Source: Mobula hypostoma (Eukaryota). Taken from it: DNA of 64,000 nt. Position 1 is the stretch's first letter. Each line of letters starts with the position of its first letter. The stretch is from contig NC_086097.1 of assembly GCF_963921235.1 (NCBI RefSeq), positions 158,474,001 to 158,538,000 on the forward strand, written 5' to 3'. The position numbers and the translations under genes are program-made. Below the pieces are notes generated by a model. The model searched no databases, was not told the origin of the DNA, and worked only from the letters and a program-made list of their open reading frames with translations. Of this stretch, positions 1-64,000 are shown piece by piece.

Positions 1-878
1 GTTAGTGTTGTAGTGCAAAGATCAATACGAGGTTTGTTGTACTGTCCTTCATGTGAATATAGGAGATATAATTGGGATTTTGCAGAAAACCTTGAAGTTA
101 ATAGGGTTATGGATAATGATAAAAGTTGCTTAAGGCTGCAGCAGAATATCAGTCAGATGGAAAATTCGGTGAAGCATTAGCAGATGGAATTTAAACCAAG
201 CATGTGTGGGGAGTTGCATTTTGGGAAGTCAAATAAGAATACAGTAAATGGTAGGACACCAAGGAACGTTGATGAATAGTGGGACATTGGGTTTTAAGTC
301 CACAGTTCCATCAAAGTAGCTTCCCAGATAGTTCAGGTGCTGAAGAAGGCTTATTTTTATTCTTTGGGACGGAGAGCATAAAAAGTTGGGGCATTCTGTT
401 ACAACTTTGCAATTTACTGGATAGATGACACCACGTGTATCACTTGCCATTCTGGTTCCCACACTATAGGGAGGATGAGATTATACTGGGGATAATGCAG
501 AGGAGATTCACCAGAATATTGGATCGATTTAGTCATACGGAGAGATTGGATAGGCAGGGTTTGTTCTCCCTGCAGTGAAGGAGGCTAATGGGTGATCCGA
601 TAGAGGAGTATAAAATATTAAGAGCCACAGATAAGATAGATAGTCAGAATTTCTTCCCCATGGTAAGGATGTTATTTTGCACAGAGTGCTTGATAGGTGG
701 AACATGCCTACAGAGGAGGTGGTAGAATGAGATAGAGTTGTGCTGTTTAAGAGGCACTGAAGTAGGCTGAGCAGAGAAGAATGCAGGCCTGATGCAGGCG
801 AATAGGATTAGTGAAGAAAATCAGCATGGATATGATGCACCAAAGAGCCTGTTTCTGTGCTGAATGATTCTTTGACTC
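1..878 (+). mobile_element. CR1 LINE 3' fragment (decayed ORF2 C-terminus plus 3' tail)
   Basis: Degenerate CR1 ORF2 C-terminal sequence (WQMEFKPSMC, FWFPHYREDE-like). Ends in the tail CCTGTTTCTGTGCTGAATGATTCTTTGACTCT, which recurs in other copies in the window. Confidence 0.85.
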
Positions 879-964
879 TCAACACTTCATCTACTGACAC
901 ACAATTAATAGGTAGCTTTGCTACTTCTTTTGGCATATTTCAGGAACATGATTGAACATTTACC

Positions 965-1425
965 ACTTGACTGGAAGATTGCAGCTTCAATAACACTCAA
1001 GAAGCTGAAAATCATCCAGAACAAAGCAGATTGCTTGATTGGCATTGCACTTCATTCGCCTGTCGCTGGTACACTGTGGCTGCAGGTGCACCATCTGTAA
1101 AATACTTTGCAGTGATTTGCCTGGGTTACTTTGACAACATTTCCCATGCATGTGACTTCAACCATCAAGAAGAATAAAGGCAACAGGCCCTCTGGGACAG
1201 CTCCACCTACAGGTTCCCTTCCAAATTGCACTTCATGCTGATGTGGAAAAGTGTAACTATTCCTTCAGCACTTCAGGGTTGAAATCTCTTAATTCTTTAC
1301 CTCAAACCACCAGGAAAGTACCCTCAGCAGAAGGATTGCAGGACAGATCTTTCACTACCACCACTTCAAGTGCAGTTTGGGATGGGTAGTAAACTCTGGC
1401 CTTGCCAATGATACCCGTATCCTGA
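965..1425 (+). mobile_element. Old non-LTR retrotransposon 3' end (CR1/L2 group)
   Basis: TLKKLKIIQNKADCLIG resembles a LINE ORF2 C-terminus. The tail (GGGATGGGTAGTAAACTCTGGCCTTGCCAATGATACCCGTATCC) has reverse-complement relatives at ~36660-36730 and ~43100-43170. Confidence 0.6.
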
Positions 1426-2299
1426 AAGACCGATTAAGGCTACTGAAGACACTGTTCCTTTATTCAGCATGGGATGAAGTGCAAAATATTGAAAAAAAGA
1501 AACATTGCCATCTGATTATTAAGTAGCCTAGGGCTACCGAGGTCTCATTTTTTCTTGTATACATAAGTTTAAGTGTGGTATTAATCAAGAGCATTTGAAG
1601 TTACATAGCTTAGTTATGGATTAAATTATGGAAAGACCTCTGTGTCTTTCAGCTTCAGGGGCTGATGTGCTGTAATTGCAAATTAGGTTTATGGTGGAAT
1701 ACATTGCAGAGTAATATGGCAATGTGCAGGGTAAAATGAAGGACAGGTTTATATTATTGAAAGCCCCTCCTATAAAAAAAGCCTACGGCCCATTTTCAGA
1801 AAGTGTAGTTTTTATTACAATTTAATGCTGGATCAGTTCCTAACACATCAAAAAAGTATCTGCAAAAGAAGCAGATGGCATCCACAGAGCTGTAGCAAAT
1901 TGTAGGCATCATGTTTTTTGTACTAAACCTGACAATGATGTCATTTCTGAGGGAAGAAGTCAGATCACAATTCCCTGCCTGATCTATGAGATAAATATAT
2001 TGATGAGGATACTGAAAGAAAGCCAAACTTTGCTTAAAAGCCAAGTTTTAACACTGAAGCACCAGAAAAGCATTTTAAAAATCATGCAGCATTCCATTTC
2101 CCTTTAACTGTTCATACCTGACTCAGGAATCCAGCCGTAAACTGAGTTCCCATATAGCGGAAGAAACCTGCAGCCCTACAATAGCTGGCAAATCCATTCC
2201 ACTGATCTCCCAAAAGCCCATTAATATATAGGTGTTACATATAAGTCAGGTGTTCATAAGTTGAGGAGGACCTATATTCAGAGAAAGAGCTTAGACAGA

Positions 2300-5150
2300 T
2301 GACTTCACTTTAGATAGACATGAACAAATGTCTACTGAAGCCTGCAACTGTACTGAGGGAAATCTGAATGATGGGGCATATCGCTTCCCTAAACAACAGC
2401 TAAAATGACAGAGAGGTTTTTGATGTCCAAAATTGACATCAAATAGAGATGTAACTTCACCAGAAGGTCAGTAGAGGTATATGACCATCATTGATTTTAT
2501 TATGGCTTTCAGAGAGTGGGTGGTGAGAAGGACACCATGGATATTCCAGGTACTAAACTGCTATGATCTTTATAAAGATATTTAAAACTTGATTATCATA
2601 GCTTTTGGCATGGGCAACAAGTTGATTGATGTCTTTGAAGCATTCCATCTGACAGTTAATCCTTTTGATTTTATCATGAAGCATGTTGCTTCTCTGAGTG
2701 AATATCAGGTATGCCATTGGGTTTCTGGGCACCTCAAAGAGAAAATAGGAGAGAAATGTTTCTGAACTTCTCTTGAAGATACTGGATACCTCCCCCCCCC
2801 CCGCCAATCTGATCCGGGCAGAGATGTATGTTGAGCCACCAGTGCCTTCTGCAATATCTAGTGCTAGTATTGTGAAGAGCTCGTTCTCACTGCACATGCT
2901 AGATTTTATTTTTGTCACTTGTGCCATAAGTACCCTGTAATCTTCACTGGCCACCTCCAACTAATTTCCCGTGCTTCTTTATACTTCTGTTTCTGCTAGC
3001 CTTTCTGTGGTCGTGAGCAGAGTCTGCATGAATCTCTGAACATGGCTGCTCCTCATCTTTTTGACTGGGGTATTTCAGATGTTCAGGTGCTAAGTAGGGG
3101 TCTGACTGTGATGTTTTCTGTACTTACACAGCCTCCTTTGCTGTGCTATTTCTCTTTGGAAGATGAGACGATGTAGTTCTCTGTTCAGATAGATGTCCAT
3201 ACAAAGCTGGTCCTTGTGAACTGCAACCCTTAACTCTTTATCATCTCTCAGATGAAATGTGATACAAGAACATATTTAGCCTTAGCTGTATCTTTGTCTA
3301 TCCTGTCTGAATTATTCACCAAACTGTGCATTAGATCATATTATCTGGCAGATTTGGGCTTTTGCATCAGTTTTTGAAATTTTAACTGATTTCTCATCAT
3401 GTCGATTGTCTCCAGCTCAGCATCTTCAGCATCACATATATCCTTGACAGGTGTTGTATATTGACTATATTTCTTTGTGTAGGCTCTATACATTACATGA
3501 CTCCAACCTCACTAGCATCCTTTATATTTTCTTTTTGGTTTGTTCATTGATGAAAGCTCCAAACCATTAATCACAGTATGTATCTCCTTAACTTGTGCAT
3601 AAAACATACCTACATCTTTCAGAGATTTGCTTGTGTATGTTATCAACCAAGCTTCCTGTAAGAACATAAAACACAGAAGCTAAAATAATTAGACTAGTAA
3701 TTAAATATTGATCTAAACTAATCCCTTCTATCCACATAATGTCCATACCCATCCATGTTCTGCACATTCATGTACCTATCTATGAGCCTCTTAAATGTAT
3801 CGACCTCCACTACTACTGCTGGAAGAGCACTCTAGTCACTCACCACTCTGTAAAAAAAAAACGTGCACCTCACATCTCCTTTGAAATTACCCCCTGTCAC
3901 CTTAATGCATGCTCTCTAGTAACTAGATGTTTTGACCCTGGTAAAAAGATAATGGCTGTCTATCTTTGCCCCTTGTATTTTTATATATTTCCATCAGGGT
4001 TTTCCACAGCCTCTGCCATTGCAGAGAAAATAACCCAAATTTGTCTAATCTCTATTTGTAGCCCATGCCCCTTAATCCAGAGAGCATCTCAACAAACATC
4101 CCCAGCACTCTTCCAAAAAGTTCCACATCATTCTCATAATGGGGTGACCAGAATTGAATGTAATACTCCAGATATAGCGTAACTAGAGCTGCAACGTAAC
4201 CTCCTGACTCTTGAAGCTAAAGCCTCAGTTAATAAAGGCAAACATTCCTTATGGCTTCCTTACCACCCTGTCAATATGTGCAGCCACCTTCAGGAAGCTA
4301 TGAACTTGGACCCAAGATCTTTGGCTCAAGATCATGTCTGAGCCATCTGCTTGCATACTTAGAGTATTGTAACACAGGCTCTCCAATTAATGTCCCCTAA
4401 CTTGTTATTATGGCTTGCTCCTTATTGTCTAAACAGAATCATTCCATATTCTCCTTGGTTCTCTCTCATCTCATTCAGATGGAGTGGGACTTTGCTTAGA
4501 CTGTTGATATTGAAGTATTGTACTTCCTTGCATGTCAAATCTTTAATGATCAAGTGACCCATGAAGGTGGCTTCTTTCATTTTGAACTTCAGTCTTTCAA
4601 CTTTATGTGTCTTAAGCTACATCTGCTCACTTTTCTGATACTGATTGTCCAATGCAGGCCTTCCCACTACTTCCCCCTATCCAAACACGAGCACCTCATC
4701 AGCTATTGTCCTTATTCCATTGAGACCTTCAAGTGCAGCTTCCAGTCTTGTGGAAACACATCTGGTGCTTCATTAATTATACATGGATTTCTTTCCCAAT
4801 GATATCTATAGAGTAGCATATTTTAGCAGATTCTTATCAAACTCTATTTCTTTCTTGCAGCGCACTGGAAATATTTTGTCTTACTCAATCTGGAGGGAAA
4901 AAATGGTCTTCACTGGATCCAGAAGTTCCACTGAAGACTCTTGTTTGCAGCAGAATTTGAGTTTGCCATTTAATTTCTCAACATTCTATACATCTGATAC
5001 CCAAAGATTAAGCATATCAGCTGAGGCTACCTTTGCTGCCTTGGTCAGTCTTTCTAACTCAGATTACATTTTTTTTTGGAGGACTACTGAAATATTTCGT
5101 TATGAAAGGAATACCAGATGAATGAATCTGAATTGTGCAGTTTAAGGGGT
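2300..5150 (-). pseudogene. Highly decayed Gypsy pol (RT, RNase H, integrase), split by a CR1 insertion
   Basis: Manual minus-strand translation gives APDVF/RLEAALEGLNGIRTIADEVLVFG at ~4680-4770 (RT ADD motif) and KFKMKEATFMGHLI at ~4550-4590. YTSKSLKDVGMFYAQV at ~3590-3645 is RNase H-like. ORF 2553-2960 lies where integrase is expected. Outer boundaries are approximate. Confidence 0.7.
3660..4320 (-). mobile_element. CR1 LINE 3' fragment inserted in the decayed Gypsy pol
   Basis: Reverse complement of CR1 C-terminal coding sequence and tail (GGGGTGACCAGAATTGAATGTAATACTCCAG reads LEYYIQFWSP on the minus strand). Confidence 0.8.
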
Positions 5151-5414
5151 TGCTTACAGTGAAGCAATCTTCAGACACTGTTGTGTATTCATTCATTCCT
5201 TCCACTGTATTGTAATATATATCAAATTGTAGCTGTGATACACAAATACAGTGAAATCCATGTCTTTTCTTCGTTAATTTATTGGGTTCATTCCTTCAGG
5301 AAGAACCTCCCACCAGCCTTCAATGTAGTCTGTCGTCGAATATTTTGATGCAATTATATCCAGTACGTATTACTTCCACAGAATTAACTTTGTATGGCAC
5401 CATGTATATCATCT

Positions 5415-5515
5415 TTAGCTGGTTCTTCTTTTTATTCTTCTTATTCCTCTTTTTCCTATTCCTCCTTTTCCTCCTTCCTACTCCCATTTCTATTCCTCTA
5501 CCTTTTCCTCTGTCC
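5415..5515. repeat. Pyrimidine-rich low-complexity tract
   Basis: Degenerate (TTC/TTCCT)n run. It explains the spurious ORFs 5282-5533 and 5320-5544. Confidence 0.8.
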
Positions 5516-5859
5516 ATTCGGATTGATTGTTGACTTGCTTTCACTCTAGTTTATAAGAATTATTTGAGGCCAATGTGTGAACCACAGATAGGGCAGGTGC
5601 TTTGTGAGAGGGCAGGTAGTTTGTGGGGCAGTTCCAGATCAAGCCTGGGTCAAGTTTCCGCATTACCTGAGTGATATGTGTGCGGCAGTTGGAGAAAGAA
5701 CCAAGGAGAATATGGAATGATGCTGGTTAGACACTACGGAGCAATCAATTCCAATCTCTACCCTCGAATTGCTTAACTTGTCCACTGGATTGGCATTTAG
5801 TGTCCTCTTTATTGTGCATGGTGACTTGCCAATCCACTTCATGCACGATATTGCAGTCC

Positions 5860-6265
5860 ACAAAATCTGGAACATATAATTACCTTGGACTTCCCTGTTA
5901 TAGGAAGAACATGATTAAGCTGAAAAAGCATTTCAAAATGTCCAAAACATTCACGAGGATATTACTGGCACTGGGAGGCTTGAGTTATAAGGAGAGACTG
6001 ACAGGCTAAGGCTGATTACCATATAGTATAGGAGACTGAAGGATACTGATTAGATGTTTATAATATCATGAGGGGTATAGATAGGGAGGTGGTCACAGTC
6101 TTTTTTTCAGGTTAGAAAAGTATACAAATAGTGGAAATAGGTTTAAAATGAGAGGTGGAAAAAGGGACTAAAAGGGCAACTGTATCACACAGGGTACATG
6201 GAACAAGCTGACTTAGGAAGGTGTGAGAGCCCCATTTCCATGTTGTAAAACTCTATGACTCTCTA
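5860..6265 (+). mobile_element. CR1 LINE 3' fragment
   Basis: PCYRKNMIKL...FTRILLALGGLSYKERL, ending in CCATGTTGTAAAACTCTATGACTCT. Confidence 0.8.
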
Positions 6266-6604
6266 TCTTGTATTTCTTTCTTCTAGCTGCCCAGAATGTT
6301 GAGCTATTCTTTGGATGGCCTGCCAGCTTTCCACATATGTATGTACTTTGTTAGAGGTAGCTGGTCCCTCAAACTGGACTCCCAGAACCCACAGGCAACC
6401 TGATATTGGATGAATGAATTCCTTAAGTCAGCAAAGCTGTAATTTTCTACAGCACTCTTCATTCCCAAATAATTCTCTGCTTCTAGTCAAGTGTAAGGAA
6501 TCTGCAGTGGTCAGTTTTGGATGTCACTTGTCTAAGATTCCAGCAATAAAGGCAACATGTTTCATACTCATAATCACAAATGATGAGGATTACCAACAGA
6601 TCAA

Positions 6605-6725
6605 GTTCTGATGAAGGATATTGAGCTGAAACTTTAACTTTACTTCTCACTCTAAAGATGCCCCCCGACCAGTTGAATATCCCCAGTATTTTCTTTTTTT
6701 TTTCAGATTTCCAACTTCTGCAGTT
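6605..6725 (+). mobile_element. Decayed Penelope-like terminal repeat (pLTR) with hammerhead remnant
   Basis: CTGATGAAGG...CTGAAAC followed by sequence similar to the pLTR 3' end at 51960-52090. Confidence 0.55.
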
Positions 6726-8214
6726 TTATTTAGCTTTTCATTTATTCGTTGCATTTTATATGATATCAATTTGATCACACAATTTAGTATTTTTCTTTCA
6801 TGTCTGCATGCATAATTGGTTGGAGAGGATCATGTCTAATTTTCTACATTCCAATTCAGGCATAGGATCTGCAACCAACTCTTCATATATCATATTGTGA
6901 TATGTTCTCTCTAAAATACTAGATAATAATTAGTCATCACAATTTTTAAAAATGCATTATTTTATGAAAGAAAAGCTTAAAGCGAGGGACAATATTCTAC
7001 TTCCTATGGTCTCTAGAGGCTCTGACAAGTTCCAAACCAAGCAATGTCATCTCAACATTGAGACCAACTGGAATTTCTTAAAGGATAACCAACTAATATT
7101 ACAAATGGCGTGCATGTTCCATCTGTAATGTATTCTGTAGGATATTTAATGAAAGTGTACAAAGTGGATTGTTTGTGAAACAGAAGTTGCAAAGTACTTT
7201 AGGGGCTGTTCACTAAATGTCACAAAGAATTCATTTAGATATAAATATTTAAAATGGGGAAATATTTATTTCTTTAAAGAAACTTGTAAAGCGTAGTGAA
7301 GAGAAATGTCATACCTCAAGCATTTGGGGACAGTCCTGTAGTTAATTGTCTTTAAAAAAAAACAGGTCCAGGGTTCCTTGAGTCATAACAAGAGAATTGC
7401 TGAAGGAATGTGATCTAGCTACAGGCTAATGGAATAGTAACATGTGCATCCTGGAAGAATTCCAGCAACCAATGCCAAAAGATGCCAAAAAGACAAGGGT
7501 CATCTAGTTACTCTCAGTTGAGAAAGTACTATCTATTTGATGTAACCTGTTAATGTGTTACTGACGCACAGAGCTCGACGTGCCAAGCCACTGTGAGGTA
7601 CTAAAATTTGACCCACCTACCCATTCCTCACTAATTCTAGGGTGAATGTGGCATTGACAATTGCAATTTTTTGCCGATTCTCAGCTGCTCTGTGTGTGGT
7701 TCTCCAGGCCATCTCAGAGGCAATTAGGTGTCAAACACATAGTGTGCATTGTAATTTTCAAAGCAGTTATTTAAGATTTAGAATAACATGTTATTAGTTA
7801 AATTAATACTGTGCCTGGCCTCATCTATGAAGATTATAACAAAAAATCATGTCTTAAATTATTTCTGCTACATTTGTTTCACTACATGATGAATTGTTTA
7901 ATCCAGTTGGACACAGAAATAATCTGAATCAGGCATTCTATAAACTTCAGAAGTCTAGTTCTGCTACAGGTAATAGAAACAGAAAAGTTGGAATTACATA
8001 GGTTAGACAGCAGAGAAACAAAAGTAATGTTTCAGTTCTTGACATTCATCAGGAATTTTGTGATTCTGTGCATCTTAGATTGATTAAACCATTGAAACAT
8101 ATCAACTGAAAATTCAAATAAAACATTTCTTTCATATAATAGCTTATTTACATTAAAAAAAGGTGATAGTTGTGCATGGAGCTGCTGTCTATTAGCTTTA
8201 TAACTGTATGCTCC

Positions 8215-8625
8215 ATTATGGGCACTAGCCTCTCCAGCATCCAGGACGTTTTGATGGAGTGATGCCTCAAAAAGGTGGCATCCATCAGTAAGAACCCCTA
8301 TTACCCAGGACTTGCCCTCTTCTCATTGCTGCCATCAGGGAGGAGGTATTGGAGCCTGAAGGCACACATTCAATGATTCAGGTACAGCTTCTTCCCCTCT
8401 GCCATGAAATTTCTGAATGGCAGAGGGGAAGAATCCATGAGCACTACCTCACTGCATATTTTTCTTATTTGCGTTACTTATTTAATTTAACCTTTCAAAT
8501 ATATATACACACACATCTTGCTGTAATTTACAATATTTTTTCTGTATATTGCAGTGTAGTGCTGATGCATAACAACAAATTCCATGACATATACCAATGA
8601 TATTAAACCTGATGCTGATTCTGAG
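8215..8625 (+). mobile_element. Rex1/Babar LINE 3' end
   Basis: Encodes PGLALFSLLPSGRRYWSLKAHIQ*FRYSFFPSA (Rex1-type C-terminus). Tail is ATTAAACCTGATGCTGATTCTGA. Confidence 0.8.
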
Positions 8626-8829
8626 AGTTTAGGACTCCGGCAGAAAATTGTGAGTCACAAGCTGCTACACAGCTAATTGCTGCAATTTCCCAATTGCATC
8701 AGGACATGGGACCCTAGCGTACACACTTTTGGTGGTAAACTTCCACCAACTTCTACTTTCCATGCTCTATGACTCTATGCTTTAAGCACCTGACTTGGGA
8801 TATCTGCCTACTGTTTCTGCCCTGGGTTA

Positions 8830-9200
8830 GAAATTGTATAAGTTAGGCACGCCCATTTATCTCCATACATAAAGCAGACAGCCAGAGATGTTTTCCCCAG
8901 GGTGGAAATGGCTCATCCAAAGGGGAATATTTTTCAGGTGATTAAAGGAAAGTATAGGGGGTATGTCAGAGTTAAGGTCTTTGCATAGAGATTGGTGGGT
9001 CCTTGGAACACCCTGCCAGGGATGGTGGTAGAAGCAGAAACATTGGAGGTATTTCAGAAATTCTTATCATATGGATGATAGAAAAAATGGAGGGTTATGT
9101 AGGAGAGAAGGGTTATATTGATGCTAGAGTAGTTTAAAAGCTTGGCACAATGCTGTCGACTGAAGAGCCTGTACTGAGCCGTGGTGTTCTATGTTCTATT
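8830..9200 (+). mobile_element. CR1 LINE 3' fragment
   Basis: CR1 C-terminal sequence (FFPRVEMA...) and tail CCTGTACTGAGCCGTGGTGTTCTATGTTCTAT. Confidence 0.75.
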
Positions 9201-9714
9201 TATACTTGAACCTATTCTATTTATTTTATTTTACATTTCCTTATTTATGTTCCATGTTTTTAAATATTAAAGGTCTGTTTAATTCTTAATAGTTTTTGAT
9301 TTTGTCTGAGCATTTGTAAATGTCAGAAAAATTTACAATTATTCAAGCTCCCTGACAGCTGATAAGCCTGGAGCTTAATTGGCTGTCAGAGCAATCAGGT
9401 GTGCAGGGGGTTTCCATTAATAATTAATAAGGAGCTGAGGGCTGATGAATTTCAAGGATATCTAATTTGAGGATGTCTGGTCGGACACCTGATCCAGGTG
9501 AGAGAGTTTTACAGGTGAATGGTGCACACATTAGTGGCAATTATAGTCCATTGTTACTTGAAATGGTATATGAACACTTTGAAACAGTCATGTTTATTAT
9601 AAGCTTATTTTTGAGTAATTTGATCCTATAACTCCCGGAGGTATCGGCCCCTGTGGTACAGTGGGTCTGTTGCAGGCTAACTTATTTCAGCTAAGCAAAT
9701 ATAATCCATGAGAG

Positions 9715-9853
9715 TGTGTAGATGCTGGAACCTGAAGCGACAAATAATCTGTTGATGGAACTCAAAGCATGAAGTAGCATTTGTTGGAGGAAAAGAATTC
9801 TTTTCTTCTCAGATGCTACTTAACCTGCTGACTTCCCCCGAAGGTTGTTTGCT
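9715..9853. mobile_element. Fold-back mini-element of two inverted Penelope pLTR ends
   Basis: Left arm GATGCTGGAACCTG...GGAACTCAAAGCATGAAGTAGCAT. Right arm ATGCTACTTAACCTGCTGACTTCCCC is roughly its reverse complement. Confidence 0.5.
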
Positions 9854-10282
9854 ACATATGGAATCCTGGGCTCTTAAAAACAGGGGTATAAAATAGAAGA
9901 GAGAGGAAGTTATAAAACATTGGTTCATCCACTGCTGCAATATTTTGCCCAATTCTAGCGACTACACTTTAGGAAATATGTGGAGAAGATCCATAAAAGA
10001 CATAAAAGAATGCATCCAAGATGAGGGACTTTAGCTTTATAGGTAGAATGTGGTAACTGAATGTTCATAGTACCTCAAACATTACAGCACGGTACAACCC
10101 ATCCTTTTAACCCACTGTAAAATCTATCTAACCCTACCCTCCCACTTTGCCCAACATCTATCATTTTTCTATCATTTTACACGTTTCTCTAAAATTCTCT
10201 TAAAGACCTCTTTCTTTCTTTCTTTATTAATCTTTTTATTGAATTAAAAGGAAAATAAATACAAACAAGAGGAGAATTATCT

Positions 10283-10286
<4 letters not shown>

Positions 10287-10313
<27 letters not shown>
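10287..10313. repeat. (TA)n microsatellite
   Basis: Direct observation, inside the L1 3' UTR. Confidence 0.95.
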
Positions 10314-11087
10314 CAATAACAATACAAGCAGAGATTGAAATAGACCTTGTCAAAATGATACATAGTGCTAAACTAGTATATAATATATAATAAAAACGAA
10401 AACAGCAATTCTCCTCTCATCAGTTCATGAAGAGGAAAGAAAAAACTTTGAATTTTAAATGAAGAAATAACCCCCATTACACTATACAAAAAAAAGAAGA
10501 GAAAAAAAAGAGGGACTGGGCAGTCCATTCTGAGGATATGACCAAAAAAAAAAGAAAGAAAGACTTGCTGATCAAATCTAAAACTTTGAAAAAAAATTGG
10601 AAGAGTGATAAATCAAACTGAATAAAAGGTCGCCAGATTTGCTCAAATTTAAAGGATGTATCAAATGTCCGACTTCTTATTTTCTCTAAACTTAAACAGG
10701 ACATAATAGAGGAAAGCCAATAAAAGACAGTAGGTGGATTAGAATCCTTCCACTTCAGTAAAATGGCTCTTCTAGCCAATAAAATTGAAAAGGCTGTCAT
10801 ACGTTGAGCAGAAGCAGGAATATTTCCTGATTTCGAAGAGGTAATCCGAAATATTGCCCTAAGTAAATTAGGTCGTAGGTCCAGATCCAAGACTTTTGAT
10901 AATGTTTTAAAAACATCTCTCCAAAAATTGTCTAGGTTTATACAAGACCAAAACATATGAGTTAAAGTGGCCACCTCACCTCACAGATTACATCTGTCAC
11001 AAATAAGATTGATGTTGGAAAACATACGTGCTAGTTTATCCTCTGACATAGTGGCCTGATGCACTAACTTGAACCGTATCAAGGAAT

Positions 11088-11184
11088 ACACATCAAAGTT
11101 GCTGGTGAACGCAGCAGGCCAGGCAGCATCTGTAGGAAGAGGTACAGTCGACGTTTCAGGCCGACCCTTCGTCAGGACTAACTG
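11088..11184 (-). mobile_element. ~100-bp Penelope pLTR-end insertion carrying a hammerhead motif
   Basis: Near-identical to 51957-52058. Flanked by AAGGAAT (11081-11087, 11185-11191). Removing it restores the L1 peptide CASHSLIRFK. Confidence 0.9.
11145..11180 (-). ncRNA. Minimal type I hammerhead ribozyme motif
   Basis: Minus strand reads UAGUC-CUGACGA-A-GGG(UCGG)CCU-GAAA-CGUC-GACUG. Core is intact and stems I and II pair. Confidence 0.7.
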
Positions 11185-14100
11185 AAGGAATGACTGGCAC
11201 AAATAGATGAGTTATTAACCAAATGAAAAATTTTACTCCATTGGTTATCTGAAAATGACTCTTGAACTTCCAATTCCCAAGCACGTTTAATTTTATCGTT
11301 AGATATCATTCGTAAATTCAATATCCGTTTATAAATTATAGCTATCAACCCTTTTTGAAGTGGTTTAAGCTGAAAAAGATCATCTGTCATATTAGGTGGA
11401 TAAGCAGAAGGGTAATTTGGCAGCAAACCACATAAAAAAATTCTTAATTTGTAAATATCTAAAGAAATGTACATTAGGTAAACCATATTTATCCACTAAC
11501 TGAGAAAAAGACATTAAACAGTCCCGTAAAAACAAATCTGAAAAAGTCGTTATTCCCTTGGTTTTCCAAATTAAAAACGTCTTATCCAAAATTGATGGTT
11601 TAAAAAAATAATTAAAATGGATATTACAAGAAAGAACAAAATTATTTAACTTAAAGATCTCTAATGCATCTGCGACTACACAACCTCAGGCAGTGTGTTC
11701 CACACACTTGGCACTCCTTGTGTAGAAAAAAAACTTAACTCTGACATCCCCTCTTTAGACTTTCCTCCAATCGTCTTAAAATGATACCCCATCATATTAG
11801 CCATTTCCAATCTGATGAAAAGTCTCTGTCCGCTTGACCTATGCTACTTATCCTCTTGTACAACATTATCAAGTCACCTCTCTTCTGTCTTCACTCCAAA
11901 GAGATAAGCTCTAGCTCGCTTAACCTATCCTCATAAGTCAATCTCTTCAATCCAGACAGCATCCTGGTAAATCTCCTCGGAACCCTCTCTTAAACTTCCA
12001 CATAATTCCTACAATGTAGTATCCAGAACTGAACACGATAGGAAGGTAAAGGATGGTCAAAAGAGCTATTTAAAATCATGCAGGGTATGTAGAATAGATT
12101 GAGAAGAAGCTCTTCCTATTTTTGAATTGATCCTGAAGCTGGCACAATGGTGATTGGCAAGAGTCATAAACCATATAAGGAAAAAAATCTTTTGATAGGT
12201 TAGGGTCTGAAATGCGCAATCAAAGTGCTAATTGTTGCATTTAAAAGTGAGTTGTATAACTATTTGAATAGCGGGAAACCATGGGGCATTGGGGAAAGAT
12301 AGCTAAGAAGTGGACAAGCTGGAATATTTATCGGAAAACTCGTATGATACCTGATTAACTGAACAATCTTCTTTCACACTGTGACAATTTTGTGATGGAT
12401 TGCTATCACTTGTCAATGTACCTGTTCTCATCCAGTTGTGCACAAGCTAGGATGTGACATGAGCATGAACTTGATGGCCTTTCTCCTGCTATAATGTGCT
12501 CCCCCTGTGACTACTATAACCAGGAGGCAGGAGGTATCTGTTTCAGACCCTGCCACTCCCACTCTCAGACTCAGCAGTCTTGAAGACGTATTATTTTAGA
12601 ACAGATTTAGATGGCAGGAAAGCTTCTTTATGGACTGTGAAGTAGAAAATCACTTTGCTTTTGTAATTGCCACCTCTATTGCTGGACCTTTCATATGCAG
12701 TGAGGCTATGTATAAAAGCTGCTGGGCACACTGTGGATGAGAATTCAATGCTTGTTTGATTGTTGCAAAATTGGTGACTGAATATAGCAGGTAGAACAAT
12801 TTAGAACAGTTCAGCACTGGAGTAGTGTCTGTGCCTTACAAGGTACTGAATAAAACTAAATCCCTTCTGCCTGTACGTGATCCATATCCAACCATCCCTG
12901 CATATTCAAGTATTGGTCTAATACCCATCTTTGTTTCCACCACCATCCCTGACAGCCATTCCAGGCTCCTACCACTCTCTCTGTATATTAAAAAAAAAAT
13001 GCCTTGTACTTACACTCCCCCTCCTTCATCTTAAATGACCTCCAGTATTTGACATTTCTACCTTGGCAAACATATTTTGACCGTTAACCCTGCTGCACCT
13101 CTCCTAACTTTATAAACTTCTGTCAGATCTCCCCTCAGCCTTTGATGCTCCAGAGAAAACAACCCATTTGTCCAGCCTCTCCTTATAGCTCATACCCTCT
13201 AATCCAGGCAACATCCTGGTAGACTTTTTCTTCACCCTTTTGAAAATCTCTACGTCCTTAGTGTAATGGGGCAATCAGAAGTAATAACATTTTATACCGG
13301 TACAAAGTTGTTATGTTTTGTAACTCCAAAACATAAAAACTAATTAAAGGAAAACATGGGAAGGCTATAATTCATTTCTAACTTAATTTTTACTTTAAGC
13401 AGGGTGTGGAGGTATGACGTTGGCAGAGTAACGATGCCTGCCATGTATGTACTTTTACACACAACCTGCAATGCATTATGTAAACTACAAAGAATGTTTA
13501 CTCAAATAATGTCTTTACAATTTTACTCAAATATTAAACATGCAACATTACTCCCTGCTTTGCTGTAAAATCCAACTCAGATAGAATGCATCTCAACTAT
13601 ATGCACAGTATACCATATAACACAGATGTCCACAGCATAATAAACATTAAATTGTCCCATTCAGGCCTAAAGATCAAATCACTCTGAAGGCATTCTGACT
13701 CTTGTGGGATAATAACTTTTCTGACTAGTGGTGGGGCGGGGGGTGGTGGGAGCAGGACATCACTCTGCTTGGCAAGAGAGACTCGTGGCTGTAAAACAAT
13801 TTCAGGTTCTGTGGCCTCCTCCATAGTGGTTGTAGAAGTTGATTCTGGGACTACAGGAAAAGTTTCTGACAGCTCTGGACACCTTTTGTCTGGATGTATC
13901 ATTATCCCGAACAGTGCATGGCAAGCTTCACCGGACAATGTGGAACATAACGTGTGAGTACAGTGTCTGACGTCACCATTTCATTAACCTTTTCGAAAGT
14001 CAACTCATGTTTCTTTGTCCATTGACATTTCTTCCCAATCTGTGGTAATGAGTTCAAGAAGTTGAGTACAGTAGCCAGGGTTGGCAGAAACCTGTTATAG

Positions 14101-15569
14101 TAATTGACAAGTTAGAGAAAGACTGCAAATGTGACACATCCTTTGACCTTGGGGCATTTGCCACTGCTTGAATTTTCTCAGCACACTTGTGTAGTTCTTG
14201 TGTGTCAATGCTGTAACCACGGTAAGTGGTCCTTGGTTTAAAGAATTCACACTTTTTGCTTTGAGCTCTGAGCCCCTAATTTTCAAATCTTGTTCATGCG
14301 GTCTCGAGATTTTGGAGGTGTTTCTTGTCATCCTTACTGGGAACAATGATGTCATCCAGGTTGGCCAGAACTGCAGCATCTTGTCCACAGCTTTCTGCTG
14401 GAGTGCAGTGCAGATGCTACTCCAAAAGTAAGCCTATGATAGCAATAAAGCCCTTTGTGAGTGTTTATGGTGAGAAATACTTTAGTCTCTTCTTCCACTG
14501 CCATCTGTAGGTAGTCCTCAGTTAAGTTTACTTTACTGCAGTGTTTTACTACAGAAAGGTTTGCAAAGTTATCCTCTATCCTGGTCAGAGGATATTGATC
14601 CTCTTTCAGTACTGGGCTCATGATGACCTTAAAATCACTACAGATCCTGATGGACCCATTCTTCTTGGCTACTGGAATCACTGCCATTGTCCATGTGCTC
14701 CACTTGACTGTGGAAAGAATTCCGCTTGCTTCCATGTGATCTAACTCAGTAGCTACTTTATCATGGGTGGTGTAAGGAACCAGACAAACTTTCCAAAACT
14801 TGGGTGTGGCATTTTCTTTTAACACTATTTTACCCTTGATAAGTTTGAGTTTTCCAGTGCCATCATTGAAGACTGTTTTGTCATCATCCAGTCCCTTTCT
14901 TAATTGTTTTCATCTAACTCTATTGTGGGGGATGTGGCATGCAAATGGTGGATGGATCTCCAATTAAGTTGTAGTTCGCTCAGCCAGTCACAACACCACA
15001 ATACTGGCCCACCTGTTTTTACAACTTACAAAGCACAATGTGGCTCGTTGGTTGTTGTATTTCACTGTTACAAATGTCACTCCCACAGGTGTTAACCTTC
15101 CCCCAGTGTAAGTTCTTAGTTATACATCTATAGGCTTCAATTTAGTATCTTTGAAATGCCATTCAAAATCATTTGTGGAATGACTGAAACAGCCAGGCCA
15201 GTGTCTAATTCTATGTTGGTTAATTTGCTGTTCACTTCTGGTGTAAGCTACTGTATATTTCTTGTCTATTGTTAGTTTTTACATTGTAATTCTCAAGAGT
15301 ACTCATTCCTACGTCACTGTCATCATTATCAGATTTTTCATCAACAGCATGCAGATTAGTGCTCTTTTTAAAAGTGCAACCTGACTTTTTATCTTTTTCT
15401 CTTCCCTGTGCAGTCCATTTATTTTTTCTGGCTGACGTGCTTTTTGTGTGTGTCCTACTTGGTTGCATTTTCTGCAAGTTTCTCCTTTAAACCAACATTG
15501 ATCTGGTGTATGTTAGCCCTGCCATAACAATAACACAATTTGTTTGTCCAGGCCAGCTTCCGTTAAGAC

Positions 15570-15649
15570 CAGGAGTTCCCAACTTGGGGTCCAGGGACTC
15601 CTTGCTTAATGGTATTGGCCCATGGTATAAAAACGGTTGAAAATTCTTG
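15570..15649. mobile_element. ~80-bp hAT-type MITE inside gag
   Basis: Ends CAGGAGTTCCCAAC and GTTGAAAATTCTTG form imperfect hAT-like TIRs. TSD is not convincing. Confidence 0.55.
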
Positions 15650-16484
15650 ATTGACATATTATAATTTTGTCACGCTCACTTTCATTCCTCACTGCAACTC
15701 AGTTGCGTCTCTGACTACAGTTTCCATTGATACAGCTACTTCAGCTGCTCTTTTAAATGTAAGATGTGCCTCAGTTAGGAGTCATTTTTGGCTGCGTTCT
15801 TATAAGATTTCACAAACTAAACAATCTCTCTGTGCATCATTAAGCCCATCACTGTCAATGCTCAGACAATCTCTTCAACTCAGCCATGGATCCCCTTCGT
15901 CTTTATTCTGCTTGGGAAACCTAAAATGTTCTGCAATCAACAATGGTTCTAAATGTTTTTGCTTTAATTTCACAATATCACCAAAGCTCATTTTGGCTGG
16001 TTTGGTTGGAGCATTCAAACTGCTAAGAAAACTGTATGCCTTTAAATCCAATGTAATCACAAAAATTAACACTCACTTCTGATTGGCCAATCCTTTTGCT
16101 TTAACCGCTCAGTTGCCTTCATGTGCCATATCCAGTTATCTGTTGTGTAATCATATGAGTTTATTTTTTCCTAGTAGTGAGCCGCTTCTGCTCTTTTTAT
16201 CTGATTATTATCACCTGTTACCCACTGTTTATGTAGCTGTGAATTCTTCCATTTTCTGCTTTTATGTTAACTTGATCGCCTTTTGTTTCATGAACGGAAT
16301 TGCTGCCATGAAGAGAAAACATGTTGCACTTTTGTAGTGTCCTCTACTGTTTCTTGCTGCGCTTTAAAAAAAGCACAGATGTTTCACTGTACTTCAGCAG
16401 GTTGGTAATCATCTTGGTTCCTTTTAAAAATGCTTTGTCACCACGATTATGTTTTATAACTCCAAAATATTAAAGCTAATTGTC

Positions 16485-16768
16485 TTTTTAACTATTTCTT
16501 TATTTAAGAAAATACAGCATGGAATAGGCCCTTCTGGGGCCCTTGGAGCTGCGCTGTCCAGCAATCCCCTGATTTAATCCTAGCCTAATCACGGGATAAT
16601 TTACAATGACCAATTAACCAAGTACAATACCTCTTTGGATTGTGGGAGCTAACGGGAGCACCTGGATGAAACCAATACGGCCACAGGGAAAGTATACAAA
16701 TTCCTTATTGGTAGTGGCTGGAATTGAAGCTGGTACTGTAAAGTCTTCTGCTAACCATTACGCTACCA
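16485..16768 (-). mobile_element. tRNA-derived V-SINE (HE1-like) inserted in the Gypsy 5' LTR
   Basis: Minus strand shows A-box GGTAGCGTAATGGTTAGC, V-domain-like GGTTTCATCCAGGTGCTCCCGTTAGCTCCCACAATCCAAAGA, and CR1-type tail GGGCCTATTCCATGCTGTAT. Absent from the other LTR. Confidence 0.85.
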
Positions 16769-17057
16769 GGCTGCTCTTACTCCAAGCGAGGCGCGTACGT
16801 TTGGCACGGTGGCGTAATGATGTATGCTGTTTACATAATTTAAACTATAACCTACAATGCGTTATGTAAACAACAAAGAGTGCCTCATCAAACAATGTAT
16901 TTATAATATTACTGAAATATTAAATACGTAACAAATGTGACTTCCCAACCCTTGTACATAATGCTCCAACCAATGGGGGCACATCATATGCTTTCTTTAC
17001 ACTCTTTCTGATTCCATTGTCACTTTCAGTGAGCTATGATCTTGAACCCCAATATTC

Positions 17058-17812
17058 CTAGGAAACAGTCCATGAGCAGGGTGAGTGCGTACCTTCATGA
17101 TATTGCCTGCCTTTTTCTGGCATCTTTCTCTATACATGTCCCCGATGGCAGTTTGGCTAGTGCTTGGGCAATTTTGACTACCCATTGTAAAGCCTTCCTG
17201 CCAGCTGCAGTGCAGTTTCCATACTGTGCAGTGATGCAGCGTTAGGAATCTCTCTACTGCACATCTTTAGAGATTGTGAGTATTGGTGTGTATAGTCCAG
17301 CTCTCTTCAGTCTCCTCAGAAAGTGGAGTTGTTGGTGAACTTTCTTGATTGTGTAGGATGTGTTCTTAGACCATGAGGTTGTGCGAGATGTATACTCCCA
17401 GGAGTTTGAAACTGCTTGCAGGCTCTGCTCCTTGCCGCCGATGTAAAGAGTGGTGCAAGTTCTCCTGAAGTCATTAAGCATCTCCTTTGTCCTGTGGATA
17501 TTGAAGAAGAGGTTATTTGCCTGGCACTAGGTCTCGAGCTCTCCCATGTCCTCTCTGTAGGCTGTCTTATTGTTGTTGGTGATGAGCTTTAAGACCGTCA
17601 TGTCATCAGCAAACTTGGCAATGTGATTACTTGGGTGTTTGGCCATGTAGTCGTGTGTGAGCAGAATGTACAGTATTGGGCTGAGCACACAGCCCTGGGG
17701 GGTTGGGATGTGACCTGTGTTGAAGATTAATGGGAAGAAAGAGTGGTTGTGCATCTTGACTGATCTAAGATATGTTGGTTAGGAAGTCCAATACCCAGTT
17801 GCACAGTGATGT
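17058..17812 (-). mobile_element. Rex1/Babar LINE RT fragment
   Basis: PQGCVLSPILYILLTHD...KFADD, KKVHQQLHFLRRLKRA and HPAHGLF motifs in ORFs 17527-17754, 17254-17481 and 16997-17185. Confidence 0.9.
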
Positions 17813-18894
17813 TAATAGTAACTGCAGGACAACAATATACTAAATGGTTTTTTAATGTATGAACATAATATGTAGTATAAACTGTTTTTCCTCAAATGAA
17901 TATGCCCTATTGATTTTCATAAATGTTTAATATTTTTAAAATTAAGTCCATTACAGAATTTTATTTGTCCTTTCTGCAACTCGGAGGCAATGTTAGACGT
18001 TCAGCTGAAGCGTTAAACTAACCCAAATAATCTGACTTTATGTGTTGCTGTAAACTGTATATATTGTTTATTCATCAATAAATATCTATTTATTTCTCAT
18101 TGTAATGCCATCAATCCATCGCTGCAGTCATCTGTGTGAAGGATTATGGCATTTCTGTTCCTTTGCTGCTTAGTGTAATTGAAAAATTGAACATTATTGA
18201 AAATAGTATCACTAATCTAACAGCAATAACTGACAAATGTATTGGGCAGGCACAGGACTGAATCTTACCATTACCCTTGGCAGGATTCAAAATTAAGATC
18301 AAATGATCGTCAGTGGATTAGTGAGAAGCCGAGCTGAATTGTCATTCTCATACATCCTTCAATTAATGATTCAGTTGTTGGTTGGTAGGAATTTTATGAC
18401 GATTCAGAAGATTAGCTGGTAAATTAACCTGCAGATCATGGTACTAATCTTAAGCTTTGTGTGAACTCGTTTCTACATGTTGTTTATGCTAATGCATTCT
18501 TTGGTGGGCTCCCTGTGGTGCAATTAGCTCCTCTGAATCTGCACTAATCACACTGCAATTTACAATCTCAGAGTTTCTGATCATACCACAAAGCAGTTAC
18601 TGAATGTCAGCATGAAGTCTTCCTAGCCTAATTTCTGTCAAGGAAGCGCTTAGAAAAGTCTGTGGATATTTTATCGTTAATGCATATGTCAGTAGGGTTA
18701 GACCTGCAAGAGCAGAAGGCTTGGAATCTTCTCTTCTCCCACTCCATGTGTTCTCTATTGTTCTGTTAGGCACTGATCTGCTTGACTGTGTGTTGCACCC
18801 TGCATCACACCTAGTTCATCTGGTGTAAAATAACCTCATTCATGTCTTTTTATCGTTTGATTGTTTCAGCTCTCCTAGTTGGCTGTTCCATCCC

Positions 18895-19172
18895 ACATAT
18901 TTATTTATTGTGGAATTGGGCCTTCCGGTCCTTTGAGACGGGCAGCCCAGCAATCTCCCGTCACAATCCTCGCCTAATTACGGGACAATTTACAAACGAC
19001 CTATTAACCTACCAACCAGTATGTTTTTGAACTGTGGGAGGAAACCAGAACACCCAGAGGTAGCCCACAGGATGTTGGGGAGAATGTACAAAGTCCTTAG
19101 AGGCAGTGGTGGGATTGGACCCGGCTTGCTGGTACAGTAAAGCGCTGTGCTAACCACTATGCTACCTTGCCA
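18895..19172 (-). mobile_element. tRNA-derived V-SINE (HE1-like)
   Basis: Homologous to 16485-16768. A-box GGTAGCATAGTGGTTAGC and V-domain GGGTGTTCTGGTTTCCTCCCACAGTTCAAAAAC on the minus strand. Confidence 0.85.
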
Positions 19173-19869
19173 CTCTAAAGCATGAGCATGTCTGCCCCTA
19201 TTTCAGCTTGCAAGAAGTTCCATTTACCCATAACCACTGACCCACTCTCCCACATTGGCTTCCACTCTGACAGTTGCTCAGCTTCACGATCCTCAGATTT
19301 GTTTTGAATCCTTCAGCATCCACATCTGGAAACAAGCCTCTGATCGAAACCTAAATTGCAATCCTAATATTGCTTCATGTGAGTCCCTGTTGGATGTTGT
19401 TTGAGAATTGTTACATCCTGAAGCAGTCTTTGACTAGAGATTTAATACTATGCTTTATCACTCTCCTAGTTTCTGATCTAATCCGAAAAGCAGTTATTAT
19501 ATTGAAGGAACTACAGTAGTGACCATTGCACATTGTTGTGGTTGTCATTGTAATGCATAGAAATGTTGACGCATTATCAACCTGTAATGTCTATCAAGTA
19601 AATTTACCCATTTCATCCCTAAATGCCATCAACTCACTGCCTTCCTCTGGATCATCCAATCTTGACGTTTCAACCACTAGGAATTATTTTCAGAAAAGCA
19701 AAAGCCCCAAATTTGAGACTAACTGTGAACCCTTGTACTTGTTACTCACCTAGATCAGTTACCTTGTGCCATTCCCCTAGTGAAAATTTGCTTTTAACTC
19801 TATGATATGGGGCCCTGCACAGCAACAAGGTATACAGCGGTGTAAGTGGCCTCATATGGATGATAAGTG

Positions 19870-20320
19870 GTAATTATGATTGTCACATGTACTGATATAG
19901 ATTTACCATACATAAGGACATTGGATTAGTACAAAATGAAACCAGTAATAAAATGCAGAATATAATGTTACAGAGAAAGTGCAGCCAGGTAGACAAACAA
20001 AATGCAAGGGCCATAATGAGGTAGTTTGAGAGATCATGAGTATCATACAAGAGGTCAGTTCAAGTGTCTTATTACAGTGGGATAAAAGCTGTCATTGAGC
20101 CTGGTGGTACATGTTCTCAAGCTTTTTTACCTCCTGCCTGATAGGAAGAGGGAGAAGGGAGAATGGCCATGGTGAGAGGGGTCCTTGATGTTATTGACCA
20201 TTTTCCTGAGGCAGTGGGATGTGTAGACAAAGTCAACAGATGGGAATATGGTTTTCACGATGGACTGGGTTGCATTCATAAACCTCTGCAGTTTCTTGCA
20301 GTCTTGAATGGGTGAAGTAG
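19870..20320 (-). mobile_element. Rex1/Babar LINE 3' end
   Basis: QDCKKLQR...IKDPSHHGHSPFSLFLSGRR in ORF 20127-20390, followed by 3' UTR. Confidence 0.8.
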
Positions 20321-21199
20321 TTGGTGGTGGAGATGCAGAACAAGCACAGGTAGAAAAAGAGCTGAAGAAAATGTTTTGATGATTGGCCAAGTGACATCTT
20401 CCAGCTTAGGCAGCTATTTAAATCGTCATAAGTACTGAATGTTTCTGGCATTCTCATACATTCAAACCCAATTAAAAACTGTGAAACAGCCTTCAAGCTA
20501 TTTAAAAAAAAGATTAAAACATTAAAACTCATTTAAAACAATCTAAGATACTAGCAACTTAATTATACTGTATGTGCCTGTTATATTCCATTGAAAACAA
20601 TGGAGAACAAATCTCTGCAGCTGTACTGATGGTTCAGCTGGTCTCCTTGCTGTTAATGGAGAAGGACTGTCATAACAGTGTGCTGTCTTGCTCCGTGTGG
20701 AGTTCAATAGCAGAGTGCATTTCCGAAAAGAACTCTGAAAAGCGAATTAAGGGACTGACCAAATGTGTGTGAAAATCTCAAAGCTGCTGTCAACTAACAT
20801 GGGAAACTGTTGCCAGTGTTTCCTGTAGAATCCAGTCCAGGCACATGAATTATGTGATGCAATACATAGCATTCCTCTAATGGCAAATAAGCAGTGTGTT
20901 TTCAACTTTTTACCTTTGCATTTTCTCCCTTTCGGCCATATTCAATTGAGTTTGTAAAATCGTGATATTAGTCCTTGTAAAATTAATGAGGGTGTGGAAT
21001 TGCTGTGTGATCTGCAATACCATCAATGGGCCAATTGGCTTATTTTATTTTGTTGGAAATTATAGAATATGAGACACAACATACAGCCAACTCCTGCCTT
21101 GAACTCTAACCAGCTTGAATGAGGGGTGTTGTAAAGTTATTGCTGCACCAATCCATTCAGCATCTTGATGTGCAGGTTAGTGTAAGCTTAACCCTGGCC

Positions 21200-21870
21200 G
21201 ACAGAGAAATACAGTACTGAAACAGGCCCTTGAGCCCAACTCATTCCTGCTGACCAAGAATTCCATCTAAGTCCCACTTACATCAATATCCTTGTAAACT
21301 TTTTCCATCCATGTACCTGTCCGAATGTCTTTGGAATGTTGTTGTATCTTCCTCAAACATTTCATCTGTCAGCTTGTTTAATCTATAGGCCACCTTCTTG
21401 GTGTGTAGTTTATCCTTCAGGTTCCTATTAAATCTTTCCCCCCTCCCACCTGCAAACTATCCCCTTTAAGTTTTGATTTCTGGACCCTTGATCCCCCTCC
21501 CCAATGTTGCAAGTTTTAATGAATGAGTGAAATTCATAATCGTTTTCTGTTCTCACATTTTAAAGATTCAGGATTGCTCAGTGTCATTTCCAGTACACAA
21601 GTGGAAAGGGGAATAAAATAATTGTTACTCCGGATCAGATGCAGCACAAAAAACACCAGAAGATAAAGAACACAATAAAAAACACAATAGAGACAGATAA
21701 GTTATTACAATTAAAAGGCATTTTGGTCACTGCTTATATTGGAAAGGCATAAGTATAATAGCCTAACACAAATGGGCTTAGCATAGATGGGCATCATGGT
21801 TGGTATAGATAATATGGGCCAAAAGGAATTGTTTTTATGCTCGTCAGTTCTATGACTCTATGATTCTATG
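21200..21870. mobile_element. Cluster of short LINE 3' tails: CR1 (-) ~21200-21500, Rex1-type (-) ~21560-21695, CR1 (+) ~21700-21870
   Basis: Recognisable tails ACAGTACTGAAACAGGCCCT, AAGATTCAGGATTG...GTGTCATTT and TTCTATGACTCTATGATTCTATG. Confidence 0.65.
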
Positions 21871-24800
21871 AATATTTTAACATTGCTAAGTCTAGCATTC
21901 ATTGACCAAGCCACTGAGAATCTTTAACATTTTGGACATGTTGTCATCAAGTAGAAATTTTGTGTAATATTCCCTGTGGCGTGATCATTGCCAATTTTCA
22001 TTTGATTGCTGGAGGAGGGAAGAGTGTTTTTTTTATGTAAAAATCATTGCAATCTTATTTTAGTACATTATTGTGGAAAGAATGAATCATTATTAAACTA
22101 ATCAACATCTTAAGTTAGAAAGTAAAGTTTTATGTTTCCTGTCGATTGAAATCAAGCTTTCAGACATTTGAGATAGTTAGCTAGAGGTGTTGAGTTTGAC
22201 TGGCATCTGTTCTGACTTTGCTTTCTGTATATTTAATAGCCTTGCTATATTTTAATGATCCTGCTGAGGAACTCGTAATTAATTCCTTTTCAGCAGAACT
22301 CATTTGAAGTTGAGTCACATATACAAATGAAGATATACATTTTTCTTTGGCGATCTTAAATTCCTATCCAAAAGGCTACATCACGTGGTGATCATTCTGA
22401 CTGGTAGTTGGATATTTGAATGAGGAGGGCTTTATTGCCACCTCCAACAATACTGTAACTACTGTCTGCATCCCAAACATGACAAGCAATAACCAGTTTG
22501 ACTTTTCTTTCTTAATCACACTTTTTAGGACTGTCAAGGTCAAACTGTAATGCCTTGAATTGTGTCAGCACAGGGATCAACTAAATCTACAGCAACGGGG
22601 TTCGTATCTACAAACAAACCATCTGAGATATTTTATCAGAATTTCTGGACTGTGAGAATTTATTATCCATTGCCAAAATGATTACGAAGCAATAACGGCG
22701 TCAGATAAAAGATGCTGCTTTGCTATTGTGATGTTTTGTCTGTGATGACTGTCCCTTCTCTTGCACTAAATCAACAGCACTGCTGGAGAACATTCAATTG
22801 GGATGATTGAGCTAAATCTGAGATCTATTTTCTTGAACAGCTTACACACTATTTAATGTTCAACGTGAAGCATTTCATGTAATGCAATAAAATTTGTGAG
22901 ATTGAATTTTATGTTACATTTCATACAAGAGTGTTTGAAGCTGGTTACTTCTCGAATTGCAGCTAAAGTTTATTTCGTGAAATTGAGCAGAATTTCTTTC
23001 GAATTGTATCGAGCCACATGTGACCTGAAAGTAGATTAATCTAGTTAGCATATGTATTGTATTTTGTAGATTGTACAGACCATAACCAAGGTGTCCTGGT
23101 GGTGAGAGAAGTGAGTCATTGTCAATCAAGTAGCTTGATTTGCTCCGCTATTAAGCTGCTTGAGTGTTGTTCGTGTTTCCCTCATCTAGGCAGATGAAGA
23201 GTATCCCTATTATTAAAAAATGGAAGTTGAATGGCAGGAGGGTCATTTTTGGAGGTTTGCAGGTGCTTGTGCTCATAAGACTCTGCGGCTGTCATGTGAT
23301 CATACATTCACCGACATCATCACCTGCTAAGCAATAGAGATGAAAGGGCATCCCCACAAACCAAAAATAATATTTCCTACGTACTTTGTAGATTGAATAA
23401 AAGAAGTAATCTTGAATTCACAGAATAGTTTTGATGTGTTTCCAAAGAGTAAAGGAATAAAACACTGTGTAAACAGTATACAGCAGTGTTTAACATTTTA
23501 AGTTGACTTTCACCTTTGGGCTGGGACTGCAATGCTGGGTGAGCAGAATACATGATGTATGTTTCTGACTTACAAACAGAAATTGGACTGCAAGATCCTG
23601 AGATGGCTCACCAACATTTAAACAAGGAGTGCAGAATTTGAGAACTGTTTGTGAATTAAAGGATGTTGATTCTACTTTCACTAACTTCCCACGTTGATTT
23701 ATCAATGCTGCATTTTGGCAGACAGATGGACTAAAAAGACCGCAGCTTCTTTGGAACTGATGTATGGCACACAGCCCAGCTGTGCTGCTTCATATTCTGG
23801 GCATCTTTGTGCAACTGAGGCAATAAATGCACAATGACGGAATTCTGATTACCACCTGAATGGCTAAAGTTGTGGGTTTCCTGCTTTCAGGAGCAGTGTG
23901 CCCACATTACAGCCCATGTCAAAGATAAGAGGCAGTGCCAATCCTTGAAATGAAGGATAATATACTGAAACAGGATTTCATGCTGTTGATTTATGCATAA
24001 TGATGCAATTGGTAAGTAAGGAAACTTTCAAAGCTTAATGTTTTAAAGGAATAAGAGTTTGGTACAATTGCCCATCAGTAAATCTGTCAAAATGTTTATA
24101 AAAGCTACAGTTTGTATGAAATGTATCAGGTGCTCTCTCTTAAGCAATAGTATGAGAACGGTTCCCAATGAATAGTATCTACTTGACGTTCTATCTCAGT
24201 GGTTTACCTTGCTAACTCAGTGTACAATCTGGGTCAGTTAAATAACAGAAGTGTTTATTCCTCCTTCCCCCACACATATTCTCGTTCTTGGTTTCTGTTT
24301 GTTAATTTAGTCATTTAATCATTTAACAAGATTGAAGTTGACACTGAAACAGATGAAGATATCCAAGCTGAGACTTGTTGCTCTCTCTTTGCTTTACGTT
24401 GTCTGATTGCCAAAAATATTTTTTCTGTATCCCTTGTGAAAGGGATGACCTCAGCCATTTTGGAGGTTAACTTCTGACCAACTCACCAGACTGAGTGAAT
24501 CCTGTTTTGTTCAGTTTCTTTGGTAACTCAGATGTCTTGATGCAAAAGCCACTTATTTTCATCTATTCACTGACATTTGGATTGTGTGATCCTGCTTGGG
24601 TCAAAAGTCATGTGGTTTTGACAGCTACATCAACAATCAAATGGAGGGGATTGGTTTTAATTCATTCCATCATGCCTTCAATAATCAGTAGATAGTTAGG
24701 AGAGCGATTGGTCCCATTAATGTGCATGTTGAGTGAATGAGCTAAATTGAAATTAAGATGTTAAGATAATGCTTGTATTAGAACAGTTTGTGCAGTGACT

Positions 24801-24954
24801 TCCAGTGATGGATTTGTGACCTAACCCATCTCCATTCTTGTCTGTTAAGTGAAGTGAATTGACGGAACAGCAGTATCGTTGTTGATGATGTGTTTGGAGA
24901 AGTTGCTGGTGGAAACTTGTCTTTGAAAGTGCTTTATCAAGTTCCCTCTCACTC

Positions 24955-26676
24955 ACTTTTTTCAGTTATATAAAGAGAAAAAGGGAGGTGAGAGTTGATA
25001 TTGGACCACTGTAAAATGATGTTGCTGAGGTAGTAAGCAGTGACAAAGAATGGCTGATGAACTTAATGGGTACTTTGCATCAATCTTTACTGTGGAAGAC
25101 ACCAGCAGTGTGCCAAAGATCTGTGATTATCAGGGAGCAGGAGTTAGTGCTATTGCTATTACAAAGGAGAAAGTGCTAGGCAAACTCATATGTCTTAACT
25201 TGGGTATGTTACCTGGGCCAGATGGACTACATCCCAGGTCCTGATAGAGGTTGTTGAAGAGATTACTGATGCATTGGTGATGATCTTTCAAGAATCACTT
25301 GATTCTAGCATCTTCCCGGAGGACTGGAAGGTTGCAAATGTCGCTCCATGCTTTAAGAAGGGAGGAAGGCAAAAGCAAGGAAATTATAGGCCAGTTAGCC
25401 TAACCTCAGTAGTTGGGAAAGGGTTGGAGTCTATTACTAAGTTTGAGGTTTCGAAGTACTTGAAAACTATTGATAAAATAAGTCAAAGTCATCATGGTTT
25501 CTGTACAGGGAAATCTTGCCTGACCAAGAGTTCTTCAAGAAAGTGCCAAGCAGGATGGATAAAGGAGAGGCAGTGGATGTCATTTACTTGGATTTTCAGA
25601 AGGCGTTTGATAAGGTGCCACACATCAGGCTGCTTAACAAGATAAAATCTTATGACGTTACAGGAAAGATACTGACATGGATTGAGGGGTGGCTGACTGG
25701 CAGGAGGCAATGTGTGGGAATAAAGTGGGCTTCTGGTTGGTTGCCAGTGGCTTGTGGTGTTTCTCGGGGGTCAGTATGGGACCGCTACTTTTTACATTGT
25801 TTGTCAATGATTTGGATAATGGAATAGGTGGCTTGATGGCAAAGTTTGTGGATGATACAAACATAGGTGGAGGGGTACGTAGTGCTGAGGAAGCAATGCA
25901 ATTGCAGCAGGACCTAGATAAATTGGAAGAATGGGCAAAATGTTGCAGCTGGAATACAGTGTTGGGAAATGTCTGATAATGCATTTTGGTAAAAGGAACA
26001 ATAGTGCAGACTATTATCTAAATGGGGTGAAGGCTCAAACACCAGAGGTGCAGAGGGACATAGAAGTCCTTGTGCAAGACTCCCAGAAGGTTAATTTATA
26101 GGTTGAGTCTGTGGTAAAAAAAGGGACCAGAATACAAAAGCAAGGCAATAATGCTGAGCCTTTATAAAACACTAGACAGGCTGCACTTGGAGAATTATCA
26201 ACAGTTTTAGGTCCGAAAGTCCAGAGGATGTTCATGAGGATGACTCCGGGAATAAAGGTGTTAATATGTGAGGAGCCTTTAGCAGCTTTGGGCCTGTACT
26301 CACTGTAATTTAGAAAAATGCGGGTGGGGATCTCATTTAAACCTTCCAAATACTGAAAGGACTAGATATGGTGGATGTGGGGAAGATGTTTCCCATGGTT
26401 GGGGTATCCAGAACTAGAGGGCACAGCCTCAAAATTGAGGGGTGACCCTTTAGAACACAGTAAGGAAGAATTTGTTTTTTTTTGCCATAGAGTAGCGATT
26501 CTGTGGAATGCTCCGCCACAGACTGCAGTGGAGGCCAAGTCTGTGATTGGTCAGGGCATCAAAAGATATGGCGAGAAGGTAGATCTGTGGGGTTGAGTGG
26601 GATCCAGTATGGAATGGTGGAACAGACTTGATGGGCTGAATGGTCTAATTCTGCTGCTATGTCTTATTGTCTCATG
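24955..26676 (+). mobile_element. CR1 LINE, decayed ORF2 RT domain to 3' end
   Basis: PGPDGLHPR, PEDWKVANV, GNYRPVSLTSVVGK, VDVIYLDFQKAFDKVPH and KFVDDT across frameshifted ORFs. Tail CTAATTCTGCTGCTATGTCTTATTGTCTCATGG. Confidence 0.95.
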
Positions 26677-27676
26677 GCACCTTGAGCTCCTCCACCAGTT
26701 GAGGAGGCAAAGATTCTTGGAGATACTGGATTTCGCGCCCCCCCCCCCCAATTCACCACTCTTTTCTTGCTTGGAGGCAGATAAAGCAGTGAAATTTTGT
26801 TATGGTTTGCTGAGCTCTGTGCATTGCCTGTGCTTGCCAGGAAGAATGTTCAGAGAATGATCCTATCACGTGAGAGGATTGATAAGTAGAAATGGACAGG
26901 CAAAGTGGAAGGCAAGAGGTGAAAGATGGATGAGTTTTGGGTGGCAAGCTGACTGTACATTTAGAGAGCCATCTGAGAATGTTGCCATTGAATGACCATG
27001 AGAAAGAAGAGGAGAAAACTGGAAATGCATCCTATTTGTTTGAAATAATTGAAGAAAAATAAATGTACCATTGAGTCAAACACTGATTTTAACTCTCATG
27101 CTTTTTGAAGAGGTCAGAGGTTAACTGCACTGAAATTAACAATGTTGAAAAGTCAGTTCCAACCTGTTGGCTTTGCATAATTAAGTGGAGCTTTTCATTC
27201 TGCTGGAGAGCGTCTTTTTCAGGAAAGCAGCTGGTTTCATTATGTCAGTAGCTTATTAAGTTTGATTTTAACAGGAGTTTTTAGATTTCACTTGGTAACC
27301 ATAGTGTTTTCAAGAAACTTGCAAATGAAGGTCAGTCAAGAGATTCATGGAACTGGGAAGGACCTTAATTTTTTTTTGCAAGTTCAGGAAGCTTTGGGTA
27401 AGGACATGACTCCGGATGTTGAGGGTGAGATTGTTGGAGTAAACTGCTTCAATTAAATTTGAGCTTCATGTTTAACCTTTCCACTGCACAAATCCTGGAT
27501 ATAACCATTAGTGAACTTGCTGATTCTATGGCCACCTCAGCATCGTAGCTGTTTATGTTGTGAAATGTGATGTCTGGTCTTAATGTGACTCTAGAGCCTC
27601 TAAGTTGTTGGAATCTTAAATATCTGCTGGAATGACCTACTTCAGTTCATGGGGGAAATTAGTTATGGATAATAAA

Positions 27677-28314
27677 GGAGGAGGAGAAAATGACGATGCG
27701 ACGCCAGAATATCTGTTATCTGTCAAGTAGGATGTCGTGCAGTATCCTGATTTGATGGAGACAGAACGTGAGAGCGTGGAGGAACATCTGGTGAAACTTC
27801 TGAAACGCCTGTTTCACTGCCGCTGCTACTGTGTGAAACTGAATCTCGAGAGGGGAAGGCCCCAAGTCCTCGGCTTTGCTTGTTGCTCAGCGGCCGGGGT
27901 GGGATCGAAGTGCTCAGCAGAGATGGTGCTCGGTGTCGGAGGGCTGGTCGGAGGCTCGAAGTTTTTGGACGGACTCAGAGTTGGCTGTTGTTGGGTGCTT
28001 CCAGGGTACTGCATCAGCAAGTTTGCGGCGCTGGAAGCTCATGGCAGGGAGAGTTTCTCCCCCCTACCGTCTGCATGAGATGATGGGCTGTCGGGACTTT
28101 GAGACTTTTTTTACCGTGCCCATGGTCTGCTCTTTATCAAATTATGGTATTGCTTTGCACTGTTGTAACTATATGTTATAATTATGTGGTTTTGTCAGTT
28201 TTAGTCTTGGTTTGTCCTCTGTTTGTGTGATATCATACTGGAGGAACATTGTATCATTTCTTAATGCATGCATTTCTAAATGACAATAAATGAGGACTGA
28301 ATGTCCTTATAATC
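27677..28314 (+). mobile_element. Non-coding CpG-rich retroposon with Rex1-type 3' tail
   Basis: GC/CpG-rich body, then a T-rich region and AAATGACAATAAA tail. Possible TSD TAATAAA at 27670-27676 and 28315-28321. No credible protein. Confidence 0.55.
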
Positions 28315-29884
28315 TAATAAATAATGATCTTAAGAATCTAGCTTTCCCATTCATTTCTCTTTGTGAGTAAATGTAACCATTAAACGATTAATTTACCACT
28401 TCCTTCCTCTTTGTCAAAGGTATATCTTCATTGTATACATTGAACTATAAAATGGAGTAGATTTCTTCTTTTCTCTTAACTGTGCTCCTGAATAAAATGC
28501 CTTTATTTCTTTGTAGCTTATCTGTATAGCTTGTTGTTATGCAGACTGTCTTCCAACTTGCAGCTTTCTGCATTGTATTCACATTGTTGAAAGCTAAGTT
28601 TCCTGGATATTGCATTAAAACTTTTTGGAATTTAGTTTTGAATATACTTAAGATGAGGATTCTTCTCTCTATTGCCTTGTGCATTTTTAAATGGCATATG
28701 AGTAAGCTTTCAACAAGTTCAAAGAAAACTAATTCAATATTTCAACACAACTCAGGACTTATATATTACTATGAGTCAGAAAAAGAGATGAGAGAGGCTG
28801 TTTGAGAATTAACAGTGAACAGATGTGTCCTCACTGGATGCAAGATTTTATAAATTAAACTAATGCTGTTTCTAGGCAGATCATATTGATGCAGTGAGGT
28901 ATACCGAGAGCTATTCTAGGTTGAATGCCCAAGTGATAATAAATTGACCATAGTTGTGGCCATATCTGAAGCAGTCAGATAGTTTCAGACAGGAGAGGGA
29001 AATTGCGTGTCAGTGTACCTGCTATTGGAATGCAAACTTGTAATCACTGCTGGAAGCCCAGCCTCACTGAGAAGGAATTTGAGTCCGTTGATGTACTGCC
29101 TGTCATCTAGAGCCTGCAGGAAATCTGTTGGTATGAAGATTGAACAATATACTCAAAAACTGCCACACGGCAGTTTTGGGAAAGGTAGAAGACCAAACAA
29201 AATAACTCTCAAAGGTCGAATTTGTCAAAATGTTGGGAACTAGTGGAGGTGATGACTGTATGTGTTCACTCTTGAGGGTAGTTGTTTTAATACCCTCCAA
29301 CCAGAGATCTGAATACAGACAAGGTAAAGGGAGGAGAGGCTTTTGCTTAAAAAATATAGAAAGCAAAAGCTACTTTAGGCAGGGCAAAGCTGAATAATAG
29401 TAACAGTTGTTGAATTGTCACTTCAACCTAAATAATTCAGTAGACCTTTGAAGTTTGAGCAAAGCAAAAGATGCGGTCTGTTTTACTGTAAAATGATTTG
29501 GCAATAATAGAAGTAATTAAAGTGAATATTAATTGGAGGATCCTGTGTGCAAGCCTGTACCCTTTTTAGTTCTCAGTAAAGTAATTCATTGCTTTGAACA
29601 AGAGGGTGGGAAGAAGCAGCTGTTAGAGCTTTGTATGTGGTCAGCCGAAAGCAGTAAAAACAACATGATATGACGGTGTTTGACAATTGAAACCACATGC
29701 TCATACTAGAGTGGAAATGATTATGAACACATGACTATTTTCTTTCCAGTCACTGCCCATCTTTATACCCAAGGGACTCATAAATCATTACAGTGTATTA
29801 AACTATTTGCTTACAACAAAGCTGTGTTATAGGTACATGACTGAACATAATATTATAGTAGCACATGAAAAGAAAACATATATA

Positions 29885-30063
29885 TGAAATCTAAAATTAA
29901 AATAGAGATGATGGAAATACTCAATAGGTCAGGCCATATATGTGGGGAGACAAGTGGGGTTAATGTTTCAGGTCAAAGTTGAAGGGTCTGAAACATTCAC
30001 TTTGTTTCTCTTCCTATAGAAATGGCCTGACCTACTGAGTACATCCTGCATTTTCTGTTTTTA
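29885..30063. mobile_element. Fold-back mini-element of two inverted Penelope pLTR ends
   Basis: TACTCAATAGGTCAGGCCAT...AATGTTTCAG and CTGAAACATT...ATGGCCTGACCTACTGAGTA form inverted arms. Confidence 0.7.
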
Positions 30064-31159
30064 TGATAGTAATACATGTTTAATTAGTGCAATTTATGGA
30101 TCTGGAATTCACTACAATGAATAAATATTTTTTGTGTTCTTGTTGTTGAACAGCAGGGCTGTTTTTTTCTGAGGTGTCTGCCTTGAATTGGGAGGAAGAA
30201 CCATTTTTATCACCAGTCCTCTTTGTCCTCATCAATGTCTCTTTGGCAATATTGATAATAAATCACTTGCCCTATTTTCTTCAAGTTGCACTAATGAGAA
30301 TGTGAGGCAAGTATAGTAATTGGATTCTGTGTGAAAGAAGTATTAATATTACAAGCTAGGTATTCTGTAATTGACCCATGCTGAGATATGATATTAGAGA
30401 TAAAACAGGTAGTGTCTTCATTGAATAATCATTGGCCTTTTACAAGAGCATTGGTGATTGTGACAGAGATTCTGAGAATGGAGGAGGAGAAGGGAATATA
30501 TCATGTGGGAGGGAATAAAACAAATGGGTGGAGGAATGCACAAGAAAAAGTGTTGATTCTAAGAGGGAGAAAATAAGACATTTTAAGCAAACAGCTTGAA
30601 ATCAAGTCACTCTGATAGAAATGTGTTTTCGTAGCTGCAGTGATAGAGAAGCACTCTGCAGTTAAAACTTTATTAGTGTGCAATTTATTTCACTAGATCT
30701 TGAGAACCTAAAGGGTTGTCACTTTCATAGTTGAAACTACATCACACCCATGACAGACACATTTTGTTTCAGATGGTTTTAGCTTTCAGATAAAGAAATT
30801 GTTTCCCCGTCATTCTATGTTGGATCGAAGCCTAGGTCTGAGATTAAAGATATATTTTTCCATTCCACTGCACCATTCAGTCCCTGTGTACCATCTGCTG
30901 CCTAATTTTCGCCTGGGTTGCTCTGTAGAGTTTACGCTGTCAGGCAGCAGCATACTCACACTGTAAATCTTGATGCTTTGTTTATTTTTCTTTGGAAATT
31001 CCAGACCAGTGACCTGGTGTAATATAACTTGCTTAAGACAGTTCCACACTTTCGCATGCATATAAACATAGCATTTCCTCTAGTCATCAGAAGTACCAAA
31101 AAATACCTCAGGTATTACATTGCAACATGGACCACTGAATAAAAGGAAATTGACTAATG

Positions 31160-31800
31160 CAAACGTAAGAGTCAGGAAAAGGCTATTCAGCATCCCGGGC
31201 CTGTTCTACCGTTCAATTAGGCCATGTTTCTCTGTGTTTCAGGTCTTCTTTATCACCTTGATCCATAGCCCATGACACTGTTATCTAGGAAACGTCCCTC
31301 AGTGATGAAATCTCCAATTGTTATGGCTCTCAGGGCCAGCTGGCAGAGAGAATTCCAAATTTTTATTTTTTTTGTATGCTCTGCGATTCAGGAGCAGCAG
31401 CTTCCCCTCTGCCATCCAATTCCTGGATGGACTTTGAACACAATTTGTTGCACTATTTTTGGTCTAGTCAATATACGTATACTGTAATTGATTTGCTTAT
31501 TTATTCTTATAATTATTTTTAATTATTTTTATAATTTTTTTCCTCTTCTATATTATATATTGCATTAAGCTGCTGCTGCCAAGTTAACAAATTTCATGAC
31601 GCATGCCGGTGATAATAAACCTGATTCTGATACTGATTCTGGAAGAACATTTCCGGATTTCTCTGTTGAATAGCTTTAATTCTAAGTACTTGTATCCTTG
31701 ATTATCCCAGCAGAGGAAATTGTTTCACAGTATCTTCTCTATCAAATCCTTTCAGCATTTTAAACACTTCCATCAGATCAAGTGTCAAACTACTACACCA
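31160..31800 (-). mobile_element. Old CR1 3' fragment interrupted by a Rex1 tail
   Basis: Minus-strand CR1-like sequence at 31160-31365 resumes at 31642-31800. Confidence 0.55.
31385..31641 (+). mobile_element. Rex1/Babar 3' end
   Basis: Similar to 8375-8625. Tail AATAAACCTGATTCTGATACTGATTCTG. Confidence 0.8.
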
Positions 31801-32029
31801 AATTTGTCTTTCAGAGATATGATCCACAAATCTCAAAATGCTAGTTTGAATTTTCTGTGACTTCTTCTCTCAAAGCATGTTTATTATAACAAACTTTAGT
31901 TAAGGAACGCTTACATTAACAATTAGCACAGCATTTCAATCAGACGGAAATTTATACCGTATGAGCGCAGAAGAAAGAAATGGAGGGCGCAATTGCACAG
32001 TTATTTACCCTTTGAAGGGGTGAGAAAGT

Positions 32030-32325
32030 GGATTATCAAAGTACACATGTGTCACCATATATAGCCCTGAAATTTGTTTCTTGCGGGCATCAGTAAATTC
32101 AATTACAACAATGGAATCAATGAACGAGCACACTCAACAAGACGGACAACCAGTGTGCAAAAGACAACAAAGTTTACAAATGAAAAAGAAAATATAAGAA
32201 ATAAGAAATAGTAATAACAAATAAATAAGTAATCAATAACTATCAAAAACATGGGATGAAGCGTCCTTGAAAGTGAGTCCATAGGTTGTGGGAACAGTTC
32301 AGTGATGGGGCGAATGAAGTTATCA
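32030..32325 (-). mobile_element. Rex1-type 3' UTR fragment
   Basis: Start (ATTATCAAAGTACACATGTGTCACCATATATAGCCCTGAAATT) matches 61080-61125. Confidence 0.6.
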
Positions 32326-32539
32326 AATTGCTTTGGTAGAATAATTACAACTTCGATTTTGGTATTTTAGATAAGTTGGAGCTTGTGTGGTTAAAAACTG
32401 TGGTTTAAAGTTAAGTCAAACAGTTATACCCAGATCTGCTAAACATATAATTGAATGAAAAGGGTGGGCTTAAAGTTCTTTAAATCTCTCATTTCACCTT
32501 ACTGCCGAAGTATGGAGGGTAGGTCAGTCACAAGCAAGA

Positions 32540-32718
32540 GAAAATCTACACATGCTAGAAATCTAAGTAACACACACAAAATGCTGGAGGAACTCAGCAG
32601 GCCAGGCTGCATCTATGGAAAAGTGTACAGTTTCAGGTCGATACCCTTCATCATTTTTTTCCAGTCCTGCCTGGCTTGCCTTGCTATGTTCCTCCAGCAT
32701 TTTGTGTGTGTTGCTTGG
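32540..32718. mobile_element. Fold-back mini-element of two inverted Penelope pLTR ends
   Basis: AACACACACAAAATGCTGGAGGAAC (32569-32593) and GTTCCTCCAGCATTTTGTGTGTGTT (32688-32712) are exact reverse complements. Confidence 0.85.
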
Positions 32719-33610
32719 AGGGGTAGGCAGTTTTGAGGAAGGAGAGAGGCTCCAGAAGGACTTTGACAGATTAGGAGAATGGTCGAGTATGTGACAGATG
32801 GAATACAATGTTGGGAAGTGTATGGTAATGCACTTTGGTAGAAGAAATGAAAGGGTTAACTATTTTGTAACTGGAAAGAATATTCAAAAGTCTGAGGTGC
32901 AAAGGGGCTTGGGAGTCCTTGTGTAGGATTCCTTAAAGGTTCATTTGCAGGTTGAGTCTGTGGTGAGGAAGGCAAGTGCAATATTAGCATTCATTTCAAG
33001 AGGACTAGAATACAAAAGCAAGGAAAGTAATGCTGAGACTTTATAAAGCACTGGTGAGTATTATGAGTAGTTTTGGGCCCCTTATTCTGGAAAAGATGTG
33101 CTGAAACTAGGGAGGTTCAATAGAGGTTCAAGAAAATGATTCCAGGATTGAATGGATTGTTATAAGAAGAGCATTTGATGGCTCTGGGCTTGTATTCACC
33201 AGAATTCAGAAGAATGAGGGGTGACCTAATTGAAACCTATTGATTGGTGAAAGGTCTTGATGGAGTGGATGTGGCGAGGATATTTCCTGTGATGGGAGAG
33301 TCTAAGACCAGAGGACACAACCTCAGAGTAGAGTGGTGCCTTTTTAGAACTGAGATGAGGAGGAATTTCTTTTGCCAGAGAATGGTGATTCTGTGGAATT
33401 TTTTGCCACAGGCTGCTGTGGAGGCCAATTCTTTATGTATATTTAAGGCAGAGGTCAATATATTCTTGACTGGTCAGGGCATGAAGGTATACAGGGAGAA
33501 GGCAGGAGAATGAGGCTGGGAGGCCAATTGGATCAGCCATGATGAAATGACGGAGCAGACTCGATGGCCCAAATGGCTTAATTCTGCTCCTATATCTTAT
33601 GGTCTTATTC
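32719..33610 (+). mobile_element. CR1 LINE 3' fragment
   Basis: RLQKDFDRLGEW and ORF 33244-33513 (KGLDGVDV...RRNFFCQRMVILWNFLP). Tail TAATTCTGCTCCTATATCTTATGGTCTTAT. Confidence 0.95.
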
Positions 33611-34569
33611 ATGATTGCATCAGGGTTTTCAACTTCCACACTGAAGAAATAGTGTGCCAGCACTGAACATGCAATACAGCGGTGACTACTTTCCTAAAAT
33701 TCAGTATTCAGTAAGTTAATCGAACCAAGTTTCAGAAACAGAGCATAACAAACAATTTTATTGCATTATGCAGTAAGTGTCAGCCTCTCAATTTAAAACT
33801 CTACTCAGAAATGTCAAGTAGCTCTTACTATATCAGTGCTTGGAAACAGAGGAAGAAATGCACAAATTGCTGCATAACAGTTGTAATTAGTATTTTGTAA
33901 AATGACAGTTATGCAATTGTCATTTAATTGGCTTTGAAGTTACTTCAGACAGACTCATTCAGAAAATCTGAGTGCAAGAACCTTTTTGCTTTCATTTTTT
34001 TGGAACTCTTAAACTGGAGCAAATATAAAAACTTAACTGGCCTTTAAGTTCTCTTGGATAACAGAATATTCAATACTAAACTCGCTGCTAAAACCACTGA
34101 GAGAAGGTTTCTTCTGTAGTATCCTCTTATACCCTCTCTGCGCTGATATGAATTTTTAATGACAACACATTGTTCTTGGACAGATATATAACAGGGGGGG
34201 AAAAACAGATGCTTCATCTGCATGAATTAGGTGAGTTTACAGTTTACAAAATAGTTCAGAAAGAAAAATCCTTGCAAGGATAACGATTTTAAGTGTTAAA
34301 ATATGCAGTTGCTGAATAGAAAAACATTATTTGTTGGTTTCCATATATGAATACAATTTTGGGGTAACATAATTCTTGAAGGCTATTGATTTTCACATTC
34401 TAGTTTCTTAACTACTTTAAACAAATTGATTTATAGATCAAAAAATATCAATGGGATGTTTATTCTAATGCAAAATAGACAGGACACTAGCAGCTCACCT
34501 TTAATGACCTATCCTGAAATTCTGTGACCAAAGAAGATGTAGGTTAATGAAATTTAAGGGAAAAAAAAA

Positions 34570-35630
34570 ACTGTAGATTCTGAAAACCTGAACTAAAAAA
34601 AAACAAAATTTCTGGACTCAGGAGGTCAGCAAGCATCTTTGAAAAGAGAAAGATTTAACATTTGAAGTTCTAAGGCCTTTTGTCAGAACTTAAGAAAAAA
34701 CGAATAAACTTTTCATTTCAGCAGCAGAGAGAGTGAGAAAAAATGGATAGAATAGAGGGAATATTCAAGACCATTTGGTTTAATGGGAGCAATTAAAATA
34801 ACACTGAGAAATGCATTGTGTTATTTTCTTCTATTTAATTCTTCATTCCCATCTGTTGTGAACAAGTTCTCATTACGTTCTCACAATTGTAACCATTTAG
34901 ACTTTCAGCTTCCACCCAATTACAGACACACCTTTTGTCTTCTATAACCTTCTCCTTTCCTGCAACTTTAAACATATTTGATTTCCTATTTTTTAATATT
35001 TCTGGCAAAAGGTGTACAAAACTTTGCTTAGATCACATTTAGAGTATTGTATTTATTTCTGTTCACTGCATTATAGGAAGGATTTGGAGGATTTGTAGAA
35101 GGTGCAGAAGAGGTTCGCCTAGATATTGCCTGGATTAGAGAGTATTAACAATAAGGAGAGGTGGGAGAAACTTGGATTGTTTTCGCTGGAATGTCAGAGG
35201 CAACTTGGATAGAAGTACATAAAGTTTGTGTGAAGTATAGATAAGGTTGAAAGTCTTTATTGGAAGGTGGGAATGTCAATTACTAGAGGGCATAGCTTTA
35301 AAGAGAGGAGGAAAGTTTAAAGGAGATTTATAAGGCAAATATTTTACACAAAGGAGCCTGGATACACTGACGGGGAAAGTGGTAGAAGCAGAAACAATAG
35401 TAGTATTTAAGTGTCATGTAAGTGGATGAACAGACAGGGAATGGCGGAATGTACACCGCATGCAGACAGATGTGATTGGTTAATTTGGCATCACGAGGGG
35501 CACAGACATTGTCAGCTGAAGGTCCTGTTTCTGTGCTTTACTGTTCTATGTTTGATGTAAAGGTTTCTGACCTGAAATGTAAATTCTCTTTTACCGACCA
35601 ATAATGCTGCCCAACCTGTTGAGTAAATAT
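34570..35630. mobile_element. Old inverted Penelope pLTR pair whose right arm is split by CR1
   Basis: Minus-oriented pLTR at 34570-34780. Plus-oriented pLTR at ~34860-35012 resumes at 35559-35630 (AAAGGTTTCTGACCTGAAATGT...ATGCTGCCCAACCTGTTGAGT). Confidence 0.5.
35015..35556 (+). mobile_element. CR1 LINE 3' fragment
   Basis: YKTLLRSHLEYC...HYRKDLEDL. Tail CCTGTTTCTGTGCTTACTGTTCTATGTT. Confidence 0.85.
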
Positions 35631-35839
35631 GGAAACACAGAAATTAGGAGCAGGATTAAACCATTCAGTCCTTTGGGTCTCATTGACTATTCACCACAAT
35701 GGTAGTTGACATCAGTGACCTGTTGCTGCTTTGTTCATGACTCTAGTATTCCCAGTATTCTCTAATTTTACATTGGATCTTAGTCAATGGGTCACATGAT
35801 CACCCTCTTAAGCCACAGGGTAAATATGTTTAATTAATT

Positions 35840-36038
35840 GACATGGATGGCTGAGGAAGCCACATCATTGGGTATCTTACGGCACAGGCTGATAGGTTCT
35901 TGGTTAGTAAGAGCATCAAAGGTTATGCGGTGAAGGTAGAAGAATGCAGTTGAGAGGGAAGATAAATCAGCTATGATCGTTTGGCAGAGGTGACTTGATG
36001 GATCAAATGGCTTAATTCTGCTCCTATGTCTTATGGTT
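35840..36038 (+). mobile_element. CR1 3' tail
   Basis: Similar to 33410-33605. Ends TAATTCTGCTCCTATGTCTTATGG. Confidence 0.8.
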
Positions 36039-36729
36039 TGTATCTCTTGACTACTTCAAGTTAGTAAGTGACTTAAGCATGCATAGCACAGGCCAAGTGA
36101 AAGCATGACTTATTGAAATGTAACACCTCTAGTTATGTCGATAAGTGTAATGTGCATACTGCAGTAGGCTAAATGAACTTTGAAGTTATCTTTGGTTCTG
36201 CTGAATGAAAGAACTATATTGCTCTGAGAACTCGTGAAAATGAACCACAACCAATTTCCTCATCATCATTTTGTAGTTATCACATTTAATCTTGTCTCCG
36301 AAGGCAGCAATGATATGTATTCAGAAGAGATTTGTGACTCCAGAGTTAGGAAATGTTACCTGAATCATGCTTGCATTCCTCTGTGCGTAGTTGTAAGGAC
36401 TGTGATCAGTAAGGTTGCTCTTGGACATGGATCTCGGCAATTATATATATTGGAAGCATTCTCTTTGGAGATAGAACAGCAATTGTATGTTATATTTCTT
36501 AAACATTGACCTTTAACATAGAGTTGCTAATAAGTCATGGAACTTTGTATAGAGCTTGTCTTTTTTGAAAACAGGGAAATTAAATCATCTAAATTTCCAT
36601 TCAGTTTATCTCTTGAACAAGATTGTTCATACTTGAGTTGTTAGTAAGCTTCACTTTGCAAGATGTGGGCGTTGGTAACAAAGCCAGCACCTATTGTCTA
36701 TGCTTAATTGTTCTTGACAAGATGATAGT

Positions 36730-37080
36730 GACACATAAAATGCAGGAGGAACTCAGTAAGTCAGGCAGCAGAGGGGAATAAACATTCAGTCCGTGGGCTG
36801 CAATCCTTTATCAGGACTGCAAAGGAAAGGAGCAGAAACCGGAATAAGAAGGTGGGTGGGGAGGGGAATGGTGGTAGGTAAAACCAGGTGAGGGAGAAGG
36901 TGGATGGATGGCAAAGAGGGATGAGGATGGCTGTTACAGTGCTTTGCACCGATATAAAGAAGGGTGGGAGTTCTTCTGAAGTCGCTGACCATCCCTTTTA
37001 TCTTGTTGACTTCGAGGAACAGGTTATTTAGGCTACAACCCATTGTCGTACTTCCCTGGAATGTATTTGTGTTACAGTCA
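36730..37080 (-). mobile_element. Penelope pLTR fragment (36730-36930) abutting a Rex1 RT fragment (36945-37080)
   Basis: CATAAAATGCAGGAGGAACTCAGTAAGTCAGGCAGC matches pLTR ends elsewhere. NNLFLEVNKIKGMVSDFRR resembles Rex1 NNL.LN..KTKE...DFR. Confidence 0.7.
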
Positions 37081-37507
37081 TACCTGTGGGAAGCCAAGAT
37101 CGAATTATGATTATAGTGTGGCTCTATGATTGCAAAATGTTTTAGGCATTTACAGTGAATTGAATGATATTTGAAATGTGGATACTGTTGTAGTGAAGTG
37201 GGAAACGCAGTAGTCAATTTAATCACAGCAAGCACCAACACACAGCATTGCACTAGATTACCTTTACTTTAGAGATATTGACTTCTGAGCAGTAGTATGT
37301 GATGGTTTTATGTTCATCTCCTTGGGAATTCTGTGTGGTATGCTTCATTGAAAGGTAGTATGTATCATACCAAAATATTCTTCCAATATTTTAAAGGAAC
37401 AAGACCTTGTACCCAAGCTTCTAGACAGAGTTAACTGATATTCAATGGTGAGACCTGCGCAGCTTAATTGGAAGGTGAAAAATAGAATCCAAACTATTGG
37501 ATTGAAA

Positions 37508-38700
37508 CTCACACAAATGCTGGAGGAACTCAGCAGGTCAGTCAGCATCAGTGGAAATGGATGAATAATTAATGTTTTGGGCCGAGGCTGTTCTTCCGGA
37601 CTGGAAATAATGAAGGAAAACACCAGAATAAAAAAAATAGGAGGTGGGAAAGGAAAATAGCTAGATTGTGACTGGTAAAGCCAGATGGATGGGAAACTTA
37701 AATGGTTGGAGAGGAAACTGCACCAAAGGGGAAAGGGCAGGAAGAGGGACAGCAAGGGGAGGCCAGAGTGGGGAATAGAGGAAGAGGGGAGGGGGAGGCG
37801 ATATGCAGGTGAGAAGAGATAAGAGGCCAGAGTGGGGAATAGAGGAAGAGGGACACCAAGGGGAGGGATTTTTTTGAACGGGAAGGAAATATTTTTATTC
37901 ATACGGTCAGGTTGGAGGCTACCCCGATGCAATGTGAGGCATTGCTCCTCTACCTTGAGGGTAGCCTGAGCGTGGCACAAGAGGAGGCAATGGATTGACA
38001 TATTGGAATGGGAATTAAAGTGTTTGGCCACCAGTTTACGGTGGATCTCACCAATGTAGAGGAGGCTGCATTGGGAGCACCGGGCACAATAGACGACCCC
38101 AGCAAATTCACATTGTCTCACCTGGAAGGACTATTTGGAGCCCTGAATGAGGTGAGGGAGGAGGTGAATAGCATTCAAGCTGCTTGCAGGGATACGTGCT
38201 GGGAGGGACAAATGGACAAAGAAAACATGGAAGCAGTGATCTCTGTGGAAAGCGGAGATGGTGGGGTGAGGGGGGGTAAATTTAGGGAGCACAGAAGTTG
38301 CAGAGAATGATGTGTTGGATGCAAAAGCTCATGGGATGGTAGTTAAGGACGAGAGGAACTCTCACTGTTGAGGCGGTGGGAAGATGGAGTGAGTGCGGTT
38401 ATTTGAGAAATGGAGGAGATGCGGGTAAGCGCTGCATCAATGGTGGAGGAAGGGAACCCCCATTCTTTGAAGACAGAGGACACCTGGAAAGAAAAGCTGT
38501 ATGCTGGGAACAGATGAAGTGGAATCAAAGGACCTGAGAAAAGGAAATTTCATTTCTACAGGAGACATGGTGGGAATAGGTATAGTCAAGATAACTCTGG
38601 GAATTGGTAAGTTTATAAAAGGGTGTCACTCGGCAGTTTGTCTCCAGTTATGGAGCCAGAGAGATCAAGAACAGGGAGGGAGGTGTCAGAAATGGGATTT
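37508..38700 (-). mobile_element. Decayed Penelope-like element (RT C-terminus, GIY-YIG endonuclease, pLTR)
   Basis: GVVYCARCSQCSLLYIGE in ORF 37345-38121 and FKEWGFPSSTIDAALTRIS in ORF 38343-38528. Homologous to 50930-52096. Confidence 0.9.
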
Positions 38701-39031
38701 ATTGGATTGAAAGTACTCTTTGATGTTAATGAATGAAATGGTCAGTTTCAGAATAGATGCTGGTCACTGCAGAGTGAATTCTGGGCCTTCACTGGATGTT
38801 GCAATAACTCTTTCAAGTCAATTTGGTGTTACTTCCAGTCCATCTGAATCCAGGTATACTTCGGCTGTTCAGATAGCTACAAAACCCAAGTGAGAAGAGG
38901 CCACACACAGCAGTTTTATAATTCCTTTGCTTTCCTCTTACTTGCCAACGATGCACGCATTGTGAATGCACTGGTACCTGAAAGAGAAAAGATAAATTTA
39001 TGTCCTAAGAATAAAAGACTGGTTTGTAATA

Positions 39032-39549
39032 CAGGTGTCCCCCGCTTTACAAACGTTTGCTTTACGCCACTTCGCTTTTACGAAAGACCTACATTAGTAC
39101 CTGTTTTCGATAACCGAAAGAGGATTTTCGTTTTTACGAAAAAAGACGCCAGCTTTAAACTTGTGTTTACCCCGAGAAAGACTACCATGACCGTGAAGCC
39201 TTGTGTGGGCAGGTGTCTGCGCATGCGTGTACGTGCCAATTTTTTTTCTACAAATCGGTTTTGGCTAAGTCTTCCCAATTCTGTTAAGTGGAACTACACT
39301 GTACATATGTTATTTCTACTTTATATAGGCTGTGTATTTATCATATCATTCCTGCTTTTACTATATGTTAGTGTTATTTTAGGTTTTATGTGCTATTTGG
39401 TATGATTTGGTAGGTTATTTTTTGAATGTGGGAACGCTCAAAAAATTTTCCCATATAAATTAATGGTAATTGCTTCTTCGCTTAACGCTATTTCAGCTTC
39501 CGAACGGTTTCATAGGAGCGCTCTACCTTCGGGTAGTGGGGGAAACCTG
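39032..39549 (+). mobile_element. Tigger/pogo-type MITE (518 bp)
   Basis: TA-CAGGTGTCCCCCGC ... GTGGGGGAAACCTG-TA. Both ends are homologous to the ends of 48870-52477 in the opposite orientation. Confidence 0.9.
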
Positions 39550-40394
39550 TATTCTCTATTTGTTTTTAATGCCTGATTATTTCCTCAACACCACCCCAGA
39601 TGCAAGTAACATCACAAAGGCAAAATGAAGCTTGCAATAATAGTTTTAGGATTGTGCGTCTCAGTGTCAGACTGATAATCAAATGTATTACTGCTTGAAG
39701 TTCACTGAAAGGCAAGAAAATATATACTCAAAGCAGGAAACTATATGCAGCATTGAGTGGGGGTGTTGTAAATGAGGTTAGATGCATTGTGAAATGCTTC
39801 TATTGTACGAATAGATATGAAGCATAATGTAACTAATGATATGGAAATAGTGGAAGATATCTATTCAAAAGCAATTGAAAAGCATGTGGAATCTGCACTC
39901 AACAAAATCGTGCAATTGTAGCTGTGGCAATCCGATTTTTTTCAATTCTTTTATGTTCACAAAAAAAACAACAAAGACAAATAGAAATCAGAAATCAGAA
40001 TGCCAGAAGCAAGGACAAAATATAAATGTTGCCTTTTGTAAAATGGTTGCAACTGAAGTTAAGATTGTAATGTGCCTTGAATTTATCTTCATTGCAAAGG
40101 AAAGACATGAACAGGGTAACAAGCACTGATCTTTCCATTTTATCCATGTAATTAGAATATCAACATAAATTCTATCTTACTGGCTGTTTATTTCTGTTGA
40201 GATGATTGCCCCTAGCTGCTTTGTTTTAGCAACATTAATACTGTGCAAACATCTCGTCTGATGACAATATCAAATGCAGTTGTAAATTATTTGTTCCTTA
40301 TTTTTGATGGGTGTGTGAGTGTGTGCGTGCGTGCGCGTATGACAGGAAACCTGAGGCCTCCGTTCATACCTGGATCCGAACTGATTAGAGTGTA

Positions 40395-41210
40395 CAGTGC
40401 TTTGAAGAAGTACTCGGCCCCCACAACTATTTTCACATTTTACTGTCTCATTTTCTAAATTTAAATTATACTTAATTTTTTGAGCTAATCTAAAAACAGT
40501 GTATTTCAAAAGTAAAATGACAAAACCTGACAACAATTTACTAAAAGTCAAAAACCAAAATTGTGAGGCTGAGAAAGTATTCACCTCCTTTATAATTAGT
40601 ATGCTAACTTTCCTCGGGTGCAATACTGTATCTTACCTAACCAACTCATGCAATTTGTTGATGTAGAAAATTGGAGGATTGCTTGAATCTCTGTAAGGTA
40701 TGGTAAATTTTCAACGCACCAAACCAAAAGTAAGACCAAAATGCATTCAAGACAAGTCATAGAAATGATAATAGAAAAACATGCATCTGGGGAAGGACAC
40801 ACGACCATTTCAAAGGCACAAAACATACCTCGAAGCTGTCCACTGCTGCTCCCCCAACTGACGTGGCACAGTTTAAGCAATTTTGCAAGGAGGAATGGGC
40901 AAATCTTGCTCCATCATGTTGTGCAAAGATAATAGAGACTTATCCAAAAAGACAGCTGGTTGTAATAGTTGCAAAAGGTGATGCAACTAAGTACTGAGTA
41001 AAGGGAGAAGAATACTTTTGAATTGCTAACATTTCAGTTTTTTGATTTATAGTCTTTCATGCTTACAATTTTTCCCTGTTTTTTTTTGGGACCTACTATG
41101 AGGGGAAAAAAGATGCATGTGATTTACCAATGAAAATTCTCAGTTAAATTATCAAAATCCCTAGTTGTAATACTCATTTGTGTGATCAGACAATTAGGGG
41201 CTGAACACTG
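40395..41210 (+). mobile_element. Internally deleted Tc1-like DNA transposon
   Basis: TA-CAGTG...CACTG-TA. The N-terminal HTH (KTKMHSRQVIEMIIEKHASGEGHTTISKAQNIPRS) is joined almost directly to the C-terminus (QFCKEEWANLAPSCCAKIIETYPKR...AKGDATKY*). The DDE core is absent. Confidence 0.9.
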
Positions 41211-41529
41211 TATTTGGGTGAAGAGAAAAATAAGAAATATGTGTGTAAATATCTTTTATCAATCATTAATAAGTGATTAAACTTCTGAATGCTTACTTCT
41301 GCAAATCACTGATTTGCAGAGATAGTTTGCAATCACAGTGCCGTAGAACTGCACTGCTTACTCTTACAAATTGTTATGTTTATTTCCCTATTCCTTTTGC
41401 TGCTGTGTTGTAATGCCAGGAGACATTGCCCTCTGCATGAGAAAAGTACAATGTTGTGGTGGTGGTGGTGTTCATGATAGTACGAGTAGTAAGAGGAATT
41501 TTCGGTCAATAGTGAATCCCCAAGATGTT

Positions 41530-41690
41530 GATAGCAAATAGATGTTCTGAAAAACAATTACCCAATGTATGTTTGGTTTCTCCAATGTAGAGGAGATCAT
41601 ATTGTGAACAACGATTGCAGTACACTGCACTGGAAGAAGTGTGATTGAGTCACTGCTTCAATTAAAAAGACTGACTGGGTCACAGGGAAC
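41530..41690 (-). mobile_element. Penelope GIY-YIG fragment
   Basis: Manual translation SSAVYCNRCSQYDLLYIGETKHTLGNCFSEH. Confidence 0.8.
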
Positions 41691-42107
41691 AGAGAAGATG
41701 AACAGACACGTGAGACTACAGATGCAAGGAGAATTATATTTTCAGAACGTGGCTTACTCTTGATAAGTGATGTAATGGGCAGATCAATTTTATTTTTCCT
41801 TTAGCAATTTTTTTGGTTATCTGTGATCAGATATTTGGTTTAGAAATGTAACACTCACTGATTTGATATCCCAAGCTAAAAGAAACCTGATCTAGTGGAT
41901 CAAAATATCCCTGTTAAACCTGATCAATGTGACTTTGCCTCCTGCTTCAGTGCAATTTCCACTTCCCCTTACAAGCATGTTACATACAGCTTTTGGCTTG
42001 TTTCAATTCACGCTAAACTTTTAGCATCTCGATATTATGGTTTTACAGTTCTATGAGAGTACTGTGATGGCTTAAAGCATTGAATGCAGATCCTTTACAA
42101 CTCATCT

Positions 42108-42500
42108 TTCAAGGATCATGTAACAATTTTATTCACCATATACATTTATTTACATGCATAGGAATTTGTTGTGTTGGTTAGGGTGTGACGTGTGCCAAAA
42201 GTTAACATCCAATAATTATAAAGAATAAAAACTGTACAAAAATAAAGTTAGAAGTTAAAATGTAGATAAAATGTGCATAAATATATAAATACCAGCATTT
42301 ATTTACAATGCAAACAGAATTATAAAAACTGGATTAAAGTGCCTACAGTGTAGTAATGGGAGACTACTTGGAAGCGATGTGGGGAATGAGAATGGTTGAT
42401 AACTGCTGGTGGGAAGAAACTTTCAAGATGGCATGATGCTTTTGTTTTAATAGCCCTATGGTGTTTCCAGAAGGGATCTTTTGGGAAAGGCAGTTGTAAT
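42108..42500 (-). mobile_element. Rex1/Babar 3' end
   Basis: PFWKHHRAIKTKASCHLESFFPPAVI in ORF 42320-42505 resembles the Rex1 C-terminus, followed by 3' UTR. Confidence 0.7.
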
Positions 42501-44695
42501 TCCATTGTTCTTGCTTGTATTGAGTACAGAAGTTAAAATTGTGTACTTTTCTGTCTCCTGGCTTTCTGACTTTGTACAAGCCATTAATTATTTAGGAACA
42601 CTGTAAGCATTTTTCTAAGACACTAGGCATTAGTACACAGTAGCTTTCACTTTTTCTTTCCCATTTTCCCCCCATGCTTTGGTGCAGGCACTGATTTACA
42701 TGATACGGAATTCTGAGAGCATTGGTTATTTCTTGTGCTACAACTGAACACTTTAAAGTTCTTGCTTGAGGCTGGTGGTAAATATAGCCAGGAGCTACTC
42801 CACAGCTGAACCTAATTCAGTCTGTTCTTGCTATTAACATGTGTGATTTCCAACGAGAAACAGTGGATTGAGATAAGCATGACACCCGGATGGTATAATG
42901 GTTGTGTCTGGAGGGTGTTCAAATATATCCATTCCCACCTGGAGAATATATGCTTAAGTAATTAAGGAAATATGACAAAAACTAATATGATTTATATTTA
43001 TCCATGAAACCATCAGATTGTCAGAAAAGAACTACCACTGATGTCATTATGAAAGAAAATCTGCCATTGTTTCCCTACCTTGTTTGTCTTTGTTCATGTT
43101 TTTAAGATTTGGGCATCTCTGCAAGGTTTACTGTCCATTGCTAATCAGCTTTGGAAGGTGGTACTGAGCTGCCACCTTGAGCTGTCGTTGTCCTTCACGT
43201 ACCGGTGTTGCATCTGTGCTCCGAGGAAAGGAATTCCAGGATTTACACCTGGCAGTAATGATGGGCCAGCAATGTATTTTCAAATCAGAATGGTGTGTGA
43301 CTTGAAGAGGGGGGGGGGCTGCTGATTCTGTTCTTTAATTCCTCCTAATACCCCTGTTATTGATTTGGGAGGAGTATTCAGAGTCACTTGGATGAGTGAT
43401 AGTCATACACAGTTAGGCAACTCTGACCCAAATGATGCAACTGCAGATGACACAGATTACAGCCAGGGTGCACTTGTGGTATAGGGAATGAACATTCTGG
43501 ATAGTGAATGCCACTTAAATTGCTTGTGTTGTTCAGAATGTGTTGAGTAATGTTGGAGCTGCATTCATCCAGGATAATATTGAATATTGTATCATAATCC
43601 TGACCTCTACCTGGATGGTGATGGGAAGGAATTAGGTATTAGGAGATGCACATTGCAGAATACCTGGCTGCTAAGGTATCTTGTAGCACAGTGTTTATAT
43701 TTGCTGGCCACTTGAGGTTTTTGTTAGTCAAGACTCCATAGTGTTGATGATAATGGACTCAGATGGTAATGCCTTAGATGTTAAGGGTAGGTGAATGGAA
43801 CTATTGTTGGAGAAAATCATTCCCTGCCTCTTGGATGGCATGAATGTTACTTTAGCCCTTGGCTGAATTTTTGACAAATCCTGCTATAAACTGGACATGG
43901 GTTGGTTGATTTGCTTGAAAATCTGTGAAATGATTGATCATTGTGCATTCAACAATAAATGTCCAATTTCTTGATAACATAAGAACATAAGTAACAGGAG
44001 CAGGAGTAGGCCATCTGGCTCATCAAGGCTGTGAGATTCTCGGGTGGAGACGATTTAAGTGTGAATGTAGCCTCTTTTATCATAAGTCCTTAATGCCAAC
44101 CTCAGCCAAATTTTGTTTCCATGTCAGGGCCATTAATTCTCACCTCAGCTCTGGAATTAAAATCAGAATCAGGTTTAATATCACTGGCCTATGTCATGAA
44201 ACTTGTTAACTTTGTGAGCAGGACAATGCAATACATAAAAATAGAAAAAAGCTTTATATTACAGTATGGTGGTGGCATCCGTTAGTCTCGCGAGACCATG
44301 GATCTGCGCCTGGAAAGTCTTCACTCTCCAGGGCACAGGTGTGGGAAAAGGTTGTATGGAAGACCGGCAGTTGCCCCTGCAGCAAGTCTTTCCTCTCCAC
44401 GACACCGATGTTGTCCAAGGGAAGGGCAAGGGCCGATACAGCTTAGCGCCAGTGTCGTTGCAGGAGTTGCCAGAACGAGCTTGAAGGCAACATTGTACTG
44501 CCTTAGGGACTCCAGCTCCAGACTTGTCCTCAGGGTTTAATCTTGAAGCCTTTCCCATGAGTGGGTATGGCCACAAGGCAGCGGAGGTTTGAAATCAGAG
44601 CTTTCCCTCTCTTAGATGGACTGCCTTCCCAGGCTGACGAGCTCCATCTACCCGAAGCACTGGTTTTAAGGCGCCAGGACCCGCCTTCGCCCCTT

Positions 44696-45135
44696 CTCCT
44701 GTCAGTAGAAACAGTTTTTTTTATTTCAAGATATACTTTATTCAAAAATAAATATATACAATAAACCATTCAATAACTTTTCATCCTTTACATACGTTTC
44801 CATTATACTCAGTACATTTCTGTATGTATAGCCACCCATGTGGCACTCCAGTAGTTCAGCTTACCATATCAATGTTGAGGGGTATACTCCCCGCCCACCG
44901 ACCCCTCCCACTCCCACGGGTGGAGAAACCTATACTGTGGTCCTTCCCCACCGGGCCCTTGCGGTGGCTGCACCGAGTTTCAGTGCGTAGAAACAGTTCC
45001 ACCGGGCTTAGAGGCTAAGCCACACGAGAAGGCTATAGCTGGACTTGGTTGTCAGAGGCGCATGCCGTGAGGAGCACTTTTAGGTAGTGGGAGCTTGTCC
45101 CCACTACCACTCCTCGGCTAGACAACCTTGGAACC
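44696..45135 (-). ncRNA. Candidate HDV-like ribozyme at the RTE 5' end (non-canonical, interrupted)
   Basis: P1 GGUUCCA/UGGAACU with a G1-U wobble, P3/L3 GCC-UUCUCGUGU-GGC, J4/2 CUGA, and a long J1/2 hairpin. P2 is weak and there is an extra segment between P3 and P1. Confidence 0.4.
44717..44986 (-). mobile_element. 5'-truncated L1/Tx1-type insertion
   Basis: Perfect 12-bp TSD GTAGAAACAGTT (44705-44716, 44987-44998). Minus strand encodes ALKLGAATARARWGRTTV*, then a 3' UTR, AATAAA (44737-44742) and oligo(A). Confidence 0.8.
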
Positions 45136-46253
45136 ATTGCAGTATGTATGTGTATGTATATGTCTATATATAATTGAATTAAATGAGTAGTGCAAAAAAT
45201 AGGAAATTAAAAAAATAGTCGTGAGGTGCTATTCATGGGCGCAATGTCCATTCAGAAATTGGATGGCATGGGAAGAAGCTGTTTATGAATCATTGAGTGT
45301 TCAGCTTTTGGTCAATGTTTGCGTTAAGTGCTCCTTTGAAAATCTAAAATGGGTATTGGTGAGCAAGGTGCCAATGAGTAAATAGTGATTGATAGCACAA
45401 ATGACAACACCTGCCTTCAATTAGCTGATAAATAAACATAGATTAATTAGGAAATAATTAACCAAGTTAGATTGCCCTTGATTTCTTTTGGGAAAATGGA
45501 AAGCCTATGTAATTGTCCTGCATCGCTGGCTAGATGTACTAGAGCAGTTTGGTCTGAGCTGTAGTTATTCTTGGATTGTAGTTTTTCAGTACTGCAGCTC
45601 CTTTGATGCTATAGCCTTTATTGTCTGCAATGGTGTCAGCCATTTCTAGGTATTGTGTGGAGTGAATTAAGTTGGTTCAACACTTGTTTTTGATGGTGGG
45701 GATCTCAGATAGAAACCCAGTTGGATCATCCACTTAGCACACCTCTGTAGACATGGTCATGAGTGCTTCAGTGCTTAACTTTTGCACTTACTGAAGAAAT
45801 AGTGGTAGTAGGGCTCTATCAATGTTGAAGATGGAAATCTTCAATGGGATGGTCAATTGTCTATCACCATTCAGCACCGATTAGTAACACTAAACCTGCC
45901 AATGTGCTTGTCTCTTTATTTTGCTGAAATAGATGGTAGGCCAAGATGAATAAGGGATTGCCTTGATATTTTCCAAATACGAAATGAGGCTGATTTTTTT
46001 TTCATTTTTCTTCTCCATGGCTAAAAGGAATGGGTTTAGCACCTTTAACAACCATAACATGTTACTAGCAAACTCAAATACTCATCGAAGCTATTATTTT
46101 TTTTTAAATGCTGTAAGTCAGGGTTCCCCAATTAGTTTTCCACAAGGGCCAAATTATGTCAAGCATGCCAAGCCAAGGGGCCAAAACGTCCAGAGTTTTT
46201 TTTCATTGTGCAGGAAGTTGTTTTATGGGCAGATGTTGTTGCTGCTATTACCA

Positions 46254-46310
46254 TCATTATTATTATTATTATTATTATTAGTAGTAGTGGTGGTAGTAGT
46301 AGTAATAATT
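46254..46310. repeat. (ATT)n/(AGT)n microsatellite
   Basis: Direct observation. Confidence 0.9.
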
Positions 46311-46425
46311 TAGGCCTGGGATTCTCAAAGTCTGTGTTGTGGGTCACACAAGAAAAAAAAAATGCACTCTTGAAACAAAATAGGTCCAAAACCAACCATT
46401 TAATTATGACTCTAGCTATCACAAC

Positions 46426-46742
46426 CACGTGTGGGCATGTGGCCAAGTGGTTAAGGCATTCGACTAGTGATTTGAAGGTCGTGAGTTTGAGCCCCAGCCA
46501 GGCAGCGTGTTGTGTCCTTGAGCAAGGCACTTAATCACACAGTACTCTGCGGCGACACTGGTGCCAAGCTGTATGGGTCCTAATGCCCTTCCCTTGGACA
46601 ACATTGATGTTGTGGAGAGGGGAGACTTGCAGCATGGGCAACTGCTGGTCTTCGATACAACCTTGCCCAGGCCTGCACCCTGGAGAGTGAAGACTTTCCA
46701 GGCGGAGATCCATGGTCTCGCAAGACTAACGGATGCCTTTAA
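46426..46742 (+). mobile_element. tRNA-derived SINE with CORE-like body and RTE-derived tail
   Basis: A-box TGGCCAAGTGG, B-box GTTTGAGCC, then GTGTCCTTGAGCAAGGCACTTAA. 46548-46737 is the reverse complement of ~44275-44463. Perfect 12-bp TSD AGCTATCACAAC (46414-46425, 46743-46754). Confidence 0.9.
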
Positions 46743-46798
46743 AGCTATCACAACTGTCAGCTGTCACACGGAAAACTCATCTGGGACTCAAAATACAT

Positions 46799-46799
<1 letters not shown>

Positions 46800-46838
<39 letters not shown>
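46800..46838. repeat. (CA)n microsatellite
   Basis: Direct observation. Confidence 0.95.
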
Positions 46839-46839
<1 letters not shown>

Positions 46840-47072
46840 AAACATGGTAGTCTTCACCACTTTTCTTCCACAGAAAGAACTCTTCTCTTTCACACAAAGG
46901 GTTTTAGTAGTACTGCCTTTTCCACTGTTTCTGTTCTCTCATTTAATTAAGCTATGTTCCATTTGAAGTATGAAGTGTAGCTGTAAATGAAATTATCAGT
47001 ATTATTGTTGTAATATTATTATACCACAATAAGATTAACAAATGGACAAAAATAAGTTGATTCACTCACCGA

Positions 47073-48578
47073 TCAGTGAGAGAAGTGACAGTGATGGGAT
47101 GAGGCAATCCTTCTGATGTCGGGCCTGTATTCTGTTGTGGCAGTCCTGAGGCACTGGCCAAGATATACATTGGAGAGTCTGTTTCTGTTCTGGTTCTTGA
47201 TAGAGTTCATTGAAGAAAACGATGATTCACATATGTACATGGAGGGGAACAGTGTGAGTAGCAGCATTGCAATAGCTCTCATGTTTTTGAATTGAGCTTG
47301 GGAACCACGTTGATCCAAAAGTCACTCACCCCAACGTCCTTGTGTTGTGCTTTGAGCAAATCAGATGTTCCCATTCCAAGACCTCCACCTGAAGAATTGC
47401 CTCATCTATGGAAGGCACCAGCCTTTTGGCCTCTGCAGTCCACTGGCCGTCAGCCGAAATGGAAAACGGCTGTCTCAGGGAGAGGAGGATGTCACCCGAG
47501 AGTTTAGGGGAGCTTTCATATCGTTCCCTGAAGTTTTCTGCCAGGTTCGTCACAAAATCCTTCATCAGTGGATCCTCCCACATTTCGTTCTTCTCGCAGT
47601 GCTCCTGCAGACATGGAAAGTGCAACTTTCTCCCATAAATGTCTCTCTCCAAAAGGTTCAGCTTTGACCGGAGAGCTTCAATTGCCTCATACATGTCTGC
47701 AACAGTGTGGTTGTTGCCTTGTAATTGCAGATTAAGTTGATTTAGATGAGACATGATGTCACACAAGAAAAGAACGTATGCCATCACCTTGTTGTCACTT
47801 AAAAACCTCTTAAATCCTTGGGGTTTTTGGTTCTGCAGGCTGGATAAAAATGACACAAGCTCATTGCGAGGTCGCACGCCCTCTCCAACACACGGCCTTT
47901 GCTTAGCCAGCGAACATCATTATGCAGCAAAAGATCTTTGTGTCCCGCTGACTTTTTCTCCAGCAATGCTCTGAAAAGGTGATATTGCAGACTAGAACTT
48001 TCACGAACGAAATTTACCAGTCTCATCACAGAATCCATCACCTCTTTCATTTCCCCACACAGTTTAGCGCACAACACTGATTTGTGAATAATGCAATGAA
48101 ATGCCAAGAGTGCTGAGTTAACAGCGGCAAACCTGCTTACCAAGCCCTTGTGTTGTCCCAACATTGATGGAGTCCCATCGGTGACAACGGACACAATTTT
48201 GCTCACATCCAAGCCATTCTTCTCAAAGAACTGTATCAACTCTTTAAAAATTATTTCCCCAGTTGTGCGCCCAGGCAGAGGATGCAAACAAAGTAGCTCT
48301 TCCCGAAAGGTCTTCCCATCAAAAAATCTTGTGAACACAGTTAGCTCTTCCATATCGGTTCGGTCACAGGACGAGTCTATGGCTAGTGATATGGCTTCTG
48401 CTTTCTCCAAATCAGTGAGTAAATTGGAAAAACATTCCTCCGCTAAAACTTCTACTCTTCTTGTTGCCGTGTTAGCCGATAGTGGCACCGTCTTTAATAG
48501 CTCCACAACCGTTTTCTTGGTTTTCTCACCATGACTTAAAGCTTGGCCAACTACATCAATTGCACACGTTTCAATCAA
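47073..48578 (-). pseudogene. hAT transposase pseudogene (two frameshifts, N-terminus apparently missing)
   Basis: ORFs 47799-48578, 47326-47877 and 47073-47318 carry SLAIDSSCD, VVTDG, FHCIIH, VRWLSKG, LNLQLQG and FPSMYICESSFS...RNRL (DDE, CxxH, RW and dimerisation motifs). Confidence 0.95.
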
Positions 48579-49348
48579 CTCGGCAGTGTGTGCTTTACGA
48601 GGGTGTAGGTCAAGTGTACGGTGTGGGATGAGGTTAAAATAAATTAGAGCAGCGCATGCTTTATTTACTTGTTATGACAGGTGCATTCATGTAAGTGCCA
48701 ATGGGTCAGTGCGGTCCAGACATTTGGTTCTCACGGTCCGGACCTGGCCTGTGGTTCGCCTATTGGGGTTGTCTGCTGTAAGTGAACTGTTTACGAAAGT
48801 TAGAAAAAAAATAAAATCATCTGCAGGTACCAAGTGTGAAATACATTCTTCTTAGCAGAACAGTGTATACAGGTTTCCCCCGCCATCTGAAGGTGGAGCG
48901 TTCCTATGAAACGGTTTGTAAGCCGGAATGTCATAAAGTGAAGAAGCAATTACCATTTATTTATATGGAAACAATTTGTGAGCGTTCTCAGACCCAAAAA
49001 ATAACCTACCAAATCATGCCAAATAACACATAAAACCTAAAATAACAGTAACATGTAGTAAAAGCAGGAATGATATGATAAATACACAGCCTATATAAGG
49101 TAGAAATACTTTTCTACGATCATTGCCGCATTGTTCTCCGTAGCGAAAATCTCACACAAGTGTTCTCAGCAGAAACACTCTCTCCAGTAACCCTTAAGCT
49201 ATGAAGCTGCCAAATCATACCAATAACACATAAAAATACACAGCCTAAATAATGTATGTATAGTGTAGTATCACTTACCGGAATTGGGACAGCACCGAGC
49301 ACACTGATGATGGTGTGTTAGGCTGAGTCGTCAGAGATTAGGGTTGTG

Positions 49349-49650
49349 CAGTGGTCCCCAACCTCCAGGCAGTGAGCCGATACCGATCTGCGAAGCATGC
49401 AGGGGTACAGCGGTAGCCGGGATGCACCTAATACATCTTTAAGAAAAAAGACGAAATAAACAAGCTAACTAATTAGGTGGCAATCGCCTCTGATCTGGGC
49501 CAACCTTTACGTGCTGGGCGGCACCAAATTAATTAGCTTGTTTATTTTGTTTTTTTTCTTAAAGATGTGCTGGGTGTGTCCCGGCTACTGCTGCATTCTC
49601 CGCGGCAATGTATCGGTCTGCGGCCTGGGTGTTGGGGTGATGGGACACTG
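49349..49650. mobile_element. Palindromic hAT-type MITE nested in the Tigger element
   Basis: Starts CAGTGGTCCCCAACC and ends GTTGGGGTGATGGGACACTG. Long internal inverted arms (ACATCTTTAAGAAAAAAG...AAATAAACAAGCTAA and TTAGCTTGTTTATTT...TTCTTAAAGATGT). TSD only partial. Confidence 0.65.
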
Positions 49651-51338
49651 GGGTGTCGTCTGTTTCCATCAGGGCAGGCAGGTCATCTTCTTTTATGTCT
49701 GCCTGCCTCGATGTCGAAGGTCGAGGTTCGTCGTCTGCTGTGGCTGATGTGGAAGGCTTGCTTGACTGCTGAGTCTCGCGCATTTTTTTTATCATACAGT
49801 TCTTTGTAATCACTCAAACCATCCTGCAAATATGCCCTAAACCGATGTACCCTTTCAAAATTAAAGTCGTACTTTTCTGCAATCATTGCAGTGAAAATCT
49901 CACGCAGTTGCTTCACATTCAGTTCCTGGACGACTTCACTTTTGGTCCGCTCGCTACTGCATTTGGTTTCAATTGTTATCCTTCCCTCTTTCAATTGCAT
50001 CAGCTCTTCATCTATCAGTTCTTGGTCATGGGATGCCGAAACCTCTTCAACATCATCTTTAAAGTTGCTGGTGAATGCAGCAGGCCAGGCAGCATCTAGG
50101 AAGAGGTACAGTCGACGTTTCGGGCCGAGACCCTTTGTCAGGACTAACTGAAGGAACAGCTAGTAAGAGATTTGAAAGTGGTTGGCGGGGGGAGGGGGGG
50201 AGATCAAAAACGATAGGATAAGACAGGAGGGGGAGGGATGGAGCCCAGAGCTGGACAGGTGATTGGCAAAAGGGATATGAGAGGATCATGGGACAGGAGG
50301 CCCAGGGAGAAGGAAAAGGGGGAGTGGGGGGAAAAAAACCCAGAGGATGGGCAAGGGGTATAGTCAGAGGGACAGAGGGAGAAAAAGGAGAGAGAGAGAA
50401 AGAATATGTGTATATAAATAAATAACGGATGGGGTACGGGGGGAGGCGGGGCATTAGCGGAAGTTAGAGAAGTCAATGTTCATGCCATCAGGTTGGAGGC
50501 TACCCAGACGGAATATAAGATGTTGTTTCTCCAACGTGAGTGTAGCTTCATCTTTACAGTAGAGGAAACCGTGGATAGACATATCAGAATGGGAATGGGA
50601 TGTGCAATTAAAATGTGTGGCCACTGGGAGATCCTGCTTTCTCTGGCGGACAGAGCATAGCTGTTGAGCAAAACGATCTCCCAGTCTGCGTCAGGTCTCG
50701 CCAATATATAGAAGGCCACATTGAGTGCACCGGATGCAGTATATCACCCCAGCTGACTCACAGGTGAAGTGTCGCCTCACCTGGAAGGACTGTCTGGGGC
50801 CCTGAATTCAGCAAAATGATCTCCCAGTCTGTGTCGGGTCTCGCCAATATATAGAAGGCCACATCAGGAGCACCGGACGCAGTATATCACCCCAGCCGAC
50901 CCAATATATAGAAGGCCACATTGGGAAGCCTCCTTTTTTAAAGAAAGGGGCTTCCCTTCCTCCACCATCAACTCTGCTCACAAATGCATCTCCCCCATTT
51001 CACGCACACCTGCTCTCACTCCATCCTCCCGTTGCCCCACTAGGAATAGCTTTCCCCTGGTCCTCACCTACCACCCCACCAGCCGCAGGGTCCAACATAT
51101 TATTCTCCGTAACTTCCACCACCTCCAACGGGATCCCACCACTAAGCACATCTTTCCCTCCCCCCCCCCCCGCTTTCCGCAGGGATCGCTCCCTACACGA
51201 CTCCCTTGTCCATTCGTCCCCCCATCCCTCCCTACTGATCTCTCTCCTGGCACTTATCCTTGTAAGCGGAACAAGTGCTACACATGCCCTTACACTTCCT
51301 CCCTTACCACCATTCAGGGCCCCAGACAGTCCTTCCAG

Positions 51339-51671
51339 GTGAGGCGACACTTCACCTGTGAGTTGGCTGGGGTGATATACTGCGTCCGGTGCTCCCGATA
51401 TGGCCTTCTATATATTGGCGAGACCCGACGCAGACTGGGAGACCGCTTTGCTGAACACCTACGCCCTGTCTGCCAGAGAAAGCAGGATCTCCCAGTGGCC
51501 ACACATTTTAATTCCACATCCCATTCCCATTCCCATTCTGATATGTCTATCCACGGTCTCCTCTACTGTAAAGATGAAGCCACAGTCAGGTTGGAGGAAC
51601 AACACCTTATATTCCGTCTGGGTAGCCTCCAACCTGATGGCATGAACATTGACTGCTCTAACTTCCGCTAA
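51339..51671 (+). pseudogene. Penelope GIY-YIG endonuclease domain (C-terminus of a truncated ORF)
   Basis: GVIYCVRCSRYGLLYIGETRRRLGDRFAEH...VATHF...LEEQHLIFRLGSLQPDGMN. Confidence 0.95.
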
Positions 51672-51964
51672 TGCCCCACCTCCCCCTTGTACCCCATCCG
51701 TTATTTATTTACATACACACATACTTTCTCTCTCTCTCATTTTTCTCCCTCTGTCCCTCTGACTATACCCCTTGCCCATCCTCTGGGTTTTTCTCCCCCT
51801 TGTCTTTCTTCCCAGACATCCTGTCCCATGTTCCTCTCATATCCCCTTTGCCAATCACCTGCCCAGCTCTTGGCTCCATCCCTCCCCCTCCTGTCTTCTC
51901 CTATCATTTTGGATCTCCCCCTCCCTCTCCCACTTTCAAATCTCTTTCTAGCTCTTCCTTCAGT

Positions 51965-52002
51965 TAGTCCTGACGAAGGGTCTCGGCCCGAAACGTCGAC
52001 TG
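51965..52002 (+). ncRNA. Minimal type I hammerhead ribozyme motif in the Penelope pLTR
   Basis: UAGUC-CUGACGA-A-GGGU(CUCG)GCCC-GAAA-CGUC-GACUG. Predicted cleavage 3' of C51997. Confidence 0.8.
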
Positions 52003-53849
52003 TACCTCTTCCTAGAGATGCTGCCTGGTCTGCTGCGTTCACCAGCAACTTTGATGTGTGTTGCTTGAATTTCCAGCATCTGCAGCATTCCTCGTGTCAA
52101 CATCATCTTTGTCAGCTTCCACAAGCCAAACTCACTTTGTCCTTACTTCGTTCACCACGATTGAAACGGTTAATTATGTCTAGTTTTACCCTAAGTGTAA
52201 CACCCTTACGAGCTCTTTTAGGCTTTTCCGATACCGTAGAACTCGTCCCGCTAACGGTTGCTCACAGGCACGTGTTTAAGCAATGCCGGCGAGAATGCAG
52301 TTCCGGGGGAGAAGCTTGGCTGCTCGGGGCACTTTTATCCTTTTATCCTTTTAGGCCTTGTATCGCGCACTGCCTTTTTTCATAACCATGAAAACACCTA
52401 CTGTTAGCAAAAACAGGTAGGTCTTTCATAACAGCGAGGTTTCGTAAAGCGAACGTTTGAAAAGTTGGGGACACCTGTAGAATAGTGGTATAGTGTATAG
52501 AACAGAGGTATAGAATAGTGTGTGTAATAATGAAAGTACTGAATGCTTTATAGCAGATGAGAAACTCATTTTATGTTCAATTGTCGAAGCATAATTTGAA
52601 CATGTTTTGCCCTTGTTTGATAAAGAATACATTTGCTAAAGCTTCAGCACAAACCACGTTACCACATTCATTGCTGCCCTCATAAGCACAGAGTACATTA
52701 AAAGAGAGGCTAACTTTGTTGTTATCTAATTTATAAAGCACATAAGCATTCTGAAACAAGAAAATTCCACTGGGATCAATGTGTCCATTCCTTGTTCATT
52801 GAACAGGCTATCTACGAGCTTTCCTACTACATCTTCCCATCTATTCTCTCAAGAAATGTAACCATTTGTCTTTCAAACTGTTTCACAACTGTCCTCGTTC
52901 CACAAGGTATAGATGATGTGATTAAAGAAAATGAGTTGTTTTTCCCCAAACGATGAACGAACTAAAATGCATAGAGTGGTTTCTCTCATCCATTATCTTG
53001 TGCACACAGGCATTTTTGATTGGTACAGATCCACTTCCCTCTCCTTCCTTGCTCTTAGTGTTATAGTATATTCAATGAAGATGTGGTAACGTAATCTTGA
53101 TTTTTCTCCCAAAGCTGTTATTGTTATGAAACCATAGCCTTCTGCTTTATTATTGGCCAGCTAAGCTATACTTTGAAATGGACAAACATTTATCTTGACA
53201 CTAGTATCCATCTGCCTTACAATTTCTGTGTACGCCTCAAGATCTAAGTGTTAGTTTTAAAGAAAGCAAAACCTTCCCAGTTTAATTTCAGCAGTGCAGC
53301 AAAACCAGTAAGAGCACATCCAATTATTTTGGTTGATCTATTGATCTGCGTTGCTGTATTTAATACTTTCCACTGGCTGCATCAATGATAATAAAAACCG
53401 GGAGGTTTTTCTCTACAGCATATCCCTCTATATGATACCGGCTCTAGTTGTTATAAATGCTTGAGGACTTACAGTTTAAAACTGAACTGAAAGGTCATAA
53501 GTAGTAGTTGTCTTTGTGCAATATGATGAGCAGGGTGTGCTGGGATTAACACATTGAAACTTCACACCATTACTATTTTCTGTGTGTAGTATATTCACCT
53601 ATTAGCAGGGAGTTGATAGATGCGACTGCTGACAAAATGAAAGGGACTGCAAGGCTGCTGGTGCAGTATTCCACCTACTGTCTTGCTTCATTGCTCATTA
53701 AATATCGCTGAAGGAAACCCATCTGTGTCTGTGTTTTAAGTGTATTGATTACAAAGTGTATTTATGTAACTGGTCCAACGTGATGATAACTCTCGTGGCA
53801 GATGTTGGAAGGTAATTTGGAAGAAGAGGGTAAATAGTTGGAAAGGTTA

Positions 53850-54360
53850 AGGTAGGAATTTCTCAACCAATGACTGTAGCTGTTGAAGACTGTGATAGTG
53901 CGCTCCTTGTGATAAAGACAAATAATGGAATTGAGCAGGTTCATTGAACAATGTAGTGTTGGAGGTCTTTACAGGCAGAGGGAGTTGCAAGCCTATAAAG
54001 GAACTTGAAAGTATGGACAAGAATTTTGAAAATAAAGCATTGTCTTCTTAGAAACTCTTCTAGGTCATCAGGCCGGGAGAGATGTGTGATTGTAACTTGC
54101 TCTGGGTTAGGACATAGACAGCAAAACTTTTGGTTAACTTCAAGAGGATAGGAGGTAGGAGATTGACAAAGAATGTGGAGGAAGCAAACAAAGCAGTAGA
54201 TCAGTAGTAGATCAGCTAAAGCAGAAGAGAGGTTCATGAAGTTACATTGTAGGAAGTTGGCGGTTCAAGTATTGAGGCTGTTCACAAGCTCATTGTGGTT
54301 TCAGATCCAACATCATTCTTGCAAACCACCTACTTCCACCTCAGAAATACCAGGCAATTA
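53850..54360 (-). mobile_element. Old L2-like LINE C-terminal fragment
   Basis: FKILVHTFKFLYRLATP in ORF 53941-54237 resembles the L2 motif FKIL.LTFK.L.GLAP. Confidence 0.55.
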
Positions 54361-54529
54361 ATGTCTCTCCATTAAGTTGTCAGACTTTTGGGATATAGGA
54401 TATGACATTAATGATTATGGTGAAGTGAGATTTCTTCAACCCAGAAGAAAATTTCTGTTCTCCCACTTTTTGACGTTGGCCACATAGTCAGAAACGATTG
54501 TGAAGATGTTAAAAGAGTTGACCATTTGC

Positions 54530-55075
54530 TAAGATGTATCTACAGTACTCAAAGCCTTTTGCAATAAAGACCAATACACGCAACACACACAAAAACTGCT
54601 GGTGAACGCAGCAGGCCAAGCAGCATCTATAGGAAGAAGTACAGTCGACGTTTCGGGCCTGGACCCTAGGGTAAAATTGTGGAACTCTTTTCTGGAACTT
54701 TTATCAAAGATGATATTGAAATCAAAATACAGCACATCCACCAATTTTCCCTGATCTTTTAGAGACCTAGAGAGGTACTGCACAGAAACAGGCCCTTTGG
54801 CCCATCTCGTCAATGATGAACCATTTAAACTGCCTACTGCCATCAACTTGCACTGGGAGCATAGCCCTCCATATCCCTACTATCCATGTACCTATCCAAA
54901 CTTCTCTGAAACATTGAAATCAACCTCGCACCGGTGACATCCACAAAATGCTCAAGCTGGTTTGTTAAACACAATTCTCTTCACAAGTACATGCTAATTT
55001 TGCCAAATCCCATTTTTAAGTGTCCTTGAATCGCATCCTTTATAATATGCCTTGTAATTTCCCTAGCTTTGGATA
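54530..55075 (-). mobile_element. Composite: CR1 RT fragment carrying a Penelope pLTR end (54580-54668) and a CR1 tail (54765-54930)
   Basis: DQGKLVDVLYFDF..FDK. The pLTR piece matches 11088-11165 but is cut off before the CUGANGA core. GTACTGCACAGAAACAGGCCC is a CR1 tail. Confidence 0.75.
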
Positions 55076-56231
55076 TTTTCATCTCATTAGTATTCCTGAA
55101 GAAAAGGACACACATACATAAAACATATCATAATTTGATTTCTGTGATGCCTGTCAAAGAACTTGATGTGGACAACCGTATACTTGCCCAAGATTTTAAA
55201 AAAAGTTTGAAAGAGCACAACTGGACTACTGTATAAAATAAAGGATAACAACTGCAGGAGATGGAGTTTATTTCAATATTTTACATTTCATTGGCTAAAG
55301 GCTAGAAAGATTAATAACCCAGCTGAAGCAATGTTGTTTGATTAGTGAGGTTATTGTGTGACTGGCAGTTCCTATTAAAATGTTAAAATCTTGGAAGAAG
55401 AGTTTTTTTTCCAGGAGAGAGAGAAAGAGAGAATTCCTGCTGTTTAAAATGAGAGATTCTGCAGTCCATCTGCAACTATAGAAAAGAAAATCTAAATCAA
55501 TTTGAAGTTGCTGTCCAAATTTAGTGGATTCCCATAGTTTTAGGAAAAGCAACTTTTGGATATTGGGCTGGCATAGACTTATAATTGCCCCCTTCCTATT
55601 GTGCTGTTCTGCTACATCTCCTGTTCTGACAGTGAAGAGTCTAAAATTAGTTAAAGGCAAACTGTCAGCTTCAAATGGGCATTTCACTCTAGCTATCTGG
55701 GCTCCCTGAAACAGTATAGCTGTCTCACCATGGTGGGAATTGTTTGGAATTATTGGGAACAGGAGTGTGAAGAGTTTGGATTGTTCCTGTGGAGCCAAGA
55801 AGAGCAAACATACTCTTTCACAACTCCATTAAAAAAACCTTAAAAACTTTCCAGGGTGTTTGTAGAATGCGTGTTCTGAAAAGTTCTGTGTTACAGCTTT
55901 TGAATTACCTAATTAAAGCTGACAGCCTGAAACCGTGCCCTAACTTTCATTCTAAATTTGACTTAATGAAGCAATTTAACATTGACATATAGTTACCAAT
56001 AGTTGGAAACCTGTAAGAATGGTGATAATCTGAGCAACAGTTTTATTTCATTGATTGGTTGACTAGAACACCTGGAGGCGATTTCTTACTGTACTGACAC
56101 TAGGTTCAGTGTCTGGTAGCCTGTCCCACGAAGAAACAAAGACAGAATTTAGACATCAACAGAACAACGATTTCTGTTTAAAAGTATCACTAGATAAACA
56201 TATTTTCAAACAAAAGCGGGTAAAAATATTA

Positions 56232-56580
56232 AGCAACACAAACAAAATGCTGCAGGAACTCAGCAGGTCAGGCAGCATCTATGGCAATGAATAAACTATT
56301 GATCTTTCAGGCCAAGACCCTTTTTCAGGACTGAGAAGGAAGAGGCGCTGGAATAAAAATGTAGGAGGAGGGGAAGGAGACTAGCTGGAAAATGATAGGT
56401 GAAGCCAGGTGGGTGGGAAAGGTCAGGGCTGGAGAAGAAAGAATCTGATTGGAGAGGAGAGTGGGTCAGAGGAGAAAAGAAAGGAGGAGGGGACAGAGGA
56501 GGAAGGTGATAAGTGGGCAAGAAGAGGTAAATGGCCAGAGTGGGGAACAGAGGAAAAGGGGAATGGAAGGGAAAAATATG
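56232..56580 (-). mobile_element. Penelope pLTR fragment
   Basis: GCAACACAAACAAAATGCTGCAGGAACTCAGCAGGTCAGGCAGCATC plus a purine-rich body, as at 37508-37860. Confidence 0.85.
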
Positions 56581-57371
56581 AAACTGTTTCTGGCGTAATA
56601 TATGTATCTACTTCTTCTATTGCAATAACTCTTCCTAACACTATTTATTGGCTGATAGCTTAAAAGTGCATTCATCTGTTGTTTCCCCCCTCCCCTCCCC
56701 TGTTATTCTCTGTTCCACGTGCGTGCTGTTATTTAATTGAAATGTTGTGATATAGACACAACAAATTGGTGGCGAGTATGAACCTGAATATCAGCGAATA
56801 TCAGTAACTGCACAGACAGTTATGAGGTGCCAGAATTTGGAGGAAGGCAGAGAAACAGCCAGAGGAAAGAATGAACCAGTACGGTGATGGAGAAGGCTGT
56901 TACATACACTAACAAAGGGATGCTTGAGTGCAGCGCATGGTACAGGAAGGACACACAACTAGCAAAGCTAAAGTGAAAATAACATGACAATGGCCTTCTT
57001 CGGGAAAGTTGACGAATGTGATAGTGCTAATGAAAACTGGAACTTGTACATCTAGGGGGTTGAACTGTATTATAACGCGAAAGACATGGAAGGAAAAGAA
57101 AGCCTCTACGCTTCGTAGCATAATGGGTGCTAAAAGGTACAGGCTGTTACACAACTTAGTAACTCCTGAAAAGCCGGCAAACAAGATGTGCGACAAAATT
57201 GTTGCAATTTTACAAAATCACTTGAGCCCTAAACTGCTAGTAATAGCAAAGAGATTTAGATTTCACAAAAGGAACTAATCAAAGGATGAAAGCATTTCTG
57301 AACTGCGCAAAACTATCTCAATACTGTGACTTTGGAGATGGACTCACTAATGCATTAAAGGGCAGGCTTGG

Positions 57372-57475
57372 ATCAAGTCAAGTCAAGTCAAGTCACTTTT
57401 TATTGTCATTTCGACCATAACTATTGGTACAGTACACAGTAAAAACGAGGCAACGTTTTTCAGGACCATGGTGCT
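57372..57475 (-). mobile_element. Short Rex1-type 3' tail with (ACTTG)n, inserted in gag
   Basis: TCAAG tandem run followed by TTTATTGTCATTT, the reverse complement of AAATGACAATAAA. Confidence 0.7.
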
Positions 57476-57847
57476 GAAAATGGCATGCATAGTCAAAAGC
57501 ATTCAAAAGAGGCTACTGTGAGAAAGAGACCTAGACTTAGCATGGGCATTGACCGACACAATATCCTTAGAGCTGCAGCAAAGGATGCGACAAAACTACA
57601 AAAAAAAGAATTTAGAATATGAAATGCACAAAATCTCCCCGAATAGTGCAAAAAGTCAAAAATATTATCAAAGTGGCAAATCCTCCCATGGTGCAAATGA
57701 TTGTTGTGCCAAAGAAAAAGTTTGCATTAAGTGTCACAGACAAGGCCACAGAGAGAATGTGTAAGTCAGATAAAAACATAACCAAAGAGAAAAAACACAG
57801 AGTGAAAACAGAAAATGAAACAAATGCATAAAGTGACTGAATGTGAA

Positions 57848-58376
57848 ACTGGAGTACTTGGAGTACTGTGTTCAGTTCTGGTCATCTCACTACAGCAGGA
57901 AGAGAGTTCAGAGGAGATTTTAAAGGATGTTGCCTGGATTGGAGGGCATACCTTATGAGAGTAGGTTGAGTGAACTTGGTCTTTTCTCCATGGAGTGATG
58001 GAGGATGAGAGGTGGCCTGATGAAGGTTTATAAGCTGATGAGAGGCATTGATAGCCAGAGGCTTTTTTCCAGGGCTGATATGGCTAACATGAGAGGACAT
58101 AGATTTAAGGTGCTTGGAAATGGGTACCCAGAGGATGTCAGGGGTAAGTTTTCTCACACGGAGAGTGGCGGGTGCATGGTGTGCACTGCCGGCAGTGGTG
58201 GTGGAAGCGGATACAATAGGGTCTTTTAAGACCCTCTTAGATAGGTACATGGAGCTTAGAAAAATAGAGGGCTATGTACGAGGGAAAATCTAGGCACTTT
58301 CTAGAGTAGGTTAGATGGTCGGTATAAACATTGTGGGCCGAAGGACCTGTAATGTGCTGTAGATTTCTATATTCTA
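57848..58376 (+). mobile_element. CR1 3' fragment inserted between gag and protease
   Basis: LEYCVQFWSSHY and ORF 58005-58229. Tail GTGCTGTAGATTTCTATATTCTATG. Confidence 0.9.
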
Positions 58377-60018
58377 TGAATCAGCCAACACAGAGTCTGA
58401 CAAAGGTGAGTTGTCATGCCTAGAACTGCATAGTATTATTGAAGCAGATCATGAAATCACCTGGATAACAATAGATGTGTCTTGTGTAAAACTAAAATTG
58501 GAACTGGATATAGGGTCAGCTTTGTCTGTAATTTCTGAGGCTGACTCCAACAGATATTTTCTAGGCTGCTATCAGAAAAGACTTCAGTGATGTTAAAGAT
58601 CTACACAGGCAAAAAAGTGTCTCCCAAGGGCAAACTGAATGTAAACGTGAAGTATGGAGGCAAAACACAGCAGTTAGAGTTTTATATGTTGAAAAGCGGA
58701 GGGCCAGCACTTTCTGGAAGTAAATGGTTGAGAAAAGTCCTACTAGGCTGACACACAATCAAAGTCTCAATGTGTCATCAACAGGCAGTTGCAGCTCAAA
58801 CAGTCGCACATGAAGGCCAGAATTGAACTGTATGAAGGGACAACACCACAATTCCATAAAGCACATCGAGTGCCATACGTACACCATCACAAAGTGGGTG
58901 CTGAACTTCAGTGCTTGCAGGCATCTGACATTCTCTCCAAAGTTGAGTGGAGTGATTGGGCCAGGCCCATTGTCCTGGTGATCAAGAAAGGGAAGGCTGG
59001 AGCAGTTTGCTATACGGGGACTTCAAAGTGAGTATCAACCCAGTGCTGCATACTGTGCAGTATCCCCTGCCACAAATAGAAAACGTTTTTGCACCTTTGG
59101 CAGGCGGGAAGAGGTTTTCAAAGATTGACTTATCACAAGCCTATCTGCAAAAGGAGATTGAGGAGTCAAGCAGGAAGTTCCTCACAATCAACAGTCTCAA
59201 AGGACTGTTCCAGTACAATCGTCTCATCTTTGGCATCGCATCAGCTCCAGCACTTTCACAAAGGGCAATGGACCATGTGCACCAAGATATGCCAGGAACA
59301 CAATGTTACCTTGATGACATCATTGTGACTGGCAAGAATGATGAAGAGCACCTCCAGAACCTTGATGAAGTGTTTAACAGGCTAAGTGAGTATGGTTTGC
59401 ATGCAGCGTGGGAGAAATGTGAGTTTTTCAAGAATGAAATCTTGTACTGTGGACATGTAATTGACAAGCATGGCTTACATAAATCACAATAGAAGATTGA
59501 AGCAGTGCTGCAGACACCCAGACTGGAAAATGTGACACAACTCAGGTCATACTTGGGCCTAGTAAACTGCTACCACAGATTTCTCATAAATCTTGCCACA
59601 GTGCTGTACCCATTGAATGCACTTTTACAGACGGGAGCAAAATTGGAATGATCAGAAAGATGTGAAAGAGCATGCAAGGAAATAAAGAGCCTATTAACAT
59701 CAGATGATCTGCTCACCTATTATGACTCATCTCTGCCCATCAGACTAGTGTGCAATGCGTTCCTTTATGGCATTGGTGCCATTTTGTCACATGCTATGAA
59801 AGATGGATCCGAACTTCTGATTGCATTTGCATCAACGTCACTGATGAGCGCAGGACTCGTCTATGCACAGGTCAACTGAGAGGCCCTTAGTCTAGTATGA
59901 GGAATAGAGAAGTTCCACCATGACCTGCACAGACAAAATTTTACTCGAGTGACAGAACATCAGCCCTTTGTGCATATTTTCAATCTCAGGAATGGAATCC
60001 CAGTGATGTCTGCTACTC

Positions 60019-60812
60019 AAAGGTTTCAAAGCTTTCAAAGGTACAATTTAATGTCAGAGAAATGTATACAATATACATCCTGAAATACTTTTTCTTCGCA
60101 ACCATCCACGAAAACAGAGGAGTGCCGCAATAAATGAATGATAGTCAAATGTTAGAAGCCAGAAGTCCCCCCACAGCTCCCACCTCCCAAGCGTAAGCGG
60201 CAGCAAGCATCAATCCCGCCCCCCCACTGGCAAAAAAAAGCATTGACACCTGCCACCGAGCACTCAAGCGTGAGCAAAGCAACAGCAGAGACACAGACTT
60301 GCAGTTACCCCAAAGACTTCGCATTTCACCTGGTATACGACATACCACAGGCTCTCTCTCTCCCTAATAAGGGAGAAAGAGGTGTCTCCATTTTCCCAGT
60401 GAGCGGGGAGACATTACAAACAACTGTCAGTTTACAACGTTAAAAGTCCGCCAGGTCGCTTTTTTCAAGCTCTGTACCCAAAAGACTGGACACACAGATA
60501 TTCCAACTCTCCCGACGATGGGTCTCCTGTCATGACACTGACCCTCAATTCGCCCATCTCCAGAGCCCCGAGATCCTAGGCTTCCAAATCCGAGCCAGAC
60601 TCTTAGGCCGAGCCATTGGTGTGCCGAATAATAATGGCTGGTTATGAAACCCCAAGAGCCGGTCCCATTCCCGCTAAGAACCGTAGTCAGCATGTAACTC
60701 CAAGTCAGGGTCTTCAAAAGAACCCTGAAATGGAAAAATAAAGATATTAAAGATGGAAATAGAGCTGCTTCTGAAGACGGAAGCAAAGGAGTCGCCATTT
60801 AGCACCGTCATG
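60019..60812 (-). mobile_element. Non-coding CpG-rich retroposon inserted in Gypsy RNase H
   Basis: Flanked by ACTC (60015-60018, 60813-60816). Gypsy IPVMSA.R...DGLSRLP is collinear across it. Repeated TTTGAAA-type tail on the minus strand. Confidence 0.7.
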
Positions 60813-61057
60813 ACTCGATTCGGATTCTTACCTCGGAGCTCAGTCTTATGACAGAGTTCAAGGATACCAAACATCACAGCGGCACCGATGGATTGTCCCG
60901 ACTTCCACTGTTGGCAACTGAAGAAGAAAAGTCTTCATTCTGTGACCCACCAGTGGTGTTCCACACAGCTTTGATGGACCAGTTGCTGGTAATAAATTCT
61001 GAAATACAAAGAGAAACAAGGAATAACCTGGCATTGTTAAATTTTATGACATCAAAC

Positions 61058-61230
61058 TTCAAAGTTTAAAGCAAAGTTTATTATCAGAGTGGATACATGT
61101 CACCACATACAGCCCTGAGATTCTCTTTCTGCCGGCATACTTAGCAAATCTAGTAACTGTAAACTGTAAACCTCCATTGTAAACTGTAAACAAACTGTGC
61201 AAATACAGATACTAATAAATAGCAAAGAAC
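61058..61230 (-). mobile_element. Rex1-type 3' tail
   Basis: TTCAAAGTTTAAAGCAAAGTTTATTATCAGAG..., matching 32030-32090. Confidence 0.65.
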
Positions 61231-61234
61231 ACAG

Positions 61235-62897
61235 GCAGGGATGATGCAGAGCAGCAATGGATGGAATTTCTGGAAGAAATTTGGAAGGCGCAGGATATAT
61301 ACATCCCAAAGAGAAAGAAATATTCTAAAGGCAAGAAGACACAACCATAGCTTACAAGGGAAATCAAAACCAACAGAAAAGCCAAAGAGAGGCCATATAA
61401 TAAAGCAAAAGTCTATGGAAAGTTAGACGACTGGGAAGAATTTAAATACCAACAGAAGGAAACTAAAAAAAAAGATCTTAAAGGTAGTATATGAACGTAA
61501 GCTAGACAAAGGAATTGAAGCGGATACCAAAAGTTTCTTCAGATATATAAAGAGAGGCGAGAGTGGATATCAAACTGCTGGAAAATGATGCTGGAGAGAT
61601 AGTAATGGGGGACAAGGAAAGGTGTCAGGAATCAAGATGTGTGAGAAGTTAGCGTTACTTGGAAGAAGGTTCTTAAGAAACTGAAAGGTCTGAAGGTAGT
61701 TAAGTCTTGTATTGTCAGAAGGCCTTTGACAAGGGATCACACATGAGGCTGCTTAACAAGCTGTGAAGAACCCATCGTATCACAGAAAAGATTCTATCTT
61801 GGATAAAGCAGTAGCTGATTGGTAGGAGGCAAAGAGTGGGAATAAAGTGAGCCTTTTCTGGTTGTCTGCCTATGGCTAATGGTGTCCCACAGGGGTCTCT
61901 GTTGGGACCTATTCTTTTTATGTTAAATGTCAATGATTTGGATGATGGAATTGATGGCCTTGTTTCAAAATTTGCAGATGATATGAAAATAGGTGGAAGG
62001 CCAGGTAGTTTTGAAGAAAGCGGGAGGCTGCAGAAGGACTTGGACAGATTAGGAAAATGAGCAAAGAAATGGCAGCTCGAATACAGTGTTGGGAGGTATA
62101 TGTTCATGGAGTTTAGTAGAAGAAATGAAAGAGTTGTCTATTTTCTAAATGGAGAGAAAATATGAAAATCTGAAGTGCAAAGGGATTTGGGAGTCCTTGA
62201 GCAGGATTGACCAGGTTAATTTGCACATTGTGTCTGTGGTGAGGAAGGGAAATGCAACGTCAGCTTTCATTTTAAGAGGGGTAGAATATAAAAGCAAGGA
62301 TGTAACGCTGAGTTGGTGAAATTTATTAGGCACTGGTGAAATCTCACTTGGAGTATTGTGAGCAGTTTTGGGCACCTTATCTTAGAAAGGATGTGCTGAA
62401 ACTGGAGAGGGTTCAAAGGAAGTTCAAGAAAATGATCCCAGGACTGAACAGCTTGTCATATGAAGTGTGCGGTTGATGACTCTGGGCCTGTATTCACTGA
62501 AATTCAGAGGAATGACGGGTGACCTAATTGAAACTTTTCGAATGATGACAGGCCTTGATAGAATGGATGTGGAGAGGATGTTTCTAAAAAAAAAACTAAG
62601 ACTAGAGGACAAAACCTCAGAATAGAGGGGCGTCCTCTTAAAACTGAGTTGAAAAGGAATTTCTTTAGCCAGAGAGTGGTGAATCTTGGAATTCTTTGCC
62701 ACAGACAGCTGTGAAGGCCGGGTTTTATGTATATTTATGGCAGAGGTTGATTAATCAGGGCATGATAGGATACGGGGTGGGGTGGGGGAAGGAAGGAAAT
62801 TGGGGCTGAGAGGAAAAATGGATTAGCCATGATGAATAGTGGAGCAGACTCAATGGTCCATATGGCCTAATTCTACTCCTTTATCTTATGATCTTTT
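61235..62897 (+). mobile_element. CR1 LINE, decayed ORF2 with internal deletion
   Basis: QKAFDK and GVPQGSLLGPILFMLNVNDLDDG...KFADDMKIGG. Tail CTAATTCTACTCCTTTATCTTATG. Confidence 0.95.
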
Positions 62898-63039
62898 GAA
62901 AAAATTTAGTGCAGGGGAGAGAAATTAAGAAGTTGAGTTGTAATATTTAGGATAAAAATATCCAAGAGACTGAGTAAAAGAAGAGAAGTGGATTAAGCAA
63001 AGGAAAGAATGTTTATTTTAGAAGAATCATTATTGGGAA

Positions 63040-63452
63040 AGGAGCATGTGGACAGTGAAGACACTTACGTTAGACTATTGTTTATTGACTACAGTTGTGG
63101 CTTCCATACCATAATTCTAAGCATGCTCATCTCCAATCTCGTCCTGGGCCTCAACATCTCGCTTCGCAACTGGATCACTAACTACCTCACCAGCAGACCA
63201 CAGTCTGTAAGGACAGACAGCAGTACCTCCACCATGATTTTTCTAAAAATTACTGCTCCACAAGGCTGTGTGTTCAGTCCCCTACTCTACACCCTGTATG
63301 TGGCCAAGTAATGCTCTAACTCCATCTACATTGTAGATTCCACAGGTTTGCAGATGATGCGATCATACTGGTCTGTATCTCAAAAACTGATGAGTCAGTG
63401 TATAGGAAAGGGTTAGAGATCCTAGTGACATGTTGTTGTGACAATAATTTTT
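63040..63452 (+). mobile_element. Rex1/Babar RT fragment
   Basis: TYVRLLFIDYS...WITNYLTSRPQSVR...APQGCVFSPLLYTLY, then RFADD. Confidence 0.9.
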
Positions 63453-63604
63453 CAAAGTTCTAGAGAAATTGCATTGCAAGCAGACATTAAGGTAAAAGGC
63501 CACAACAAGGTAGATTGTTAGGTCAAAGTCCATCCTTATCATACTAAGGGACTATTTAATAGTCATGGAACAGTTGGATAGTGTCATCGTTGAGCCTGAT
63601 GGTG

Positions 63605-63740
63605 CACGTTGAGCACACCTCATTGAAAGTCCAAAATCAGAAAACCTCTGAAATCCAAAAATTTTTTGGATATCATGATGTGATGTCACAAATGGAAAAT
63701 TCCACAAGGCACTGGGACTGTTCTCAGGCAATGCACAGGT
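63605..63740 (+). mobile_element. Tigger4/MER46-like terminal fragment
   Basis: CACGTTGAGCAC...AAATCCAAAATTTTTTG...ATGTGATGTCACAAATGGAAAATTCCACA resembles a Tigger4-type end (from recall, not searched). Confidence 0.5.
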
Positions 63741-64000
63741 CACAGCACACCACATATAATTCTGAGAAGATGCCTCACATATGTAATGAACAAAAGTGTA
63801 TGAAAAATAGATAAACACTGCATCGTGAACAATGAAGATCTCAGACGTATATTGTAAGAGTGGATTCATCAGTGTTGGAGTGAACATATGCTGCTTAACA
63901 GTGCCAAACAGCTACTGTCTGTCCACCTGGGTGGCTAAGCTTACCTTTCATGTATACAGTATTGTTCAATGTGTTCATTACTGTTTCATGCAAAAATATT

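Follow-up and report, generated by a model that had tools for sequence, protein, structure and literature searches.

A candidate HDV-like ribozyme with a predicted extra hairpin in L3 at the first base of an RTE-type element of Mobula hypostoma

Does the short element on the minus strand of this stretch of Mobula hypostoma DNA (the window, 64,000 nt in all) begin with a self-cleaving ribozyme of the HDV type, and how would such a ribozyme be built? A reading made from the sequence alone had proposed an HDV-type fold starting at the first base of an RTE derivative, with a 7-bp P1 and an unusual insert between P3 and P1. Our analysis of the family to which the element belongs upholds the layout, the starting point and the RTE anatomy of that proposal, and revises the length of P1 and the placement of the insert. 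Judged from sequence comparison and folding models, the first ~170 nt of the element are laid out as in an HDV-like ribozyme and probably cut just 5' of their first base, G1, with an extra hairpin predicted on the 3' side of L3; we put the probability of this reading at roughly 0.72.

The element runs from G45135 to 44269 (minus strand) between the two halves of an 11-nt target-site duplication (TSD) with one mismatch, CATACTGCAAT (45146-45136) on the 5' side and CATACTGTAAT (44268-44258) on the 3' side, the former adjoining G45135, the 5' end proposed earlier. The strings on which the sequence-only reading was built were all located on the minus strand: GGTTCCA at 45135-45129, TGGAACT at 45001-44995, GCC-TTCTCGTGT-GGC at 45033-45019, CTGA at 44705-44702 and CAGGAG at 44701-44696. 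The predicted ribozyme opens with the P1 5' strand GGUUCC (45130-45135), in which G45135 is both the predicted cleavage-site G1 and the first base of the element. It is followed by a structured J1/2 domain resembling P1.2 (45047-45127), a set of nested stems from which 10 nt of family sequence are missing here and whose outer stem pairs GGUUGUC (45127-45121) with GACAACC (45053-45047) in the fold. These nested stems lie where they had been placed earlier and were recovered by the folding of the window copy (z -2.7; 1 of 200 shuffles equally good). Then come the remnant CUAUA of the P2 5' strand (45034-45038), the P3 5' strand GCC (45031-45033), and the L3 core UUCUCG with UGU (45022-45030), whose C45028 is predicted to pair with G44994 in P1.1. 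The extra 7-bp hairpin, GGCUUAG-CCU-CUAAGCC (45005-45021), has its predicted place on the 3' side of L3, and is followed by the P3 3' strand (45001-45003; GGC in the family, GGU here through CpG decay) and by the P1 3' strand GGAACU (44995-45000), which forms a G1.U wobble. As had been suggested, there is no P4: the G of P1.1 and a 6-nt linker stand in its place (44988-44994). The last parts are J4/2, CUGA (44702-44705), with C44705 as the predicted catalytic cytosine (the equivalent of C75), and the P2 3' strand CAGGAG (44696-44701).

The window copy itself is broken. Relative to the family its P2 5' strand has lost one base and changed at two, three changes that destroy P2, and a 282-nt LINE insertion (its duplication included) occupies the P4 slot. 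The copy is probably dead or inactive through the loss of P2. The P4 slot that holds the insertion is in itself often tolerant.

Whether complete copies generally begin at this G can be seen in the family of the window element (F1). Its head had 2543 candidates in the 3.5-Gb genome, 40 of which were scored, and a 15-mer covering P3 and L3 had 384 exact matches in the genome compared to 0 for a control. Three samples of 30 loci, seeded by the head, by the 15-mer and by 146 nt downstream, left 83 distinct copies after removal of 6 duplicate loci and of L039, a chance match to the 15-mer; mean divergence from the F1 majority is 4.5% (46 copies). Of 53 copies sampled by internal sequence, 39 start within three bases of G1 (18 exactly at G1, 35 not) and 14 are truncated, and many copies lack the first 1-3 nt. 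The flanks upstream of the copies are unrelated to one another. TSDs were found in 21 of the 42 testable internally sampled copies, where a shifted control gave 2 of 42, and 18 of those 21 end at -3 to +4 of G1; in the sample that was itself seeded at G1, the TSD ends exactly at G1 in 13 of 21. Full-length copies therefore begin at or beside G1, as the proposed start at base 1 implies.

The sequence-only reading had also predicted that a strand missing from the window copy, one able to pair with CAGGAG directly before GCC, would be found in the family. It is there: F1 has CUCCUG at this place, the perfect partner of CAGGAG. In the two samples seeded away from the 5' end, 46-50 of 49-50 F1 copies have a standard pair at each of the six P2 positions. 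The CUAUAG that had been offered as the P2 strand of the window copy was a misassignment in part, as it includes G45033, already the first base of P3. Directly before P2', J4/2 has its C in 81 of 83 copies and a conserved A in 82 of 82. The predicted P1.1 consists of one C-G pair (48 of 51 F1 copies) plus U.U, and as it is invariant, its position is what supports it. The whole strand order, P1-P2-P3-L3-P3'-P1'-P1.1-(P4)-J4/2-P2', is present in intact family copies and absent from the window copy, in which P2 is broken.

The 7-bp P1 did not hold up in the family. Its seventh pair uses T45001, which is a CpG-decay base, and F1 has A opposite C at this position. Ahead of GGAACU, 56 of 83 copies have C and the other 27 have T, and the G that follows this base reads as A in 14, a pattern that points to CpG decay. 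The seventh position is unpaired in the majority of every family; in F2, a related family, it is T in raw copies and does not pair with C. Since the family has A opposite C here, the predicted P1 is 6 bp, not 7. A 6-bp P1 frees the GGC directly before P1' to serve as P3', as it does in the canonical ribozyme.

This bears directly on the segment of ~17 nt that had been read as an insert between P3 and P1, and which we read instead as the 7-bp hairpin GGCUUAG/CUAAGCC (45021-45005) within L3. Three lines of evidence, namely a related family without the hairpin (F3), the family base at the seventh P1 position and the folding energies, make it most likely that the extra segment is a 7-bp hairpin on the 3' side of L3 and that the P3-P1 junction is canonical. 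F3 is canonical in 14 of 14 copies, with a 7-nt L3, GGC directly before P1' and no hairpin, and it differs from the other families by one gap of exactly 20 nt. The L3 core UUCNCG is kept throughout, and L3 measures 7 nt in F3 and 27 nt, hairpin included, in F1, F2, F4 and L092 (the last two being a further family and a metagenome copy). We take the insertion point to match the extruded bases (positions 26-27) of the HDV structure. In the intact copies L003 and L004 the pairs of the hairpin have a probability >0.99, and the fold with the hairpin in L3 is 3.7-5.6 kcal/mol more stable than the fold proposed earlier (-16.5 compared to -10.9 kcal/mol with P2, and -12.5 compared to -8.8 with P1). 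In the pseudoknot-free ensemble P3 has near zero weight in either reading (its pairs reach <=0.003 with the hairpin in L3), and P1 has 0.05-0.16.

The earlier fold would likewise be an active HDV-like ribozyme, with P3 closed by the first GGC and ~18 nt between P3 and P1. It would give L3 a near-normal length of 9 nt, and conservation of the first GGC equals that of the second throughout the four lineages that have the hairpin. However, it calls for two separate insertions where a single one would explain the difference from F3, it breaks the hairpin at the energetic cost just given, and it leaves unexplained the second GGC, which stands directly before P1' in all five lineages and is the sole option for P3' in F3. 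We consider the earlier fold quite improbable and retain the hairpin within L3.

The related heads that were found, F2, F3, F4 and L092, allow a comparison across five lineages, four of which have the hairpin (F1, F2, F4 and L092) and one of which, F3, does not. F2, which came to light in contigs of sequencing runs, has 2013 exact matches of an 18-mer, of which 30 copies were read, and its hairpin has changed only in the loop relative to F1. F4 is an autonomous family, ~75% alike in the 5' UTR. Within the hairpin, pair 129-139 is U-A in F1 (49 of 51) and F2 (24 of 25) and A-U in F4 (16 of 19); this two-sided change is limited to the one pair and would be possible in either fold. The hairpin of L092 has one G.U pair, and the J1/2 outer stem of F4 has an A.A mismatch in 17 of 19 copies. 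For P1, P2 and P3, where a check for covariation had been proposed, the comparison gave a divided result, with compatible changes in P1 and almost no variation in P2 and P3. Pair 1 of P1 is G.U in F1, F3 and F4 and G-C in F2 (13 of 26), and pair 3 is U-A in F1 (33 of 43), U.G in F4 (16 of 18) and G-C in L092, the single copy on which the two-sided change in P1 rests. No covariation was found in P2, P3 or P1.1 across the five lineages, where the sole change is one C-G to U.G in L092, because these helices are nearly invariant.

In a tree of 330 nt of downstream sequence (29 rows), each family forms one group, that is, a separate clade, and F3 together with a distant family, F5, is split from all hairpin lineages at 97/98. 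As the root of the tree is unsure, one gain and one loss of the hairpin are both possible. A bolder proposal is that these sequences represent a subclass of ribozyme in which a selected L3 hairpin acts as a folding switch, with a single origin, later than the split from the canonical sister family, and with compensatory change maintaining it in the LINEs of more than one host. The first strand of the hairpin repeats the P3' triplet and could hold the P3 strand during transcription, releasing it only when the hairpin closes and so timing the cleavage of the retrotransposon RNA. On the present comparison we regard this proposal as doubtful.

Matches in metagenome contigs were two: L092, which is complete and comes from another organism, and L091, in which the 5' start and J4/2 are missing and which was excluded from the table of pairs. 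Both belong to a related RTE with the same core of P3, L3 and hairpin, at ~0.3 changes per site in the 5' UTR. The two matches found in viral contigs stand alone, with no other part of the element. A core pattern lacking the hairpin was rejected as a measure of family size, as it gave 17 matches compared to 25 in the control; 4 of the 17 led to F3, and the rest were single deletions in F1 or F2 copies or chance. Three such single copies resembling F1 or F2 (L125, L128 and L135) show a deletion between the two GGC triplets that removes some of the hairpin segment; L3 is then 9 nt long and P3 adjoins P1 directly.

A structured 5' UTR might yield a ribozyme layout by chance, and several observations could be cited for this. 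The stems are short, and a search of Rfam with the window copy and five other loci (E up to 10 or 5) matched no ribozyme family, although the Rfam models hold specific sequences, so that a missing match lowers confidence little. Standard HDV descriptors keep L3 short. The descriptor of the HDV layout used here leaves room for a long L3; it was written after the sequence had been seen, and the loci searched were chosen to hold the family. Read with this in mind, it matched 24 times, in 22 distinct copies, over the 1.37 Mb of loci compared to 3 times in 221.8 Mb of shuffles, and control descriptors that require a different base as the catalytic one gave 0, 2 and 0 matches. The 64-kb window gave 0 matches, because its copy is broken. 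With 250 nt of upstream sequence allowed, the descriptor placed G1 on the first base of the element in 21 of the 22 copies, 11 of these 21 coming from the search seeded at G1; the exception is a truncated copy. Given these counts, and given that F3 is canonical, a chance reading seems highly improbable.

If the ribozyme reading is right, the element would be transcribed inside a host read-through RNA, and its head would fold into a double pseudoknot with a 6-bp P1 (G1.U), a 6-bp P2, a 3-bp P3, a P1.1 of one C-G plus U.U, and no P4. The J1/2 stem would draw P1 and P2 together, as it does for Agam-2-1, and C44705 with Mg2+ would catalyze a cut just 5' of G1 and free the element, whose RNA the LINE protein would then copy from the 3' tail. 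Copying of a cleaved RNA would result in complete copies that begin at G1. A sharp 5' end would also follow from an internal promoter, which counts against taking the end as a signature of cleavage. The structure could be a catalytically slow or dead relic, retained because the LINE protein uses it, because it aids translation initiation or because it forms part of an internal promoter, with the 5' end set by the transcription start or by the reverse transcriptase stopping at the structure. HDV-like ribozymes have been proposed as IRES and protein-binding sites (passages of PMC6765202), and a relic would fit both the many copies that lack their first bases and the minimum-energy pseudoknot-free fold, in which a competing hairpin covers P1' and the catalytic C. 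Such a relic does not readily account for a start that coincides with G1 and not with any other base, or for the conservation of the CUGA cytosine, of the U and G of L3 and of the pairing of G1 with a pyrimidine across five lineages that are ~75% alike in their 5' UTRs. We think it unlikely, and favor a ribozyme that would be active in the intact copies.

A ribozyme at the first base of an RTE element is a known arrangement. Passages of PMC5786205 predict that several RTE elements carry a 5' ribozyme and describe ORF-less derivatives that keep both ends, and 5' ribozymes on RTE elements are described in passages of PMC6765202. The HDV-like ribozymes of the RTE clade (Ruminski et al. 2011, as cited in parts of PMC5786205, PMC3774820 and PMC6765202) have the same position at base 1 of a LINE with AP endonuclease and RT, and the same conserved downstream and unrelated upstream sequence; an L3 hairpin goes unmentioned in those citing passages, whereas one is present here. 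According to the portions of PMC3774820 available, the R2 ribozymes of silkmoths and other arthropods share the 6- or 7-bp P1, the absent P4, the long J1/2 and the conserved C and A of J4/2. Unlike the RTE element, R2 is specific to rDNA and its ribozyme often borrows 28S sequence for P1, and the only deviation of L3 noted in those portions is altered spacing in Nasonia. The drz-Agam-2-1 ribozyme of Anopheles has a similarly large structured J1/2 (P1.2) between P1 and P2, whose stem speeds cleavage and draws P1 and P2 together, but its P2 is 12 bp, compared to a P2 of 6 bp, no P4 and a hairpin in L3 here (passages of PMC4908430). The minimal forms among the minimal HDV-like and theta ribozymes also lack P4 (sections of PMC10879173), and the Ackermannviridae ribozyme has the same P1.1 of one Watson-Crick pair plus U:U, which can be fast (sections of PMC13635239); those sections place these ribozymes in a phage context with a short J1/2 and mention no L3 hairpin. 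As the absent P4, the 6-bp P1 and the long J1/2 are all published, only the L3 hairpin is unusual. We did not find it in the literature searched on HDV-like ribozymes, although Ruminski 2011, Webb 2009, Webb and Luptak 2011 and Weinberg 2015 or their supplements may show such variants, and neither RTE nor shark is mentioned in the main text of a 2026 bioRxiv ribozyme screen.

Should intact copies prove able to cleave, the HDV core would tolerate a 20-nt helical insertion in L3, descriptor searches restricted to a short L3 would miss the group that bears the hairpin, and the L3 site may suit the grafting of domains onto the widely used HDV ribozyme. Nearly the same core occurs in this genome both with and without the hairpin, a natural pair in which the hairpin's effect can be tested directly.

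The element behind this head is a derivative of an RTE-type LINE, joining the first ~540 nt of a 4.05-kb single-ORF element to its last ~55 nt. In the window, the rest of the LINE 5' UTR (44324-44695, minus) is ~90% identical to that of the full-length copies L239 and L240, and the last ~55 nt with a short ACC-repeat tail (44269-44323, minus) are 94-96% identical to the 3' ends of L240 and L241. L240 is a 4.05-kb copy with a frame of 1048 aa, L012 continues into the endonuclease frame, and L165 has AP endonuclease (PF14529/PF03372) and RT (PF00078) in one frame with the endonuclease N-terminal. The 3' UTR is short with an ACC-repeat tail, and the TSDs are 8-16 nt. We take the RT motifs of the parent LINE to be RTE-like. 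Among the matches listed, the best named homolog of its protein is a sawfish protein (85%) and RTE proteins at 56-74% identity are widespread; no named RTE protein was among the 120 homologs listed. By comparison with part of the PMC5786205 supplement, a block of the 5' UTR is identical by eye at 21 of 22 nt to RTE-3_BF, and the block is also common to RTE-1_NV, RTE-4_NV and Ingi-3_AC. The assignment to RTE is thus anatomical, not phylogenetic.

Bipartite ORF-less elements that join a 5' UTR to a 3' end and keep the true 5' end are known as RTESINE1/2, WALLSI3 and MAR4_MD (passages of PMC5786205); the element described here differs from them in that its junction varies among copies. There are 47 junction pairs in 72 copies, some of this spread being alignment noise. 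At the point where the two halves meet in the window, CCTGGAGAG (44332-44324) can form a 9-bp helix with CTTTCCAGG (44317-44309, both minus); these strands are ~3.5 kb apart in the full LINE, and the junctions of the copies cluster at the helix. That the junctions vary and yet cluster there suggests repeated template jumps across a pairing of the 5' and 3' parts. On the plus strand at ~46430-46740 lies a SINE with a tRNA-like head, which shares its tail and the later portion of the 5' UTR with the short element but has no ribozyme, and which fits the SINEs with RTE bodies predicted in PMC5786205 (passages available). A fifth RTE-type family (L210, L214 and L219) has a related later 5' UTR from about base 840 and a different head, in which no clear HDV layout was seen by eye; the 5' end of L219 consists of short tandem repeats.

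The later insertion in the window copy is the 3' end of a LINE with poly-A (44717-44986, minus), flanked by a 12-nt duplication (44998-44987 and 44716-44705) and separating P1' from CUGA-CAGGAG. The earlier view of it as a later LINE insert is supported. Other copies of this LINE are 96-97% identical (40 of 1753 candidates scored), and its protein has RVT_1 and zf-RVT domains. A Tx1 label is plausible from the RT, the zf-RVT domain and the poly-A, which would fit the L1/Tx1 type. Elements of the Tx1 clade are often target-specific; no target preference for the ribozyme was seen in 11 other copies, whose 3' flanks are unrelated.

Elsewhere in the window, 50820-51668 (plus) has a weak match to GIY-YIG (E 7e-4, under the curated cut-off) and is possibly the remnant of a Penelope-like element, and at 49408-49593 there is a MITE-like inverted repeat of 72 nt with a 42-nt spacer.
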